Shown piece after piece: positions 1 through 32,000 of a stretch of 32,000 nt of DNA. How positions within the stretch are numbered: the stretch's first letter is position 1; every line of letters begins with the position of its first letter. Made by a program: the position numbers and the translations under genes. The notes below the pieces were generated by a model. It did no database searches, was not told the DNA's origin, and saw only the letters and a program-made list of their open reading frames with translations. Origin of the DNA: Kiritimatiella glycovorans (GTDB lineage: Bacteria; Verrucomicrobiota; Kiritimatiellia; Kiritimatiellales; Kiritimatiellaceae); contig NZ_CP010904.1 in NCBI RefSeq assembly GCF_001017655.1, positions 60,001-92,000 on the forward strand, read 5' to 3'.

Positions 1-885
1 GGCATCCTGTGCGGAACGCAGGCGGGCAAGGTCAAGGCCCTGTTCAACGATCAGGGGCAGGCGATCGGGGAGGCCGGTCCCGCCAGCGCCGTGCAGGTGC
101 TCGGGCTCAACGGCGTTCCGGAAGCCGGGGACATGTTCGACGTCTATAAGAACGAACGCGAGGCGCAGAAAGTCGCCGACGAGCTGGTGGAGGAAGAGTC
201 TGCGGGATCAGGCGCGGGCGAGCAGCAGAAGAAGCTCTCGCTCGAAGACCTGTTCGGCGGCGGCGAAGAGACGAAAGAGCTCCCGCTGGTGGTCAAGGCC
301 GATGTGCAGGGTTCGCTCGAGGCGGTCTGCCAGTCGCTTGAGAATATCAAGAGCGATAAGGTGAAGATCAAATTCATCCTGACCGGTGTGGGCAATGTGA
401 CCGGTAACGACGTCATGCTCGCGAGCGCATCGAACGCCATCATCATCGGGTTCCACGTGGGCGTCGAGAGCGGGGTCCGCGGCACGGCGGAACGTGAGGG
501 CGTGGAGGTGCGCCTCTACAGCATCATCTACGAACTCCTCGAACAGGTCGAGGCCGCCATGAAGGGCATGCTCGAGCCCGAGCAGCGCGAGCGCGCCCTC
601 GGCAGGGCCGAGATCCGCCAGATCTTCACCATCGGCAAGCGCGCCCGCGTGGCGGGCTGCCTGGTTTCCGAGGGACGCATTCCCGCCCGCAGCCGTGTCC
701 GCGTCCTGCGGGGCGGCGATGTCGTCTACGAGGGCCGGATCGTCTCGCTCAAGCACTACCAGAACGACGCCTCGGAAATACGCCACGGACAGGAGTGCGG
801 GATCCAGCTCGACAATCCGGACTCCTTCCAGGAAGGCGACATGATCGAGGCCTTCGAAGTGGAACGGATCGCGCCCGAACTCTGA
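1..885 (+). CDS. infB: Translation initiation factor IF-2, C-terminal portion (5' end lies outside the window)
   Basis: Frame 1 is open from nt 1. The translation (..GKVKALFNDQGQAIGEAGPASAVQVLGLNGVPEAGD.. LPLVVKADVQGSLEA.. IIGFHV.. ECGIQL..) matches the conserved IF-2 domain III/C1/C2 layout. It is followed by rbfA-truB, the canonical operon order. Confidence 0.9.
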   Translation, partial: GILCGTQAGKVKALFNDQGQAIGEAGPASAVQVLGLNGVPEAGDMFDVYKNEREAQKVADELVEEESAGSGAGEQQKKLSLEDLFGGGEETKELPLVVKADVQGSLEAVCQSLENIKSDKVKIKFILTGVGNVTGNDVMLASASNAIIIGFHVGVESGVRGTAEREGVEVRLYSIIYELLEQVEAAMKGMLEPEQRERALGRAEIRQIFTIGKRARVAGCLVSEGRIPARSRVRVLRGGDVVYEGRIVSLKHYQNDASEIRHGQECGIQLDNPDSFQEGDMIEAFEVERIAPEL

Positions 886-920
886 TTCGCCGGCGCGGTC
901 GCAACGGCGGTCGGGATACT

Positions 921-1337
921 ATGGGTTCGCAACGCATGATCCGGGTCAACGAGCTGCTCAAACGGCAGATCTCGGAAGACCTCTACCATCTCCATAATCC
1001 GCCCGTTAAGCCGGGCGAGATCACCGTGACCCGTGTGGACACCAGTGCCGATCTGCGCCAGGCGCGGGTCTATATCTCGGTGATCCAGGGGGAGGAGAAG
1101 CGGCAGCAGGCCGTGGACTACCTCAACAAACGTCACGGGGAGCTGCAGCGGCTCGTCATGAAGCGCGTCAGGCTGAAGTATACGCCGCGCTTCGAATTCG
1201 AGGCCGATCCCACCCTGGAGGAGGGCGACCGCGTGTTGAAACTGCTGGAAGAAATGGAAGAGTCCGGCGGGTCCAGCCCGCCGGAAAAGCCGGACCCGTT
1301 CGACCTGCCGGACGCTTCAGACAGGGGGAACTCATGA
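921..1337 (+). CDS. rbfA: Ribosome-binding factor A
   Basis: From the ATG at 921 the product reads MGSQRMIRVNELLKRQISEDL..ITVTRVDTSADLRQARVYISV..LKYTPRFEFEAD, typical RbfA. The 795 start in the ORF track adds an Arg/Gly-rich extension that overlaps infB and is unlikely. The stop overlaps the truB ATG (ATGA). Confidence 0.85.
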   Translation: MGSQRMIRVNELLKRQISEDLYHLHNPPVKPGEITVTRVDTSADLRQARVYISVIQGEEKRQQAVDYLNKRHGELQRLVMKRVRLKYTPRFEFEADPTLEEGDRVLKLLEEMEESGGSSPPEKPDPFDLPDASDRGNS

Positions 1338-2095
1338 CTCGCCGGGAACGATCGCGTAAAGGACCGCCGCGCACGGATCCGTGCGAGGGCCTGCTGCTGG
1401 TCGATAAGCCCGCGGACTGGACCTCCCACGACGTGGTCGCCAAGGTCCGCAATCATTTCCGGCTTCGTAAGGCAGGTCACGGGGGCACGCTCGATCCGAT
1501 GGCCACGGGACTGCTGGTACTGCTGATCGGTCGCGGCACCAAACTGGCGCCGTACATGACCGGCGCCGACAAGGAATACGAGGGCGTCATGCTGCTGGGA
1601 CGGACGACCGACAGCCATGACCGGCAGGGCAAGACCCTGGAGGAGCGGCCGTACGATACCGTTACCCGCGAGGCGCTGGAGAACGAGACGGCGAAATTCA
1701 TCGGCGAGATCGAGCAGATCCCCCCGATGGTCTCTGCAAAAAAACAGTCCGGCGTTCCCCTCTACAAGCTGGCCCGGAAAGGACAGGAGGTGGAGCGCGA
1801 GGCGAGAAGCCTGCGGATCGACCGCTTCGAACTTAAATCGTTCGACCCCCCGCACGTATCCTTTGAGCTGCGGTGTTCCAAGGGCACCTATGTACGGACG
1901 CTGGTGCATGACATGGGCGAAGGGCTGGGATGCGGCGCCTGCCTGAACGACCTGCGGCGCCTGGCCTCCGGCTCGCTCCGCGTGGAAGACGCGCACACGC
2001 TGGAAACGGTGCTGCAGCACGACCGTCAGAGTCTCCGCGACATCATGATCACGCTCGACCGGCTCGACCCCGAACGGCTGAAGGAAGGATGCTGA
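1334..2095 (+). CDS. truB: tRNA pseudouridine(55) synthase TruB
   Basis: GLLLVDKPADWTSHDVV..KAGHGGTLDPMATGLLVLLIG (catalytic Asp motif), QIPPMVSAKK, and the position after rbfA. Confidence 0.9.
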   Translation: MTRRERSRKGPPRTDPCEGLLLVDKPADWTSHDVVAKVRNHFRLRKAGHGGTLDPMATGLLVLLIGRGTKLAPYMTGADKEYEGVMLLGRTTDSHDRQGKTLEERPYDTVTREALENETAKFIGEIEQIPPMVSAKKQSGVPLYKLARKGQEVEREARSLRIDRFELKSFDPPHVSFELRCSKGTYVRTLVHDMGEGLGCGACLNDLRRLASGSLRVEDAHTLETVLQHDRQSLRDIMITLDRLDPERLKEGC

Positions 2096-3012
2096 CCCGG
2101 GAGACATCGTTCAGTTCCGCTCCCGGGAACGGGCCGCTCACCTTTGCGGCGGGATGCTTTGACGGAGTTCACCTGGGACACCGCGCCGTTATTGACGCCG
2201 CGCGCCGGCGGGCCGGCGAGACGGGCGGCCGGGCGCGCGTGCTGACGTTTACCCCGCATCCGGCCCGGGTGCTCAATCCCAACGCCGCCCCGCCGCTGCT
2301 CGACGCCCCCTCCACGCGGATGCGTCTGTTCCGCGAGACGGGCGTGGACGGCGTGGACGAACTGAAGTTCGATCCCGCCTTCGCACGGCTCGGACCCGGA
2401 GAGTTCCTCGATCGGCTATGCGCCCGGTGGCCCGCTCTAGAGTCCCTGGCGGTCGGGAGCGACTGGACCTTCGGCCGGCGTGCCGACGGCGATGTGGGCC
2501 GCCTGCGAGAGGAGGCCTCGAGCCGCGGGATCCGCGTGATCGCCGTCGAGCCCGTGCTTCATGAAGGAACGCGGATTTCCAGCACACGCATCCGGCGCGA
2601 GGTCCGGGAGGGCCGCATGGAGGAGGCCGCGGCCATGCTGGGCCGCCCGTTTGCCATCGCCGGACGCGTCGTGCGGGGCGACGGGCGCGGACGCAGCCTC
2701 GGCTATCCCACCGCAAACGTCGAGCCGCGCAACGGCGTCCGCCCGCCGCCCGGCATCTATGCCGGTCGCGCGTGCCTCGGGCACACCCTCCGGCCCGCCG
2801 CCGTCTACCTCGGCAGCCGGCGCACGTTCCATCGTAACGGCGGGCGGGTGATGGAGGTCCACCTCCTCGAAGACCGGCCCGACCTTTACGATACGGAGCT
2901 GGAGACCGAACTTATCCGCAGGATTCGCGACGACGCACGGTTCGAGTCCCCGCAGGCTCTCCAGCGGCGTATCGCGCGGGATCTCGACGAAATCCGCGCC
3001 GTGCTGGGCTGA
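2089..3012 (+). CDS. ribF: Bifunctional riboflavin kinase / FMN adenylyltransferase
   Basis: The ATG at 2089 overlaps the truB stop. N-terminal FAAGCFDGVHLGHRAVI (FAD synthetase nucleotidyltransferase motif). C-terminal GRVVRGDGRGRSLGYPTANV .. EVHLLE..DLYD (riboflavin kinase). The 1930 start in the track is an overlapping Arg/Pro-rich extension. Confidence 0.85.
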   Translation: MLTRETSFSSAPGNGPLTFAAGCFDGVHLGHRAVIDAARRRAGETGGRARVLTFTPHPARVLNPNAAPPLLDAPSTRMRLFRETGVDGVDELKFDPAFARLGPGEFLDRLCARWPALESLAVGSDWTFGRRADGDVGRLREEASSRGIRVIAVEPVLHEGTRISSTRIRREVREGRMEEAAAMLGRPFAIAGRVVRGDGRGRSLGYPTANVEPRNGVRPPPGIYAGRACLGHTLRPAAVYLGSRRTFHRNGGRVMEVHLLEDRPDLYDTELETELIRRIRDDARFESPQALQRRIARDLDEIRAVLG

Positions 3013-3086
3013 GCGCTCCGGTATCGTTTTTGAAACGTCCGCTCAAATCTGGGACACTTATTTTCAGCGAGAAAAGGAGTACTCCC

Positions 3087-5510
3087 ATGTCCCGGAATAA
3101 ACACGAACTCGAATCCGCAGACCTTCGCCGCGTATGTGATACAGCCCACCTTTCATTCGAGACCACCGCCGATCTCGATCCGCTTGAGGGCGTCGTGGGC
3201 CAGGAGCGCGCGCTGCGTTCCGTGTCGTTCGGGATCGATATCAGAAGTCCCGGCTATCACATGTTCGCGATGGGTCCCGTCGGCACCGGCAAGACGACCA
3301 CGATCAGGAAGTTCCTGGAGAACGATGCGTCCGGCCAGGAGCCGCCCGGCGACTGGATGTACGTCAATAATTTCGAGGATCCTGATCGACCGCGGACGCT
3401 CAGCCTGCCGGCGGGCCGCGGGCGGGAGTTCAAGGACGACATGGACGAGCTGGTGCACGAACTCCGCTCCGAGGTTCCCCAGGCTTTCGAGAAGGATGAG
3501 TACCGGAAGGAGCAGGAGCGGCTTCAGCAGGAGTTCGAGCAGAAGCGCAAACAGCTCTTTGAGGCACTGGAAAAAGAGGCGCAACAGCGCAACTTCCGGA
3601 TCGTCCAGTCCGCGCAGGGAATCGTCCTGTCGCCGGTAAAAGACGGAGAAACGCTCAGTCCGGAGCAGATCAGCAATCTCGACGAGCAGACGCAGGAGCA
3701 GATCAGGTCTGCGAGGGAGGAGCTGCAGGGCAAGCTGCGCGACACGATGCGTGAGGCGCAGAAGCTTCAGCAGCAGGCCAGAGAAAAGATCAGGGAACTT
3801 GACCGGCAGGTGGTCGGTTCCGCGGTCGGACACCGGATCGACCAACTCAAGGAACAGTACGCCGATTTCGAGCACATCAGCGAATTTCTCGACGAGGTGC
3901 GCGACCATATTCTCAAGAACGTCGACGCGTTCAAACAGCTCAAGCAGATGGAGCAGATGAACCCGCAGCAGCGCGCGATGCAGGCGATGATGCAGGGCGG
4001 CGGGAAGACGCCGGATTTCAGCGAATACCGCATCAATCTCCTGGTCGACAACAGCGCGCGCGAGGGCGCGCCCGTGGTGCTTGAGCTCAACCCCAGCCAT
4101 CCCAACCTGATCGGGCGTATCGAGCATACCTCGCAGTTCGGGGCGCTGGTGACCGACTTCAGCATGATCAAGGCCGGTGCGCTGCACCGCGCGAACGGAG
4201 GGTATCTCATGGTCGAGGCGATCGACGTCCTGACGCGCCCCTTCGCCTGGCAGTCGCTGAAGCAGGCCATCAAGAACGGCGAGATTCATATCGAGTCGCT
4301 GGGCGAGCAGTTCAGCGCCATGACGACGCGCTCGCTGAAGCCCGAACCCGTACCGCTGAACCTCAAGGTTATCATGGTCGGCGATCCGATGATTTATCAG
4401 CTTCTGTACCAGCTCGACCGCGACTTCCAGGAGCTGTTCAAGGTCAAGGCCGACTTCGCGACCGATATGGAATGGGACGACCAGGCATGCGAGAGTTATG
4501 CGCGTTTCGTCGCCACCATCTGCCGGGAAGAACACCTGCGTCACTTCGATCCCTCCGGAGTGGCGAAAGTAGTGGAGCGCGGCTCGCGTCTGTGCAGTCA
4601 TCAACGGAAAGTGGCCACAAAGTTCGGCGATGTGGTCGACCTGATCCGCCAGAGCAGTTACTGGGCGGGCCGTAACGGGAGCGATACGGTGTCCGGTGAG
4701 GACGTGCGCCGGGCCGTCGATGAGATGATCTACCGTTCAAACCGCATCGAGGAGCGGTTGCGTGAACTGATCGAGGACGAGACGATCCTGATCGATACGG
4801 AAGGCCGCGCTCCGGGGCAGGTCAACGGCCTCGGTGTGATTATGCTGGGCGACTACATGTTCGGGAAACCCTCGCGCATCACGGCCCGCGCCTGGCCCGG
4901 CAAATCCGGTGTGGTCAGCATCGATCGCGAAACTGAACTCGGGGGGAAAATCCACAACAAGGGCGCGATGATCCTCAGCGGGTACCTGGGCGGAAAATAC
5001 GCGGACGACATGCCCCTTACCCTGGCGGCAAGCATTACGTTCGAGCAGTCGTATGAAGGCATCGATGGCGACAGCGCGAGTTCGACGGAACTCTATGCGC
5101 TGCTGTCTGAACTTTCGGGCTTCCCCCTCCGCCAGGATCTCGCCGTTACGGGTTCGGTCAATCAGCGGGGGCGGATCCAGGCCATCGGCGGGGTCAACGA
5201 GAAGATCGAGGGCTTTTACGATGTCTGCCGGTTAAAGGATCCGGCCGGCAGTCAGGGTGTGCTGATCCCGGAAAGCAATGTCAAACACCTGATGTTGCGG
5301 GAGGACGTGGTCGAAGCGGTCGGACGCGGCGAGTTCCACATCTATCCGGTGTCGACGATCGATGAAGGCATCGCCATCCTTACGGGAAAAGAGGCGGGCG
5401 AAAAGCACGAGGACGGATCATGGCCGAAAGATACGGTCAATGGCGCTGTGTATGCGCGGCTGCGTGAACTCGCACAGAAGATAAAAAACTTCGCAAGCGG
5501 CGAAGGCTGA
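3087..5510 (+). CDS. Lon-related AAA+ serine protease with a long coiled-coil insertion (LonC-like)
   Basis: AAAGGAG lies 7 nt before the ATG at 3087. Walker A is GPVGTGKTT. There is a roughly 200-aa charged coiled-coil insertion (EQERLQQEFEQKRKQL.. QQQAREKIRELDRQ). The C-terminal Lon S16 protease fold has the Ser (IDGDSASSTEL) and Lys (GGVNEKIEGF) dyad. The Walker B position reads GGYLMVEAID, with no DE pair. Confidence 0.8.
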   Translation: MSRNKHELESADLRRVCDTAHLSFETTADLDPLEGVVGQERALRSVSFGIDIRSPGYHMFAMGPVGTGKTTTIRKFLENDASGQEPPGDWMYVNNFEDPDRPRTLSLPAGRGREFKDDMDELVHELRSEVPQAFEKDEYRKEQERLQQEFEQKRKQLFEALEKEAQQRNFRIVQSAQGIVLSPVKDGETLSPEQISNLDEQTQEQIRSAREELQGKLRDTMREAQKLQQQAREKIRELDRQVVGSAVGHRIDQLKEQYADFEHISEFLDEVRDHILKNVDAFKQLKQMEQMNPQQRAMQAMMQGGGKTPDFSEYRINLLVDNSAREGAPVVLELNPSHPNLIGRIEHTSQFGALVTDFSMIKAGALHRANGGYLMVEAIDVLTRPFAWQSLKQAIKNGEIHIESLGEQFSAMTTRSLKPEPVPLNLKVIMVGDPMIYQLLYQLDRDFQELFKVKADFATDMEWDDQACESYARFVATICREEHLRHFDPSGVAKVVERGSRLCSHQRKVATKFGDVVDLIRQSSYWAGRNGSDTVSGEDVRRAVDEMIYRSNRIEERLRELIEDETILIDTEGRAPGQVNGLGVIMLGDYMFGKPSRITARAWPGKSGVVSIDRETELGGKIHNKGAMILSGYLGGKYADDMPLTLAASITFEQSYEGIDGDSASSTELYALLSELSGFPLRQDLAVTGSVNQRGRIQAIGGVNEKIEGFYDVCRLKDPAGSQGVLIPESNVKHLMLREDVVEAVGRGEFHIYPVSTIDEGIAILTGKEAGEKHEDGSWPKDTVNGAVYARLRELAQKIKNFASGEG

Positions 5511-5541
5511 GAGAGAAGCCGGGGCGGGTACCGCCATATCT

Positions 5542-6573
5542 TCACCCCGTCGCCAGCATGATCATGGCGGCAACGTAGATCACCAGCACCAGCACGCTCT
5601 CGAAGCCGATATTGCCGATGCCGCGCTTCTCGCGGCGCAGGAGTCCAAGCAGCAGCACCCCGGTCATCAGGATCGTCACCGAAATCAGCAGGGCGTGGCG
5701 GCTCGTCATCGCGGCATAGATCGCGCCGGGGCGGAACGCCATGTCGGCGCCGGCAAGGAAAAGCATGTCGAAGCTGTTGCCGCCGATGATATTGCCCACC
5801 GCCAGGGTGAGTGCGCCGCGTCGCACGGCGGCCACGGACGTGATCAGCTCGGGAAGCGAGGTGACGACGGCGGTCAGCAGGGCACCGACGAACGTTTCCG
5901 AGAGGCCGGTCCGCTCTGAGATTTCCACTCCGGTGCGCATAATGAGCATGCCCGCCAGAAGCAGGACGGCGGCGCAGACGGAAAACTCGATCCAGAGACG
6001 TCGTTTCGTGCGCGATGTCGCCCCGGCCCCGCCCGGGTCTTCCCGTGTCTCTTCGGTACGCCGTGCGCGCCACATCGGCTGGCGTCGGCCGCGCATGACG
6101 ACGCGCATTCCGAACAGGTAGGCGGCCGCCAGGATGATCGAGCCCGGGTGCACCCCGGCGATGGAACTTTGCGGCGCGGAACGGAACACCAGCGGAAGCG
6201 CCAGTAGCACAATCAGCAGCGCCCCCTGGAGAAGATTCTCCAGGGAGGCCGCGGCGTGCTCAAGATTGACCCCGCGGTAGACGGCATCCGCGACGGCCAG
6301 GAAAAAGGTCTGGACCGCAATGCCGCCGATCGCGTTGCTGATCGCGAGATCCGGGTGCCCGCCGGCCGCCGCGGCCACAGACGTCACCAGGCCGGAAAGG
6401 GACGTGCTTCCGCCCAGCAAAACCGCCCCGAATATCGCCTCTCCCCATCCCGTCACATCGGCCAGCCGGTCGGCGGTGCCGGATATGCGCGTGCCCGTGA
6501 CGGCGATCGCCGCGCCCGCGCCGGCGAAGAGCAGCACGATCGCTTCCATCGGCCACTGGGCAACGTTCAGCAT
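5542..6573 (-). CDS. Sodium/calcium (CaCA, YrbG-like) cation antiporter
   Basis: Polytopic membrane protein with two internal alpha-repeat-like motifs (GEAIFGAVLLGGSTSLSGLVTS and GALLTAVVTSLPELITSV; GNIIGGNSFD). The start is placed at the ATG at 6573, preceded by GGAGG. The 6606 start would run into repeat copy A. Confidence 0.75.
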   Translation of the reverse strand: MLNVAQWPMEAIVLLFAGAGAAIAVTGTRISGTADRLADVTGWGEAIFGAVLLGGSTSLSGLVTSVAAAAGGHPDLAISNAIGGIAVQTFFLAVADAVYRGVNLEHAAASLENLLQGALLIVLLALPLVFRSAPQSSIAGVHPGSIILAAAYLFGMRVVMRGRRQPMWRARRTEETREDPGGAGATSRTKRRLWIEFSVCAAVLLLAGMLIMRTGVEISERTGLSETFVGALLTAVVTSLPELITSVAAVRRGALTLAVGNIIGGNSFDMLFLAGADMAFRPGAIYAAMTSRHALLISVTILMTGVLLLGLLRREKRGIGNIGFESVLVLVIYVAAMIMLATG

Positions 6574-6627
6574 CTCCGGACCTCCGTAGGGTTCAACTAT
6601 GAGCATTGTACAGAAGCCTCGTCCGGA

Positions 6628-6830
6628 GCGAAATCGCTAACGGGATCGGGATTGACCATGAAGGGCACGAAGAGCATGAAGGTTGGCTGAGGGGCTGAAC
6701 ATAATTCGTACTCGTACACGTACGCATACACGGAGCGCCGAAGGCGCGATCCCACTCCCCCCCCTGTTCAAGGAAATCGAGTACGAGTATCGCTTCGCTG
6801 AGTACACGTACGTTGTGACGCCAGCGGATT
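6628..6830 (+). repeat. Modular intergenic repeat, copy A, reference orientation (9-bp-unit box with micro-ORF, hexamer arms, hairpin core, L2 end)
   Basis: Box CCATGAAGGGCACGAAGAGCATGAAGGTTGGCTGAGG at 6656-6692. (CGTACN)n arm from about 6707. Core GGAGCGCCGAAGGCGCGATCCC at 6732-6753. Opposite arm CGAGTACGAGTAT..GAGTACACGTACG. End motif GTTGTGACGCCAGCGGATT. These modules align with copies at about 8.65-8.90, 14.40-14.58 and 18.40-18.70 kb, which are in reverse orientation. Confidence 0.85.
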
Positions 6831-6898
6831 ACCCGTCGCTCACCGCAAAATTTACGCGGAACCCAAAAGCCGGGGAATGTGCCGTTCCGGAGATTTAT

Positions 6899-6927
6899 TT
6901 GGACACCGGCGGATGGAGTCTTATACT
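6899..6927 (+). promoter_or_regulatory. Candidate sigma70-type promoter for pyrG (TTGGAC-N17-TATACT)
   Basis: TTGGAC at 6899-6904, a 17-nt spacer, TATACT at 6922-6927, about 50 nt upstream of the pyrG ATG. Motif match only. Confidence 0.35.
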
Positions 6928-6976
6928 GGAGCCCCGTAATGTGCGGCAGCGAAATCTTTGAACTCCGGAAGGATGC

Positions 6977-8593
6977 ATGACGAAATACGTTTTCATTACG
7001 GGAGGGGTGGTATCCAGTCTCGGCAAGGGCATTACGGCGGCCTCCATCGGCCGCCTTCTCATTAATCGCGGATTGAGCATCCGCATGGTAAAGGTCGATC
7101 CGTATCTCAATATCGATCCGGGGACGATGAGTCCGTACCAGCACGGCGAGGTCTATGTGACCGAAGACGGTGCGGAGACCGATCTCGACCTCGGCCATTA
7201 CGAGCGCTACACCGGACAGCCCACCTCGCAGAAGAGCAACATCACCGCCGGCCGCGTCTACTGGGAGGTGCTGCAGAAGGAGCGGCGCGGGGATTTCCTC
7301 GGCGGCACGGTGCAGATGATTCCGCACATCTCCAACGAGATCAAACGCCAGATCCGTTCGCTGGAGGAAGAGGAGCCCGACGTCGTGCTGGTCGAACTGG
7401 GCGGGACGGTCGGCGATATCGAGGGGCTGATCTTTCTCGAGGCGTTGCGCCAGCTCGGTCTCGAAGTGGGCCGCGAAAACTCCCTCTTTCTTCACCTCAC
7501 CTACGTGCCATTCATTCACGCCGCGCAGGAGGTCAAGACCAAGCCGACCCAGCAGAGCGTAGCGAAACTGCGCGAGATCGGAATCATTCCGCACGTACTC
7601 GTATGCCGCACCGAGGTCGATCTCAACGAAGAGGTGATGACCAAGCTCGCCCTTTTCTGCAACGTTCCCCGCGAGTGCGTGCTCATGGAACGCGACGTCG
7701 AGCACTCCATTTACGAGGTTCCGCTGATGCTCGCCGAGCAGGGCCTGGACGAGATTATCCTCAATCATTTCCGTGTCGCGCGGCCTACGAAGAGGCTCAC
7801 CGACTGGGAGCGGCTCATCCAGGTGATCCGGCAGCCGGAAGGTCACGTGAGGATAGGGGTTACCGGCAAATATTCCGAGCTGCAGGATGCCTATAAATCG
7901 ATCTACGAGGCCCTCGACCACGGGGCGTTCGCCGCGGGTTACGCCGTCGATCTGGTAAAAATCGCCGCCGAGGATTTCGAGGAGGACGAAGACAGCCTGA
8001 CGATCCTCGACAGTCTCGACGGCATCCTCGTCCCGGGCGGGTTCGGTTCGCGCGGCGTGGAGGGCAAGATCCGGGCCGTCCGTTACGCCCGGGAAAACGG
8101 CATCCCGTTTCTAGGCATCTGCCTCGGATTGCAGTGCGCCGTCATCGAATACGCCCGCCACGTCTGCGGACTTCCCGAGGCGCACACCACCGAGTTCGGG
8201 GACGAGACCCCCGACCCGGTCATCTGCCTGATGGAGGAGCAGAAATCGGTCAAAAACATGGGCGGGACCATGCGGCTGGGCGCCTGTCCCTGCCGCATTA
8301 CCAAGGGAACCCGCACCCATGCCGCGTACGGTCGTGAAAAGGTTTCCGAGCGTCACCGCCACCGCTATGAGGTCAACAACGATTACCGCGAGAGTCTGGA
8401 GAAGGGCGGCCTCACGCTGTCCGGCATCAATACGGAACTTGATCTGGTCGAGATGGTCGAGCTGGAGGATCACCCGTGGTTCGTCGCGACCCAGGCCCAC
8501 CCCGAGTTCAAGTCCCAGCCCATTCGCCCGCATCCGCTCTTCAGGGATTTCATCGCTGCCGCGATCGAATACGGCCGCGCAACAAAAGCGTAG
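6977..8593 (+). CDS. pyrG: CTP synthase
   Basis: MTKYVFITGGVVSSLGKGITAASIG.. (synthetase domain), GILVPGGFGSRG.., and the GICLGLQ glutaminase Cys motif. Full length, 538 aa. Confidence 0.95.
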   Translation: MTKYVFITGGVVSSLGKGITAASIGRLLINRGLSIRMVKVDPYLNIDPGTMSPYQHGEVYVTEDGAETDLDLGHYERYTGQPTSQKSNITAGRVYWEVLQKERRGDFLGGTVQMIPHISNEIKRQIRSLEEEEPDVVLVELGGTVGDIEGLIFLEALRQLGLEVGRENSLFLHLTYVPFIHAAQEVKTKPTQQSVAKLREIGIIPHVLVCRTEVDLNEEVMTKLALFCNVPRECVLMERDVEHSIYEVPLMLAEQGLDEIILNHFRVARPTKRLTDWERLIQVIRQPEGHVRIGVTGKYSELQDAYKSIYEALDHGAFAAGYAVDLVKIAAEDFEEDEDSLTILDSLDGILVPGGFGSRGVEGKIRAVRYARENGIPFLGICLGLQCAVIEYARHVCGLPEAHTTEFGDETPDPVICLMEEQKSVKNMGGTMRLGACPCRITKGTRTHAAYGREKVSERHRHRYEVNNDYRESLEKGGLTLSGINTELDLVEMVELEDHPWFVATQAHPEFKSQPIRPHPLFRDFIAAAIEYGRATKA

Positions 8594-8596
8594 AGA

Positions 8597-8652
8597 CCGC
8601 GGTTCAGGCCAGGCGTTCCTTTCGCCGAGCGGATCCCCGTCGGCGTGTCCTC
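8597..8652 (-). pseudogene. 56-bp scrambled duplicate of the 3' end of the downstream HAD gene (fragment, non-functional)
   Basis: 8597-8618 is identical to 8906-8927, which spans the HAD stop codon. 8618-8652 is identical to 9034-9068 (HAD region encoding EDTPTGIRSAKG). This is the HAD tail with a 106-bp internal deletion, sitting on the far side of repeat copy B. Confidence 0.7.
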
Positions 8653-8897
8653 CTGAGTTCCCCGTCGGGGCACTCAGGATAATATCGTACTCGTACTCGT
8701 ACTCGATTTTCTGATTCCTCCCGCCTCAACCGACCTTCATGCTCTTCATGTCCTTCATGGTCTATCCCACTCCCTCTTACTCTGACCCTGACTCTGACTC
8801 TTACTCTGACTCTGATTCTGATTCTGACTCTGATTCCACTCCTGCATCCCACAAACCACAATATGTACAGGGGTTTTCAGGCAATGTTGAGGTCAGG
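8649..8897 (-). repeat. Modular intergenic repeat, copy B (L1 hairpin, (CGTACT)3, box with micro-ORF, 10-unit hexamer array, terminal 18-mer; lacks the hairpin core)
   Basis: L1 is CCTGAGTTCCCCGTCGGGGCACTCAGG. CGTACT x3 at 8686-8705. Box CCTCAACCGACCTTCATGCTCTTCATGTCCTTCATGG at 8724-8760. CTGCATCCCAC, ACAGGGG, and GGCAATGTTGAGGTCAGG at 8880-8897. Each block is shared with copy D and/or C. Confidence 0.8.
8775..8834. repeat. Hexanucleotide microsatellite (TCTKAY)10 inside repeat copy B
   Basis: Ten tandem units: TCTTAC TCTGAC CCTGAC TCTGAC TCTTAC TCTGAC TCTGAT TCTGAT TCTGAC TCTGAT. The equivalent position in copy C carries a different hexamer array (GATTTC/GACTTC/GATTCG, 14543-14574). Confidence 0.9.
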
Positions 8898-8912
8898 CGC
8901 GGGAGCCGCGGT

Positions 8913-9596
8913 TCAGGCCAGGCGTTCGAGGTCGGCGGGCGTGAGGCCTTCCAGCGTATCGACGGTCCAGTCGGCCGAGAGGTCGGCGGGATTCACGTAG
9001 GGCGTACGGACGGCCAGCACCCGCAGCCCGCTCCCTTTCGCCGAGCGGATCCCCGTCGGCGTGTCCTCGATCGCCACGCCCGTCTCCGGTTCGCCGCACG
9101 CGTGGGGATGACGCGCCCGCAGGCCGTCCCACGCGCGGCGGTACGATTCCGGGTCCGGTTTGCTGACCTCGACATCGTCGGCGGTCACCATCACTTCGAA
9201 CGCGCCGGTGAGCTCCAGCCGCGCGAGGATGGGATCGATGTCGCGGCGCAGTGCGCCGCTGCACAGCGCCAGCGGCATCGCGTGTTCGTGGACGGCGCGG
9301 ATCAGTTCGACGGCGCCGGGACAGGGATGGACGTCGCCTTCGTGCACTTTGCGCTCGAACGCCTCGGCCTTGAGGCGGATCAGTTCCCGCATCCGGGATT
9401 CGTCCAGGTCCCGGCCCGCGCGGCGGAAAAACGTGCGCAGTGCGTCGCGGTCGTCGAAGCCGATGTAATCCGCGGCGTACTCCTCCCAGCTGACCGGAAT
9501 GCCTTCCGGTGCGAGCACCTCGCAGAAAGCCGCGTGGTGCAGCGGCTCGCTGTCCACGATCACTCCGTCGAAGTCCATCACGATTCCCGTCGGCAT
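8913..9596 (-). CDS. HAD-IA family hydrolase (phosphatase / beta-phosphoglucomutase-like)
   Basis: MPTGIVMDFDGVIVDSEP (DxDG motif I), LCSG (motif II region), KPDPESY (motif III Lys), IEDTPTGIRSAKGSG (motif IV). Confidence 0.8.
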   Translation of the reverse strand: MPTGIVMDFDGVIVDSEPLHHAAFCEVLAPEGIPVSWEEYAADYIGFDDRDALRTFFRRAGRDLDESRMRELIRLKAEAFERKVHEGDVHPCPGAVELIRAVHEHAMPLALCSGALRRDIDPILARLELTGAFEVMVTADDVEVSKPDPESYRRAWDGLRARHPHACGEPETGVAIEDTPTGIRSAKGSGLRVLAVRTPYVNPADLSADWTVDTLEGLTPADLERLA

Positions 9597-9600
9597 GAGC

Positions 9601-9700
9601 CGTCTCCCTCCGGTTTGCCGGCTGCGTTAGGGTCCGGGCGGGAAAGTGTCCCCCATTTTGCGGTGCGGTGCAATAGTGTGAGTCCGGCAAGCCGGAGACG
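9601..9700 (-). promoter_or_regulatory. Long-range stem-loop in the 5' leader of the HAD gene that places the Shine-Dalgarno in a bulge (candidate translational control element)
   Basis: 9601-9607 pairs with 9694-9700 (7 bp). 9612-9621 pairs with 9684-9693 (10 positions, one non-Watson-Crick). The 4-nt bulge at 9608-9611 is GGAG on the mRNA strand, 5 nt before the ATG at 9596. Confidence 0.3.
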
Positions 9701-9784
9701 ATGTATGCCGCCCGGGGACCTATCTGCGCAGGGCGCCGGCTCAGCGGCCTCGATATCTGGTGCGACGGCGCGGGAACCGGGGGC

Positions 9785-12694
9785 TCAACCCAGCGGCTTC
9801 GCGACGCGGTCGCCTGCCGCGGTCAGCTCCATGTCCTCGCCGCAGAGCTTCAACGACATCGGCTCGCCTTCCAGCAGGGTCACGCCCGCTTCATTCCGGG
9901 AGACATTTATCTTCAGTCGGCGGCCTTTCCAGGTGACCGGGAATGCAAGGCCTTCCCATGCATCCGGGAGGACGGGATTGAATTCGAGTCCGCCGGGGTA
10001 GTCGCGCATCCCGCCGAACCCGTGGACCACGGTCATCCAGCAGCCGCCGAGGCAGGCGGAGTGCACGCCGCCGGCGGTATTGTTTTTGAAATCGTGGATG
10101 TCCATCAGCGCCGTCTGGCGGAAGAAGCCGTAGGCGTCCTCGATGTCCCCGATCTCGCAGGCAAGGATATTGTGCATGCAGGGGGAGAGGGAGGATCCGT
10201 GATTGGTGCGCGGTTCGTAGAAGCGGTAGTTGCGTTCCTTGAGTTCCCGGCTGAACCGGTGGCCCTGCGTGAACATCAGCATCACCGTATCCGCCTGTTT
10301 GATGACCTGCATGCGCCAGAGGTTCAGCGGGTGGTGGTGCGACCGGATGTCGGTGTTTTTCGGTACGAGGTCCATATCCACAGGATCCAGCTCAAGAAAA
10401 CAGTCGTCCTGCGGCGTAATTCCGAGTTCGTCGTCGTAGGGCACATACATCCTTTCCGCCGCCCGGCGCCAGCGCCCGACTTCCTCCTCATCCAGACCGA
10501 TCCTTGCGCGCAGAGCTTCGAGGGCCTGCGGCGCGTCCCGCTCCATGCGGGCGTACACCTCGCAGGCGTATTCGAACATCCAGCGTGTCATCACGTTCGT
10601 ATAGGCGTTATTGTTGACCCCGCAGCCGTACTCGTCCGGGCCGCAGACGACATTGAGACAGAACCGCCCGCCCTTATGATCCACGTAACAACCGCGGTCC
10701 TCCATGAATCGTGAGACTTCAAAAAGGATTTCCGCTCCCTTTTCGAACAGGAACGCGTCGTCGCCGGTCATCCGGTCGTACAGTCCGATGGCGCAGGCGA
10801 TATCGGCGACCAGGTGATACTGGGCCGTGGCGGCTTCGAATACGTGTCCGCACTCTTCGCCCTTGACCGAGTTCCATGAAAAAAGCGCGCCTTTGCCTTC
10901 CATCTCGCGGGCGCGTTCGCGGGCCTTGTCGAGAATGCTGTAGCGGTACTCGAGCAGCGGCCGTACGCTCTCCGGCTGGGTGTAGACGAAGGCCGGCACC
11001 ATGTACATTTCGGTGTCCCAGAACACGTGCCCGGAATACTGGTCGCCCGAGAGCCCGTTGGCGCTGATGCTGCGGTTGCCCCGCTCCGGGTTGCCCTGGC
11101 GGAGGTGGAAGAGATTGAAGCGGACCGCCTGCTGGTCCTGCACGGGGCCGTCGATCTCCAGGTCCGCGTCCCTCCAGAACCGGGCCCAGAATGACTCCTG
11201 TTCCCGCCGCAGTTCTTCGTAGCCCGCCTTTCGTGCCGAGGCGACCTCCTCCACGGCGCGCGGTTTGATGTCATCCTCCGGGCCGTCCATGGTGGACCAC
11301 ACGCCGAAGATCTTGTCGAGCGTCGCCCCCGTCTCCGCCGTATAGCGAAATACAAAATCGCTTCCCTCGAGGCTTCTTTCCCCCTCCGGCGAGTGGGCCT
11401 GTGCCACGGCTGCGGCGTCGTCCGAGGTGACGAGCTCCTGCACGGCGACCTCGATGCCGTCTTCTTCGCCGGTTTCACGGACGCGGACCTGTTCACCGCC
11501 CATCACCCGGCTCGGCACGAGCAGGCGGGTGCGTGAGGTCAGTGAAAGCCGCGTGCCCTGCGGGGCCTTTACGGAATACCGCAGGGCGCCGATCTGGCGG
11601 CGGACCATCGACACCAGCCGTTCCGTGTGAACTTCCACTTCCGTGCCGGCCGTCGTGGTCCAGATAAAGGAGCGCTCGACGATGCCGCGCTTCAGATCGA
11701 GCCGGCGGCAATGGTCGCGAACCGTCGAGGAGGCGATGCTGAATCGTTCGCCGTCGACTTCGAGATCGATGTTGACCCAGTCGCACATGTTGAGGATCGC
11801 GTGCCGGTATTCGGGGAATCCGGGCATCTTCCAGATGTGGTGGTACGGCTCGTAGCCGCACAGCCCGTTGACGAGGGTCGCCGGGTAGGCGTCGTAGCCC
11901 GGTTCGCTCTCTTCGAAGGTTCCGCGCACGCCGAAGACACCGTTGGTCAGCGCGAGGGCCGTCTCCCAGTAGGGGCAGCGGTCGGGCCGCACTTCGTCCT
12001 CGGTCAGACTCCACGGTTCGGCGGGCACGGACCGGACGCGGCCCGCATCGAGGAGGGCCTGCACATCGATCCGCGCGTAATCCTCCACGGTCTCGCCGGC
12101 CGAGGGCAGCCGTTCCCGCGGGCCGACGCCGACGCACTTCATGCCCGCGGCGCGGGCGGCCTCGACCCCCGATTCGGCATCCTCGAACACGAGGCAATGA
12201 TAGGGATGCATGTTCACGCGTTCGGCCCCCAGCAGAAAAATGTCGGGGGCCGGCTTGGGGTTTTCGATGTCGTGTCCGGTGACGACCGCGTCGAAATACT
12301 CGCCGATCCCGAGCGCATCGAGCACCGTCTGCGCATTTTTACTCGAAGAGCAGCAGGCCGTGCGCGTGCCCTCGGCCCTGAGGCGCCGGAGCAGATCAAG
12401 GGCGCCGGGATAGAGATCCTCCTCGTTGATCTCCTTGAGCAGCTCCCTGTAATACTCGTTCTTTACGTCGGCCAGCCGCTCCTTCTCCTCCTGCGGCAGC
12501 TCCACATGGTTGTGGTCGAGGATGACCTGCAGCGAGGCCAGGCGCGGCACGCCGCGACAGCGGTGATTGATCTCCTCGTCGAATGCCCACCCCTTTTCGT
12601 CGGCGAGCTTCTTCCAGCCGAGATAGTGATACTTGTCCGTGAACACCACCACGCCGTCGAGATCGAATAAAACCGCCCGTATCTGATGTGCCAT
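9785..12694 (-). CDS. Fusion protein: beta-phosphoglucomutase (HAD) N-terminal domain + GH65 disaccharide phosphorylase (kojibiose/maltose/trehalose phosphorylase family)
   Basis: N-terminus AVLFDLDGVVVFTDKYHYLGW..RGVPRLASL..KPAPDIFL..VFEDAESGVEAA (beta-PGM signature). The rest has GH65 signatures: GHVFWDTEMYMVPAF, VCGPDEYGCGVNNNAYTN (catalytic-acid region), SLSPCMH. Single 969-aa ORF. Confidence 0.85.
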   Translation of the reverse strand: MAHQIRAVLFDLDGVVVFTDKYHYLGWKKLADEKGWAFDEEINHRCRGVPRLASLQVILDHNHVELPQEEKERLADVKNEYYRELLKEINEEDLYPGALDLLRRLRAEGTRTACCSSSKNAQTVLDALGIGEYFDAVVTGHDIENPKPAPDIFLLGAERVNMHPYHCLVFEDAESGVEAARAAGMKCVGVGPRERLPSAGETVEDYARIDVQALLDAGRVRSVPAEPWSLTEDEVRPDRCPYWETALALTNGVFGVRGTFEESEPGYDAYPATLVNGLCGYEPYHHIWKMPGFPEYRHAILNMCDWVNIDLEVDGERFSIASSTVRDHCRRLDLKRGIVERSFIWTTTAGTEVEVHTERLVSMVRRQIGALRYSVKAPQGTRLSLTSRTRLLVPSRVMGGEQVRVRETGEEDGIEVAVQELVTSDDAAAVAQAHSPEGERSLEGSDFVFRYTAETGATLDKIFGVWSTMDGPEDDIKPRAVEEVASARKAGYEELRREQESFWARFWRDADLEIDGPVQDQQAVRFNLFHLRQGNPERGNRSISANGLSGDQYSGHVFWDTEMYMVPAFVYTQPESVRPLLEYRYSILDKARERAREMEGKGALFSWNSVKGEECGHVFEAATAQYHLVADIACAIGLYDRMTGDDAFLFEKGAEILFEVSRFMEDRGCYVDHKGGRFCLNVVCGPDEYGCGVNNNAYTNVMTRWMFEYACEVYARMERDAPQALEALRARIGLDEEEVGRWRRAAERMYVPYDDELGITPQDDCFLELDPVDMDLVPKNTDIRSHHHPLNLWRMQVIKQADTVMLMFTQGHRFSRELKERNYRFYEPRTNHGSSLSPCMHNILACEIGDIEDAYGFFRQTALMDIHDFKNNTAGGVHSACLGGCWMTVVHGFGGMRDYPGGLEFNPVLPDAWEGLAFPVTWKGRRLKINVSRNEAGVTLLEGEPMSLKLCGEDMELTAAGDRVAKPLG

Positions 12695-12904
12695 CGCTGC
12701 TTCCTTTCAGTCGCGTGATTCGTAAATTGATGAATAGTTCAGGTTAAATCGCGAGCGGCCTTTTTATCCGTTCATATAAAGACGGGCAAGGGAAATGCCC
12801 TGCGAACATCGCAGTTGCTTTCGTCGTCCGCGGCTGCCACAATAAAGGCCGCCGGGGATGGGTGCGATACGGGGCGGTGGAATCCGGTGCGAGGAGAACA
12901 AGCA

Positions 12905-14380
12905 ATGAACGTGACGCTACGGTTTTTTGCAGCAATGTTTGCAGTCATTTTCCTTTTCTGCGGACTGGCCGCATCCGGCGGCTCCGAAACCGCCGGGGAA
13001 CTCCCGGGACGGCCCTGGTTCCTGGACGAGCACAACCGCCACTTTATCATGAACGGGGTGGTGATGAACACCGAGGATTCGCGCGGGGATCTTCATTTTC
13101 CGCGCGAAGCCTACGAGCGCATGCGTCCGATGGGGCTCAACGTCCAGGTCGTTCGTCTGCTGTGTCCCCGCCTGGGCGGGTGGCCGGGGACGGAATGGGA
13201 TCCGGAGTACCTGGAGAAGGTTGACCGGCTGGTCCGCCTCGGGCGGGAGGCCGGGATGAAGACGATCTTCAAGATGACGCTCTACGATCTGACCGATGTC
13301 GCCTATGGCAAACTTACAGAAGAGCATTGGGCCCAACTCTTTCTCGACAGGGATGACACTCAGGAGGCCTATCTCGGGGCCTGGATGCGGGTGTTCGAAC
13401 GTTACGCCGACAACTGCGCCGTCTATGGATACGACCTGCTCAACGAGCCGCTCGCGGCGGGCGGGGGTTCGCGCCGCAAGGTGTGGGAGGTCGCGCCCGA
13501 GCTGGGCGGGCCGGAGCGTTTCGAGCGGGAGTATTTCATGCCGCTGTACCGGCGGGTGATCGACCGTCTGCGCGAGATCAGTCCGGATAAGTGGGCCTTC
13601 TTCCAGCCGATGCACGTGACGATTCCCGAGCACATCGAGAGCGGGTTTCCCTGCCACCGGGTCACCATTTCGCCCAGGCGCGACCAGACGGCCTACGCGC
13701 CACACTACTATGGTACGGAGCCGGAAAAGGCTGTAAATCGTTATCTGGAGGACGCCGCCGTGGCCGGCACGCCGCTGTTTATCGGAGAATACGGTCCGGC
13801 GACGAAAGAGCGCACCGACACCAATCTTCAGGCGCAGATCGACTACAAGCTCAACCTCATGCGCACCGTGGAACTTTTGGACCGGAATGTGATCGGGCAT
13901 GTCAAGGCGTGGTGGTGCGGAAGCCGTGTCTACAACGCCAGCGCGCATCAGCGCCATCGGCGCACATGGGCGATTTTCAAGGGCGATTCGCAGGCCCTGG
14001 GGCCGGAGCGCGAATACATTCTGGATGTCATGGCCCGCCCCCGTCCGCTTTTCGTGGCGGGCAAAGTCGGGGCGTTTCACTTTGATTTCGCGACCCGCGT
14101 CTTCGAGATGGAGTTCTCTCCCGGCGCGGCGAGGGGGCCTTCCGAGATCTTTATTCCCGCCGACCGGCACTACCCCGACGGGTTCCGCATTCGCTATCGC
14201 GACCTGGAACTCGCCTGGAACCCGAAGAAACCGCGCGGTTTCAGCGTGGTAAGCAACCCGGAACGCTACAACCGCTGGTTGTTTCGCTGGAATCGCAAGC
14301 AGCAGCGGCTGATCGTAAAGCGCTGGCCCGATCACGAACCCGTGGCGACCCTGCGGGTGGTGCCCGGGTGGAGAGACTGA
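12905..14380 (+). CDS. Secreted glycoside hydrolase family 5 protein
   Basis: GAGGAG RBS before the ATG at 12905. Signal peptide MNVTLRFFAAMFAVIFLFCGLAASGG. GH5 acid/base motif GYDLLNEP and nucleophile motif PLFIGEYG. The 12815 start in the track adds a non-signal extension. Confidence 0.8.
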   Translation: MNVTLRFFAAMFAVIFLFCGLAASGGSETAGELPGRPWFLDEHNRHFIMNGVVMNTEDSRGDLHFPREAYERMRPMGLNVQVVRLLCPRLGGWPGTEWDPEYLEKVDRLVRLGREAGMKTIFKMTLYDLTDVAYGKLTEEHWAQLFLDRDDTQEAYLGAWMRVFERYADNCAVYGYDLLNEPLAAGGGSRRKVWEVAPELGGPERFEREYFMPLYRRVIDRLREISPDKWAFFQPMHVTIPEHIESGFPCHRVTISPRRDQTAYAPHYYGTEPEKAVNRYLEDAAVAGTPLFIGEYGPATKERTDTNLQAQIDYKLNLMRTVELLDRNVIGHVKAWWCGSRVYNASAHQRHRRTWAIFKGDSQALGPEREYILDVMARPRPLFVAGKVGAFHFDFATRVFEMEFSPGAARGPSEIFIPADRHYPDGFRIRYRDLELAWNPKKPRGFSVVSNPERYNRWLFRWNRKQQRLIVKRWPDHEPVATLRVVPGWRD

Positions 14381-14394
14381 GGGGCGGGGTCAGA

Positions 14395-14575
14395 CTCCTG
14401 AGTTCAACATGGGGACACCCGGGGGAATATCGTACTCGTACTCAGCGAAGCGGTACTCGTACTCGAATTCCTTGAATCGATGGATGGGATCGCGCCTTCG
14501 GCGCTCCGAGTACGCGTACGAATTATGTTCTCTCTGAATCCCGATTTCGACTTCGATTCGGATTTCGAGATTTCA
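14395..14575 (-). repeat. Modular intergenic repeat, copy C (L1 end, hexamer arms, hairpin core, alternative hexamer array; lacks the micro-ORF box)
   Basis: CTCCTGAGTT.. L1 end as in copy B. CGTACTCGTACTCAGCGAAGCGGTACTCGTACTCG arm, matching copy A in reverse complement. 14458-14521 is 64/64 identical to 18423-18486 (copy D). GTACGAATTATGTTC junction as in copy A. Hexamer array at 14543-14574. Confidence 0.85.
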
Positions 14576-14601
14576 TCCGTGTCATCGGTGTAATCCGGTG
14601 C

Positions 14602-14625
14602 GCCAAGCAAAGCTTGGCTGTTTCT
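14602..14625 (+). terminator. Perfect 7-bp hairpin followed by a T-rich tract (terminator-like)
   Basis: GCCAAGC-AAA-GCTTGGC followed by TGTTTCT. A second hairpin, GCCGCT-GATCA-AGCGGC (14685-14701), is also followed by a T-rich run. Both lie downstream of GH5 and repeat copy C on the + strand. Confidence 0.35.
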
Positions 14626-15041
14626 AACTGAATGAAAGGAGTCACCCATTAGAGGTTCCGGTCAAACACAAAAGTCCCCTTCGTGCCGCTGATCAAGCGG
14701 CTTCCCTTCATGCCTTGTTTTGATCGGATTCAACCGTCGCCTCAACCGTTGCGTTCCGTACCGTGGTTTTCGTTTGCGGTTGTTTCAGTCACCCATCTGG
14801 TTTTTAGGTGAGGGCGAATCTTTTCCAGATCCATGGCCGCCACCCGTTCTCGTATTGGAGCCAGAAAACCGTTTGTTCCCGCTCGTTGCCTATTCAGTCA
14901 CCGTGGTTCATCTGCACGCAGACTTCCAGACCCTTGAAGGCTGACGACAGGACAGACCGCAAAAGCTGAAGCGATGCCGCCGGTTCCAATCAGTCCGCTG
15001 ATTTAAGCAGACCCCTAGCCGGTTCCCGGCAGCATCGGGTT

Positions 15042-16070
15042 TTAAAACAACATTCCCATTACATATTCCTCCCCGTTCATGACATGCCAAACGGCTTTGG
15101 ACAATTTTGCCGCCAAGGCCTTCTTCGCCACAATCGCGTTGCGCTTTTTCTTCTTCCGGTCATACCAGGATTGAATCTCCGGATAAAAGCGCGGAGCGAA
15201 GCTCGCGGCTTCAACGAAAGCCCATGCGAGAAACGGATTGCCGTTGCGCTTATTGTTCTCACCTTTCTTCCTGCTGTTGGAACTTCGCTCACTTTTGACG
15301 GCGCGGCAGTAGGAGGCGTAGCATCCCGCGTTCGGGAAGCGGGCGAAGTTGCCGCTTTCAAGCACGATGGTCATCCCAAGCGCCTTCCCGATGCCCGGCA
15401 CGGTCTGAACCTGTTCAAACGATGGGTTGGGCTCAATAAACCCCAGCACCGCTGATTCGATCTGTCCGGCCAGCCGCTCACTGCACTGGACCGCCTCAAG
15501 CAACGTGCGGAGTTGAAGCTGTACGAACGGATCAAGGCCCGTCGCCTCGGCATCCGCCTGCGTCCACTGCTGAAGAGCACGCGATCCCGGCGCCTTGAAT
15601 CCGTAACGCTCCAGCAGGCTTTGCAGGCTGAGCATAACCTGGGTGCGCCGCCTGACAAACAGCTGTCGGCGTCGAAGCGCGTCGCGAATCGAACGAACCT
15701 CCTTCGGATAAATGTAGCTCTCCGGGAAAATATCCAATCGGAGCAGTTCGGCCAGCCAACGAGCATCCGATGCGTCATCGGCATGTTTCAACCCCTTGTA
15801 CTGTTTCATCTTCGCCGGATTCCCCAATCGCACGTCCCGGTTCTGCTCACGCAAGCCGTCCACCAGCCAGTACCAGTTGAACGTGGACTCAATCCCCATC
15901 GCCTGAACCTGCGGCCAGTAGGGATCCATCGCCTCATTGACTGCATCGAGCGTGGTTCGTACCCGCCGCCGGAAGACTTCCGTGCCTTCCCGGTCGCAAA
16001 TCGAGAGAAAAACATTGTTTCCATGCAGGTCGGCTCCTGCGTACAATTCCTTTGCGCTGGTCGTTTGCAT
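15042..16070 (-). CDS. IS110-family transposase (DEDD/RuvC-like N-domain + Transposase_20 C-domain)
   Basis: MQTTSAKELYAGADLHGNNVFLSICDREG.. N-terminus. C-terminal VPGIGKALGMTIVLESGNFARFPNAGCYASYCRAV.. SERSSNSRKKGENNKRNGNPFLAWAFVEAA, typical of IS110/IS1111 recombinases. AAAGGAG RBS 7 nt upstream. Confidence 0.9.
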   Translation of the reverse strand: MQTTSAKELYAGADLHGNNVFLSICDREGTEVFRRRVRTTLDAVNEAMDPYWPQVQAMGIESTFNWYWLVDGLREQNRDVRLGNPAKMKQYKGLKHADDASDARWLAELLRLDIFPESYIYPKEVRSIRDALRRRQLFVRRRTQVMLSLQSLLERYGFKAPGSRALQQWTQADAEATGLDPFVQLQLRTLLEAVQCSERLAGQIESAVLGFIEPNPSFEQVQTVPGIGKALGMTIVLESGNFARFPNAGCYASYCRAVKSERSSNSRKKGENNKRNGNPFLAWAFVEAASFAPRFYPEIQSWYDRKKKKRNAIVAKKALAAKLSKAVWHVMNGEEYVMGMLF

Positions 16071-16600
16071 ATCCGGTACTCCTTTCGTTTTTGCTTAAAC
16101 AAAGAGTACGTTGCATTCGACCAGCGTCTATTTCAAAGAACCTCTATATGGTTATCAGTCGTGTGAATTGATCGTTGCACATGTAGCCGACCCAGCGGTG
16201 ATCGGGGGTAACCCCGGCGTCGAAGCCTGGGAAGGCGAACGCGCGAGCCGTAGCGAAAGCGAACTTGATTCAGCCTCGTTACACAAGTCGAGGGCGGCCA
16301 GCCTATCGGATATGATGAAGCCAGCACTTGTCGGGAAGGAACGGTCATATGCACCGGCAAGGCCCTCCGGGGTAACAAGAGATGGCGCGCGCGGAAAGAA
16401 CAGCCAGGAACTTGGGAGACCCGTCGTGATGTCGGGCAAGCCGACAAGCCCGTGGGGGAATCAATAACCTTGGGGGTGGTCATGTGCGGGGGTCGGAGAG
16501 GCTCGTAGTAGTGATGAAGCGGGGTAATGCCCGTGGAGCGAAGGGGCCTCGGCGGAAGACGAGCTGAGTAAGAAGCGCGGGGGACTGATTGGTGAAACCT

Positions 16601-17932
16601 ATGACAGAAGAAGCGACGGAGTACTATCGCATTGACGACAGACTCTTGCCGCCGAAACTCGCCGCGCTGAGACAGAAGCTGAGTCAGAAGGCCAAACAGG
16701 AGAAGCGGTTTCGCTTCTACAGTCTCTATGGCCACATTGGCCGGGCCGACACTCTGCTGGCGGCATGGAAACATGTACGCGCTAACGGCGGAAAAGAAGG
16801 CCCCGATGGTGTGACCATCGAGGACATCGAACAGAGTCAAGGAGGAGTCGAAGCCTTCTTGGCGGATATTGAACGCAGCCTGAAGGATCGAACCTACCGT
16901 GCTGGAAAAGTGCGGCGGGTCTACATCCAGAAGGTGAACGGGAAACTCCGTCCCTTGGGAATACCCTCGGTGCGGGATCGGGTCGTGCAGACCGCTACGG
17001 TTCTGATATTGGAACCGATCTTTGAAGCTGACTTCAAGGACTGCTCCCATGGGTTCCGGCCTGAGCGCTCGGCGCATGATGCGTTGAAGGCGATTGGGCA
17101 GGAGCTCCGGCAAGGGCGGTGTGCGGTGTATGATGCGGATCTGGCCGGCTATTTCGACAGTATTCCACACGACAAGCTCATCGCTTGTGTGCAGATGCGT
17201 GTCACCGACCGGTCCGTGCTGAAGCTGATCCGAATGTGGCTGAAAGCGCCGGTAGAGGAAACGGAGAAAGGCAAACCGCCGACCGTGAAGCGCAACGACA
17301 AGGGCACGCCGCAAGGCGGGGTCATTTCGCCGCTTCTGGCCAACATCTATCTGCACTGGTTCGATGCGGTGTTTTACCGCAAAGACGGACCGGCACGGTG
17401 GGCGAAGGCCAAACTGGTGAGGTACGCCGATGACTTCGTGGTCCTCGCCCGGTATATCGGTCCGCAACTCGAAGCGTTCATCGAAGCCAAGATAGAAGGG
17501 TGGCTCGGGCTGAAGATCAACCGGGACAAGACCCGGATACTCGATGCTCGGGAACCGGGGCAGACGCTGGACTTTCTCGGATATAGCTTCCGCTATGACC
17601 GGGACCTCGGCGGACGCCCGTGCCGGTACTGGAACCTGACACCGTCGCGGAAAGCGCTCCAACGGGAACGTGATCGGCTTCGGGAGATGACCGGACCGGA
17701 ACAATGCTTCAAACCTCTGCCGACGGTGATCGACGAACTCAACATGCAAATGCGAGGATGGGCAAACTACTTCTCGCTGGGTTATCCGCGTGTGGCATTC
17801 CGCCACGTCAATGGATACGTGCGACAGCGTCTCACGCGACATGCGAAACGACGCAGTCAGCGCGGCTACTGGCCCCCTGAAGGTATGAGCTACTACGCGC
17901 ATTTCAAGAACATGGGACTGATCTACCTGTGA
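16601..17932 (+). CDS. Group II intron reverse transcriptase/maturase (no En/HNH domain evident)
   Basis: RT motifs: [52 protein letters not shown], and the YADDFVV catalytic box. Maturase X domain: [11 protein letters not shown]. The product ends shortly after X, with no Zn-finger or HNH. TTG at 16589 and GTG at 16592 are alternative starts. Confidence 0.9.
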
Positions 17933-17958
17933 AACCATCCAACAAATGCCTTCCGCGA

Positions 17959-17991
17959 GAGCCGGATGCGGGAAATCCGCATGTCCGGTTC
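17959..17991 (+). ncRNA. Group II intron domain V (catalytic hairpin)
   Basis: GAGCCGGAUGCGGGAAAUCCGCAUGUCCGGUUC has the AGC triad, a GNRA-type apical loop and a 2-nt bulge. It lies 27 nt after the IEP stop. Confidence 0.85.
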
Positions 17992-18155
17992 GACGAGGGG
18001 GAGGGCAGTCAGCGGTCATTGGCTCTAAGCCTCTCATCCCGTGGCTCCCTCTCTACTCTACTGGCCGAAAACACAAGAAAGGTCTCTCGCCAAGGCGCAG
18101 AGATCGCAAAGATGAATGAGAAGAGCACAGGCAAAGAAATGGTGCGTTCTCTCTT

Positions 18156-18252
18156 ACGTTCGTAGTAGGCCCGCAGGTCCGCGCAGCGGGGCCAGGGCCG
18201 TTATCTTCACGCGCCTTGGCCCTTCGGGCGCTTACGGCGCTACTACGAACGT
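18156..18252. other. 97-nt structured element: perfect 13-bp closing stem around three GC-rich sub-hairpins
   Basis: ACGTTCGTAGTAG (18156-18168) is the exact reverse complement of CTACTACGAACGT (18240-18252). Internal hairpins are CCCGC..GCGGG, GGCCAGGG..CCTTGGCC (one G-T, so it favours + strand RNA) and C-TTCG-G. Function unknown. Confidence 0.4.
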
Positions 18253-18398
18253 TTGTCGTCTCCCATCCCGACCCCGGCATGATCTGTGACCGTTGTGGTG
18301 AATCCCCATCCCGCCTCTTCCCCGAACGGCTCCACCACAAAAATCTACGAAGAACCGGATTTTTGTAGAACTACTGAAATCGTAGCGGCTGGATTAGA

Positions 18399-18700
18399 AA
18401 TCCGCTTGCGTCACAACGCACGCGTACTCGAATTCCTTGAATCGATGGATGGGATCGCGCCTTCGGCGCTCCGAGTACGCGTACGAGTACGAGTACGAGT
18501 ATATGTCCCCCTCCTCAACCAACCTTCATGTTCTTCATGGTTCTCTCTCCCCTCCGATCTGCCGCATCCCACCTTTCCCGGGAACCCTTCCATAAAAATC
18601 CACGAATAACCCTTTTTTCCGCCGGGACACCCTGATTCAAAACTCACTTCAATGATCACAGGGGGATTCGAGCGCGTCTTCGGGCAATGTTGAAGTCAGG
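18399..18700 (-). repeat. Modular intergenic repeat, copy D (L2 end, hairpin core, (GAGTAC)5 arm, box with micro-ORF, terminal 18-mer)
   Basis: AATCCGCTTGCGTCACAACG L2 end as in copy A. 64-bp core identical to copy C. GAGTAC-type hexamers at 18473-18502. Box CCTCAACCAACCTTCATGTTCTTCATGG at 18513-18540. CCGCATCCCAC, ACAGGGG, and GGCAATGTTGAAGTCAGG at 18683-18700, as in copy B. Confidence 0.85.
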
Positions 18701-19594
18701 AATGGTCGGAGCGATATCGACCGCCGAGACCGGTTCCGCGCGGCGCTGTCCGGCCTTCACCCCTTTCGGCCAGCGGATGACCAGCGGCACGCGAATGCCG
18801 GCGTCGTAGAGATACGGTTTGCTGCGGATAAATCCGGGGCCCTGGTCGCCGGTGACGATGATCATCGTCTCGTCGAGGACGCCGCGTGTTTCGAGCCGTT
18901 CGAGCAGAAGCCCGATGCCCGCGTCCGCGCGTTCGACCTCGTTGTAGTAGCCGGCGACCTCTTTTCGCAGCGCCGGGTCGTCGATGCCGCCGAGGAAATC
19001 CCACGCCGTTACATCCTCCGCCCCGCGCGGATGCGCCGGGAAACCGTTACGCTGATCCTCAAACGGGGTGTGCGGATCGACGTAGGCGTACCAGATGAAG
19101 AAGGGTTTATCGCCCGCCTGCTGCCTGTAACGATCGGCGATCGTGACCATGCGTGCGTTGTCGCTGCCGACCGGCGTCGCAAAATCGAAGTCGGGGAACC
19201 CGTGCGGGTTCATGTGCAACTTGCCGGTCGAACGAAGATCGTATCCCGCGGCGCGAAGCCAGTCGACCAGGCACGGCGTTCCGTCGTGTACGGCGTATCC
19301 GCTCACGGTCAGCCCGACCTGGCCGTTCGCATGCGGGTAGATTCCGGTGATCATCGCACTGCGCGAGGGACTGCACGAGGGCTGGGCACAGTAGGCGACC
19401 TCGAAGAGCGTGCCCTCGCGCGCGAGGCGGTCGATGTTCGGCGTCCGCGCCTGCGGGTCGCCGTAACATCCGCACTGATTGCCCATATCGTCCGTGACGA
19501 TCAGGATCACGTTCGGCGCCTTTTTCTCCTCCGCGGCACCCAGCGGCAGTGCCGCCGCACAGGCGGCGGCCGTCAGATATTCACGTCGTTTCAT
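18656..19594 (-). CDS. Sulfatase (formylglycine-dependent arylsulfatase family), apparently C-terminally truncated; possible pseudogene
   Basis: Signal peptide MKRREYLTAAACAAALPLGAA. NVILIVTDDMG metal site. CSPSRSAMITG (CxPxR FGly motif). The ORF stops at 312 aa, right after VDIAPTI, the point where family members normally continue for roughly 150 more residues. The last 14-16 codons lie in repeat copy D. Confidence 0.75.
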   Translation of the reverse strand: MKRREYLTAAACAAALPLGAAEEKKAPNVILIVTDDMGNQCGCYGDPQARTPNIDRLAREGTLFEVAYCAQPSCSPSRSAMITGIYPHANGQVGLTVSGYAVHDGTPCLVDWLRAAGYDLRSTGKLHMNPHGFPDFDFATPVGSDNARMVTIADRYRQQAGDKPFFIWYAYVDPHTPFEDQRNGFPAHPRGAEDVTAWDFLGGIDDPALRKEVAGYYNEVERADAGIGLLLERLETRGVLDETMIIVTGDQGPGFIRSKPYLYDAGIRVPLVIRWPKGVKAGQRRAEPVSAVDIAPTIPDFNIARRRARIPL

Positions 19595-19606
19595 GCGCGC
19601 GTCTCC

Positions 19607-19998
19607 TTATTCTTCCGGGCCGGATGATTCCGGGTCGAGGGTCTCCACGATACACTGATCGATTTTCCCCTTAAATTCGGTATTTCCGCCCTCCCCAAGC
19701 ACAAACTTCGCTTCCTGTTCAAGGAGGTGGCGACCCTTCAGCGCGATCTCCTCCCGCCCCACATTGCCCACTTCGAGCACGCCGCGGTCGAGGCGGGGAT
19801 CTCGAGACGGCCGCCCCCTTCGGCGAGCAGGGCATCGAGCGCCCGCTGAAAAGCGGCCGAGTCGTCCCCTCGATCATTGGGGATCGCGCCGTACTCCGCC
19901 ACGGACACCATACCCTCGGCCACGTGTGTTTCGGAAACCGCAACCCCGGCCGCCGTAATCAGCAAAGCCGCGACGATCCTGTAGAGCCTATGCGTCAT
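19607..19998 (-). pseudogene. Decayed remnant of a secreted pectate-lyase-superfamily (Pectate_lyase_3-like) gene, frameshifted and truncated
   Basis: Signal peptide MTHRLYRIVAALLITAAGVAV, then VSVAEYGAIPNDRGDDSAAFQRALDALLAEGGGRLEIP, which resembles the N-terminus of the beta-helix family. The frame breaks near 19795-19800. A second frame continues to a TAA at 19607-19609. Total coding potential is about 130 aa, against more than 400 expected. Confidence 0.3.
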
Positions 19999-20102
19999 CC
20001 CCCCCCCCGACAAGGAGGCCATTCATACACATCCGGGCAACCCCGCCGCAAGACGATCAACTTTTTCGCCCCCGCGCATCCCCGTCCCCGCCCGCGTCCC
20101 GA

Positions 20103-21617
20103 TCAGTCGAGATGGACGTCAACCTCGGAGGTCCAGGCGGACGCGTGCTCGCATGCGGACGGTTCACGTTGAAAGGACGGGAGGATGCGGTAGTAGACCT
20201 GGAGGGCGAGGGCGGAGTAGGCGGTGACGCTGATGATCTCCTCGCCGGAGGGATCGCCGGAGGGCGGCTTCCAGCAGCCGTCCCGCTCCTGGGCGTCGAG
20301 CAGCATCGGAGCGAACCGCTTGTTCCAGTCGCGCCACGGGCCGCCTCCGGCGTGAAACAGGGCCTGGGTGGTGTAATACCACTCATAGGCGATGTTGAAA
20401 CTGCGCCGCGAAGCCACCTTCTCCCACCCCTCGTCCCATTCGCTGATCCGGCATCGGCGCAGATGACCGAGTCCCGCCTGCGCGAGTTCATGACCGCCCG
20501 AGCCCATGAGCTGCAGGCAGACGACGGCGACCCCGGTCATGTAGTCATGGCTCACCGGCGTCTTGATGCCGATTCGGTAATGAAACACGCCCTCGCCGGC
20601 ATGATGCGCTGCAAGGGCGCGGGGAAACCGCTCGAGCGCCTCCTCAAGCCCCGGCACGAGCACGCCCGCCGCACGGCCGGCGCACAGGGCCTGGACCTGC
20701 CAGCCCGCTACGGACAGATCGCTCCACTCCGCTTTCTGGTAGCGGTGATCCCACCCGCCCCCGCGCTGCTGCCCCTCGACGATCACCGTCAGCGCCTTCC
20801 GCAGCGGATCCCGCAGGACCGGCGCGCGGGTCAGCCCGTAGGCCTCGCACAGCGCGTAGGTGGCGATGGCGTGACCGTACACGCCGAGATCGTCCGCGTG
20901 TCCGGGGGACGAAAAGGGCACCACCGGACAGAAGTGACCGGATCCGTCCTGGGCCTCCAGCAGGTACATCATAGCATCGCGGACTGCGTGCCCGTATTCC
21001 CGCGACGAACCGGTCTCGCCGTGCGCGAGATAGGTCATCAGCACCAGCCCCGTGAGACGGCAGCGCTCCTGGGTGCGCGTCTTGGCGCCGGAAACCGGAC
21101 CCCAGGAGCCGTCGGCATTCTGACGGTCCCGAAGCCAGTCCAGGGCGCGGGTCAGCGCGCGCTCAATGCTCAACGCATGCTCCGGAACGTGGCGATGAAG
21201 CAGCTTCTTGCGCCGCTCCTCCGTCCTCCCGGAAAAGCGGGTCGGCGCGGGAACGCTCTCCTCCAGGACTTCGCGCGTTATGGACGCGGAGGGAACAGGG
21301 GGCGAAGGCGCGGATACCTCCGCGGGCAGGGATTCGAGATCGGGAGCGGGCATCTTCATCTTCGGCGCGCTGACGACGGGCGGGGACGGCGGCGCATCCT
21401 CCCCGACGGCCGGTTCGGGCGGGGGCGGATCGATCGCCGGCGGGGCGTCCTCGACCGTTTCGACCGTGACCCCGGGCCCCGCGGGCTCAGGGATCTCGTG
21501 CACGATCCATCGTGTCAGGGCGAGGACGATGATCGCATGGACGAGCAGCGAGCCCGCCGGCCCGCCGAACCGGGATCCGAGCCGCTTGAGTTTTTCATGC
21601 CGCGAGTATTCAACCAC
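20103..21617 (-). CDS. TonB-like membrane anchor plus Pro-rich linker fused to a prenyltransferase/squalene-cyclase-repeat (alpha/alpha-toroid) domain
   Basis: N-terminal single TM with His (SLLVHAIIVLALT). Pro-rich spacer (PPAIDPPPPEPAVGEDAPPSPPVV). At least four QW-like repeats follow (LRDRQNADGSWG, LLEAQDGSGHF, IVEGQQRGGGWD, LLDAQERDGCWKPP). It is the last gene of the ExbB-ExbD-ExbD operon, where tonB normally sits. Confidence 0.7.
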   Translation of the reverse strand: MVEYSRHEKLKRLGSRFGGPAGSLLVHAIIVLALTRWIVHEIPEPAGPGVTVETVEDAPPAIDPPPPEPAVGEDAPPSPPVVSAPKMKMPAPDLESLPAEVSAPSPPVPSASITREVLEESVPAPTRFSGRTEERRKKLLHRHVPEHALSIERALTRALDWLRDRQNADGSWGPVSGAKTRTQERCRLTGLVLMTYLAHGETGSSREYGHAVRDAMMYLLEAQDGSGHFCPVVPFSSPGHADDLGVYGHAIATYALCEAYGLTRAPVLRDPLRKALTVIVEGQQRGGGWDHRYQKAEWSDLSVAGWQVQALCAGRAAGVLVPGLEEALERFPRALAAHHAGEGVFHYRIGIKTPVSHDYMTGVAVVCLQLMGSGGHELAQAGLGHLRRCRISEWDEGWEKVASRRSFNIAYEWYYTTQALFHAGGGPWRDWNKRFAPMLLDAQERDGCWKPPSGDPSGEEIISVTAYSALALQVYYRILPSFQREPSACEHASAWTSEVDVHLD

Positions 21618-21636
21618 AGCCGCCTCGGGGATATCG

Positions 21637-22065
21637 TCAATGCGGGTTCTGCCGGGACCGCACCACCGCGAGCTTTCTGAGCCCGCAGGCCGCGCAGTGA
21701 TCCAGCACGGAGACCAGAGCCCGGTGCGGGGCGCGCGGGTCGCTCTCGACGTGAACGCGCTGGTTGGTGCTGCAGCGCGCCAGGCTCGCGAGGATCGTCT
21801 TCAATGACGCTTCATCCACCTCGCGCCGATTGATCGCGAAGCGGCCGTCGCCGGAAAGCACGGCCACCCGGATCACCGGTGCCGCACTCGCGTGCGGCGG
21901 GGGGGCCTCCGCCTTAGTCTTCCGGGAGACGGCCAGACCGGCGAGCCGTTCGGGCTCGCTGAAGGTGACCAGAAAATAGATCAGGAGCTGAAAGACCACA
22001 TCGATCATGGGCGTGAGCGACAGCTCCCCGTCGTCGTCCCGGCTTCGCCTTTTGCGTCCGTACAT
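21637..22065 (-). CDS. exbD: Biopolymer transport protein ExbD/TolR (second copy)
   Basis: LSLTPMIDVVFQLLIYFLVTF signature TM segment, a periplasmic domain of about 140 aa in total, and operon context. Confidence 0.85.
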   Translation of the reverse strand: MYGRKRRSRDDDGELSLTPMIDVVFQLLIYFLVTFSEPERLAGLAVSRKTKAEAPPPHASAAPVIRVAVLSGDGRFAINRREVDEASLKTILASLARCSTNQRVHVESDPRAPHRALVSVLDHCAACGLRKLAVVRSRQNPH

Positions 22066-22085
22066 GCCCGTTCTCCACCCGGGGT

Positions 22086-22511
22086 TCAGCGTTCCTCATG
22101 CAGGGCAATAAAACTCAATTCACCCATGCCCGCCGCGGCGCAGGCGTCCATCACGGCCTGCACCGCCGCATGTTCCGCGCGACCGTCGGCCCGTATGCGG
22201 GCGGGCACAGGGGCGTGTTCGCCTCCGTGTTCCAGCGAGGCCTTGCGCAGCACGCGCGCGAGCCTCTCCGGGCCGAGCCGGGTGCGCGCGATGAACACCT
22301 TGCCCTCGCGGTCGACCTCGATGGTGATGGTACGCGGATCCTTTTCCGCGCTCAGTTCCGGCGCGTTCGGCGCCTTCGCGAGTTCGATGAATTCGCTCAG
22401 CGCCTCGCGGTCGAGCTGCACCGTACAGACGAAAAAGATGATCATCTGGAATACGACGTCGATCATCGGCGTCAGGTTGACGTTCGCCGCCGCGGCTTCA
22501 GGGCGTCTCAT
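22086..22511 (-). CDS. exbD: Biopolymer transport protein ExbD/TolR (first copy)
   Basis: VNLTPMIDVVFQMIIFFVCT signature. Overlaps the exbB 3' end by 14 nt. Confidence 0.85.
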   Translation of the reverse strand: MRRPEAAAANVNLTPMIDVVFQMIIFFVCTVQLDREALSEFIELAKAPNAPELSAEKDPRTITIEVDREGKVFIARTRLGPERLARVLRKASLEHGGEHAPVPARIRADGRAEHAAVQAVMDACAAAGMGELSFIALHEER

Positions 22512-23181
22512 CTTCGCGGCCCTCCCCGCACCCGCCGCCCAGGCGGCCGGCGAGATCCAGGCTCGCCGATTCCAGCGCCAGGAGTATTTTCGAGGCGCGG
22601 TTGCGGAAGACGTGAAAACATCCCAGGGCGGGGACGGCGATCAGCAGTCCCGCGGCGGTGGTGTAGAGCGCCTGCGAGATGTTGAGGGCCAGCATGGCAT
22701 TTTTGGCCGCGCCGGCTTCGGTCCCGAGCGTGGCGAAGGCGAGGATCATGCCCTGCACGGTTCCGAGCAGACCGCACATGGGGGTGAGGTTGCCCACGAC
22801 GCTCAGAAAGTGAACCCGCTGCAGCAGCTTTTCCCGCTCCATTTCCGCCGCCGCGGCCGCCGACTCGCGCATGGCTTCAATCCCCTCCGAGGAACGCTCG
22901 ATACCGGCGAGCAGGATGGCCGAAAGCGGCCCCGGTTCCGCTTCGCAGCGCGCACGAACCTTCTGCAGGTCCCGCTCCCGCGCCGCCTCCTCGATCAGCG
23001 CTAACAGACCGGCGGGCAGCAGCCGCGCACGGCGCACGCGGATCAGCGAGTCAACCACCAGCGAACAGGCCGCCAGCGACAACAGGGCCAGCACAGTCCA
23101 GAGCACGATACCCAGCGCGCCGCCGTCGGCGACGACGCGAAAGAAGGAAGAGGTCCCGGCCGCGGCAAGAAAAGTGATCAT
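22498..23181 (-). CDS. exbB: MotA/TolQ/ExbB proton-channel protein
   Basis: Three TM segments. Conserved GNLTPMCGLLGTVQGMILAF and ALYTTAAGLLIAVPA motifs. The start overlaps the upstream stop (ATGA). Confidence 0.85.
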   Translation of the reverse strand: MITFLAAAGTSSFFRVVADGGALGIVLWTVLALLSLAACSLVVDSLIRVRRARLLPAGLLALIEEAARERDLQKVRARCEAEPGPLSAILLAGIERSSEGIEAMRESAAAAAEMEREKLLQRVHFLSVVGNLTPMCGLLGTVQGMILAFATLGTEAGAAKNAMLALNISQALYTTAAGLLIAVPALGCFHVFRNRASKILLALESASLDLAGRLGGGCGEGREDETP

Positions 23182-23846
23182 TCATGTACTCCCGTTTTTA
23201 CCTGCTCCGGTTCTCCGAAGAAGAGTTCCACGATGCGCCGGTCCGTGCGGGCCCGCGCGGTCTCGCCCTGCGCGTATCTCCGCGCAGCACGCTTCCTGTA
23301 CGCCGCCGCCGCCCGCCGCCGTCCGGCACGGCGGATCTGATGTTCGATCTCCTGTTCGATCCTGGCGTCCTCCGCGGAATGTTCCAGCGCGTCGAGGTAC
23401 GCGGCGCGCAGGGTGTCGTCGGACGCCGCCCGCGGACTGCGCGTAAACAGGGTTTCGAGCGCCCGCGCGGCGTCCGCGTGCCGGTCCCGCCGGCGGCCGA
23501 CCCGCACCAGGGCGCGCAGGGCCTCCAGGTCCCACTTCAACCCGCAATACCGATCCGATATCTCCCGCAGCGCGCGTTCGGCTTCCGCGTGCCGTCCGTC
23601 CTCGAGCGCCGCCAGCGCCTCGTCCAGGGCGGCCGGTCGCGGGGCACAGGCGGAACGATAACGGCCGCGCGGAAAGACCAGCTTCTGGCCGCCCTCTTTG
23701 ATCAGCGTGACGGCCCCTGTGTCGTCGCACCGGACGTCGAGGCCCGTGAGCCGGCGCCCTCCGCGGGTCAGGACGTACGCCTCGTCCTCCGCGCACACGG
23801 CACATGCGGCGACGAGCACCACCAGTACGGCGCGGCCTCTTTTCAT
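23178..23846 (-). CDS. Small secreted/lipoprotein-like helical-repeat (TPR-like) protein of the ExbBD operon
   Basis: Signal peptide with a lipobox-like VLVAAC. Ala/Arg-rich helical repeats. 4-nt overlaps with both neighbours. No specific family recognised. Confidence 0.55.
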   Translation of the reverse strand: MKRGRAVLVVLVAACAVCAEDEAYVLTRGGRRLTGLDVRCDDTGAVTLIKEGGQKLVFPRGRYRSACAPRPAALDEALAALEDGRHAEAERALREISDRYCGLKWDLEALRALVRVGRRRDRHADAARALETLFTRSPRAASDDTLRAAYLDALEHSAEDARIEQEIEHQIRRAGRRRAAAAYRKRAARRYAQGETARARTDRRIVELFFGEPEQVKTGVHE

Positions 23847-26209
23847 GATGCGGTCTCCACGGCCGCTTCCGCCTCGCGCAGGAGGGAAGCGGCGGTCTCG
23901 CGGTCCGAGGGCGACTCGCCGATTTCAAGGTATCGCCGCGCCTGCCCGGCGGCCGCGTCATAGCGTTTCAGTTCGAGCATGAGCCTCGCGCTCTCCAGCA
24001 GAGCGCGGCCGATCCAGGGGCGCTGTTCGGGATCGGCCGGATCGCCGAGCAGCACGACCCGCTGGTACGAGGCGAGCCTTTCGCCGGGCTGCGACTGGAC
24101 CTCCGCCAGGTGAAACGAGGCGCGGACCGTCCACCCCGCATCGCGCACGCGCGAGAGGAGTTCGAGATAGGCGGTTTCCGCCGCCGCCCGGTCGCCCGAA
24201 GCCGAACAGGCCCGCCCCTGCAGGAACCGCGCCCGGGCATAGGCGTGAAAGCGGGGATACTCCGCGAGCAGTTCGCCGAGCCGCGCGGCCGCCGCGCCGA
24301 ATCGACCCGCCTCGAGCAGGGCCTCTCCCTCCCCGTACAGGGCCGCGGCGCGGCGGTCGGCGTCGCCGGTCCCGGTACGCACTGCGCGAAACAGTTTTAC
24401 GGCGCACTCGTGGCGGCCGTGGTCCGCGAGCATCCGCGCCGCCTCGAGCCCCTCCGCCGCTTCCATGTTTTTCGCATCGCCGGCCAGCTTTTCGACCATG
24501 GGGCGGAGGGTTTCTTCGGAGCCTGTCTCCAGTGCGGCCCTGAGCGCGGGCACGCGGGCGCGGCGCGCCGCGGTCGAATCGGGACGGGAGGCGAGCAGCC
24601 GGTCGAAGACCTCCAGGGCCTGCCCGGCCTCGCCGGAATCCAGCAGGATACATCCCGCCCGCCGCAGCGCCGTGGAGGCCTCCGGCGTACCGCGATCATC
24701 GCGCGCCGCGTCCAGAAGCACCTTCACGGCCTCGGGTTTCTCGTCTGCGAGCACGAGCGCCGCCGCCTGTCGAAGCGCGGCTTTCCCCGCATCGGGGCTC
24801 CCGATGCGCCGCGCAAGCTGTCCAGCCGCCGCGAACGACTCCGCGGCCGCGGCGTGTTGTCCGGCCGCGGACCGCGCTTCTCCCCGCGCCAGCCGCGCGC
24901 GGAGCCGCTCCGCGTCATTCGTCGCCCGGCGGGCCAGGACGCCGAGCCACTCAGCCGACGCCTGATGATCCCGTCGGCGCACGGACTCCCACGCGAGGGC
25001 GCGAAGCGCGTGTCCGGCCTCGTCGCAGTCGGGGTGGGTGCGGCACAGCCGGCCCCAGACGCGGGCGGCCGCGGGCCAGCTCCCCGCCTCGTGATGCAGC
25101 GTGCCGAGGGTCAACAGGGCGGCGGGGTGCTGCGGATGTTCGGGAAACTCCGCGGCGAACTGCCGGCAGGCGGCGATGGCGGGTTCGAACGCCCCGAGTT
25201 TCCGGCAGCGCACGGCGGTTCGCAGGAGAATGCGCGGGGTTTCGGGTCGCCGCCCGAACCGCTCGGCGAGGTAGCGGATGGCCGCGCGGGCGTCGTTCGG
25301 ACGATCCTTATGAACGCGACAGACGGCGAAGTTCCCGAGTGCGGCCGGGACCTCCGCGGCCTCCGGCCAGCGGACGAGCGCCTTTTCATAGTGACGGTCC
25401 GCCGTATCGTACGACTCGCGCAGGAAGGCGCGGTCGGAGCGCGCATACGCGGCTTCGGCCAGATTCTCCGTATAGGCGCCCAGCGATACGGAGACCTCCC
25501 GGCCCATCGCGGTCAACCGCCCGCGCACCCGTTCCGCGCCGCGGCGGGCCTCGTCCGCCCATACGCTCCCGGGATAGCCGGCGCAGGCGGTCAGATACGC
25601 GCGCAGGGCGCGGCAGAGCCGCTCTGCGGTCTCCTGTGTACTCCGGCATACAGCAGCCTCCTTCTCGTGGCTCCGGCCCTGAATCGTCCACGCGCCCGCG
25701 GACGGGTGCCGCTCCGGTGACGCCCCCGACGAATCGAGCGCCGCTTCGAGGCGGCGGAACAGCGGTCGATGCTGAAGAAGCGTCTCGACCGCCTCGCCGG
25801 TTTGATCGCGCAACAGCATAATGCGGGCCCAGGTCACCAGGGATCTCGCATACCACCGATCTCCGCCGCCGAGCTGGACGCGGCGGCACAGGGTCCGCGC
25901 CTCCTCCAGCAGAGCGTCGGCGTCTTCCGTGTCGAGGGCTTCGGCACGGTCGAGCAGCACTTCGGCCAGCTCCGTTCGCGCGGTTCTACACAGCGCGGGG
26001 CGGGACGATGCGGTCTCGACCACCCGGCGGTACGCCTCCGCGGCACCCTGCAGATCGCCCCTCGCACCGCGCTCGCGCGCTGCGCTCAAAAGGGCGGTCT
26101 CCTCCGCGGCCGGCGACGCCAGGGCGATCAGCAGCCACGCCGCCCGGCACGCACCGCGGACGAGCAGCAGGGGATAACGGGATCGGGAGGGGTGAAATGC
26201 GGCCTTCAT
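23843..26209 (-). CDS. Large secreted tetratricopeptide-repeat (TPR) protein, first gene of the ExbBD operon
   Basis: N-terminal signal peptide (LLIALASPAAEE). 788 aa of repeated A-x-x-x-Y/A-x-A helical-hairpin patterns (e.g. AAEAYRRVVE, ADRHYEKALVRWPE, AIAACRQFAAEFPEHP). Coding periodicity is consistent on this strand. Confidence 0.7.
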   Translation of the reverse strand: MKAAFHPSRSRYPLLLVRGACRAAWLLIALASPAAEETALLSAARERGARGDLQGAAEAYRRVVETASSRPALCRTARTELAEVLLDRAEALDTEDADALLEEARTLCRRVQLGGGDRWYARSLVTWARIMLLRDQTGEAVETLLQHRPLFRRLEAALDSSGASPERHPSAGAWTIQGRSHEKEAAVCRSTQETAERLCRALRAYLTACAGYPGSVWADEARRGAERVRGRLTAMGREVSVSLGAYTENLAEAAYARSDRAFLRESYDTADRHYEKALVRWPEAAEVPAALGNFAVCRVHKDRPNDARAAIRYLAERFGRRPETPRILLRTAVRCRKLGAFEPAIAACRQFAAEFPEHPQHPAALLTLGTLHHEAGSWPAAARVWGRLCRTHPDCDEAGHALRALAWESVRRRDHQASAEWLGVLARRATNDAERLRARLARGEARSAAGQHAAAAESFAAAGQLARRIGSPDAGKAALRQAAALVLADEKPEAVKVLLDAARDDRGTPEASTALRRAGCILLDSGEAGQALEVFDRLLASRPDSTAARRARVPALRAALETGSEETLRPMVEKLAGDAKNMEAAEGLEAARMLADHGRHECAVKLFRAVRTGTGDADRRAAALYGEGEALLEAGRFGAAAARLGELLAEYPRFHAYARARFLQGRACSASGDRAAAETAYLELLSRVRDAGWTVRASFHLAEVQSQPGERLASYQRVVLLGDPADPEQRPWIGRALLESARLMLELKRYDAAAGQARRYLEIGESPSDRETAASLLREAEAAVETAS

Positions 26210-26327
26210 GCGTTGCGAACCTACCGCAACCCCGCGGGATGTAAAGTTAGCATGTGGTTAATAATGAACGGTTTACATACAATCGTATTCATGGCCGCCG
26301 CGGGGCGGCGACTATTTTCTGGCCGGA

Positions 26328-26924
26328 ATGCCGCCGGGCCGGTATGATTACTTTATGAACGCGAAGGCTGGTATGAGGGCATGTATTTACGAGACCGACG
26401 CGGACGGCGTGCTCGTGTCGGCGTGTGGAGACTGGGACCGGTTCGCGGGAAGCAACGATGCGCCGCAGTGCCGATCCGAGCGCATGGTCGGAAAACCGCT
26501 TATGGACTTCATCCGTCACGAGGGCACGCAGGCCGTATACCAGGCCCTGATCGAGAGGGCGTGTCAGAGTGAAGCTCCGCTGGAGTTTCCGTTCCGCTGC
26601 GACGCGCCGGACCTGATCCGCGAGATGTGGATGCGTATGGAAGCCGGCGAGCACGGCGGGGTGCGTTTTACCAGTTCCGTGATCAGCGAGCGGAGCCGGA
26701 AGAAAATATCGCTGCTCGACGCGAGCATCCCGCATGCGAAGGACGAACTCGTGCACGTGTGCGGCTGGTGCAAGAAGATCAGGACGCCGGAGGGATGGGC
26801 CGAGCTTGAAGACGGCGTCCGGCGGATGGGCCTGTTCCACTGCGCGTGCGTGCCGCGCGTCTCGCACGGCATGTGCGAACAGTGTTGCGACACCATCGCT
26901 GCGCGTTTCGGTCTCTCGGCATGA
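26328..26924 (+). CDS. PAS-like sensor domain protein with a C-terminal CxxC...HGxCxxC motif
   Basis: The N-terminal roughly 120 aa has a PAS-like pattern (ETDADGVLVSACGDWDRFAG..MVGKPLMDFI..FPFRCDAP..RWMRME). The C-terminus is VCGWCKKIRTPEGWAELEDGV..VSHGMCEQCC. The start is uncertain: in-frame ATGs at 26328, 26355 and 26373, of which the last has a GAAGG upstream. Confidence 0.6.
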   Translation: MPPGRYDYFMNAKAGMRACIYETDADGVLVSACGDWDRFAGSNDAPQCRSERMVGKPLMDFIRHEGTQAVYQALIERACQSEAPLEFPFRCDAPDLIREMWMRMEAGEHGGVRFTSSVISERSRKKISLLDASIPHAKDELVHVCGWCKKIRTPEGWAELEDGVRRMGLFHCACVPRVSHGMCEQCCDTIAARFGLSA

Positions 26925-27664
26925 CCGTCCCCGCGGAACTGGTGAGTATCGGCAGCGAACTGCTCAGCGGTCGTACGGTCAATACGCATGCGCAGACGCT
27001 GGGTGCGGCGCTTCTTCCGCTCGGCCTGCGGCTCGAGCGCGACACCACGATCCCCGACGGGACGGCCGTCATCGCCGAAACCGTGGGAGATGCCCTGGCC
27101 CGCGTGCCGCTGGTTTTTGTCAGCGGCGGCCTCGGACCTACCGCCGACGATGTGACCTGCGAGGCTCTGGCCTCGCTGCTGGGCCGGGACATCCTCGAAG
27201 ACCCGGGCGCACTGGAATCGATGCGACGCAAATACGCGCAGCGCGGACGCGCAATGAATACGGTTTCCCGCCGCCAGGCCCGCGTGCTCCGCGGGGCGGC
27301 GGCGGTCGAAAACCCGCGCGGCATGGCCCCCGGTCAGCGTATCGAACTGGAGGGGGAACGCATACTTTTCGTGCTGCCGGGACCGTCCCGCGAATTCGCG
27401 GCGATGCTGGACCAGTCGATCCTCCCGTTTCTGAGCGAGCGCTATGCCGGGAAGTCCCCGCGCCCGGTCAGGATCATCCACACCGAAGGACTGGGCGAGT
27501 CGGAGATCGTCGAACGGCTGGAACGTGAAAACCTCCCGCCCCCGGAGATCCAAACCGCCTTCTACGCCGGAAACGGGCGGGTGGAAATTCTGCTCAGTTG
27601 CGGTCCGGGGGATGAAAGCCTGCTGGAAGCGACGGCGTGCCGGTTCCGCACGCTGCTTTCCTGA
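26921..27664 (+). CDS. cinA: CinA-like molybdopterin-binding (MoCF_BD) domain protein
   Basis: From the ATG at 26921, which overlaps the previous stop: AELVSIGSELLSGRTVNTHAQTLG..VFVSGGLGPTADDVT..PGPSREF, the typical CinA N-terminal domain. No C-terminal PncC deamidase domain (247 aa). Confidence 0.8.
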   Translation: MTVPAELVSIGSELLSGRTVNTHAQTLGAALLPLGLRLERDTTIPDGTAVIAETVGDALARVPLVFVSGGLGPTADDVTCEALASLLGRDILEDPGALESMRRKYAQRGRAMNTVSRRQARVLRGAAAVENPRGMAPGQRIELEGERILFVLPGPSREFAAMLDQSILPFLSERYAGKSPRPVRIIHTEGLGESEIVERLERENLPPPEIQTAFYAGNGRVEILLSCGPGDESLLEATACRFRTLLS

Positions 27665-27697
27665 TTCATCCCGCCATTACAATTAAGTGAGGGGAGG

Positions 27698-28261
27698 ATG
27701 CATCGACTTTTTATTGCCGCACCCGTACCGGATGAAGTGCGCCGGCGTATGGCGCTGGTGCAGCGGGCGCTCGAAGAGAATCTGGCGGGCCGCGCGAAGG
27801 TGAAGTGGACCCGCGAGGAAGGCATCCATCTGACGCTCGCCTTTCTGGGAGACACGGAGAAGGAGTGTATTGCGCCTCTCGAGGCGGCGCTTTCCGAGGC
27901 GCTCAACCCGCTGGAGCCCTTCGAGTGCCGCCTGGGCCAACCGGGCTGGTTCGGCCCGAAGCGTTCCCCCCGCGTACTCTGGGTGGGGATACGCGATACG
28001 GAACGATTGTGCGCGCTCCAGAAAGTCGTCGCCGACGCCTGCCGCGCGCAGGGGTTCGAACTGGAACCGCGTCCGTTTCATCCCCATCTCACCCTCGGCC
28101 GTGTGAAGGGCGGGCGTGACCGCGCCGCGGCGGCACATGTGATGAAAAGCGAAATCACGGTCCCCGGCAAAGTCATTCCCGTTCACGCCGTGGAGCTGAT
28201 GGAGAGCACGCGGACTCCCGCCGGAGCGCGTTATGAGGTCCTGAAGCGCATTGCTCTGTAG
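27698..28261 (+). CDS. thpR: RNA 2',3'-cyclic phosphodiesterase (2H phosphoesterase, LigT/ThpR)
   Basis: Two H-x-T-x motifs (IHLTLAFLG and FHPHLTLGRV) at the expected spacing. 187 aa. Confidence 0.85.
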   Translation: MHRLFIAAPVPDEVRRRMALVQRALEENLAGRAKVKWTREEGIHLTLAFLGDTEKECIAPLEAALSEALNPLEPFECRLGQPGWFGPKRSPRVLWVGIRDTERLCALQKVVADACRAQGFELEPRPFHPHLTLGRVKGGRDRAAAAHVMKSEITVPGKVIPVHAVELMESTRTPAGARYEVLKRIAL

Positions 28262-28270
28262 AACCGCGTA

Positions 28271-28298
28271 TTGACACCCCCCCGCCGATCCGTACAAT
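28271..28298 (+). promoter_or_regulatory. Near-consensus sigma70 promoter for tRNA-Phe (TTGACA-N16-TACAAT)
   Basis: TTGACA at 28271-28276, a 16-nt spacer, TACAAT at 28293-28298, 29 nt upstream of the tRNA 5' end. Confidence 0.55.
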
Positions 28299-28326
28299 GC
28301 CTCTTCTCTTTCAACGGGTTCCGTGA

Positions 28327-28402
28327 GGCGAGATAGCTCAGTTGGTAGAGCAGAGGATTGAAAATCCTTGTGTCCCCGGTTCGATTCCGGGTCTCGCCAC
28401 CA
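28327..28402 (+). tRNA. tRNA-Phe: tRNA-Phe (anticodon GAA), CCA encoded
   Basis: Cloverleaf read by hand. Acceptor GGCGAGA/TCTCGCC. D arm GCTC-AGTTGGTA-GAGC. Anticodon arm GAGGA-TTGAAAA-TCCTT (GAA). T arm CCCGG-TTCGATT-CCGGG. Discriminator A plus CCA. Confidence 0.9.
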
Positions 28403-28469
28403 GCCTTCGCTCCTGCGGAGCTTCGGCCGGCGCGCCAGGGGGATGCTTCCGGATCAAGGCAGGTGCCTG

Positions 28470-29099
28470 ATGACTGAACCCCTGATCCCAAAGCACGGCG
28501 GATACCGAAACCTGAAGAGTTTCCAGGTGGCTGAGGTTGTCTATGACCTGACGGTCCGGTTCTGCGAGAAGTACATCGATCGGTTCAGCCGGACGCGCGA
28601 CCAGATGGTACAGGCCGCGCGCAGCGGGCGGCAGAATAGTGCCGAAGGCAGCATGGCTTCGGCGACCTCGAAAAAGACGGAACTCAAGTTGACCGGTGTC
28701 GCCAAGGCCAGCCTCGAAGAACTCCGACTGGACTACGAAGACTACCTGCGCCAGCACAATCTCCCGATCCGGGATCGCAACGATCCCCGCCGGGTGGCGC
28801 TGATCGGCGCCCGGCCAGCAAGCGCGGACGATGTTGCAACCTGGGCGGTTGCCGTGAAGAGTGGACATTGCGGACCGCATGGACAAGACGGACACGCACT
28901 CGGTTCCGCGTCCACCGGGTCCACAATGTCCACAGAGTCCGCTTTCCCTGAAATCGCCGCGAACGGCGCGCTTGCCCTGATTGCGGTGAGCACCAGCCTT
29001 CTGGACCGCCGGATGAAGGCGCAGGCCAGGGCTTTCGAAGAGGACGGCGGGTTCACCGAGCGCCTTTACAGAACCCGCACACGAAGAAGGAACACGTAG
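28470..29099 (+). CDS. Four-helix-bundle protein (23S rRNA intervening-sequence protein / Avd-like family) with C-terminal extension
   Basis: From the ATG at 28470: YRNLKSFQVAEVVYDLTVRFCEKYI..RDQMVQAARSGRQNSAEGS..ASLEELRLDYEDYLRQ, the typical four-helix-bundle family plus suffix domain. The 28368 start in the track would overlap the tRNA. Confidence 0.65.
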   Translation: MTEPLIPKHGGYRNLKSFQVAEVVYDLTVRFCEKYIDRFSRTRDQMVQAARSGRQNSAEGSMASATSKKTELKLTGVAKASLEELRLDYEDYLRQHNLPIRDRNDPRRVALIGARPASADDVATWAVAVKSGHCGPHGQDGHALGSASTGSTMSTESAFPEIAANGALALIAVSTSLLDRRMKAQARAFEEDGGFTERLYRTRTRRRNT

Positions 29100-29196
29100 C
29101 CATTCATGGGCTTCCGCATAGCAGATACATTCGCCGACAGCAGGGGCTGGTCAACACAGGACCTGTACGTCCGTGATCGACACCGTGGGCTCAGGC

Positions 29197-29222
29197 GGCG
29201 TCAACCGATTCCGGTTGACGCC
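29197..29222. terminator. Strong 11-bp hairpin between convergent genes (candidate bidirectional terminator)
   Basis: GGCGTCAACCG-ATTC-CGGTTGACGCC, a perfect stem. It lies between the four-helix-bundle gene (+) and the MFS gene (-). There is no clear U-tract. Confidence 0.45.
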
Positions 29223-29259
29223 CGGTAGAGCACATTGACGGTGCAGCGAGCGTTGGGCA

Positions 29260-30429
29260 TCAGGCACTTTTCTTTTTGCGCTGTCCCGCGGCGTAGATCG
29301 CGAGCACGACAGCGCCGGCGCACGAGACGGCCGCGGCGGTGCCGATGGAAACGAAGTAACGGCCCGTCAGTTCGAAGAGCATCCCGCCCGCGGTCGGTCC
29401 CGCAATCCCCGAAAAGCCGTAGGCGAGGAAGACCAAGGGGTAGACCCGGGCCACGGCCTCGGGGCCGTACAGCGTTCCGAGGTGTGCGGCGTACACCACG
29501 AAACAGGAACCGAATCCGAAACCGATGCAGAACGCGGCAGCGACAAATCCGGCGTTCATGCCCGGCACCAGGTTGAGCGCGATCACCGCGACCGTGAGTA
29601 CGGCCAGGGAGAGCGGAATCGCGACCACGCCGGCGCGGTCGAGCACCCAGCCCCAGACAATCCGACCGAGGCCGTTGCCGATGGCGAATGCGCCGATCGC
29701 CATGGTGGCCTGAAGCGGATCGATACCGATCGAGAGGCCGATGGGTTTCAGGTTTCCGATCACCATCAGGCCCGCAAACGTCCCGCAGAACATCCCCGCG
29801 CAGAGCGTCCAGAACGGACGGCTCCGGAAGACCCCGGCCGGGATGGCTTGCTGCTCGGCCCCGCCGGTCGATTCCGGCACGTCGAGCAGCATCGCGCCGG
29901 CGATGATCAGCACCGTGTAGAGCGCCGCGATCCAGCCGAAAACCGCCAGCACGTCGATCCCCCGCGCGAGAATGTGTTCCGCCATCGAGGAGAGCACGAT
30001 CGCCCCGCAGCCGAACGCCGCCACCGAAACGCCCGTCACCAGCCCCTTGTGCTCGGGGAACCACTTCACGCACGTCGCGAGCGGGCAGACATACCCCATT
30101 CCGATACCGATTCCGCTGAGGACGCCGATGCCCAGGAGGATGTGCGCGAACCCTCCGCCGGAGAACGCCGCGTAGGCATAGCCGGCCCCGAACATGAGGC
30201 CCCCGGCGGCGGCGACCGGACGCGGCCCCGTCCGGCTCTGTGCCCGGCCCGCGAAGATCATCGCCACCGTGAACACGATAATCGTCGTTCCGAAAATGAG
30301 TTGCGTCTGCACCGGCGAAAGACCGTAATCCGCGATGAGCGGAGGCACGAACGTGCTCCACGCATAGACCCCGCCGAGACATGCCTGAATGATAAGCGAT
30401 CCGACCAGCACCAGGTATTTCTTCGCCAT
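29260..30429 (-). CDS. MFS transporter, oxalate/formate antiporter (OFA)-like family
   Basis: From the ATG at 30429 (GGGAGGTGG RBS): MAKKYLVLVGSLIIQACLGGVYAWSTFVPPL.., a typical OFA N-terminus. About 12 predicted TM segments. The 30939 start in the track adds a non-membrane Arg/Ser-rich extension. Confidence 0.8.
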   Translation of the reverse strand: MAKKYLVLVGSLIIQACLGGVYAWSTFVPPLIADYGLSPVQTQLIFGTTIIVFTVAMIFAGRAQSRTGPRPVAAAGGLMFGAGYAYAAFSGGGFAHILLGIGVLSGIGIGMGYVCPLATCVKWFPEHKGLVTGVSVAAFGCGAIVLSSMAEHILARGIDVLAVFGWIAALYTVLIIAGAMLLDVPESTGGAEQQAIPAGVFRSRPFWTLCAGMFCGTFAGLMVIGNLKPIGLSIGIDPLQATMAIGAFAIGNGLGRIVWGWVLDRAGVVAIPLSLAVLTVAVIALNLVPGMNAGFVAAAFCIGFGFGSCFVVYAAHLGTLYGPEAVARVYPLVFLAYGFSGIAGPTAGGMLFELTGRYFVSIGTAAAVSCAGAVVLAIYAAGQRKKKSA

Positions 30430-30589
30430 GCCGTCCACCTCCCGAAAGGTTGATATTGCGGCGGAGTCAACCAGACCTCCGCGGCCAAATCCAGCATAAT
30501 GGTTCGGAGGGCCGGCAATTGCGATGGACAGACGGCGGCGGGATCGTGTTTGATGGGCCTCCATATCGGAAGCTGGCCGGGGGCATCGC

Positions 30590-31633
30590 GTGACCTCTTT
30601 GGAGTTCGGAAAAGTATTGATGGGCGACAGGGCGCTGCTGCGGGAGTCCGCGGAACGTTTCGTGCGGATACCCGTGGATCTCGACCTCGGCTCGGATGAA
30701 CCGGTGGCAGCCCCCGGCCCGCAGTGCACCCTCGACGAACCCGTCACCCTCTCCGGCCCGGGCACGTTTTCGCACAAAGGCACGACCACCGTCCGCCTGG
30801 AACCCACGGACGGTCCGGGCTGGTGGCTCAACCGCAGCGATATCCCCGACGCACTGCCGCTGCGGGTCTCGGTCCGGAACGTCTGGACGACGGGCGCCAT
30901 CGTCAGCAACATCGTGCTGCGCAGCGGCCCGCCGAGCAATTACGTGCGCATGGTTGAACACATCATTGCCCTGCGCTACGGCCTGGGCGTGGACAACCTG
31001 ATGATCCGCATCGATTCCGGGGACCCCCCGCTGTTCAACCAGGGCAGTATGAATATCGTCGAGGCCCTCGACGCCGGAGGCCGCCGCGAACAGTCGCGTC
31101 CGCGGAATTTCGTGACGGTGAAAGAACCGGTAACGGTGGTCGGAAGTCACGGCCAGTTTCTCCATGTCGCCCCCTGCACGGGCTCGGTGCCCGCGTTCAA
31201 CGCCGATTGCGCCCTCGCCTTCCCCAATGCCATCGGCGATCAGCGTATACGGTTTCCCGTAACCGGCCCCCACGTGCGTCACGGGGCCGTGGCACGCACG
31301 AACACCACCTTCGCCAGGATGCTGTACTGCCGGAGTATCGGTAAAATTTTTGCCAACATCCGCAACCTGGGCTACACCCGCGAAAACATCCTGATCGCGG
31401 GACGCAACCGCTACGTCAACGAACCGCGCCTGGTCCACGAGGGCAAGTCGCTCGAGGCGGCGTGGCACCGGGGCGTCCTCGACCTGCTGGCCGCTTTCTC
31501 GCTTATCGAGGACGGCCTGTTCGTCGGCGACGTAACCTCCTATAAGGCCGGCCACCGCCTGGACGTGGCCCTGATCACCCGCCTCTACCTGCAGGATCTG
31601 CTGACACCGTATACCCCGGGGGGCGGCGCATGA
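30590..31633 (+). CDS. Divergent LpxC-family (UDP-3-O-acyl-GlcNAc deacetylase-like) protein
   Basis: It aligns by eye to E. coli LpxC blocks. RMVEHIIALRYGLGVDN matches STVEHLNAALAGLGIDN. ARTNTTF matches ARTFGF. WHRGVLDLL matches VRHKMLDAI. YKAGH matches YKSGH. IPIMDGSA is replaced by PPLFNQGS. The start may be GTG at 30590 or ATG at 30620. Confidence 0.6.
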   Translation: MTSLEFGKVLMGDRALLRESAERFVRIPVDLDLGSDEPVAAPGPQCTLDEPVTLSGPGTFSHKGTTTVRLEPTDGPGWWLNRSDIPDALPLRVSVRNVWTTGAIVSNIVLRSGPPSNYVRMVEHIIALRYGLGVDNLMIRIDSGDPPLFNQGSMNIVEALDAGGRREQSRPRNFVTVKEPVTVVGSHGQFLHVAPCTGSVPAFNADCALAFPNAIGDQRIRFPVTGPHVRHGAVARTNTTFARMLYCRSIGKIFANIRNLGYTRENILIAGRNRYVNEPRLVHEGKSLEAAWHRGVLDLLAAFSLIEDGLFVGDVTSYKAGHRLDVALITRLYLQDLLTPYTPGGGA

Positions 31634-32000
31634 ACGACCTCGGCATCTCCCTTGAAGACTCGGTCATTGTCGTGCCGACGTTCAACGAGCGCCAGAACGT
31701 CCGCCCGCTGGCGGCCGAGGTCTTCCGCCACTACCCGGATGCGCACCTTCTCTTCGTCGACGACAGCTCGCCGGACGGGACCGGGGAGCTGCTGGATGAA
31801 ATGTCGGCCGACGACGAGCGCGTACACGTGCTCCACCGCGCGGACAAAAACGGCCTAGGGCGCGCCTACATCGCCGGCTTCAAATGGGCGCTGGAACGGG
31901 CGTATGAATTCGTATTCGAAATGGACGCCGATTTCTCGCATTCGCCGGAGGAACTGGGTGAACTCCGGCGCGGGGTGGAGGACGCCGATCTCGCGCTCGG
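31630..32000 (+). CDS. GT2 polyprenol-phosphate mannosyltransferase (Dpm1/Ppm1-like), 3' end outside the window
   Basis: Hand translation from the ATG at 31630, which overlaps the previous stop (ATGA): MNDLGISLEDSVIVVPTFNERQNVRPL..LLFVDDSSPDGTGELL..VLHRADKNGLGRAYIAGF..FEMDADFSH. The frame is open to the window end, so it is absent from the ORF track. Confidence 0.8.
   Translation, partial: MNDLGISLEDSVIVVPTFNERQNVRPLAAEVFRHYPDAHLLFVDDSSPDGTGELLDEMSADDERVHVLHRADKNGLGRAYIAGFKWALERAYEFVFEMDADFSHSPEELGELRRGVEDADLAL

Follow-up and report, generated by a model that had tools for sequence, protein, structure and literature searches.

Mosaic intergenic repeats of Kiritimatiella glycovorans as probable decayed MITE-type elements with ISL3-type terminal repeats

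INTRODUCTION

Several non-coding gaps within 32,000 nucleotides of the Kiritimatiella glycovorans chromosome (NZ_CP010904.1, positions 60,001 to 92,000; hereafter the window) share blocks of sequence in mosaic combinations: alternative ends (L1 and L2), inverted 6-nt arms around a core with a small hairpin, a box of 9-nt units, and arrays of hexamers. This raises the question of what such repeats are, and whether they are mobile elements, palindromes maintained by the host, products of local duplication, or genes for structured RNAs or tiny proteins. A sequence-only reading had described them as a modular family with four copies, either an active or recently active element of the mobile type or a structured RNA family, and matched them to no named MITE or RNA family. 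The K. glycovorans genome is reported to contain 75 transposase genes (PMC5148204).

RESULTS

Repeat loci and modules

The four loci first described, A to D, are present at the positions and on the strands where they had been placed, and their modules occur well above the chance expectation for the window. The core 23-mer GGAGCGCCGAAGGCGCGATCCCA has three exact matches, in A, C, and D (0.01 expected), and the terminal 18-mer CCTGACYTCAACATTGCC has two, in B and D (0.02 expected). The 9-nt box CATGAAGNN gives five overlapping matches in A, B, and D (0.07 expected), and all 11 matches of (GAGTAC)2 fall within the four loci (0.03 expected). Alignment confirmed the mosaic of alternative ends, with L1 in B and C and L2 in A and D, as well as the 64-nt perfect identity claimed between two copies, which are C and D and share it inside 67 nt at 99%. 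To the modules listed for the family is added an inverted repeat of ISL3 type, 22 nt long, which D and E carry and which had been overlooked. The count of four was incomplete, since a fifth, diverged copy, E, lies on the same strand as D (Table 1). A sensitive self-search of the remaining 20 kb of the window revealed no further copy, and all five fall within 12 kb.

TABLE 1 Genes, repeat units, and inserted elements of the window
Feature	Position	Strand	Description
Na/Ca exchanger	5542-6606	-	
Unit A	6628..6863	+	GGGATCGGGATT, 9-nt box, left arm, core, right arm, L2, degenerate ISL3-type right repeat
A, mini-ORF	6658-6690		
A, core hairpin	6732-6754		
A, L2	6811-6830		
A, degenerate right inverted repeat	6842-6863		ACCGCAAAATTTACGCGGAACC; 15/22 ungapped
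pyrG	6977-8593	+	
Duplicated HAD 3'-end pieces	8597..8652	-	8618-8652 = 9034-9068; 8597-8618 = 8906-8927
Unit B	8649..8897	-	Outer terminus, CCCCTGT, inverted-repeat remnant ATTGTGG, GTGGGATGC, hexamer array, box, right arm, L1
B, hexamer array	8774-8833		10 units
B, outer terminus	8882-8897		CCTGACCTCAACATTG
HAD	8913-9596	-	
GH65	9785-12694	-	
GH5	12815-14380	+	
Unit C with upstream spacer	14395..14592	-	TCGAAA-type hexamer array, left arm, core (14485-14507), right arm, L1
Group II intron	14593..18061	+	Intron proper 14593-14644 and 16158-18061; Rfam matches
IS110-family IS	14645..16157	-	Nested in intron; TCA/TGA flanks on both sides
IS110-family transposase	15042-16070	-	Pfam DEDD_Tnp_IS110 and Transposase_20
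Group II intron RT/maturase	16589-17932	+	Pfam RVT_1 and GIIM
Unit E	18100-18356	-	Left repeat, GGGATGGGGATTCACC, degenerate box, altered arms, GC-rich centre with GCCC-GAA-GGGC hairpin
E, arms	18222-18252 / 18156-18186		CGTTCGTAGTAG / CTACTACGAACG
E, ISL3-type left inverted repeat	18335-18356		Perfect, 22/22; nhmmer E 2.8e-5
D, inner fragment of right repeat	18357-18368		CTACAAAAATCC; inner 9-12 nt; adjoins E left repeat
Unit D	18399..18700	-	Outer terminus, CCCCCTGT, ISL3-type left repeat, GTGGGATGC, box, left arm, core, short right arm, L2
D, core	18450-18472		
D, ISL3-type left inverted repeat	18590-18611		GGTTATTCGTGGATTTTTATGG; 19/22; expected 0.00; nhmmer E 0.0097
D, outer terminus	18685-18700		CCTGACTTCAACATTG; joined in frame to truncated sulfatase
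Sulfatase ORF	18656-19594	-	Pfam Sulfatase 1-295/301; SGSH_C only 8-50/154

Unit E lies in the 338-nt stretch between D and the group II intron (18398-18062). Its alignment with A, from GGGAT through the box, left arm, and hairpin, scores 30, against a maximum of 17 among shuffled sequences (0/300). The arms of E read CGTAGT/ACTACG, where the other copies have CGTACT/AGTACG, and pair into a perfect stem of 13 bp (DNA z −5.3). Identities are 82-85% between A and C or D and about 65% for E, which indicates that the copies are of very different ages and do not derive from one recent event; E is an older copy. A candidate right repeat for E was not significant (p about 0.07), nor was an L2-like motif at the site of intron insertion in this unit.

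The order of modules is constant in A, D, and E: the ISL3-type left repeat, GGGATG, a variable 6-nt array, the 9-nt box, the inverted 6-nt arms around the small GC hairpin, L2, and the ISL3-type right repeat. The box varies between two and three units from locus to locus, and the array of B reaches 10 hexamers. No module is universal, given that B has only the right arm and has lost the left arm and the core, and that C is without the box and the left-end modules. Units D, E, and C stand head to tail on one strand and, once the intron and the IS110 element are subtracted, make up a single non-coding tract of 835 nt between a truncated sulfatase gene and the 3' end of GH5. The pattern of B is that of the left part of D joined to the right part of C. 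Unit A lies between the divergent Na/Ca-exchanger gene and pyrG. The view that every copy sits exactly at a gene boundary does not hold for C, whose upstream limit is the 5' end of the intron at 14593, and D, which had been assigned to the 3' end of the sulfatase gene, is located instead at the point where that ORF is truncated.

ISL3-type terminal inverted repeats

The 22-mer GGTTCTTCGTAGATTTTTGTGG has two sites in the window at up to three mismatches, where 0.00 are expected: E carries it at 22 of 22 positions and D at 19 of 22. Comparison with environmental sequences identifies this 22-mer as the inverted repeat that ends insertion sequences of the ISL3 family. The pattern GGTTMTTCGNRGATTTTTRTGG, taken from the stretch common to D, E, and an environmental contig (L001), was found at 82 sites in 72 contigs of the JGI metagenomes, against about 4 expected by chance according to our own calculation. 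At all of these sites the similarity starts exactly at GGTTC, with unrelated and A/T-rich flanks upstream. At many sites the distance to the contig end is about 80-100 nt, the contigs often breaking 80-100 nt inside the element, and several contigs contain two inverted copies, 230 or 960 nt apart. Two contigs, L132 (804-2118) and L157, hold complete insertion sequences of 1.3 kb with the 22-mer at their ends, and their 407-aa ORFs match DDE_Tnp_ISL3, HTH_Tnp_ISL3, and Zn_ribbon_ISL3. MITE derivatives with the same ends measure 250-430 bp in the metagenomes, and those of L107 and L123 are bordered by perfect 8-bp target duplications (CAGATAAC and AATATTTA, respectively). Published ISL3 terminal repeats start with GGCTCTTCG and are accompanied by 8-nt direct repeats, and MITEs derived from this family have been described (PMC11448079; PMC3852290).

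JGI metagenome contigs L094, L099, L101, L107, L123, L134, L148, and L150 show a widely distributed ISL3 subfamily, whose terminal repeat is GGTTCTTCGTAGATTTTT(G/A)TGG, together with its MITEs.

Within the window, good left ends of ISL3 type are found in D and E and a right end in A, and no unit has both ends intact. The right repeat of A is degenerate; its local alignment matches at 14 of 17 positions (1/500 shuffles), and it is correctly inverted and placed 11 nt past L2. The partial right repeat of D is weak (8/500 shuffles, p about 0.016). A candidate left repeat for A at 6590-6611 matches at 12 of 22 positions, which is chance level, and has no target duplication.

No recognisable 8-bp target-site duplication was detected for any unit of the window: the flanks of A (ctccgtag and caaaagcc) do not match, and B has no matching 8-bp flanks and is bordered instead by a duplication of 163 nt from the 3' end of HAD. 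As no copy combines two intact ends with a target duplication, current mobility of the units is not shown, and the description of the family as active or recently active is not sustained. The 64-bp identity invoked for that description joins two neighbouring units of one tract, for which gene conversion or local duplication is a simpler explanation. The absence of target duplications would fit copies that are old and rearranged, but gives no positive support for them.

Apart from the 22-32 nt of the repeat itself, nhmmer with ISL3 left ends and blastn detected no similarity between ISL3 elements and the internal modules (box, arms, core, L1, and L2). The ISL3-type repeats could thus be separate small insertions beside an unrelated repeat. 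A resemblance of the box to the N-terminal codons of ISL3 transposases, noticed by eye (EEHY..LLGL versus HEEHEGWLRG), was not significant.

The environmental contig L001 has the same repeat and GTTTGTGGGATG beside an intron and an IS110 element, which suggests that the same repeat family occurs in a close relative or that mobile DNA has been shared. Its positions 1-700 (ENA ERZ10759773) contain the ISL3-type repeat and reiterated GTGGGATG motifs, followed by the antisense 3' part of another group II intron and then by a 96.6%-identical IS110 within the intron ORF.

The surroundings of unit A provided two further observations. The first ATG of the Na/Ca-exchanger ORF (6606) is about 20 nt from the unit and has no Shine-Dalgarno sequence, and a second ATG 33 nt downstream, preceded by GGAGG, is the more likely start. 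Starting there, the gene would have unit A in its promoter or 5' UTR region. On the other side, the sole sigma-70-like promoter match upstream of pyrG (TGGACA-16-TATACT, 6900-6927, +) lies just past the unit. It is overlapped by a weak resemblance to the ISL3-type left repeat (6881-6927, +; 14/22, at chance level) followed by GGATGG. Transcription of pyrG from a relic IS end is a speculative possibility.

A second, outer pair of termini

A different inverted repeat, the 16-mer CCTGACTTCAACATTG, has three occurrences in the window (0.15 expected). Two form the left ends of B and D; the third closes C on the right in the opposite orientation (14397-14412, +) and is an inverted copy of 18685-18700 with 14 of 16 positions conserved. 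The ends read CCTGA(C/G)TTCAACAT, and the termini have the format CCTGAC/GTTCAACAT...ATGTTGAAC/GTCAGG. Since the 16-mer stands at the left of D and inverted at the right of C, the outer pair bounds the whole 835-nt tract formed by D, E, and C, with matches of 16/16 and 14/16. The same pair bounds the 246-bp unit B, where the left copy matches at 15 of 16 positions and the right copy, inside L1, is weaker (11/16 by eye). The left terminus of B has its inverted counterpart in the reverse complement of the L1 hairpin, CCTGAGTTC..., and this hairpin folds with −24 kcal/mol (z −2.3). The similarity between B and D extends outside the ISL3 repeat, which simple ISL3 transposition leaves unexplained.

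Rearranged neighbouring genes

Rearrangements are seen at two of the genes that adjoin the repeats. The sulfatase ORF is truncated at DIAPTI/PDFNIA, the slash marking the first base of the outer terminus of D. Its 312 aa align to about the first 320 residues of PDB relatives of 450-580 aa; about 150-200 C-terminal residues are missing, and the missing part was not seen downstream. The truncated gene is probably a pseudogene, though it may be annotated as a gene. At the other locus, the last 163 nt of HAD are present twice, flanking B, and the distal copy has an internal deletion of 106 nt and adjoins the stop codon of pyrG. This suggests that HAD and pyrG were once convergent, with about 10 nt between their stop codons, and that B came by a duplicative rearrangement and not by simple transposition. 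PyrG itself is 100% identical to the NCBI protein of K. glycovorans, with the next relative at only 77%, and a comparison of filled and empty sites at pyrG in the nearest relatives found no synteny.

These rearrangements allow the repeats to be regarded as the outcome of local segmental duplication in a mobile-element graveyard, in which the D-E-C tract was partly copied to the flanks of pyrG with no transposition at all. The confinement of the five copies to 12 kb, the likeness of B to the left of D and the right of C, the HAD duplication on either side of B, and the near-identity of C and D over 67 nt would all follow from such a history. So would the absence of the exact core from 185,579 species genomes and the JGI metagenomes, collections from which the source species is itself missing. 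Local duplication is, however, rather improbable as the whole explanation: the spread of identities from 82-85% to about 65% points to different ages, the copies lie beside unrelated genes, two kinds of terminal inverted repeat mark the ends of the units, and the environmental contig, from another organism, has a related left end. Searches of plasmid, phage, and viral sequences returned nothing except a simple hexamer run, and the exact core has no match in viral contigs. A core-like 19-mer in one contig (L115) was attributed to chance, being inside a coding-like region and without arms.

Nested insertions

The group II intron and the IS110-family element that interrupt the tract could be delimited with environmental relatives. 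Contigs L006 (91%) and L007 (84%) carry the same intron, and there the matches to 14592-14644 and to 16155 onward are contiguous. Among the homologues of the intron RT, none came from K. glycovorans. The intron therefore begins with GTGCG at 14593, and the IS110 element is inside it, 52 nt from the intron 5' end; the Rfam D1-D4 match (16155-16383) misses the true 5' end because of this split. The IS110 ends, about 16157 and 14645, were set with L002/L003 (96.6% identity) and with two related copies in one contig (L004/L005). An alternative extent of this element, from 18398 to 14594 with L2 as its target, was ruled out by L002-L005 and L006. The flanks of related IS110 elements read ...GA/CTGATAA...CTCTAATGGG/TGAC... 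(slashes mark the junctions), which suggests that the element may use a short programmed target. No repeat modules were found in the flanks of the IS110 relatives L163 and L164. Intron and IS110 both recognise short motifs unrelated to the repeat modules, and they are secondary insertions, outside the repeat family.

A second variant of the IS110 transposase, at least 90% identical, is present under at least four K. glycovorans chromosome accessions (AKJ64264.1, AKJ64683.1, AKJ65281.1, and AKJ65536.1), and near-identical IS110 copies in this organism number at least five. This IS is thus multi-copy and probably active in the genome. Its 3' non-coding end of 390 nt (14650-15042, −) is strongly conserved, long stretches being invariant, in relatives whose proteins are 76-97% identical (L002, L004, L005, L163, and L164), and may contain a guide (bridge/seek) RNA of the IS1111-like type.

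Folding, RNA, and coding capacity

The inverted arms and the hairpins of the units invite a functional interpretation. They might belong to a palindromic repeat that the host maintains between genes, comparable to REP/BIME or BOX. The functional part would then be the arm-hairpin-arm structure, and the transposon ends nearby would be unrelated insertions attracted to it. The inverted arms and the GAA-loop hairpin persist in the diverged unit E despite the changed sequence of its arms, the genes on either side of B and of C converge, so that a terminator working in both directions would be of use there, and the elements nested here, an IS110-family IS and a group II intron, are both of kinds known to enter repeated palindromes. 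On the other hand, A, C, and D fold barely better than their shuffles (z −0.03 to −2.4), a terminator scan gave nothing beyond chance, and no T-tracts follow the hairpins. Moreover, a host function is difficult to reconcile with modules of which none is universal, and the intron and the IS110 element recognise motifs other than the modules. The compensatory change in E is not specific evidence, because palindromes also keep complementarity by processes at the DNA level. We consider a host-maintained palindromic repeat unlikely, and structural constraint on the inverted arms, as read from their retention in E, a minority reading.

A related proposal takes the palindrome of arm, GAA hairpin, and arm as a selected structure specific to Kiritimatiella, be it a bidirectional terminator, a stabilising RNA hairpin, or a protein-binding site, which would have spread on MITEs mobilised by ISL3 elements and been kept by compensatory change as in E. 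This proposal is unlikely; if it is true, the palindrome would be a counterpart of REP/BIME in the PVC superphylum.

The suggestion of a structured RNA family fared poorly. It had been noted that the repeats belong to no named RNA family, and this was corroborated: nothing credible in Rfam covers the units even at E≤5, and only a tRNA and the group II intron pass the gathering thresholds. The folding z-scores are mostly weak, and the copies occur in both orientations relative to the neighbouring genes, in sense, antisense, and promoter-upstream contexts. Genes for tiny proteins were considered alongside, since the lengths of the tandem units (6 and 9 nt) are all divisible by three, a mini-ORF in the box (MK(x)MK..VG) is preceded by a purine-rich stretch in A, B, and D, and frames of about 80 aa are open across B, C, and D. 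These frames are not conserved between copies, however, shifting after an indel between A and C/D, and C does not have the mini-ORF, which in E is destroyed. The 82-aa frame of D has no relative among 1.84 billion representatives, none of the 10 ORFs over the units was found in the protein collection, and no transposase domain was detected inside the units with Pfam. A structured non-coding RNA family or a set of tiny protein genes is highly improbable.

DISCUSSION

The repeats A to E are most probably five copies or fragments of a composite, non-autonomous MITE-type element, decayed and recombined, with slipped arrays of 6 and 9 nt; we assign this reading a probability of roughly 0.6. The units are non-coding and of 180-300 bp, within the size of MITEs (under about 600 bp). 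The ISL3 repeats of D and E, the degenerate right repeat of A, and the outer 16-mers of B and of the D-E-C tract place the elements within the known MITE kind. The original proposal of a modular repeat family of the mobile-element type is thereby borne out, and its statement that the repeats correspond to no named MITE family is not supported, given these termini.

In the history that we propose, the units would have been moved in trans by an ISL3-family DDE transposase binding the 22-bp repeat and inserting at A/T-rich sites. The copies would then have decayed, and slipped-strand mispairing would have altered the arrays of 6 and 9 nt. Hexamer arms and shared modules would have favoured recombination or gene conversion, as may be reflected in the swap of L1 and L2, the loss of the core from B, and the homogenisation of the 67 nt shared by C and D. 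The truncation of the sulfatase and the duplication of the HAD 3' end may be collateral rearrangements of the same process, and B looks like an internally deleted derivative of a tract of the D...C type. The tract would later have received the group II intron, and the intron would then have received IS110.

This reading accounts for five unannotated gaps in the type genome of the phylum Kiritimatiellota. It also flags the truncated sulfatase and the rearranged junction between HAD and pyrG, and sets right the limits of the group II intron that IS110 interrupts. The 22-nt probe GGTTCTTCGTAGATTTTTGTGG retrieves from metagenomes an ISL3 subfamily of wide occurrence, together with its MITEs. No new biological question is opened unless the internal palindrome is functional, and the repeats are best read as an ordinary kind of mobile element in a little-studied phylum.

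Comparison with known systems helps to place these elements. From general knowledge, the units resemble the BOX elements of Streptococcus pneumoniae and the BIMEs of enterobacteria in being modular and intergenic, with optional or variably repeated modules, alternative ends, and hairpin potential. BOX elements have the structure boxA-boxB(n)-boxC, and REP/BIME units are palindromes of 20-40 nt associated with RAYT transposases. There is no sequence relation to either, and the units of the window bear terminal repeats of DDE-type insertion sequences and microsatellite-like arrays. They are also much longer than REP units, at 180-300 bp, with D, E, and C arranged head to tail and not as alternating short palindromes, and no IS200/IS605-type (RAYT) gene was seen among the window ORFs examined.

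The group II intron in the repeat tract, with IS110 inside the intron, resembles nested safe-haven insertions, in which such elements settle in other mobile DNA, and a similar nest is found in L001. This nesting belongs to the surroundings of the repeats and not to the repeat family, as the intron and the IS recognise short motifs and not the modules.

The closest parallels are the MITEs of the ISL3 family, such as the 187-nt Microcystis MITE with GGCTCTTCG terminal repeats (PMC11448079) and the ISMac21-derived MITE of Methanosarcina acetivorans (PMC3852290). In contrast with these, the copies in the window are all defective, with one good end each and no target duplication. Their internal content, comprising hexamer and 9-mer arrays and an internal palindrome with a GC hairpin, is unusual and without detectable relation to ISL3, and some units share a second, outer pair of inverted termini. 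What they have in common with the ISL3-family MITEs is their small size, their non-coding nature, a terminal repeat that begins GG(C/T)TCTTCG, and an A/T-rich insertion context.

What the first reader, a model, noticed from the sequence alone, without database searches (positions are those of the whole stretch)
16071..18398. Group II intron inserted antisense into the 5' non-coding arm of an IS110 element, where a bridge/guide RNA would be expected
IS110-family recombinases use a structured non-coding RNA (bridge RNA) encoded in the long non-coding end of the element. That end is upstream of the recombinase in the IS110 subgroup and downstream in IS1111.

Here the intron 5' end (GTGTG, 16161) lies only 90 nt upstream of the transposase ATG at 16070 and on the opposite strand. 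Roughly 340 nt of structured, non-coding DNA (18062-18398) continues beyond the intron up to repeat copy D. If that DNA belongs to the IS left end, the candidate bridge-RNA locus is split by an intron that cannot be spliced from the transposase-strand transcript. That would be a nested mobile-element arrangement that probably disables or uncouples the IS.

Alternatively, the about 390-nt 3' non-coding region (14650-15041) could hold the guide RNA, as in IS1111. It contains internal direct word repeats: TTCAGTCACC at about 14795 and 14893, and CCGTGGTT, CGTTTG and CATCTG twice each. The intron 5' exon also ends in TATCAGTC.
Basis: inference. Interest (0 to 1): 0.65.

Follow-up and report, generated by a model that had tools for sequence, protein, structure and literature searches.

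The report
Insertion sequence nested inside an intron

Summary
Both elements are real, but the proposed arrangement is reversed.

**IS limits.** Twelve independent relatives of the IS (63-96% transposase identity) place it at about 14643-16157. That gives 1,513 nt, an 85-nt 5' end and a 397-nt 3' non-coding arm. It has 9-bp subterminal inverted repeats, so it is IS1111-type.

**Intron limits.** Five uninterrupted relatives of the intron join window 14598-14644 directly to 16158 onward. Their homology starts at GTGCG (14598), not at GTGTG (16161). In six of six introns the last 5-7 exon bases before GTGCG pair with compensating changes in an intron loop (EBS1, 16307-16313). The intron therefore spans 14598-18061, and the IS sits antisense about 47 nt inside it.

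**Region 18062-18398.** This stretch is not IS DNA.

**Guide RNA.** It is intact in the 3' arm.
- A covariation-supported stem-loop (14973-15036) has two strands that match the two target flanks.
- A second loop (14784-14871) matches the IS ends. Its 3' strand tracks the right junction in 24 of 26 distant relatives.

**Target.** The intron site is near-cognate, with one G:T wobble.

**Verdict.** This is a new member of known kinds and of low interest.

The parts
14591..14597 (+). IBS1: the last 7 nt of the true 5' exon (TAATCCG)
   Evidence: ATCCG pairs with EBS1. Six of six related introns show compensating changes at this pairing.
14598..14644 (+). Group II intron, 5' segment. It starts with GTGCG and includes the hairpin GCCAAGC-AAA-GCTTGGC. 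The IS cuts it off from the rest of the intron.
   Evidence: In L167, L168, L169, L172 and L173 this segment is contiguous with the sequence that follows the IS in the window. Homology among these loci begins at GTGCG.
14643..16157 (-). IS1111-type insertion sequence of 1,513 nt counting one copy of the core. TG(A) is repeated at both junctions, so the boundaries are ambiguous by 3 nt.
   Evidence: Homology to 12 independent IS copies starts at 16155-16160 and ends at 14641-14651. Comparison with the empty site confirms the limits.
14650..14658 (-). Right subterminal inverted repeat (GAACCTCTA), followed by the terminal extension ATGGG
   Evidence: It is the reverse complement of the left repeat at 16138-16146.
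16138..16146 (-). Left subterminal inverted repeat (TAGAGGTTC), preceded by the terminal extension ATAACCATA
15042..16070 (-). Transposase ORF, 342 aa, intact
   Evidence: Pfam PF01548 and PF02371. NF033542. Full-length alignment at 96% identity to P0002.
14645..15041 (-). 3' non-coding arm that encodes the bridge/seek RNA
   Evidence: Conserved blocks across relatives. MFE z-score -2.97.
14973..15036 (-). SL1, the target-binding loop. Its 5' strand is CUAGGGGUC (15010-15018). Its 3' strand is GGACUGAUUGG (14986-14996).
   Evidence: Model R1 finds 32 copies, all just downstream of a transposase gene. Of 19 base pairs, 15 show compensatory changes, and 93.5% of cells are paired against 76% in shuffles. 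The two strands match the flanks and covary with them.
14887..14942 (-). SL2, a third guide-like loop found only in the close subfamily; role unknown
14784..14871 (-). SL3, the donor-binding loop (multi-branched). Its 5' strand is CGGUUUUCUGG (14861-14871). Its 3' strand is GAUGGGUGACUGAA (14784-14797).
   Evidence: The 3' strand is identical to the right end plus the core plus 2 flank nt. The 4-mer after GGG matches the right junction in 24 of 26 distant loci, as TGAC, TGCC or TGTC. Shuffles average 11.2 matches with a maximum of 19. L093 and L019/L022 also covary.
16158..18061 (+). Group II intron, main segment: the rest of domain I, domains II-IV with the IEP ORF, D5 and D6. It ends in CTAC.
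   Evidence: Rfam hits. The 3' boundary is shared by five relatives.
16307..16313 (+). EBS1 (CGGAUAU)
   Evidence: It covaries with IBS1 in six of six introns.
16589..17932 (+). Intron-encoded reverse transcriptase/maturase, 447 aa, intact. No family library reported a nuclease domain.
   Evidence: RVT_1 and GIIM domains. TIGR04416. 92% identity to P0121. The closest solved relative is GsI-IIC RT.
18062..18398 (.). The intron's 3' flank, which is not part of the IS. It holds a roughly 100-nt hairpin at 18153-18255.
   Evidence: No match to any IS relative and none elsewhere in the window. Inverted repeat I8. Fold z-scores are -3.0 on + and -1.9 on -.

Best explanation
A bacterial group II intron first settled in the intergenic DNA between a GH5 gene and a sulfatase gene. 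It is about 1,951 nt long, and its reverse transcriptase/maturase shows no recognised nuclease domain. Its true limits are 14598 (GTGCG) and 18061 (CTAC).

Later, a 1.5-kb IS1111-type insertion sequence integrated into the intron in antisense orientation, about 47 nt from the intron's 5' end. In transposase orientation the site reads CACAC-GAC-TG-ACTCCTTTC.

The IS chooses its sites with an RNA encoded downstream of its transposase gene.
- In one stem-loop (SL1), the 5' strand AGGGGUC pairs with the top strand of the right half of the target.
- The 3' strand of SL1, GGAC-UG-AU, is identical to the left half of the target plus the TG core, so it would pair with the bottom strand.
- A second loop (SL3) reads the IS's own ends in the same way.

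The family's preferred site is (G)GAC-TG-ACCCCTTT. The intron site differs at one position, which still allows a G:T wobble, so this is a near-cognate hit and not intron-specific homing.

Shown here: the element boundaries, the empty sites, the order of events, the RNA structure, and the covariation of guide strands with flanks.

Inferred: that the RNA is made and bound by the transposase, that the IS is still mobile, and that splitting domain I by 1.5 kb stops the intron from splicing and moving.
For: **IS limits**
- blastn of seven relatives against the window starts at 16155-16161. For the six copies that align through the 3' arm it stops at 14630-14651. L001, the most distant copy (64% aa identity), loses nucleotide alignment at 14857.
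- The junction table for 12 copies shows variable left flanks and a shared left and right end.
- Many relatives are IS-only contigs of about 1.5 kb, with 84-100 nt upstream and about 400 nt downstream of the gene.

**IS inside the intron**
- L167, L168 and L169 join window 14592-14644 directly to 16155 onward.
- The sequences read ...GGAGTCAGTC(A/G)TGTGAATTG.
- Homology begins at GTGCG.
- The IBS1:EBS1 pairs are ATCCG:CGGAT, ATCTG:CAGAT, CTCTCCG:CGGAGAG, CCTTTTG:CAAAAGG, CATTCG:CGAATG and CTTTCG:CGAAAG.

**IS1111 type**
- It has a 9-bp subterminal inverted repeat, a long 3' arm and a 342-aa transposase.
- These match the criteria given in PMC11187229 and PMC11208160.

**Guide RNA**
- SL1 structure shows covariation.
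- The SL1 5' strand pairs with the right flank over 7-10 positions in every copy that has a flank. The changes are matched in L093 (GUAGGGGUU with AACCCCTAC) and L090.
- The SL1 3' strand tracks the left flank: GAGC in L093, GGGC in L086, GGC in L001.
- The SL3 3' strand tracks the right junction in 24 of 26 distant loci.

**Integrity**
- Both ORFs are full length.
Against: - No expression, splicing or transposition data exist for this locus.
- The window's own genome could not be searched for other copies, so the empty site is inferred from 83-91% identical introns in other samples.
- The SL3 5' strand is only an imperfect complement of the left end (7 of 9).
- Three copies (L085, L091, L092) do not match their SL1 3' strand at the left flank.
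- L084 and L086 have altered right termini.
- SL2 is unexplained.
- The roughly 55 nt between GTGCG and the basal stem of domain I is unusually long for a group II intron. Its structural role is unknown, so the claim that the insertion inactivates the ribozyme is an inference.
Confidence: 0.88

Rival explanations
1. First reader's reading. The intron retrohomed into the long 5' non-coding arm of an IS110-type element, and 18062-18398 is the rest of that arm. On this view the intron splits the bridge-RNA locus.
For: - The intron-like sequence starts immediately next to the IS end.
- A perfect 7-nt complement (GACTGAT, intron nt 423-429) to the last 7 nt of the IS end exists.
- The stretch 18062-18398 folds somewhat better than shuffled sequence.
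Against: - All 12 IS relatives end at 16155-16160 and none contains anything like 18062-18398.
- The GACTGAT match lies after domain I closes, so it is not in an EBS position.
- Uninterrupted introns carry 14598-14644 in place of the IS.
- The IS has its guide RNA in the 3' arm.
Confidence: 0.02
2. The intron really begins at 16161. The IS inserted exactly at the exon-intron boundary, and 14598-14644 is a conserved 5' exon such as a hairpin-containing homing site, not intron sequence.
For: - The Rfam D1-D4 model begins only at 16155.
- The window has a canonical GTGTG at 16161.
- The upstream stretch contains a hairpin, as the homing sites of class C introns do.
Against: - Five relatives have ATGTG at that position, which lacks the near-invariant G1.
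- All six loci share GTGCG at the upstream site, and their sequences diverge immediately 5' of it.
- EBS1 covaries with the bases before GTGCG in six of six introns.
- No convincing EBS match exists for ...AAAGGAGTC.
Confidence: 0.04
3. The juxtaposition is an assembly chimera of two repeated elements and not a real insertion.
For: Both elements are multi-copy repeats that usually break metagenome assemblies. Most relatives sit on contigs of 1.5-2.3 kb.
Against: - The junctions have the exact signature of IS110-family integration: complete ends, one core copy on each side, and a near-cognate target.
- The collection lists the window's own transposase (P0001) on a 2.95-Mb contig.
- An independent 96% copy (L081) shows the same kind of insertion in another intron.
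Confidence: 0.03

Closest known systems
IS1111-group insertion sequences with a 3' seekRNA / bridge RNA (ISEc11, ISPa11, ISKpn4; PMC11187229; IS1111 section of PMC11208160)
   Same: - A DEDD transposase of 330-350 aa.
- Subterminal inverted repeats with terminal extensions.
- A short 5' end and a long 3' non-coding arm.
- An RNA with one strand complementary to the top strand and one to the bottom strand of the target. The two overlap at the core, and the top-strand match is 5' of the bottom-strand match.
- Donor-binding nucleotides that sit in a multi-branched loop.
   Different: - No named close relative was found. The best named hit is the ISGsu4 family, at about 39% identity.
- The preferred target, (G)GAC-TG-ACCCCTTT, differs from the attC, REP or Tn21-IR targets described for named members.
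- The close subfamily has an extra guide-like loop (SL2).
- RNA production and binding to the transposase were not tested.
IS621 bridge RNA (IS110 group; PMC11208160, PMC11208158)
   Same: - Two loops, one for the target and one for the donor.
- Each loop reads both strands around a 2-nt core.
- Two bases next to the core-reading part of a strand match the partner DNA after exchange, which resembles the handshake guides of IS621.
   Different: - The RNA is encoded 3' of the recombinase instead of 5'.
- The order of the top-strand and bottom-strand guides is reversed.
- The core is TG and not CT.
- The subterminal repeats are long.
- The transposase gives no sequence-level match to any solved structure.
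Nested group II intron / IS pairs such as RmInt1 in ISRm2011-2 (PMC4238363, PMC3035460; intron/IS tandems in PMC3522654)
   Same: Two selfish elements are nested in non-essential DNA, and both keep intact ORFs.
   Different: In the described cases the intron sits inside the IS and uses it as a homing site. Here the IS sits inside the intron, in domain I, and probably disables it.
Bacterial group II introns of Rfam subfamily D1-D4-6 whose RT/maturase shows no nuclease domain (closest solved RT: GsI-IIC, 6ar1)
   Same: - GUGCG at the 5' end and AC at the 3' end.
- D5-D6 present.
- RT plus X domains.
- EBS1-IBS1 pairing.
- A compact ribozyme of about 600 nt outside the ORF.
   Different: - About 55 nt, including a hairpin, lie between GUGCG and the basal stem of domain I.
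- The structural class (IIB-like or IIC-like) was not settled here.

Membership tests
IS110 family (DEDD RNA-guided transposases) | An N-terminal DEDD/RuvC-like domain plus the C-terminal PF02371 domain | tested here: met
   PF01548 at 7.4e-14 and PF02371 at 7.2e-12. NF033542 scores 168.6 bits against a cutoff of 140.
IS1111 group | Subterminal inverted repeats of 7-17 bp with terminal extensions | tested here: met
   TAGAGGTTC at 16138-16146 and GAACCTCTA at 14650-14658. The extensions are ATAACCATA on the left and ATGGG on the right.
IS1111 group | The long non-coding region lies downstream of the transposase gene and the 5' end is short | tested here: met
   397 nt downstream against 85 nt upstream. 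Relatives have the same layout.
IS1111 group | Transposase length of 330-350 aa | tested here: met
   342 aa.
IS1111 group | Phylogenetic placement with ISfinder IS1111 members, and the C-terminal GL-P----S/TG motif | not tested
   No ISfinder set was available. No clear SG/TG motif was seen by eye in the C-terminal region, and no alignment to reference members was made.
Bridge RNA / seekRNA | A conserved structured RNA in the non-coding arm | tested here: met
   In SL1, 15 of 19 pairs show compensatory changes. 93.5% of cells are paired, against 76% in shuffles and 26-46% in slid controls. The whole arm has a z-score of -2.97.
Bridge RNA / seekRNA | [quoted passage not shown] | tested here: met
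   The SL1 5' strand pairs with the right flank over 7-10 positions. The SL1 3' strand equals the left flank plus the core. Matched changes occur in L093, L090, L086 and L001.
Bridge RNA / seekRNA | A second loop matches the element's own ends (donor) | tested here: met
   The SL3 3' strand equals the right end plus the core plus 2 nt, and 24 of 26 distant loci covary. The 5' strand is complementary to the left end at only 7 of 9 positions.
Bridge RNA / seekRNA | The RNA is transcribed, binds the transposase and is needed for transposition | not testable with these tools
   Requires small-RNA sequencing, co-purification and transposition assays.
Group II intron | GUGYG at the 5' end and AY at the 3' end | tested here: met
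   GTGCG at 14598 and ...CTAC at 18061. Five relatives share both boundaries.
Group II intron | Domains V and VI, and a domain I-IV core | tested here: met
   RF00029 scores 50.6 bits and RF02005 scores 69.5 bits.
Group II intron | EBS1-IBS1 pairing with the 5' exon | tested here: met
   Six of six introns have different IBS1 sequences matched by EBS1.
Group II intron | An intron-encoded RT/maturase in domain IV | tested here: met
   RVT_1 and GIIM domains. TIGR04416 scores 364 bits.
Group II intron | Splicing and retrohoming activity | not testable with these tools
   The IS splits domain I. Activity is predicted to be lost but was not measured.
Group II intron class C (IIC) | Insertion just after a terminator-like hairpin, a short IBS1 and no EBS2 | tested here: inconclusive
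   The closest solved RT is GsI-IIC, and IBS1 is 5-7 nt. No clear hairpin was identified just upstream of 14598, and EBS2 was not examined.

The most novel reading that the evidence does not exclude
The close subfamily of this IS (63-96% transposase identity) carries a third guide-like loop, SL2 (14887-14942). It is built like the target loop. Its 5' strand resembles the right-target guide, and its 3' strand resembles the right-end guide. SL2 could therefore read the integrated right junction, which would serve excision, or it could give the element a second target specificity.

This may fit with another observation. Both known insertions of the 96%-identical lineage sit antisense in unrelated group II introns, at wobble-tolerated near-cognate sites. 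The lineage might thus have a relaxed, dual-specificity targeting mode that lets it use other mobile elements as safe havens.
Probability: 0.1. Interest if true: 0.55.

Novelty: new member of a known kind. Interest (0 to 1): 0.25.

Why it matters
- **Annotation.** The intron is 14598-18061, interrupted by an IS. The IS is complete and carries its own guide RNA, so neither a broken bridge-RNA locus nor an uncoupled IS needs to be invoked.
- **A natural covariation data set.** The analysis gives a data set for an unnamed IS1111-type clade: about 100 loci with a defined target loop, donor loop, 2-nt core and handshake-like positions. It also gives a natural example of integration at a near-cognate site through a G:T wobble. 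This bears on off-target rules for bridge and seek recombinases.
- **Biology.** It is one more case of selfish elements nesting in each other, here with the less commonly described polarity of an IS inside an intron.

Tried and rejected
1. **Intron homed next to the IS end.** The idea rested on a perfect 7-nt complement, GACTGAT, at intron nt 423-429. I rejected it because that site lies after domain I closes and because empty-site copies show otherwise.
2. **IS inserted exactly at the exon-intron junction.** This was my own interim model. I rejected it once homology was seen to reach GTGCG and EBS1 was found to covary with the bases before it.
3. **Rfam bridge-RNA families.** A search of 14380-18450 at E <= 1 found none.
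4. **The window's own transposase in the assembly index.** The exact-sequence lookup found nothing, so other copies in the same genome could not be examined.
5. **Sequence search of solved structures with the transposase.** No hit.
6. **A 3-nt core (TGA).** Relatives with TG-CC or TG-TC at the right junction but TG-AT at the left show the shared core is TG.
7. **SL2 read as a right-junction loop.** It does not covary in L093 or L090, so its role is left open.
8. **Intron-specific targeting.**
   - The second intron insertion (L081) is at an unrelated site, in a short RT-fragment/maturase ORF.
   - Empty sites in L170 and L171 suggest another near-cognate site (GGAC-TG-ATCCC), not a shared intron motif.
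9. **The 64-nt perfect direct repeat bracketing the region as a target duplication.** Not supported. The repeat belongs to a dispersed repeat family.
Full report
**What is at the locus.** Rfam finds group II intron pieces on the + strand: RF02005 at 16155-16383 and RF00029 (domains V-VI) at 17957-18061. An intact 447-aa ORF lies between them at 16589-17932. It carries RVT_1 and GIIM domains and matches TIGR04416. On the - strand, 15042-16070 encodes a 342-aa protein with the two IS110-family domains and matches NF033542.

**Where the IS ends.**
- A scan of species-representative genomes and of metagenomes returned more than 160 loci with relatives of the transposase.
- A protein search found closer relatives, up to 96% identity, and their contigs were fetched.
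- blastn of seven of these against the window starts at 16155-16161 in every case. It stops at 14630-14651 for the six copies that align through the 3' arm. L001, the most distant copy (64% aa identity), loses nucleotide alignment at 14857.
- A junction table for 12 independent copies shows unrelated left flanks followed by (GAC)TGATAACCATATAGAGGTTC. The right end is ...TTTGACCGGAACCTCTAATGGG TG.
- Many relatives are IS-only contigs of about 1.5 kb, with 84-100 nt before the gene and about 400 nt after it.
- The element has a 9-bp subterminal inverted repeat (TAGAGGTTC / GAACCTCTA) set back from both tips.
- Short 5' end, long 3' arm, subterminal repeats and a 342-aa transposase are the published marks of the IS1111 group (PMC11187229; PMC11208160).
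- Nothing resembling 18062-18398 occurs in any IS copy.

**Where the intron begins.**
- I looked for relatives of the intron-encoded protein and fetched five contigs: L167, L168, L169, L172 and L173.
- For L167, L168 and L169, blastn joins the sequence matching window 16155 onward directly to a sequence matching window 14592-14644, at 89-98% identity. The read-outs of L172 and L173 show the same contiguous 5' segment.
- The joined sequence is ...GGTGCGCCAAGCAAAGCTTGGCTGTTTCTAACTGAATGAAAGGAGTCAGTC(A/G)TGTGAATTGATCG....
- The six loci diverge completely just 5' of GTGCG.
- The last exon bases before GTGCG differ in all six loci, and each is matched by a change in one intron loop. The pairs are ATCCG:CGGAT (window), ATCTG:CAGAT, CTCTCCG:CGGAGAG, CCTTTTG:CAAAAGG, CATTCG:CGAATG and CTTTCG:CGAAAG.
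- This is the EBS1-IBS1 pairing, and it fixes the 5' splice site at 14597|14598.
- The intron is 1,951 nt once the IS is removed.

**The insertion.** In transposase orientation the empty site reads CACA(T/C)-GAC-TGA-CTCCTTTC. The occupied site reads CACAC-GAC-[TGA-TAACC...AATGGG]-TGA-CTCCTTTC. Relatives with TG-CC or TG-TC at the right junction but TG-AT at the left show that the shared core is TG. The IS is 1,513 nt and lies about 47 nt inside the intron, between the 5' hairpin region and the basal stem of domain I. The order of events is therefore intron first and IS second.

**The guide RNA.** The 3' arm aligns in conserved blocks across relatives. It folds better than shuffled sequence, with z = -2.97.

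*SL1 (14973-15036).*
- It was modelled as a covariance model, which found 32 copies, all just downstream of a transposase gene.
- Of 19 pairs, 15 show compensatory changes. 93.5% of cells are paired, against 76% in shuffles and 26-46% when the partner is slid.
- Its 5' strand, (A)AAGGGGUC, is the complement of the conserved right flank G-ACCCCTTT.
- Its 3' strand, GGAC-UG-AU, equals the left flank plus the core plus the first two bases of the IS.
- The strands change together with the flanks. In L093, GUAGGGGUU goes with AACCCCTAC and GAGC with GAGC. In L090, UUGGGGUC goes with GACCCCA. L086 has GGGC and L001 has GGC.
- This is the arrangement described for IS1111 seekRNAs: the top-strand match lies 5' of the bottom-strand match, and they overlap at the core.

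*SL3 (14784-14871).*
- Its 3' strand, AUGGG-UG-AC, is identical to the right end plus the core plus two flank bases.
- In 26 distant loci where both could be read, the four bases after GGG agree in 24, as TGAC, TGCC or TGTC. Shuffles average 11.2 matches with a maximum of 19.
- L093 (TGAA) and L019/L022 (TGGC) also agree.
- Its 5' strand, GGUUUUC, is an imperfect complement of the left end, G-ATAACC. Clades with ATAATC mostly have GAUUUUC instead.
- I read SL1 as the target-binding loop and SL3 as the donor-binding loop.
- The two bases after the core in each 3' strand behave like the handshake positions of IS621 (PMC11208158). That last point is an analogy and not a test.

**Why this site.** The family consensus target is (G)GAC-TG-ACCCCTTT. 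The intron offers GAC-TG-ACTCCTTT. Pairing with AGGGGUC gives six Watson-Crick pairs and one G:T wobble.

A 96% identical IS copy (L081) sits antisense in the ORF of an unrelated group II intron. That ORF is a short RT-fragment/maturase gene, and RF00029 matches just downstream of it. Relatives of that ORF suggest its empty site was about GGAC-TG-ATCCC, which is again near-cognate. The two intron sites share only the IS target core. I therefore read both as near-cognate hits in multi-copy DNA and not as intron-directed homing.

**Consequences (inferred).** The IS has complete ends, an intact gene and all RNA blocks, so it is probably mobile. Joining its ends would create TTGACC-N16-GATAAC, which resembles a sigma-70 promoter. 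That reading comes from the sequence alone. The intron keeps its ORF and domains V-VI, but domain I is split by 1.5 kb of antisense DNA, which should stop splicing and retrohoming. Precise excision of the IS would restore the intron.

**Verdict.** The fallback idea of a 3' guide RNA, as in IS1111, is right. This is a new, unnamed member of known kinds. The closest named transposase family is ISGsu4, at about 39% identity. The closest solved RT is GsI-IIC. Interest is low.

Noticed in passing
window 6669-6830 (-), 8650-8774 (+), 14395-14530 (+), 18399-18560 (+): A dispersed intergenic repeat family with runs of the hexamer GTACGA. The two copies that bracket the intron share a 64-nt stretch that is 100% identical (14458-14521 = 18423-18486), whereas other copies are about 85% alike.
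   Followed up: partly
window 18656-19594 (-): The sulfatase ORF is only 312 aa. Its C-terminal subdomain is cut short (SGSH_C profile positions 8-50 of 154), and the ORF ends at the repeat copy at about 18560-18660. It may have been truncated by the repeat or the mobile-element cluster.
   Followed up: no
window 18153-18255: A long imperfect hairpin of about 100 nt (arms ACGTTCGTAGTAGG... / ...CTACTACGAACGT) in the intron's 3' flank. It has no match in the IS relatives or elsewhere in the window.
   Followed up: partly
window 14887-14942 (-): SL2, a third loop in the IS 3' arm, is present only in the close subfamily (14 loci). Its 5' strand, CAAGGGUC, resembles the target guide. Its 3' strand, GGUGACUGAAUAGG, resembles the right-end guide. 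It does not covary with the flanks in L093 or L090.
   Followed up: partly
L085 6427-6460; L088 3923-3950: Just after the IS right end, the core plus the right half of the target is duplicated in tandem: TGACCCCTTTTCTTTTT TGACCCCTTTTTT in L085 and TGACCCCTTCAC TGACCCCTTCAC in L088. This could be a footprint of an earlier insertion or excision.
   Followed up: no
L081 1-698: A 96% identical IS copy interrupts, antisense, the ORF of an unrelated group II intron. That ORF belongs to a family of short proteins of about 218 aa (RT fragment plus maturase).
   Followed up: yes
L084 1582-3000; L086 6427-7420: In these two IS relatives the last 7 nt of the right end (AATGGGT) are replaced, and another transposase gene lies next door (a 457-aa IS110-family gene and a DDE_3 gene). 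The right tips were probably lost to later insertions.
   Followed up: no
L024, L028, L031, L034, L043 and many loci at 40-50% identity: The right-flank motif GACCCC(T/A)TT and the end sequences TGATAATCAT... / ...TAATGGG are conserved across a very wide clade that includes Pseudoalteromonas. The clade seems to share one target type, and its genomic identity is unknown.
   Followed up: partly
window 14654-14665 with 16150-16157 (-): Joining the right and left ends would give TTGACC-N16-GATAAC (GATAAT in relatives). This resembles a sigma-70 promoter that exists only in the circular form.
   Followed up: no
window 28327-28399 (+): A tRNA gene (Rfam 73 bits). The anticodon loop reads GAA, which would be tRNA-Phe.
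   Followed up: no
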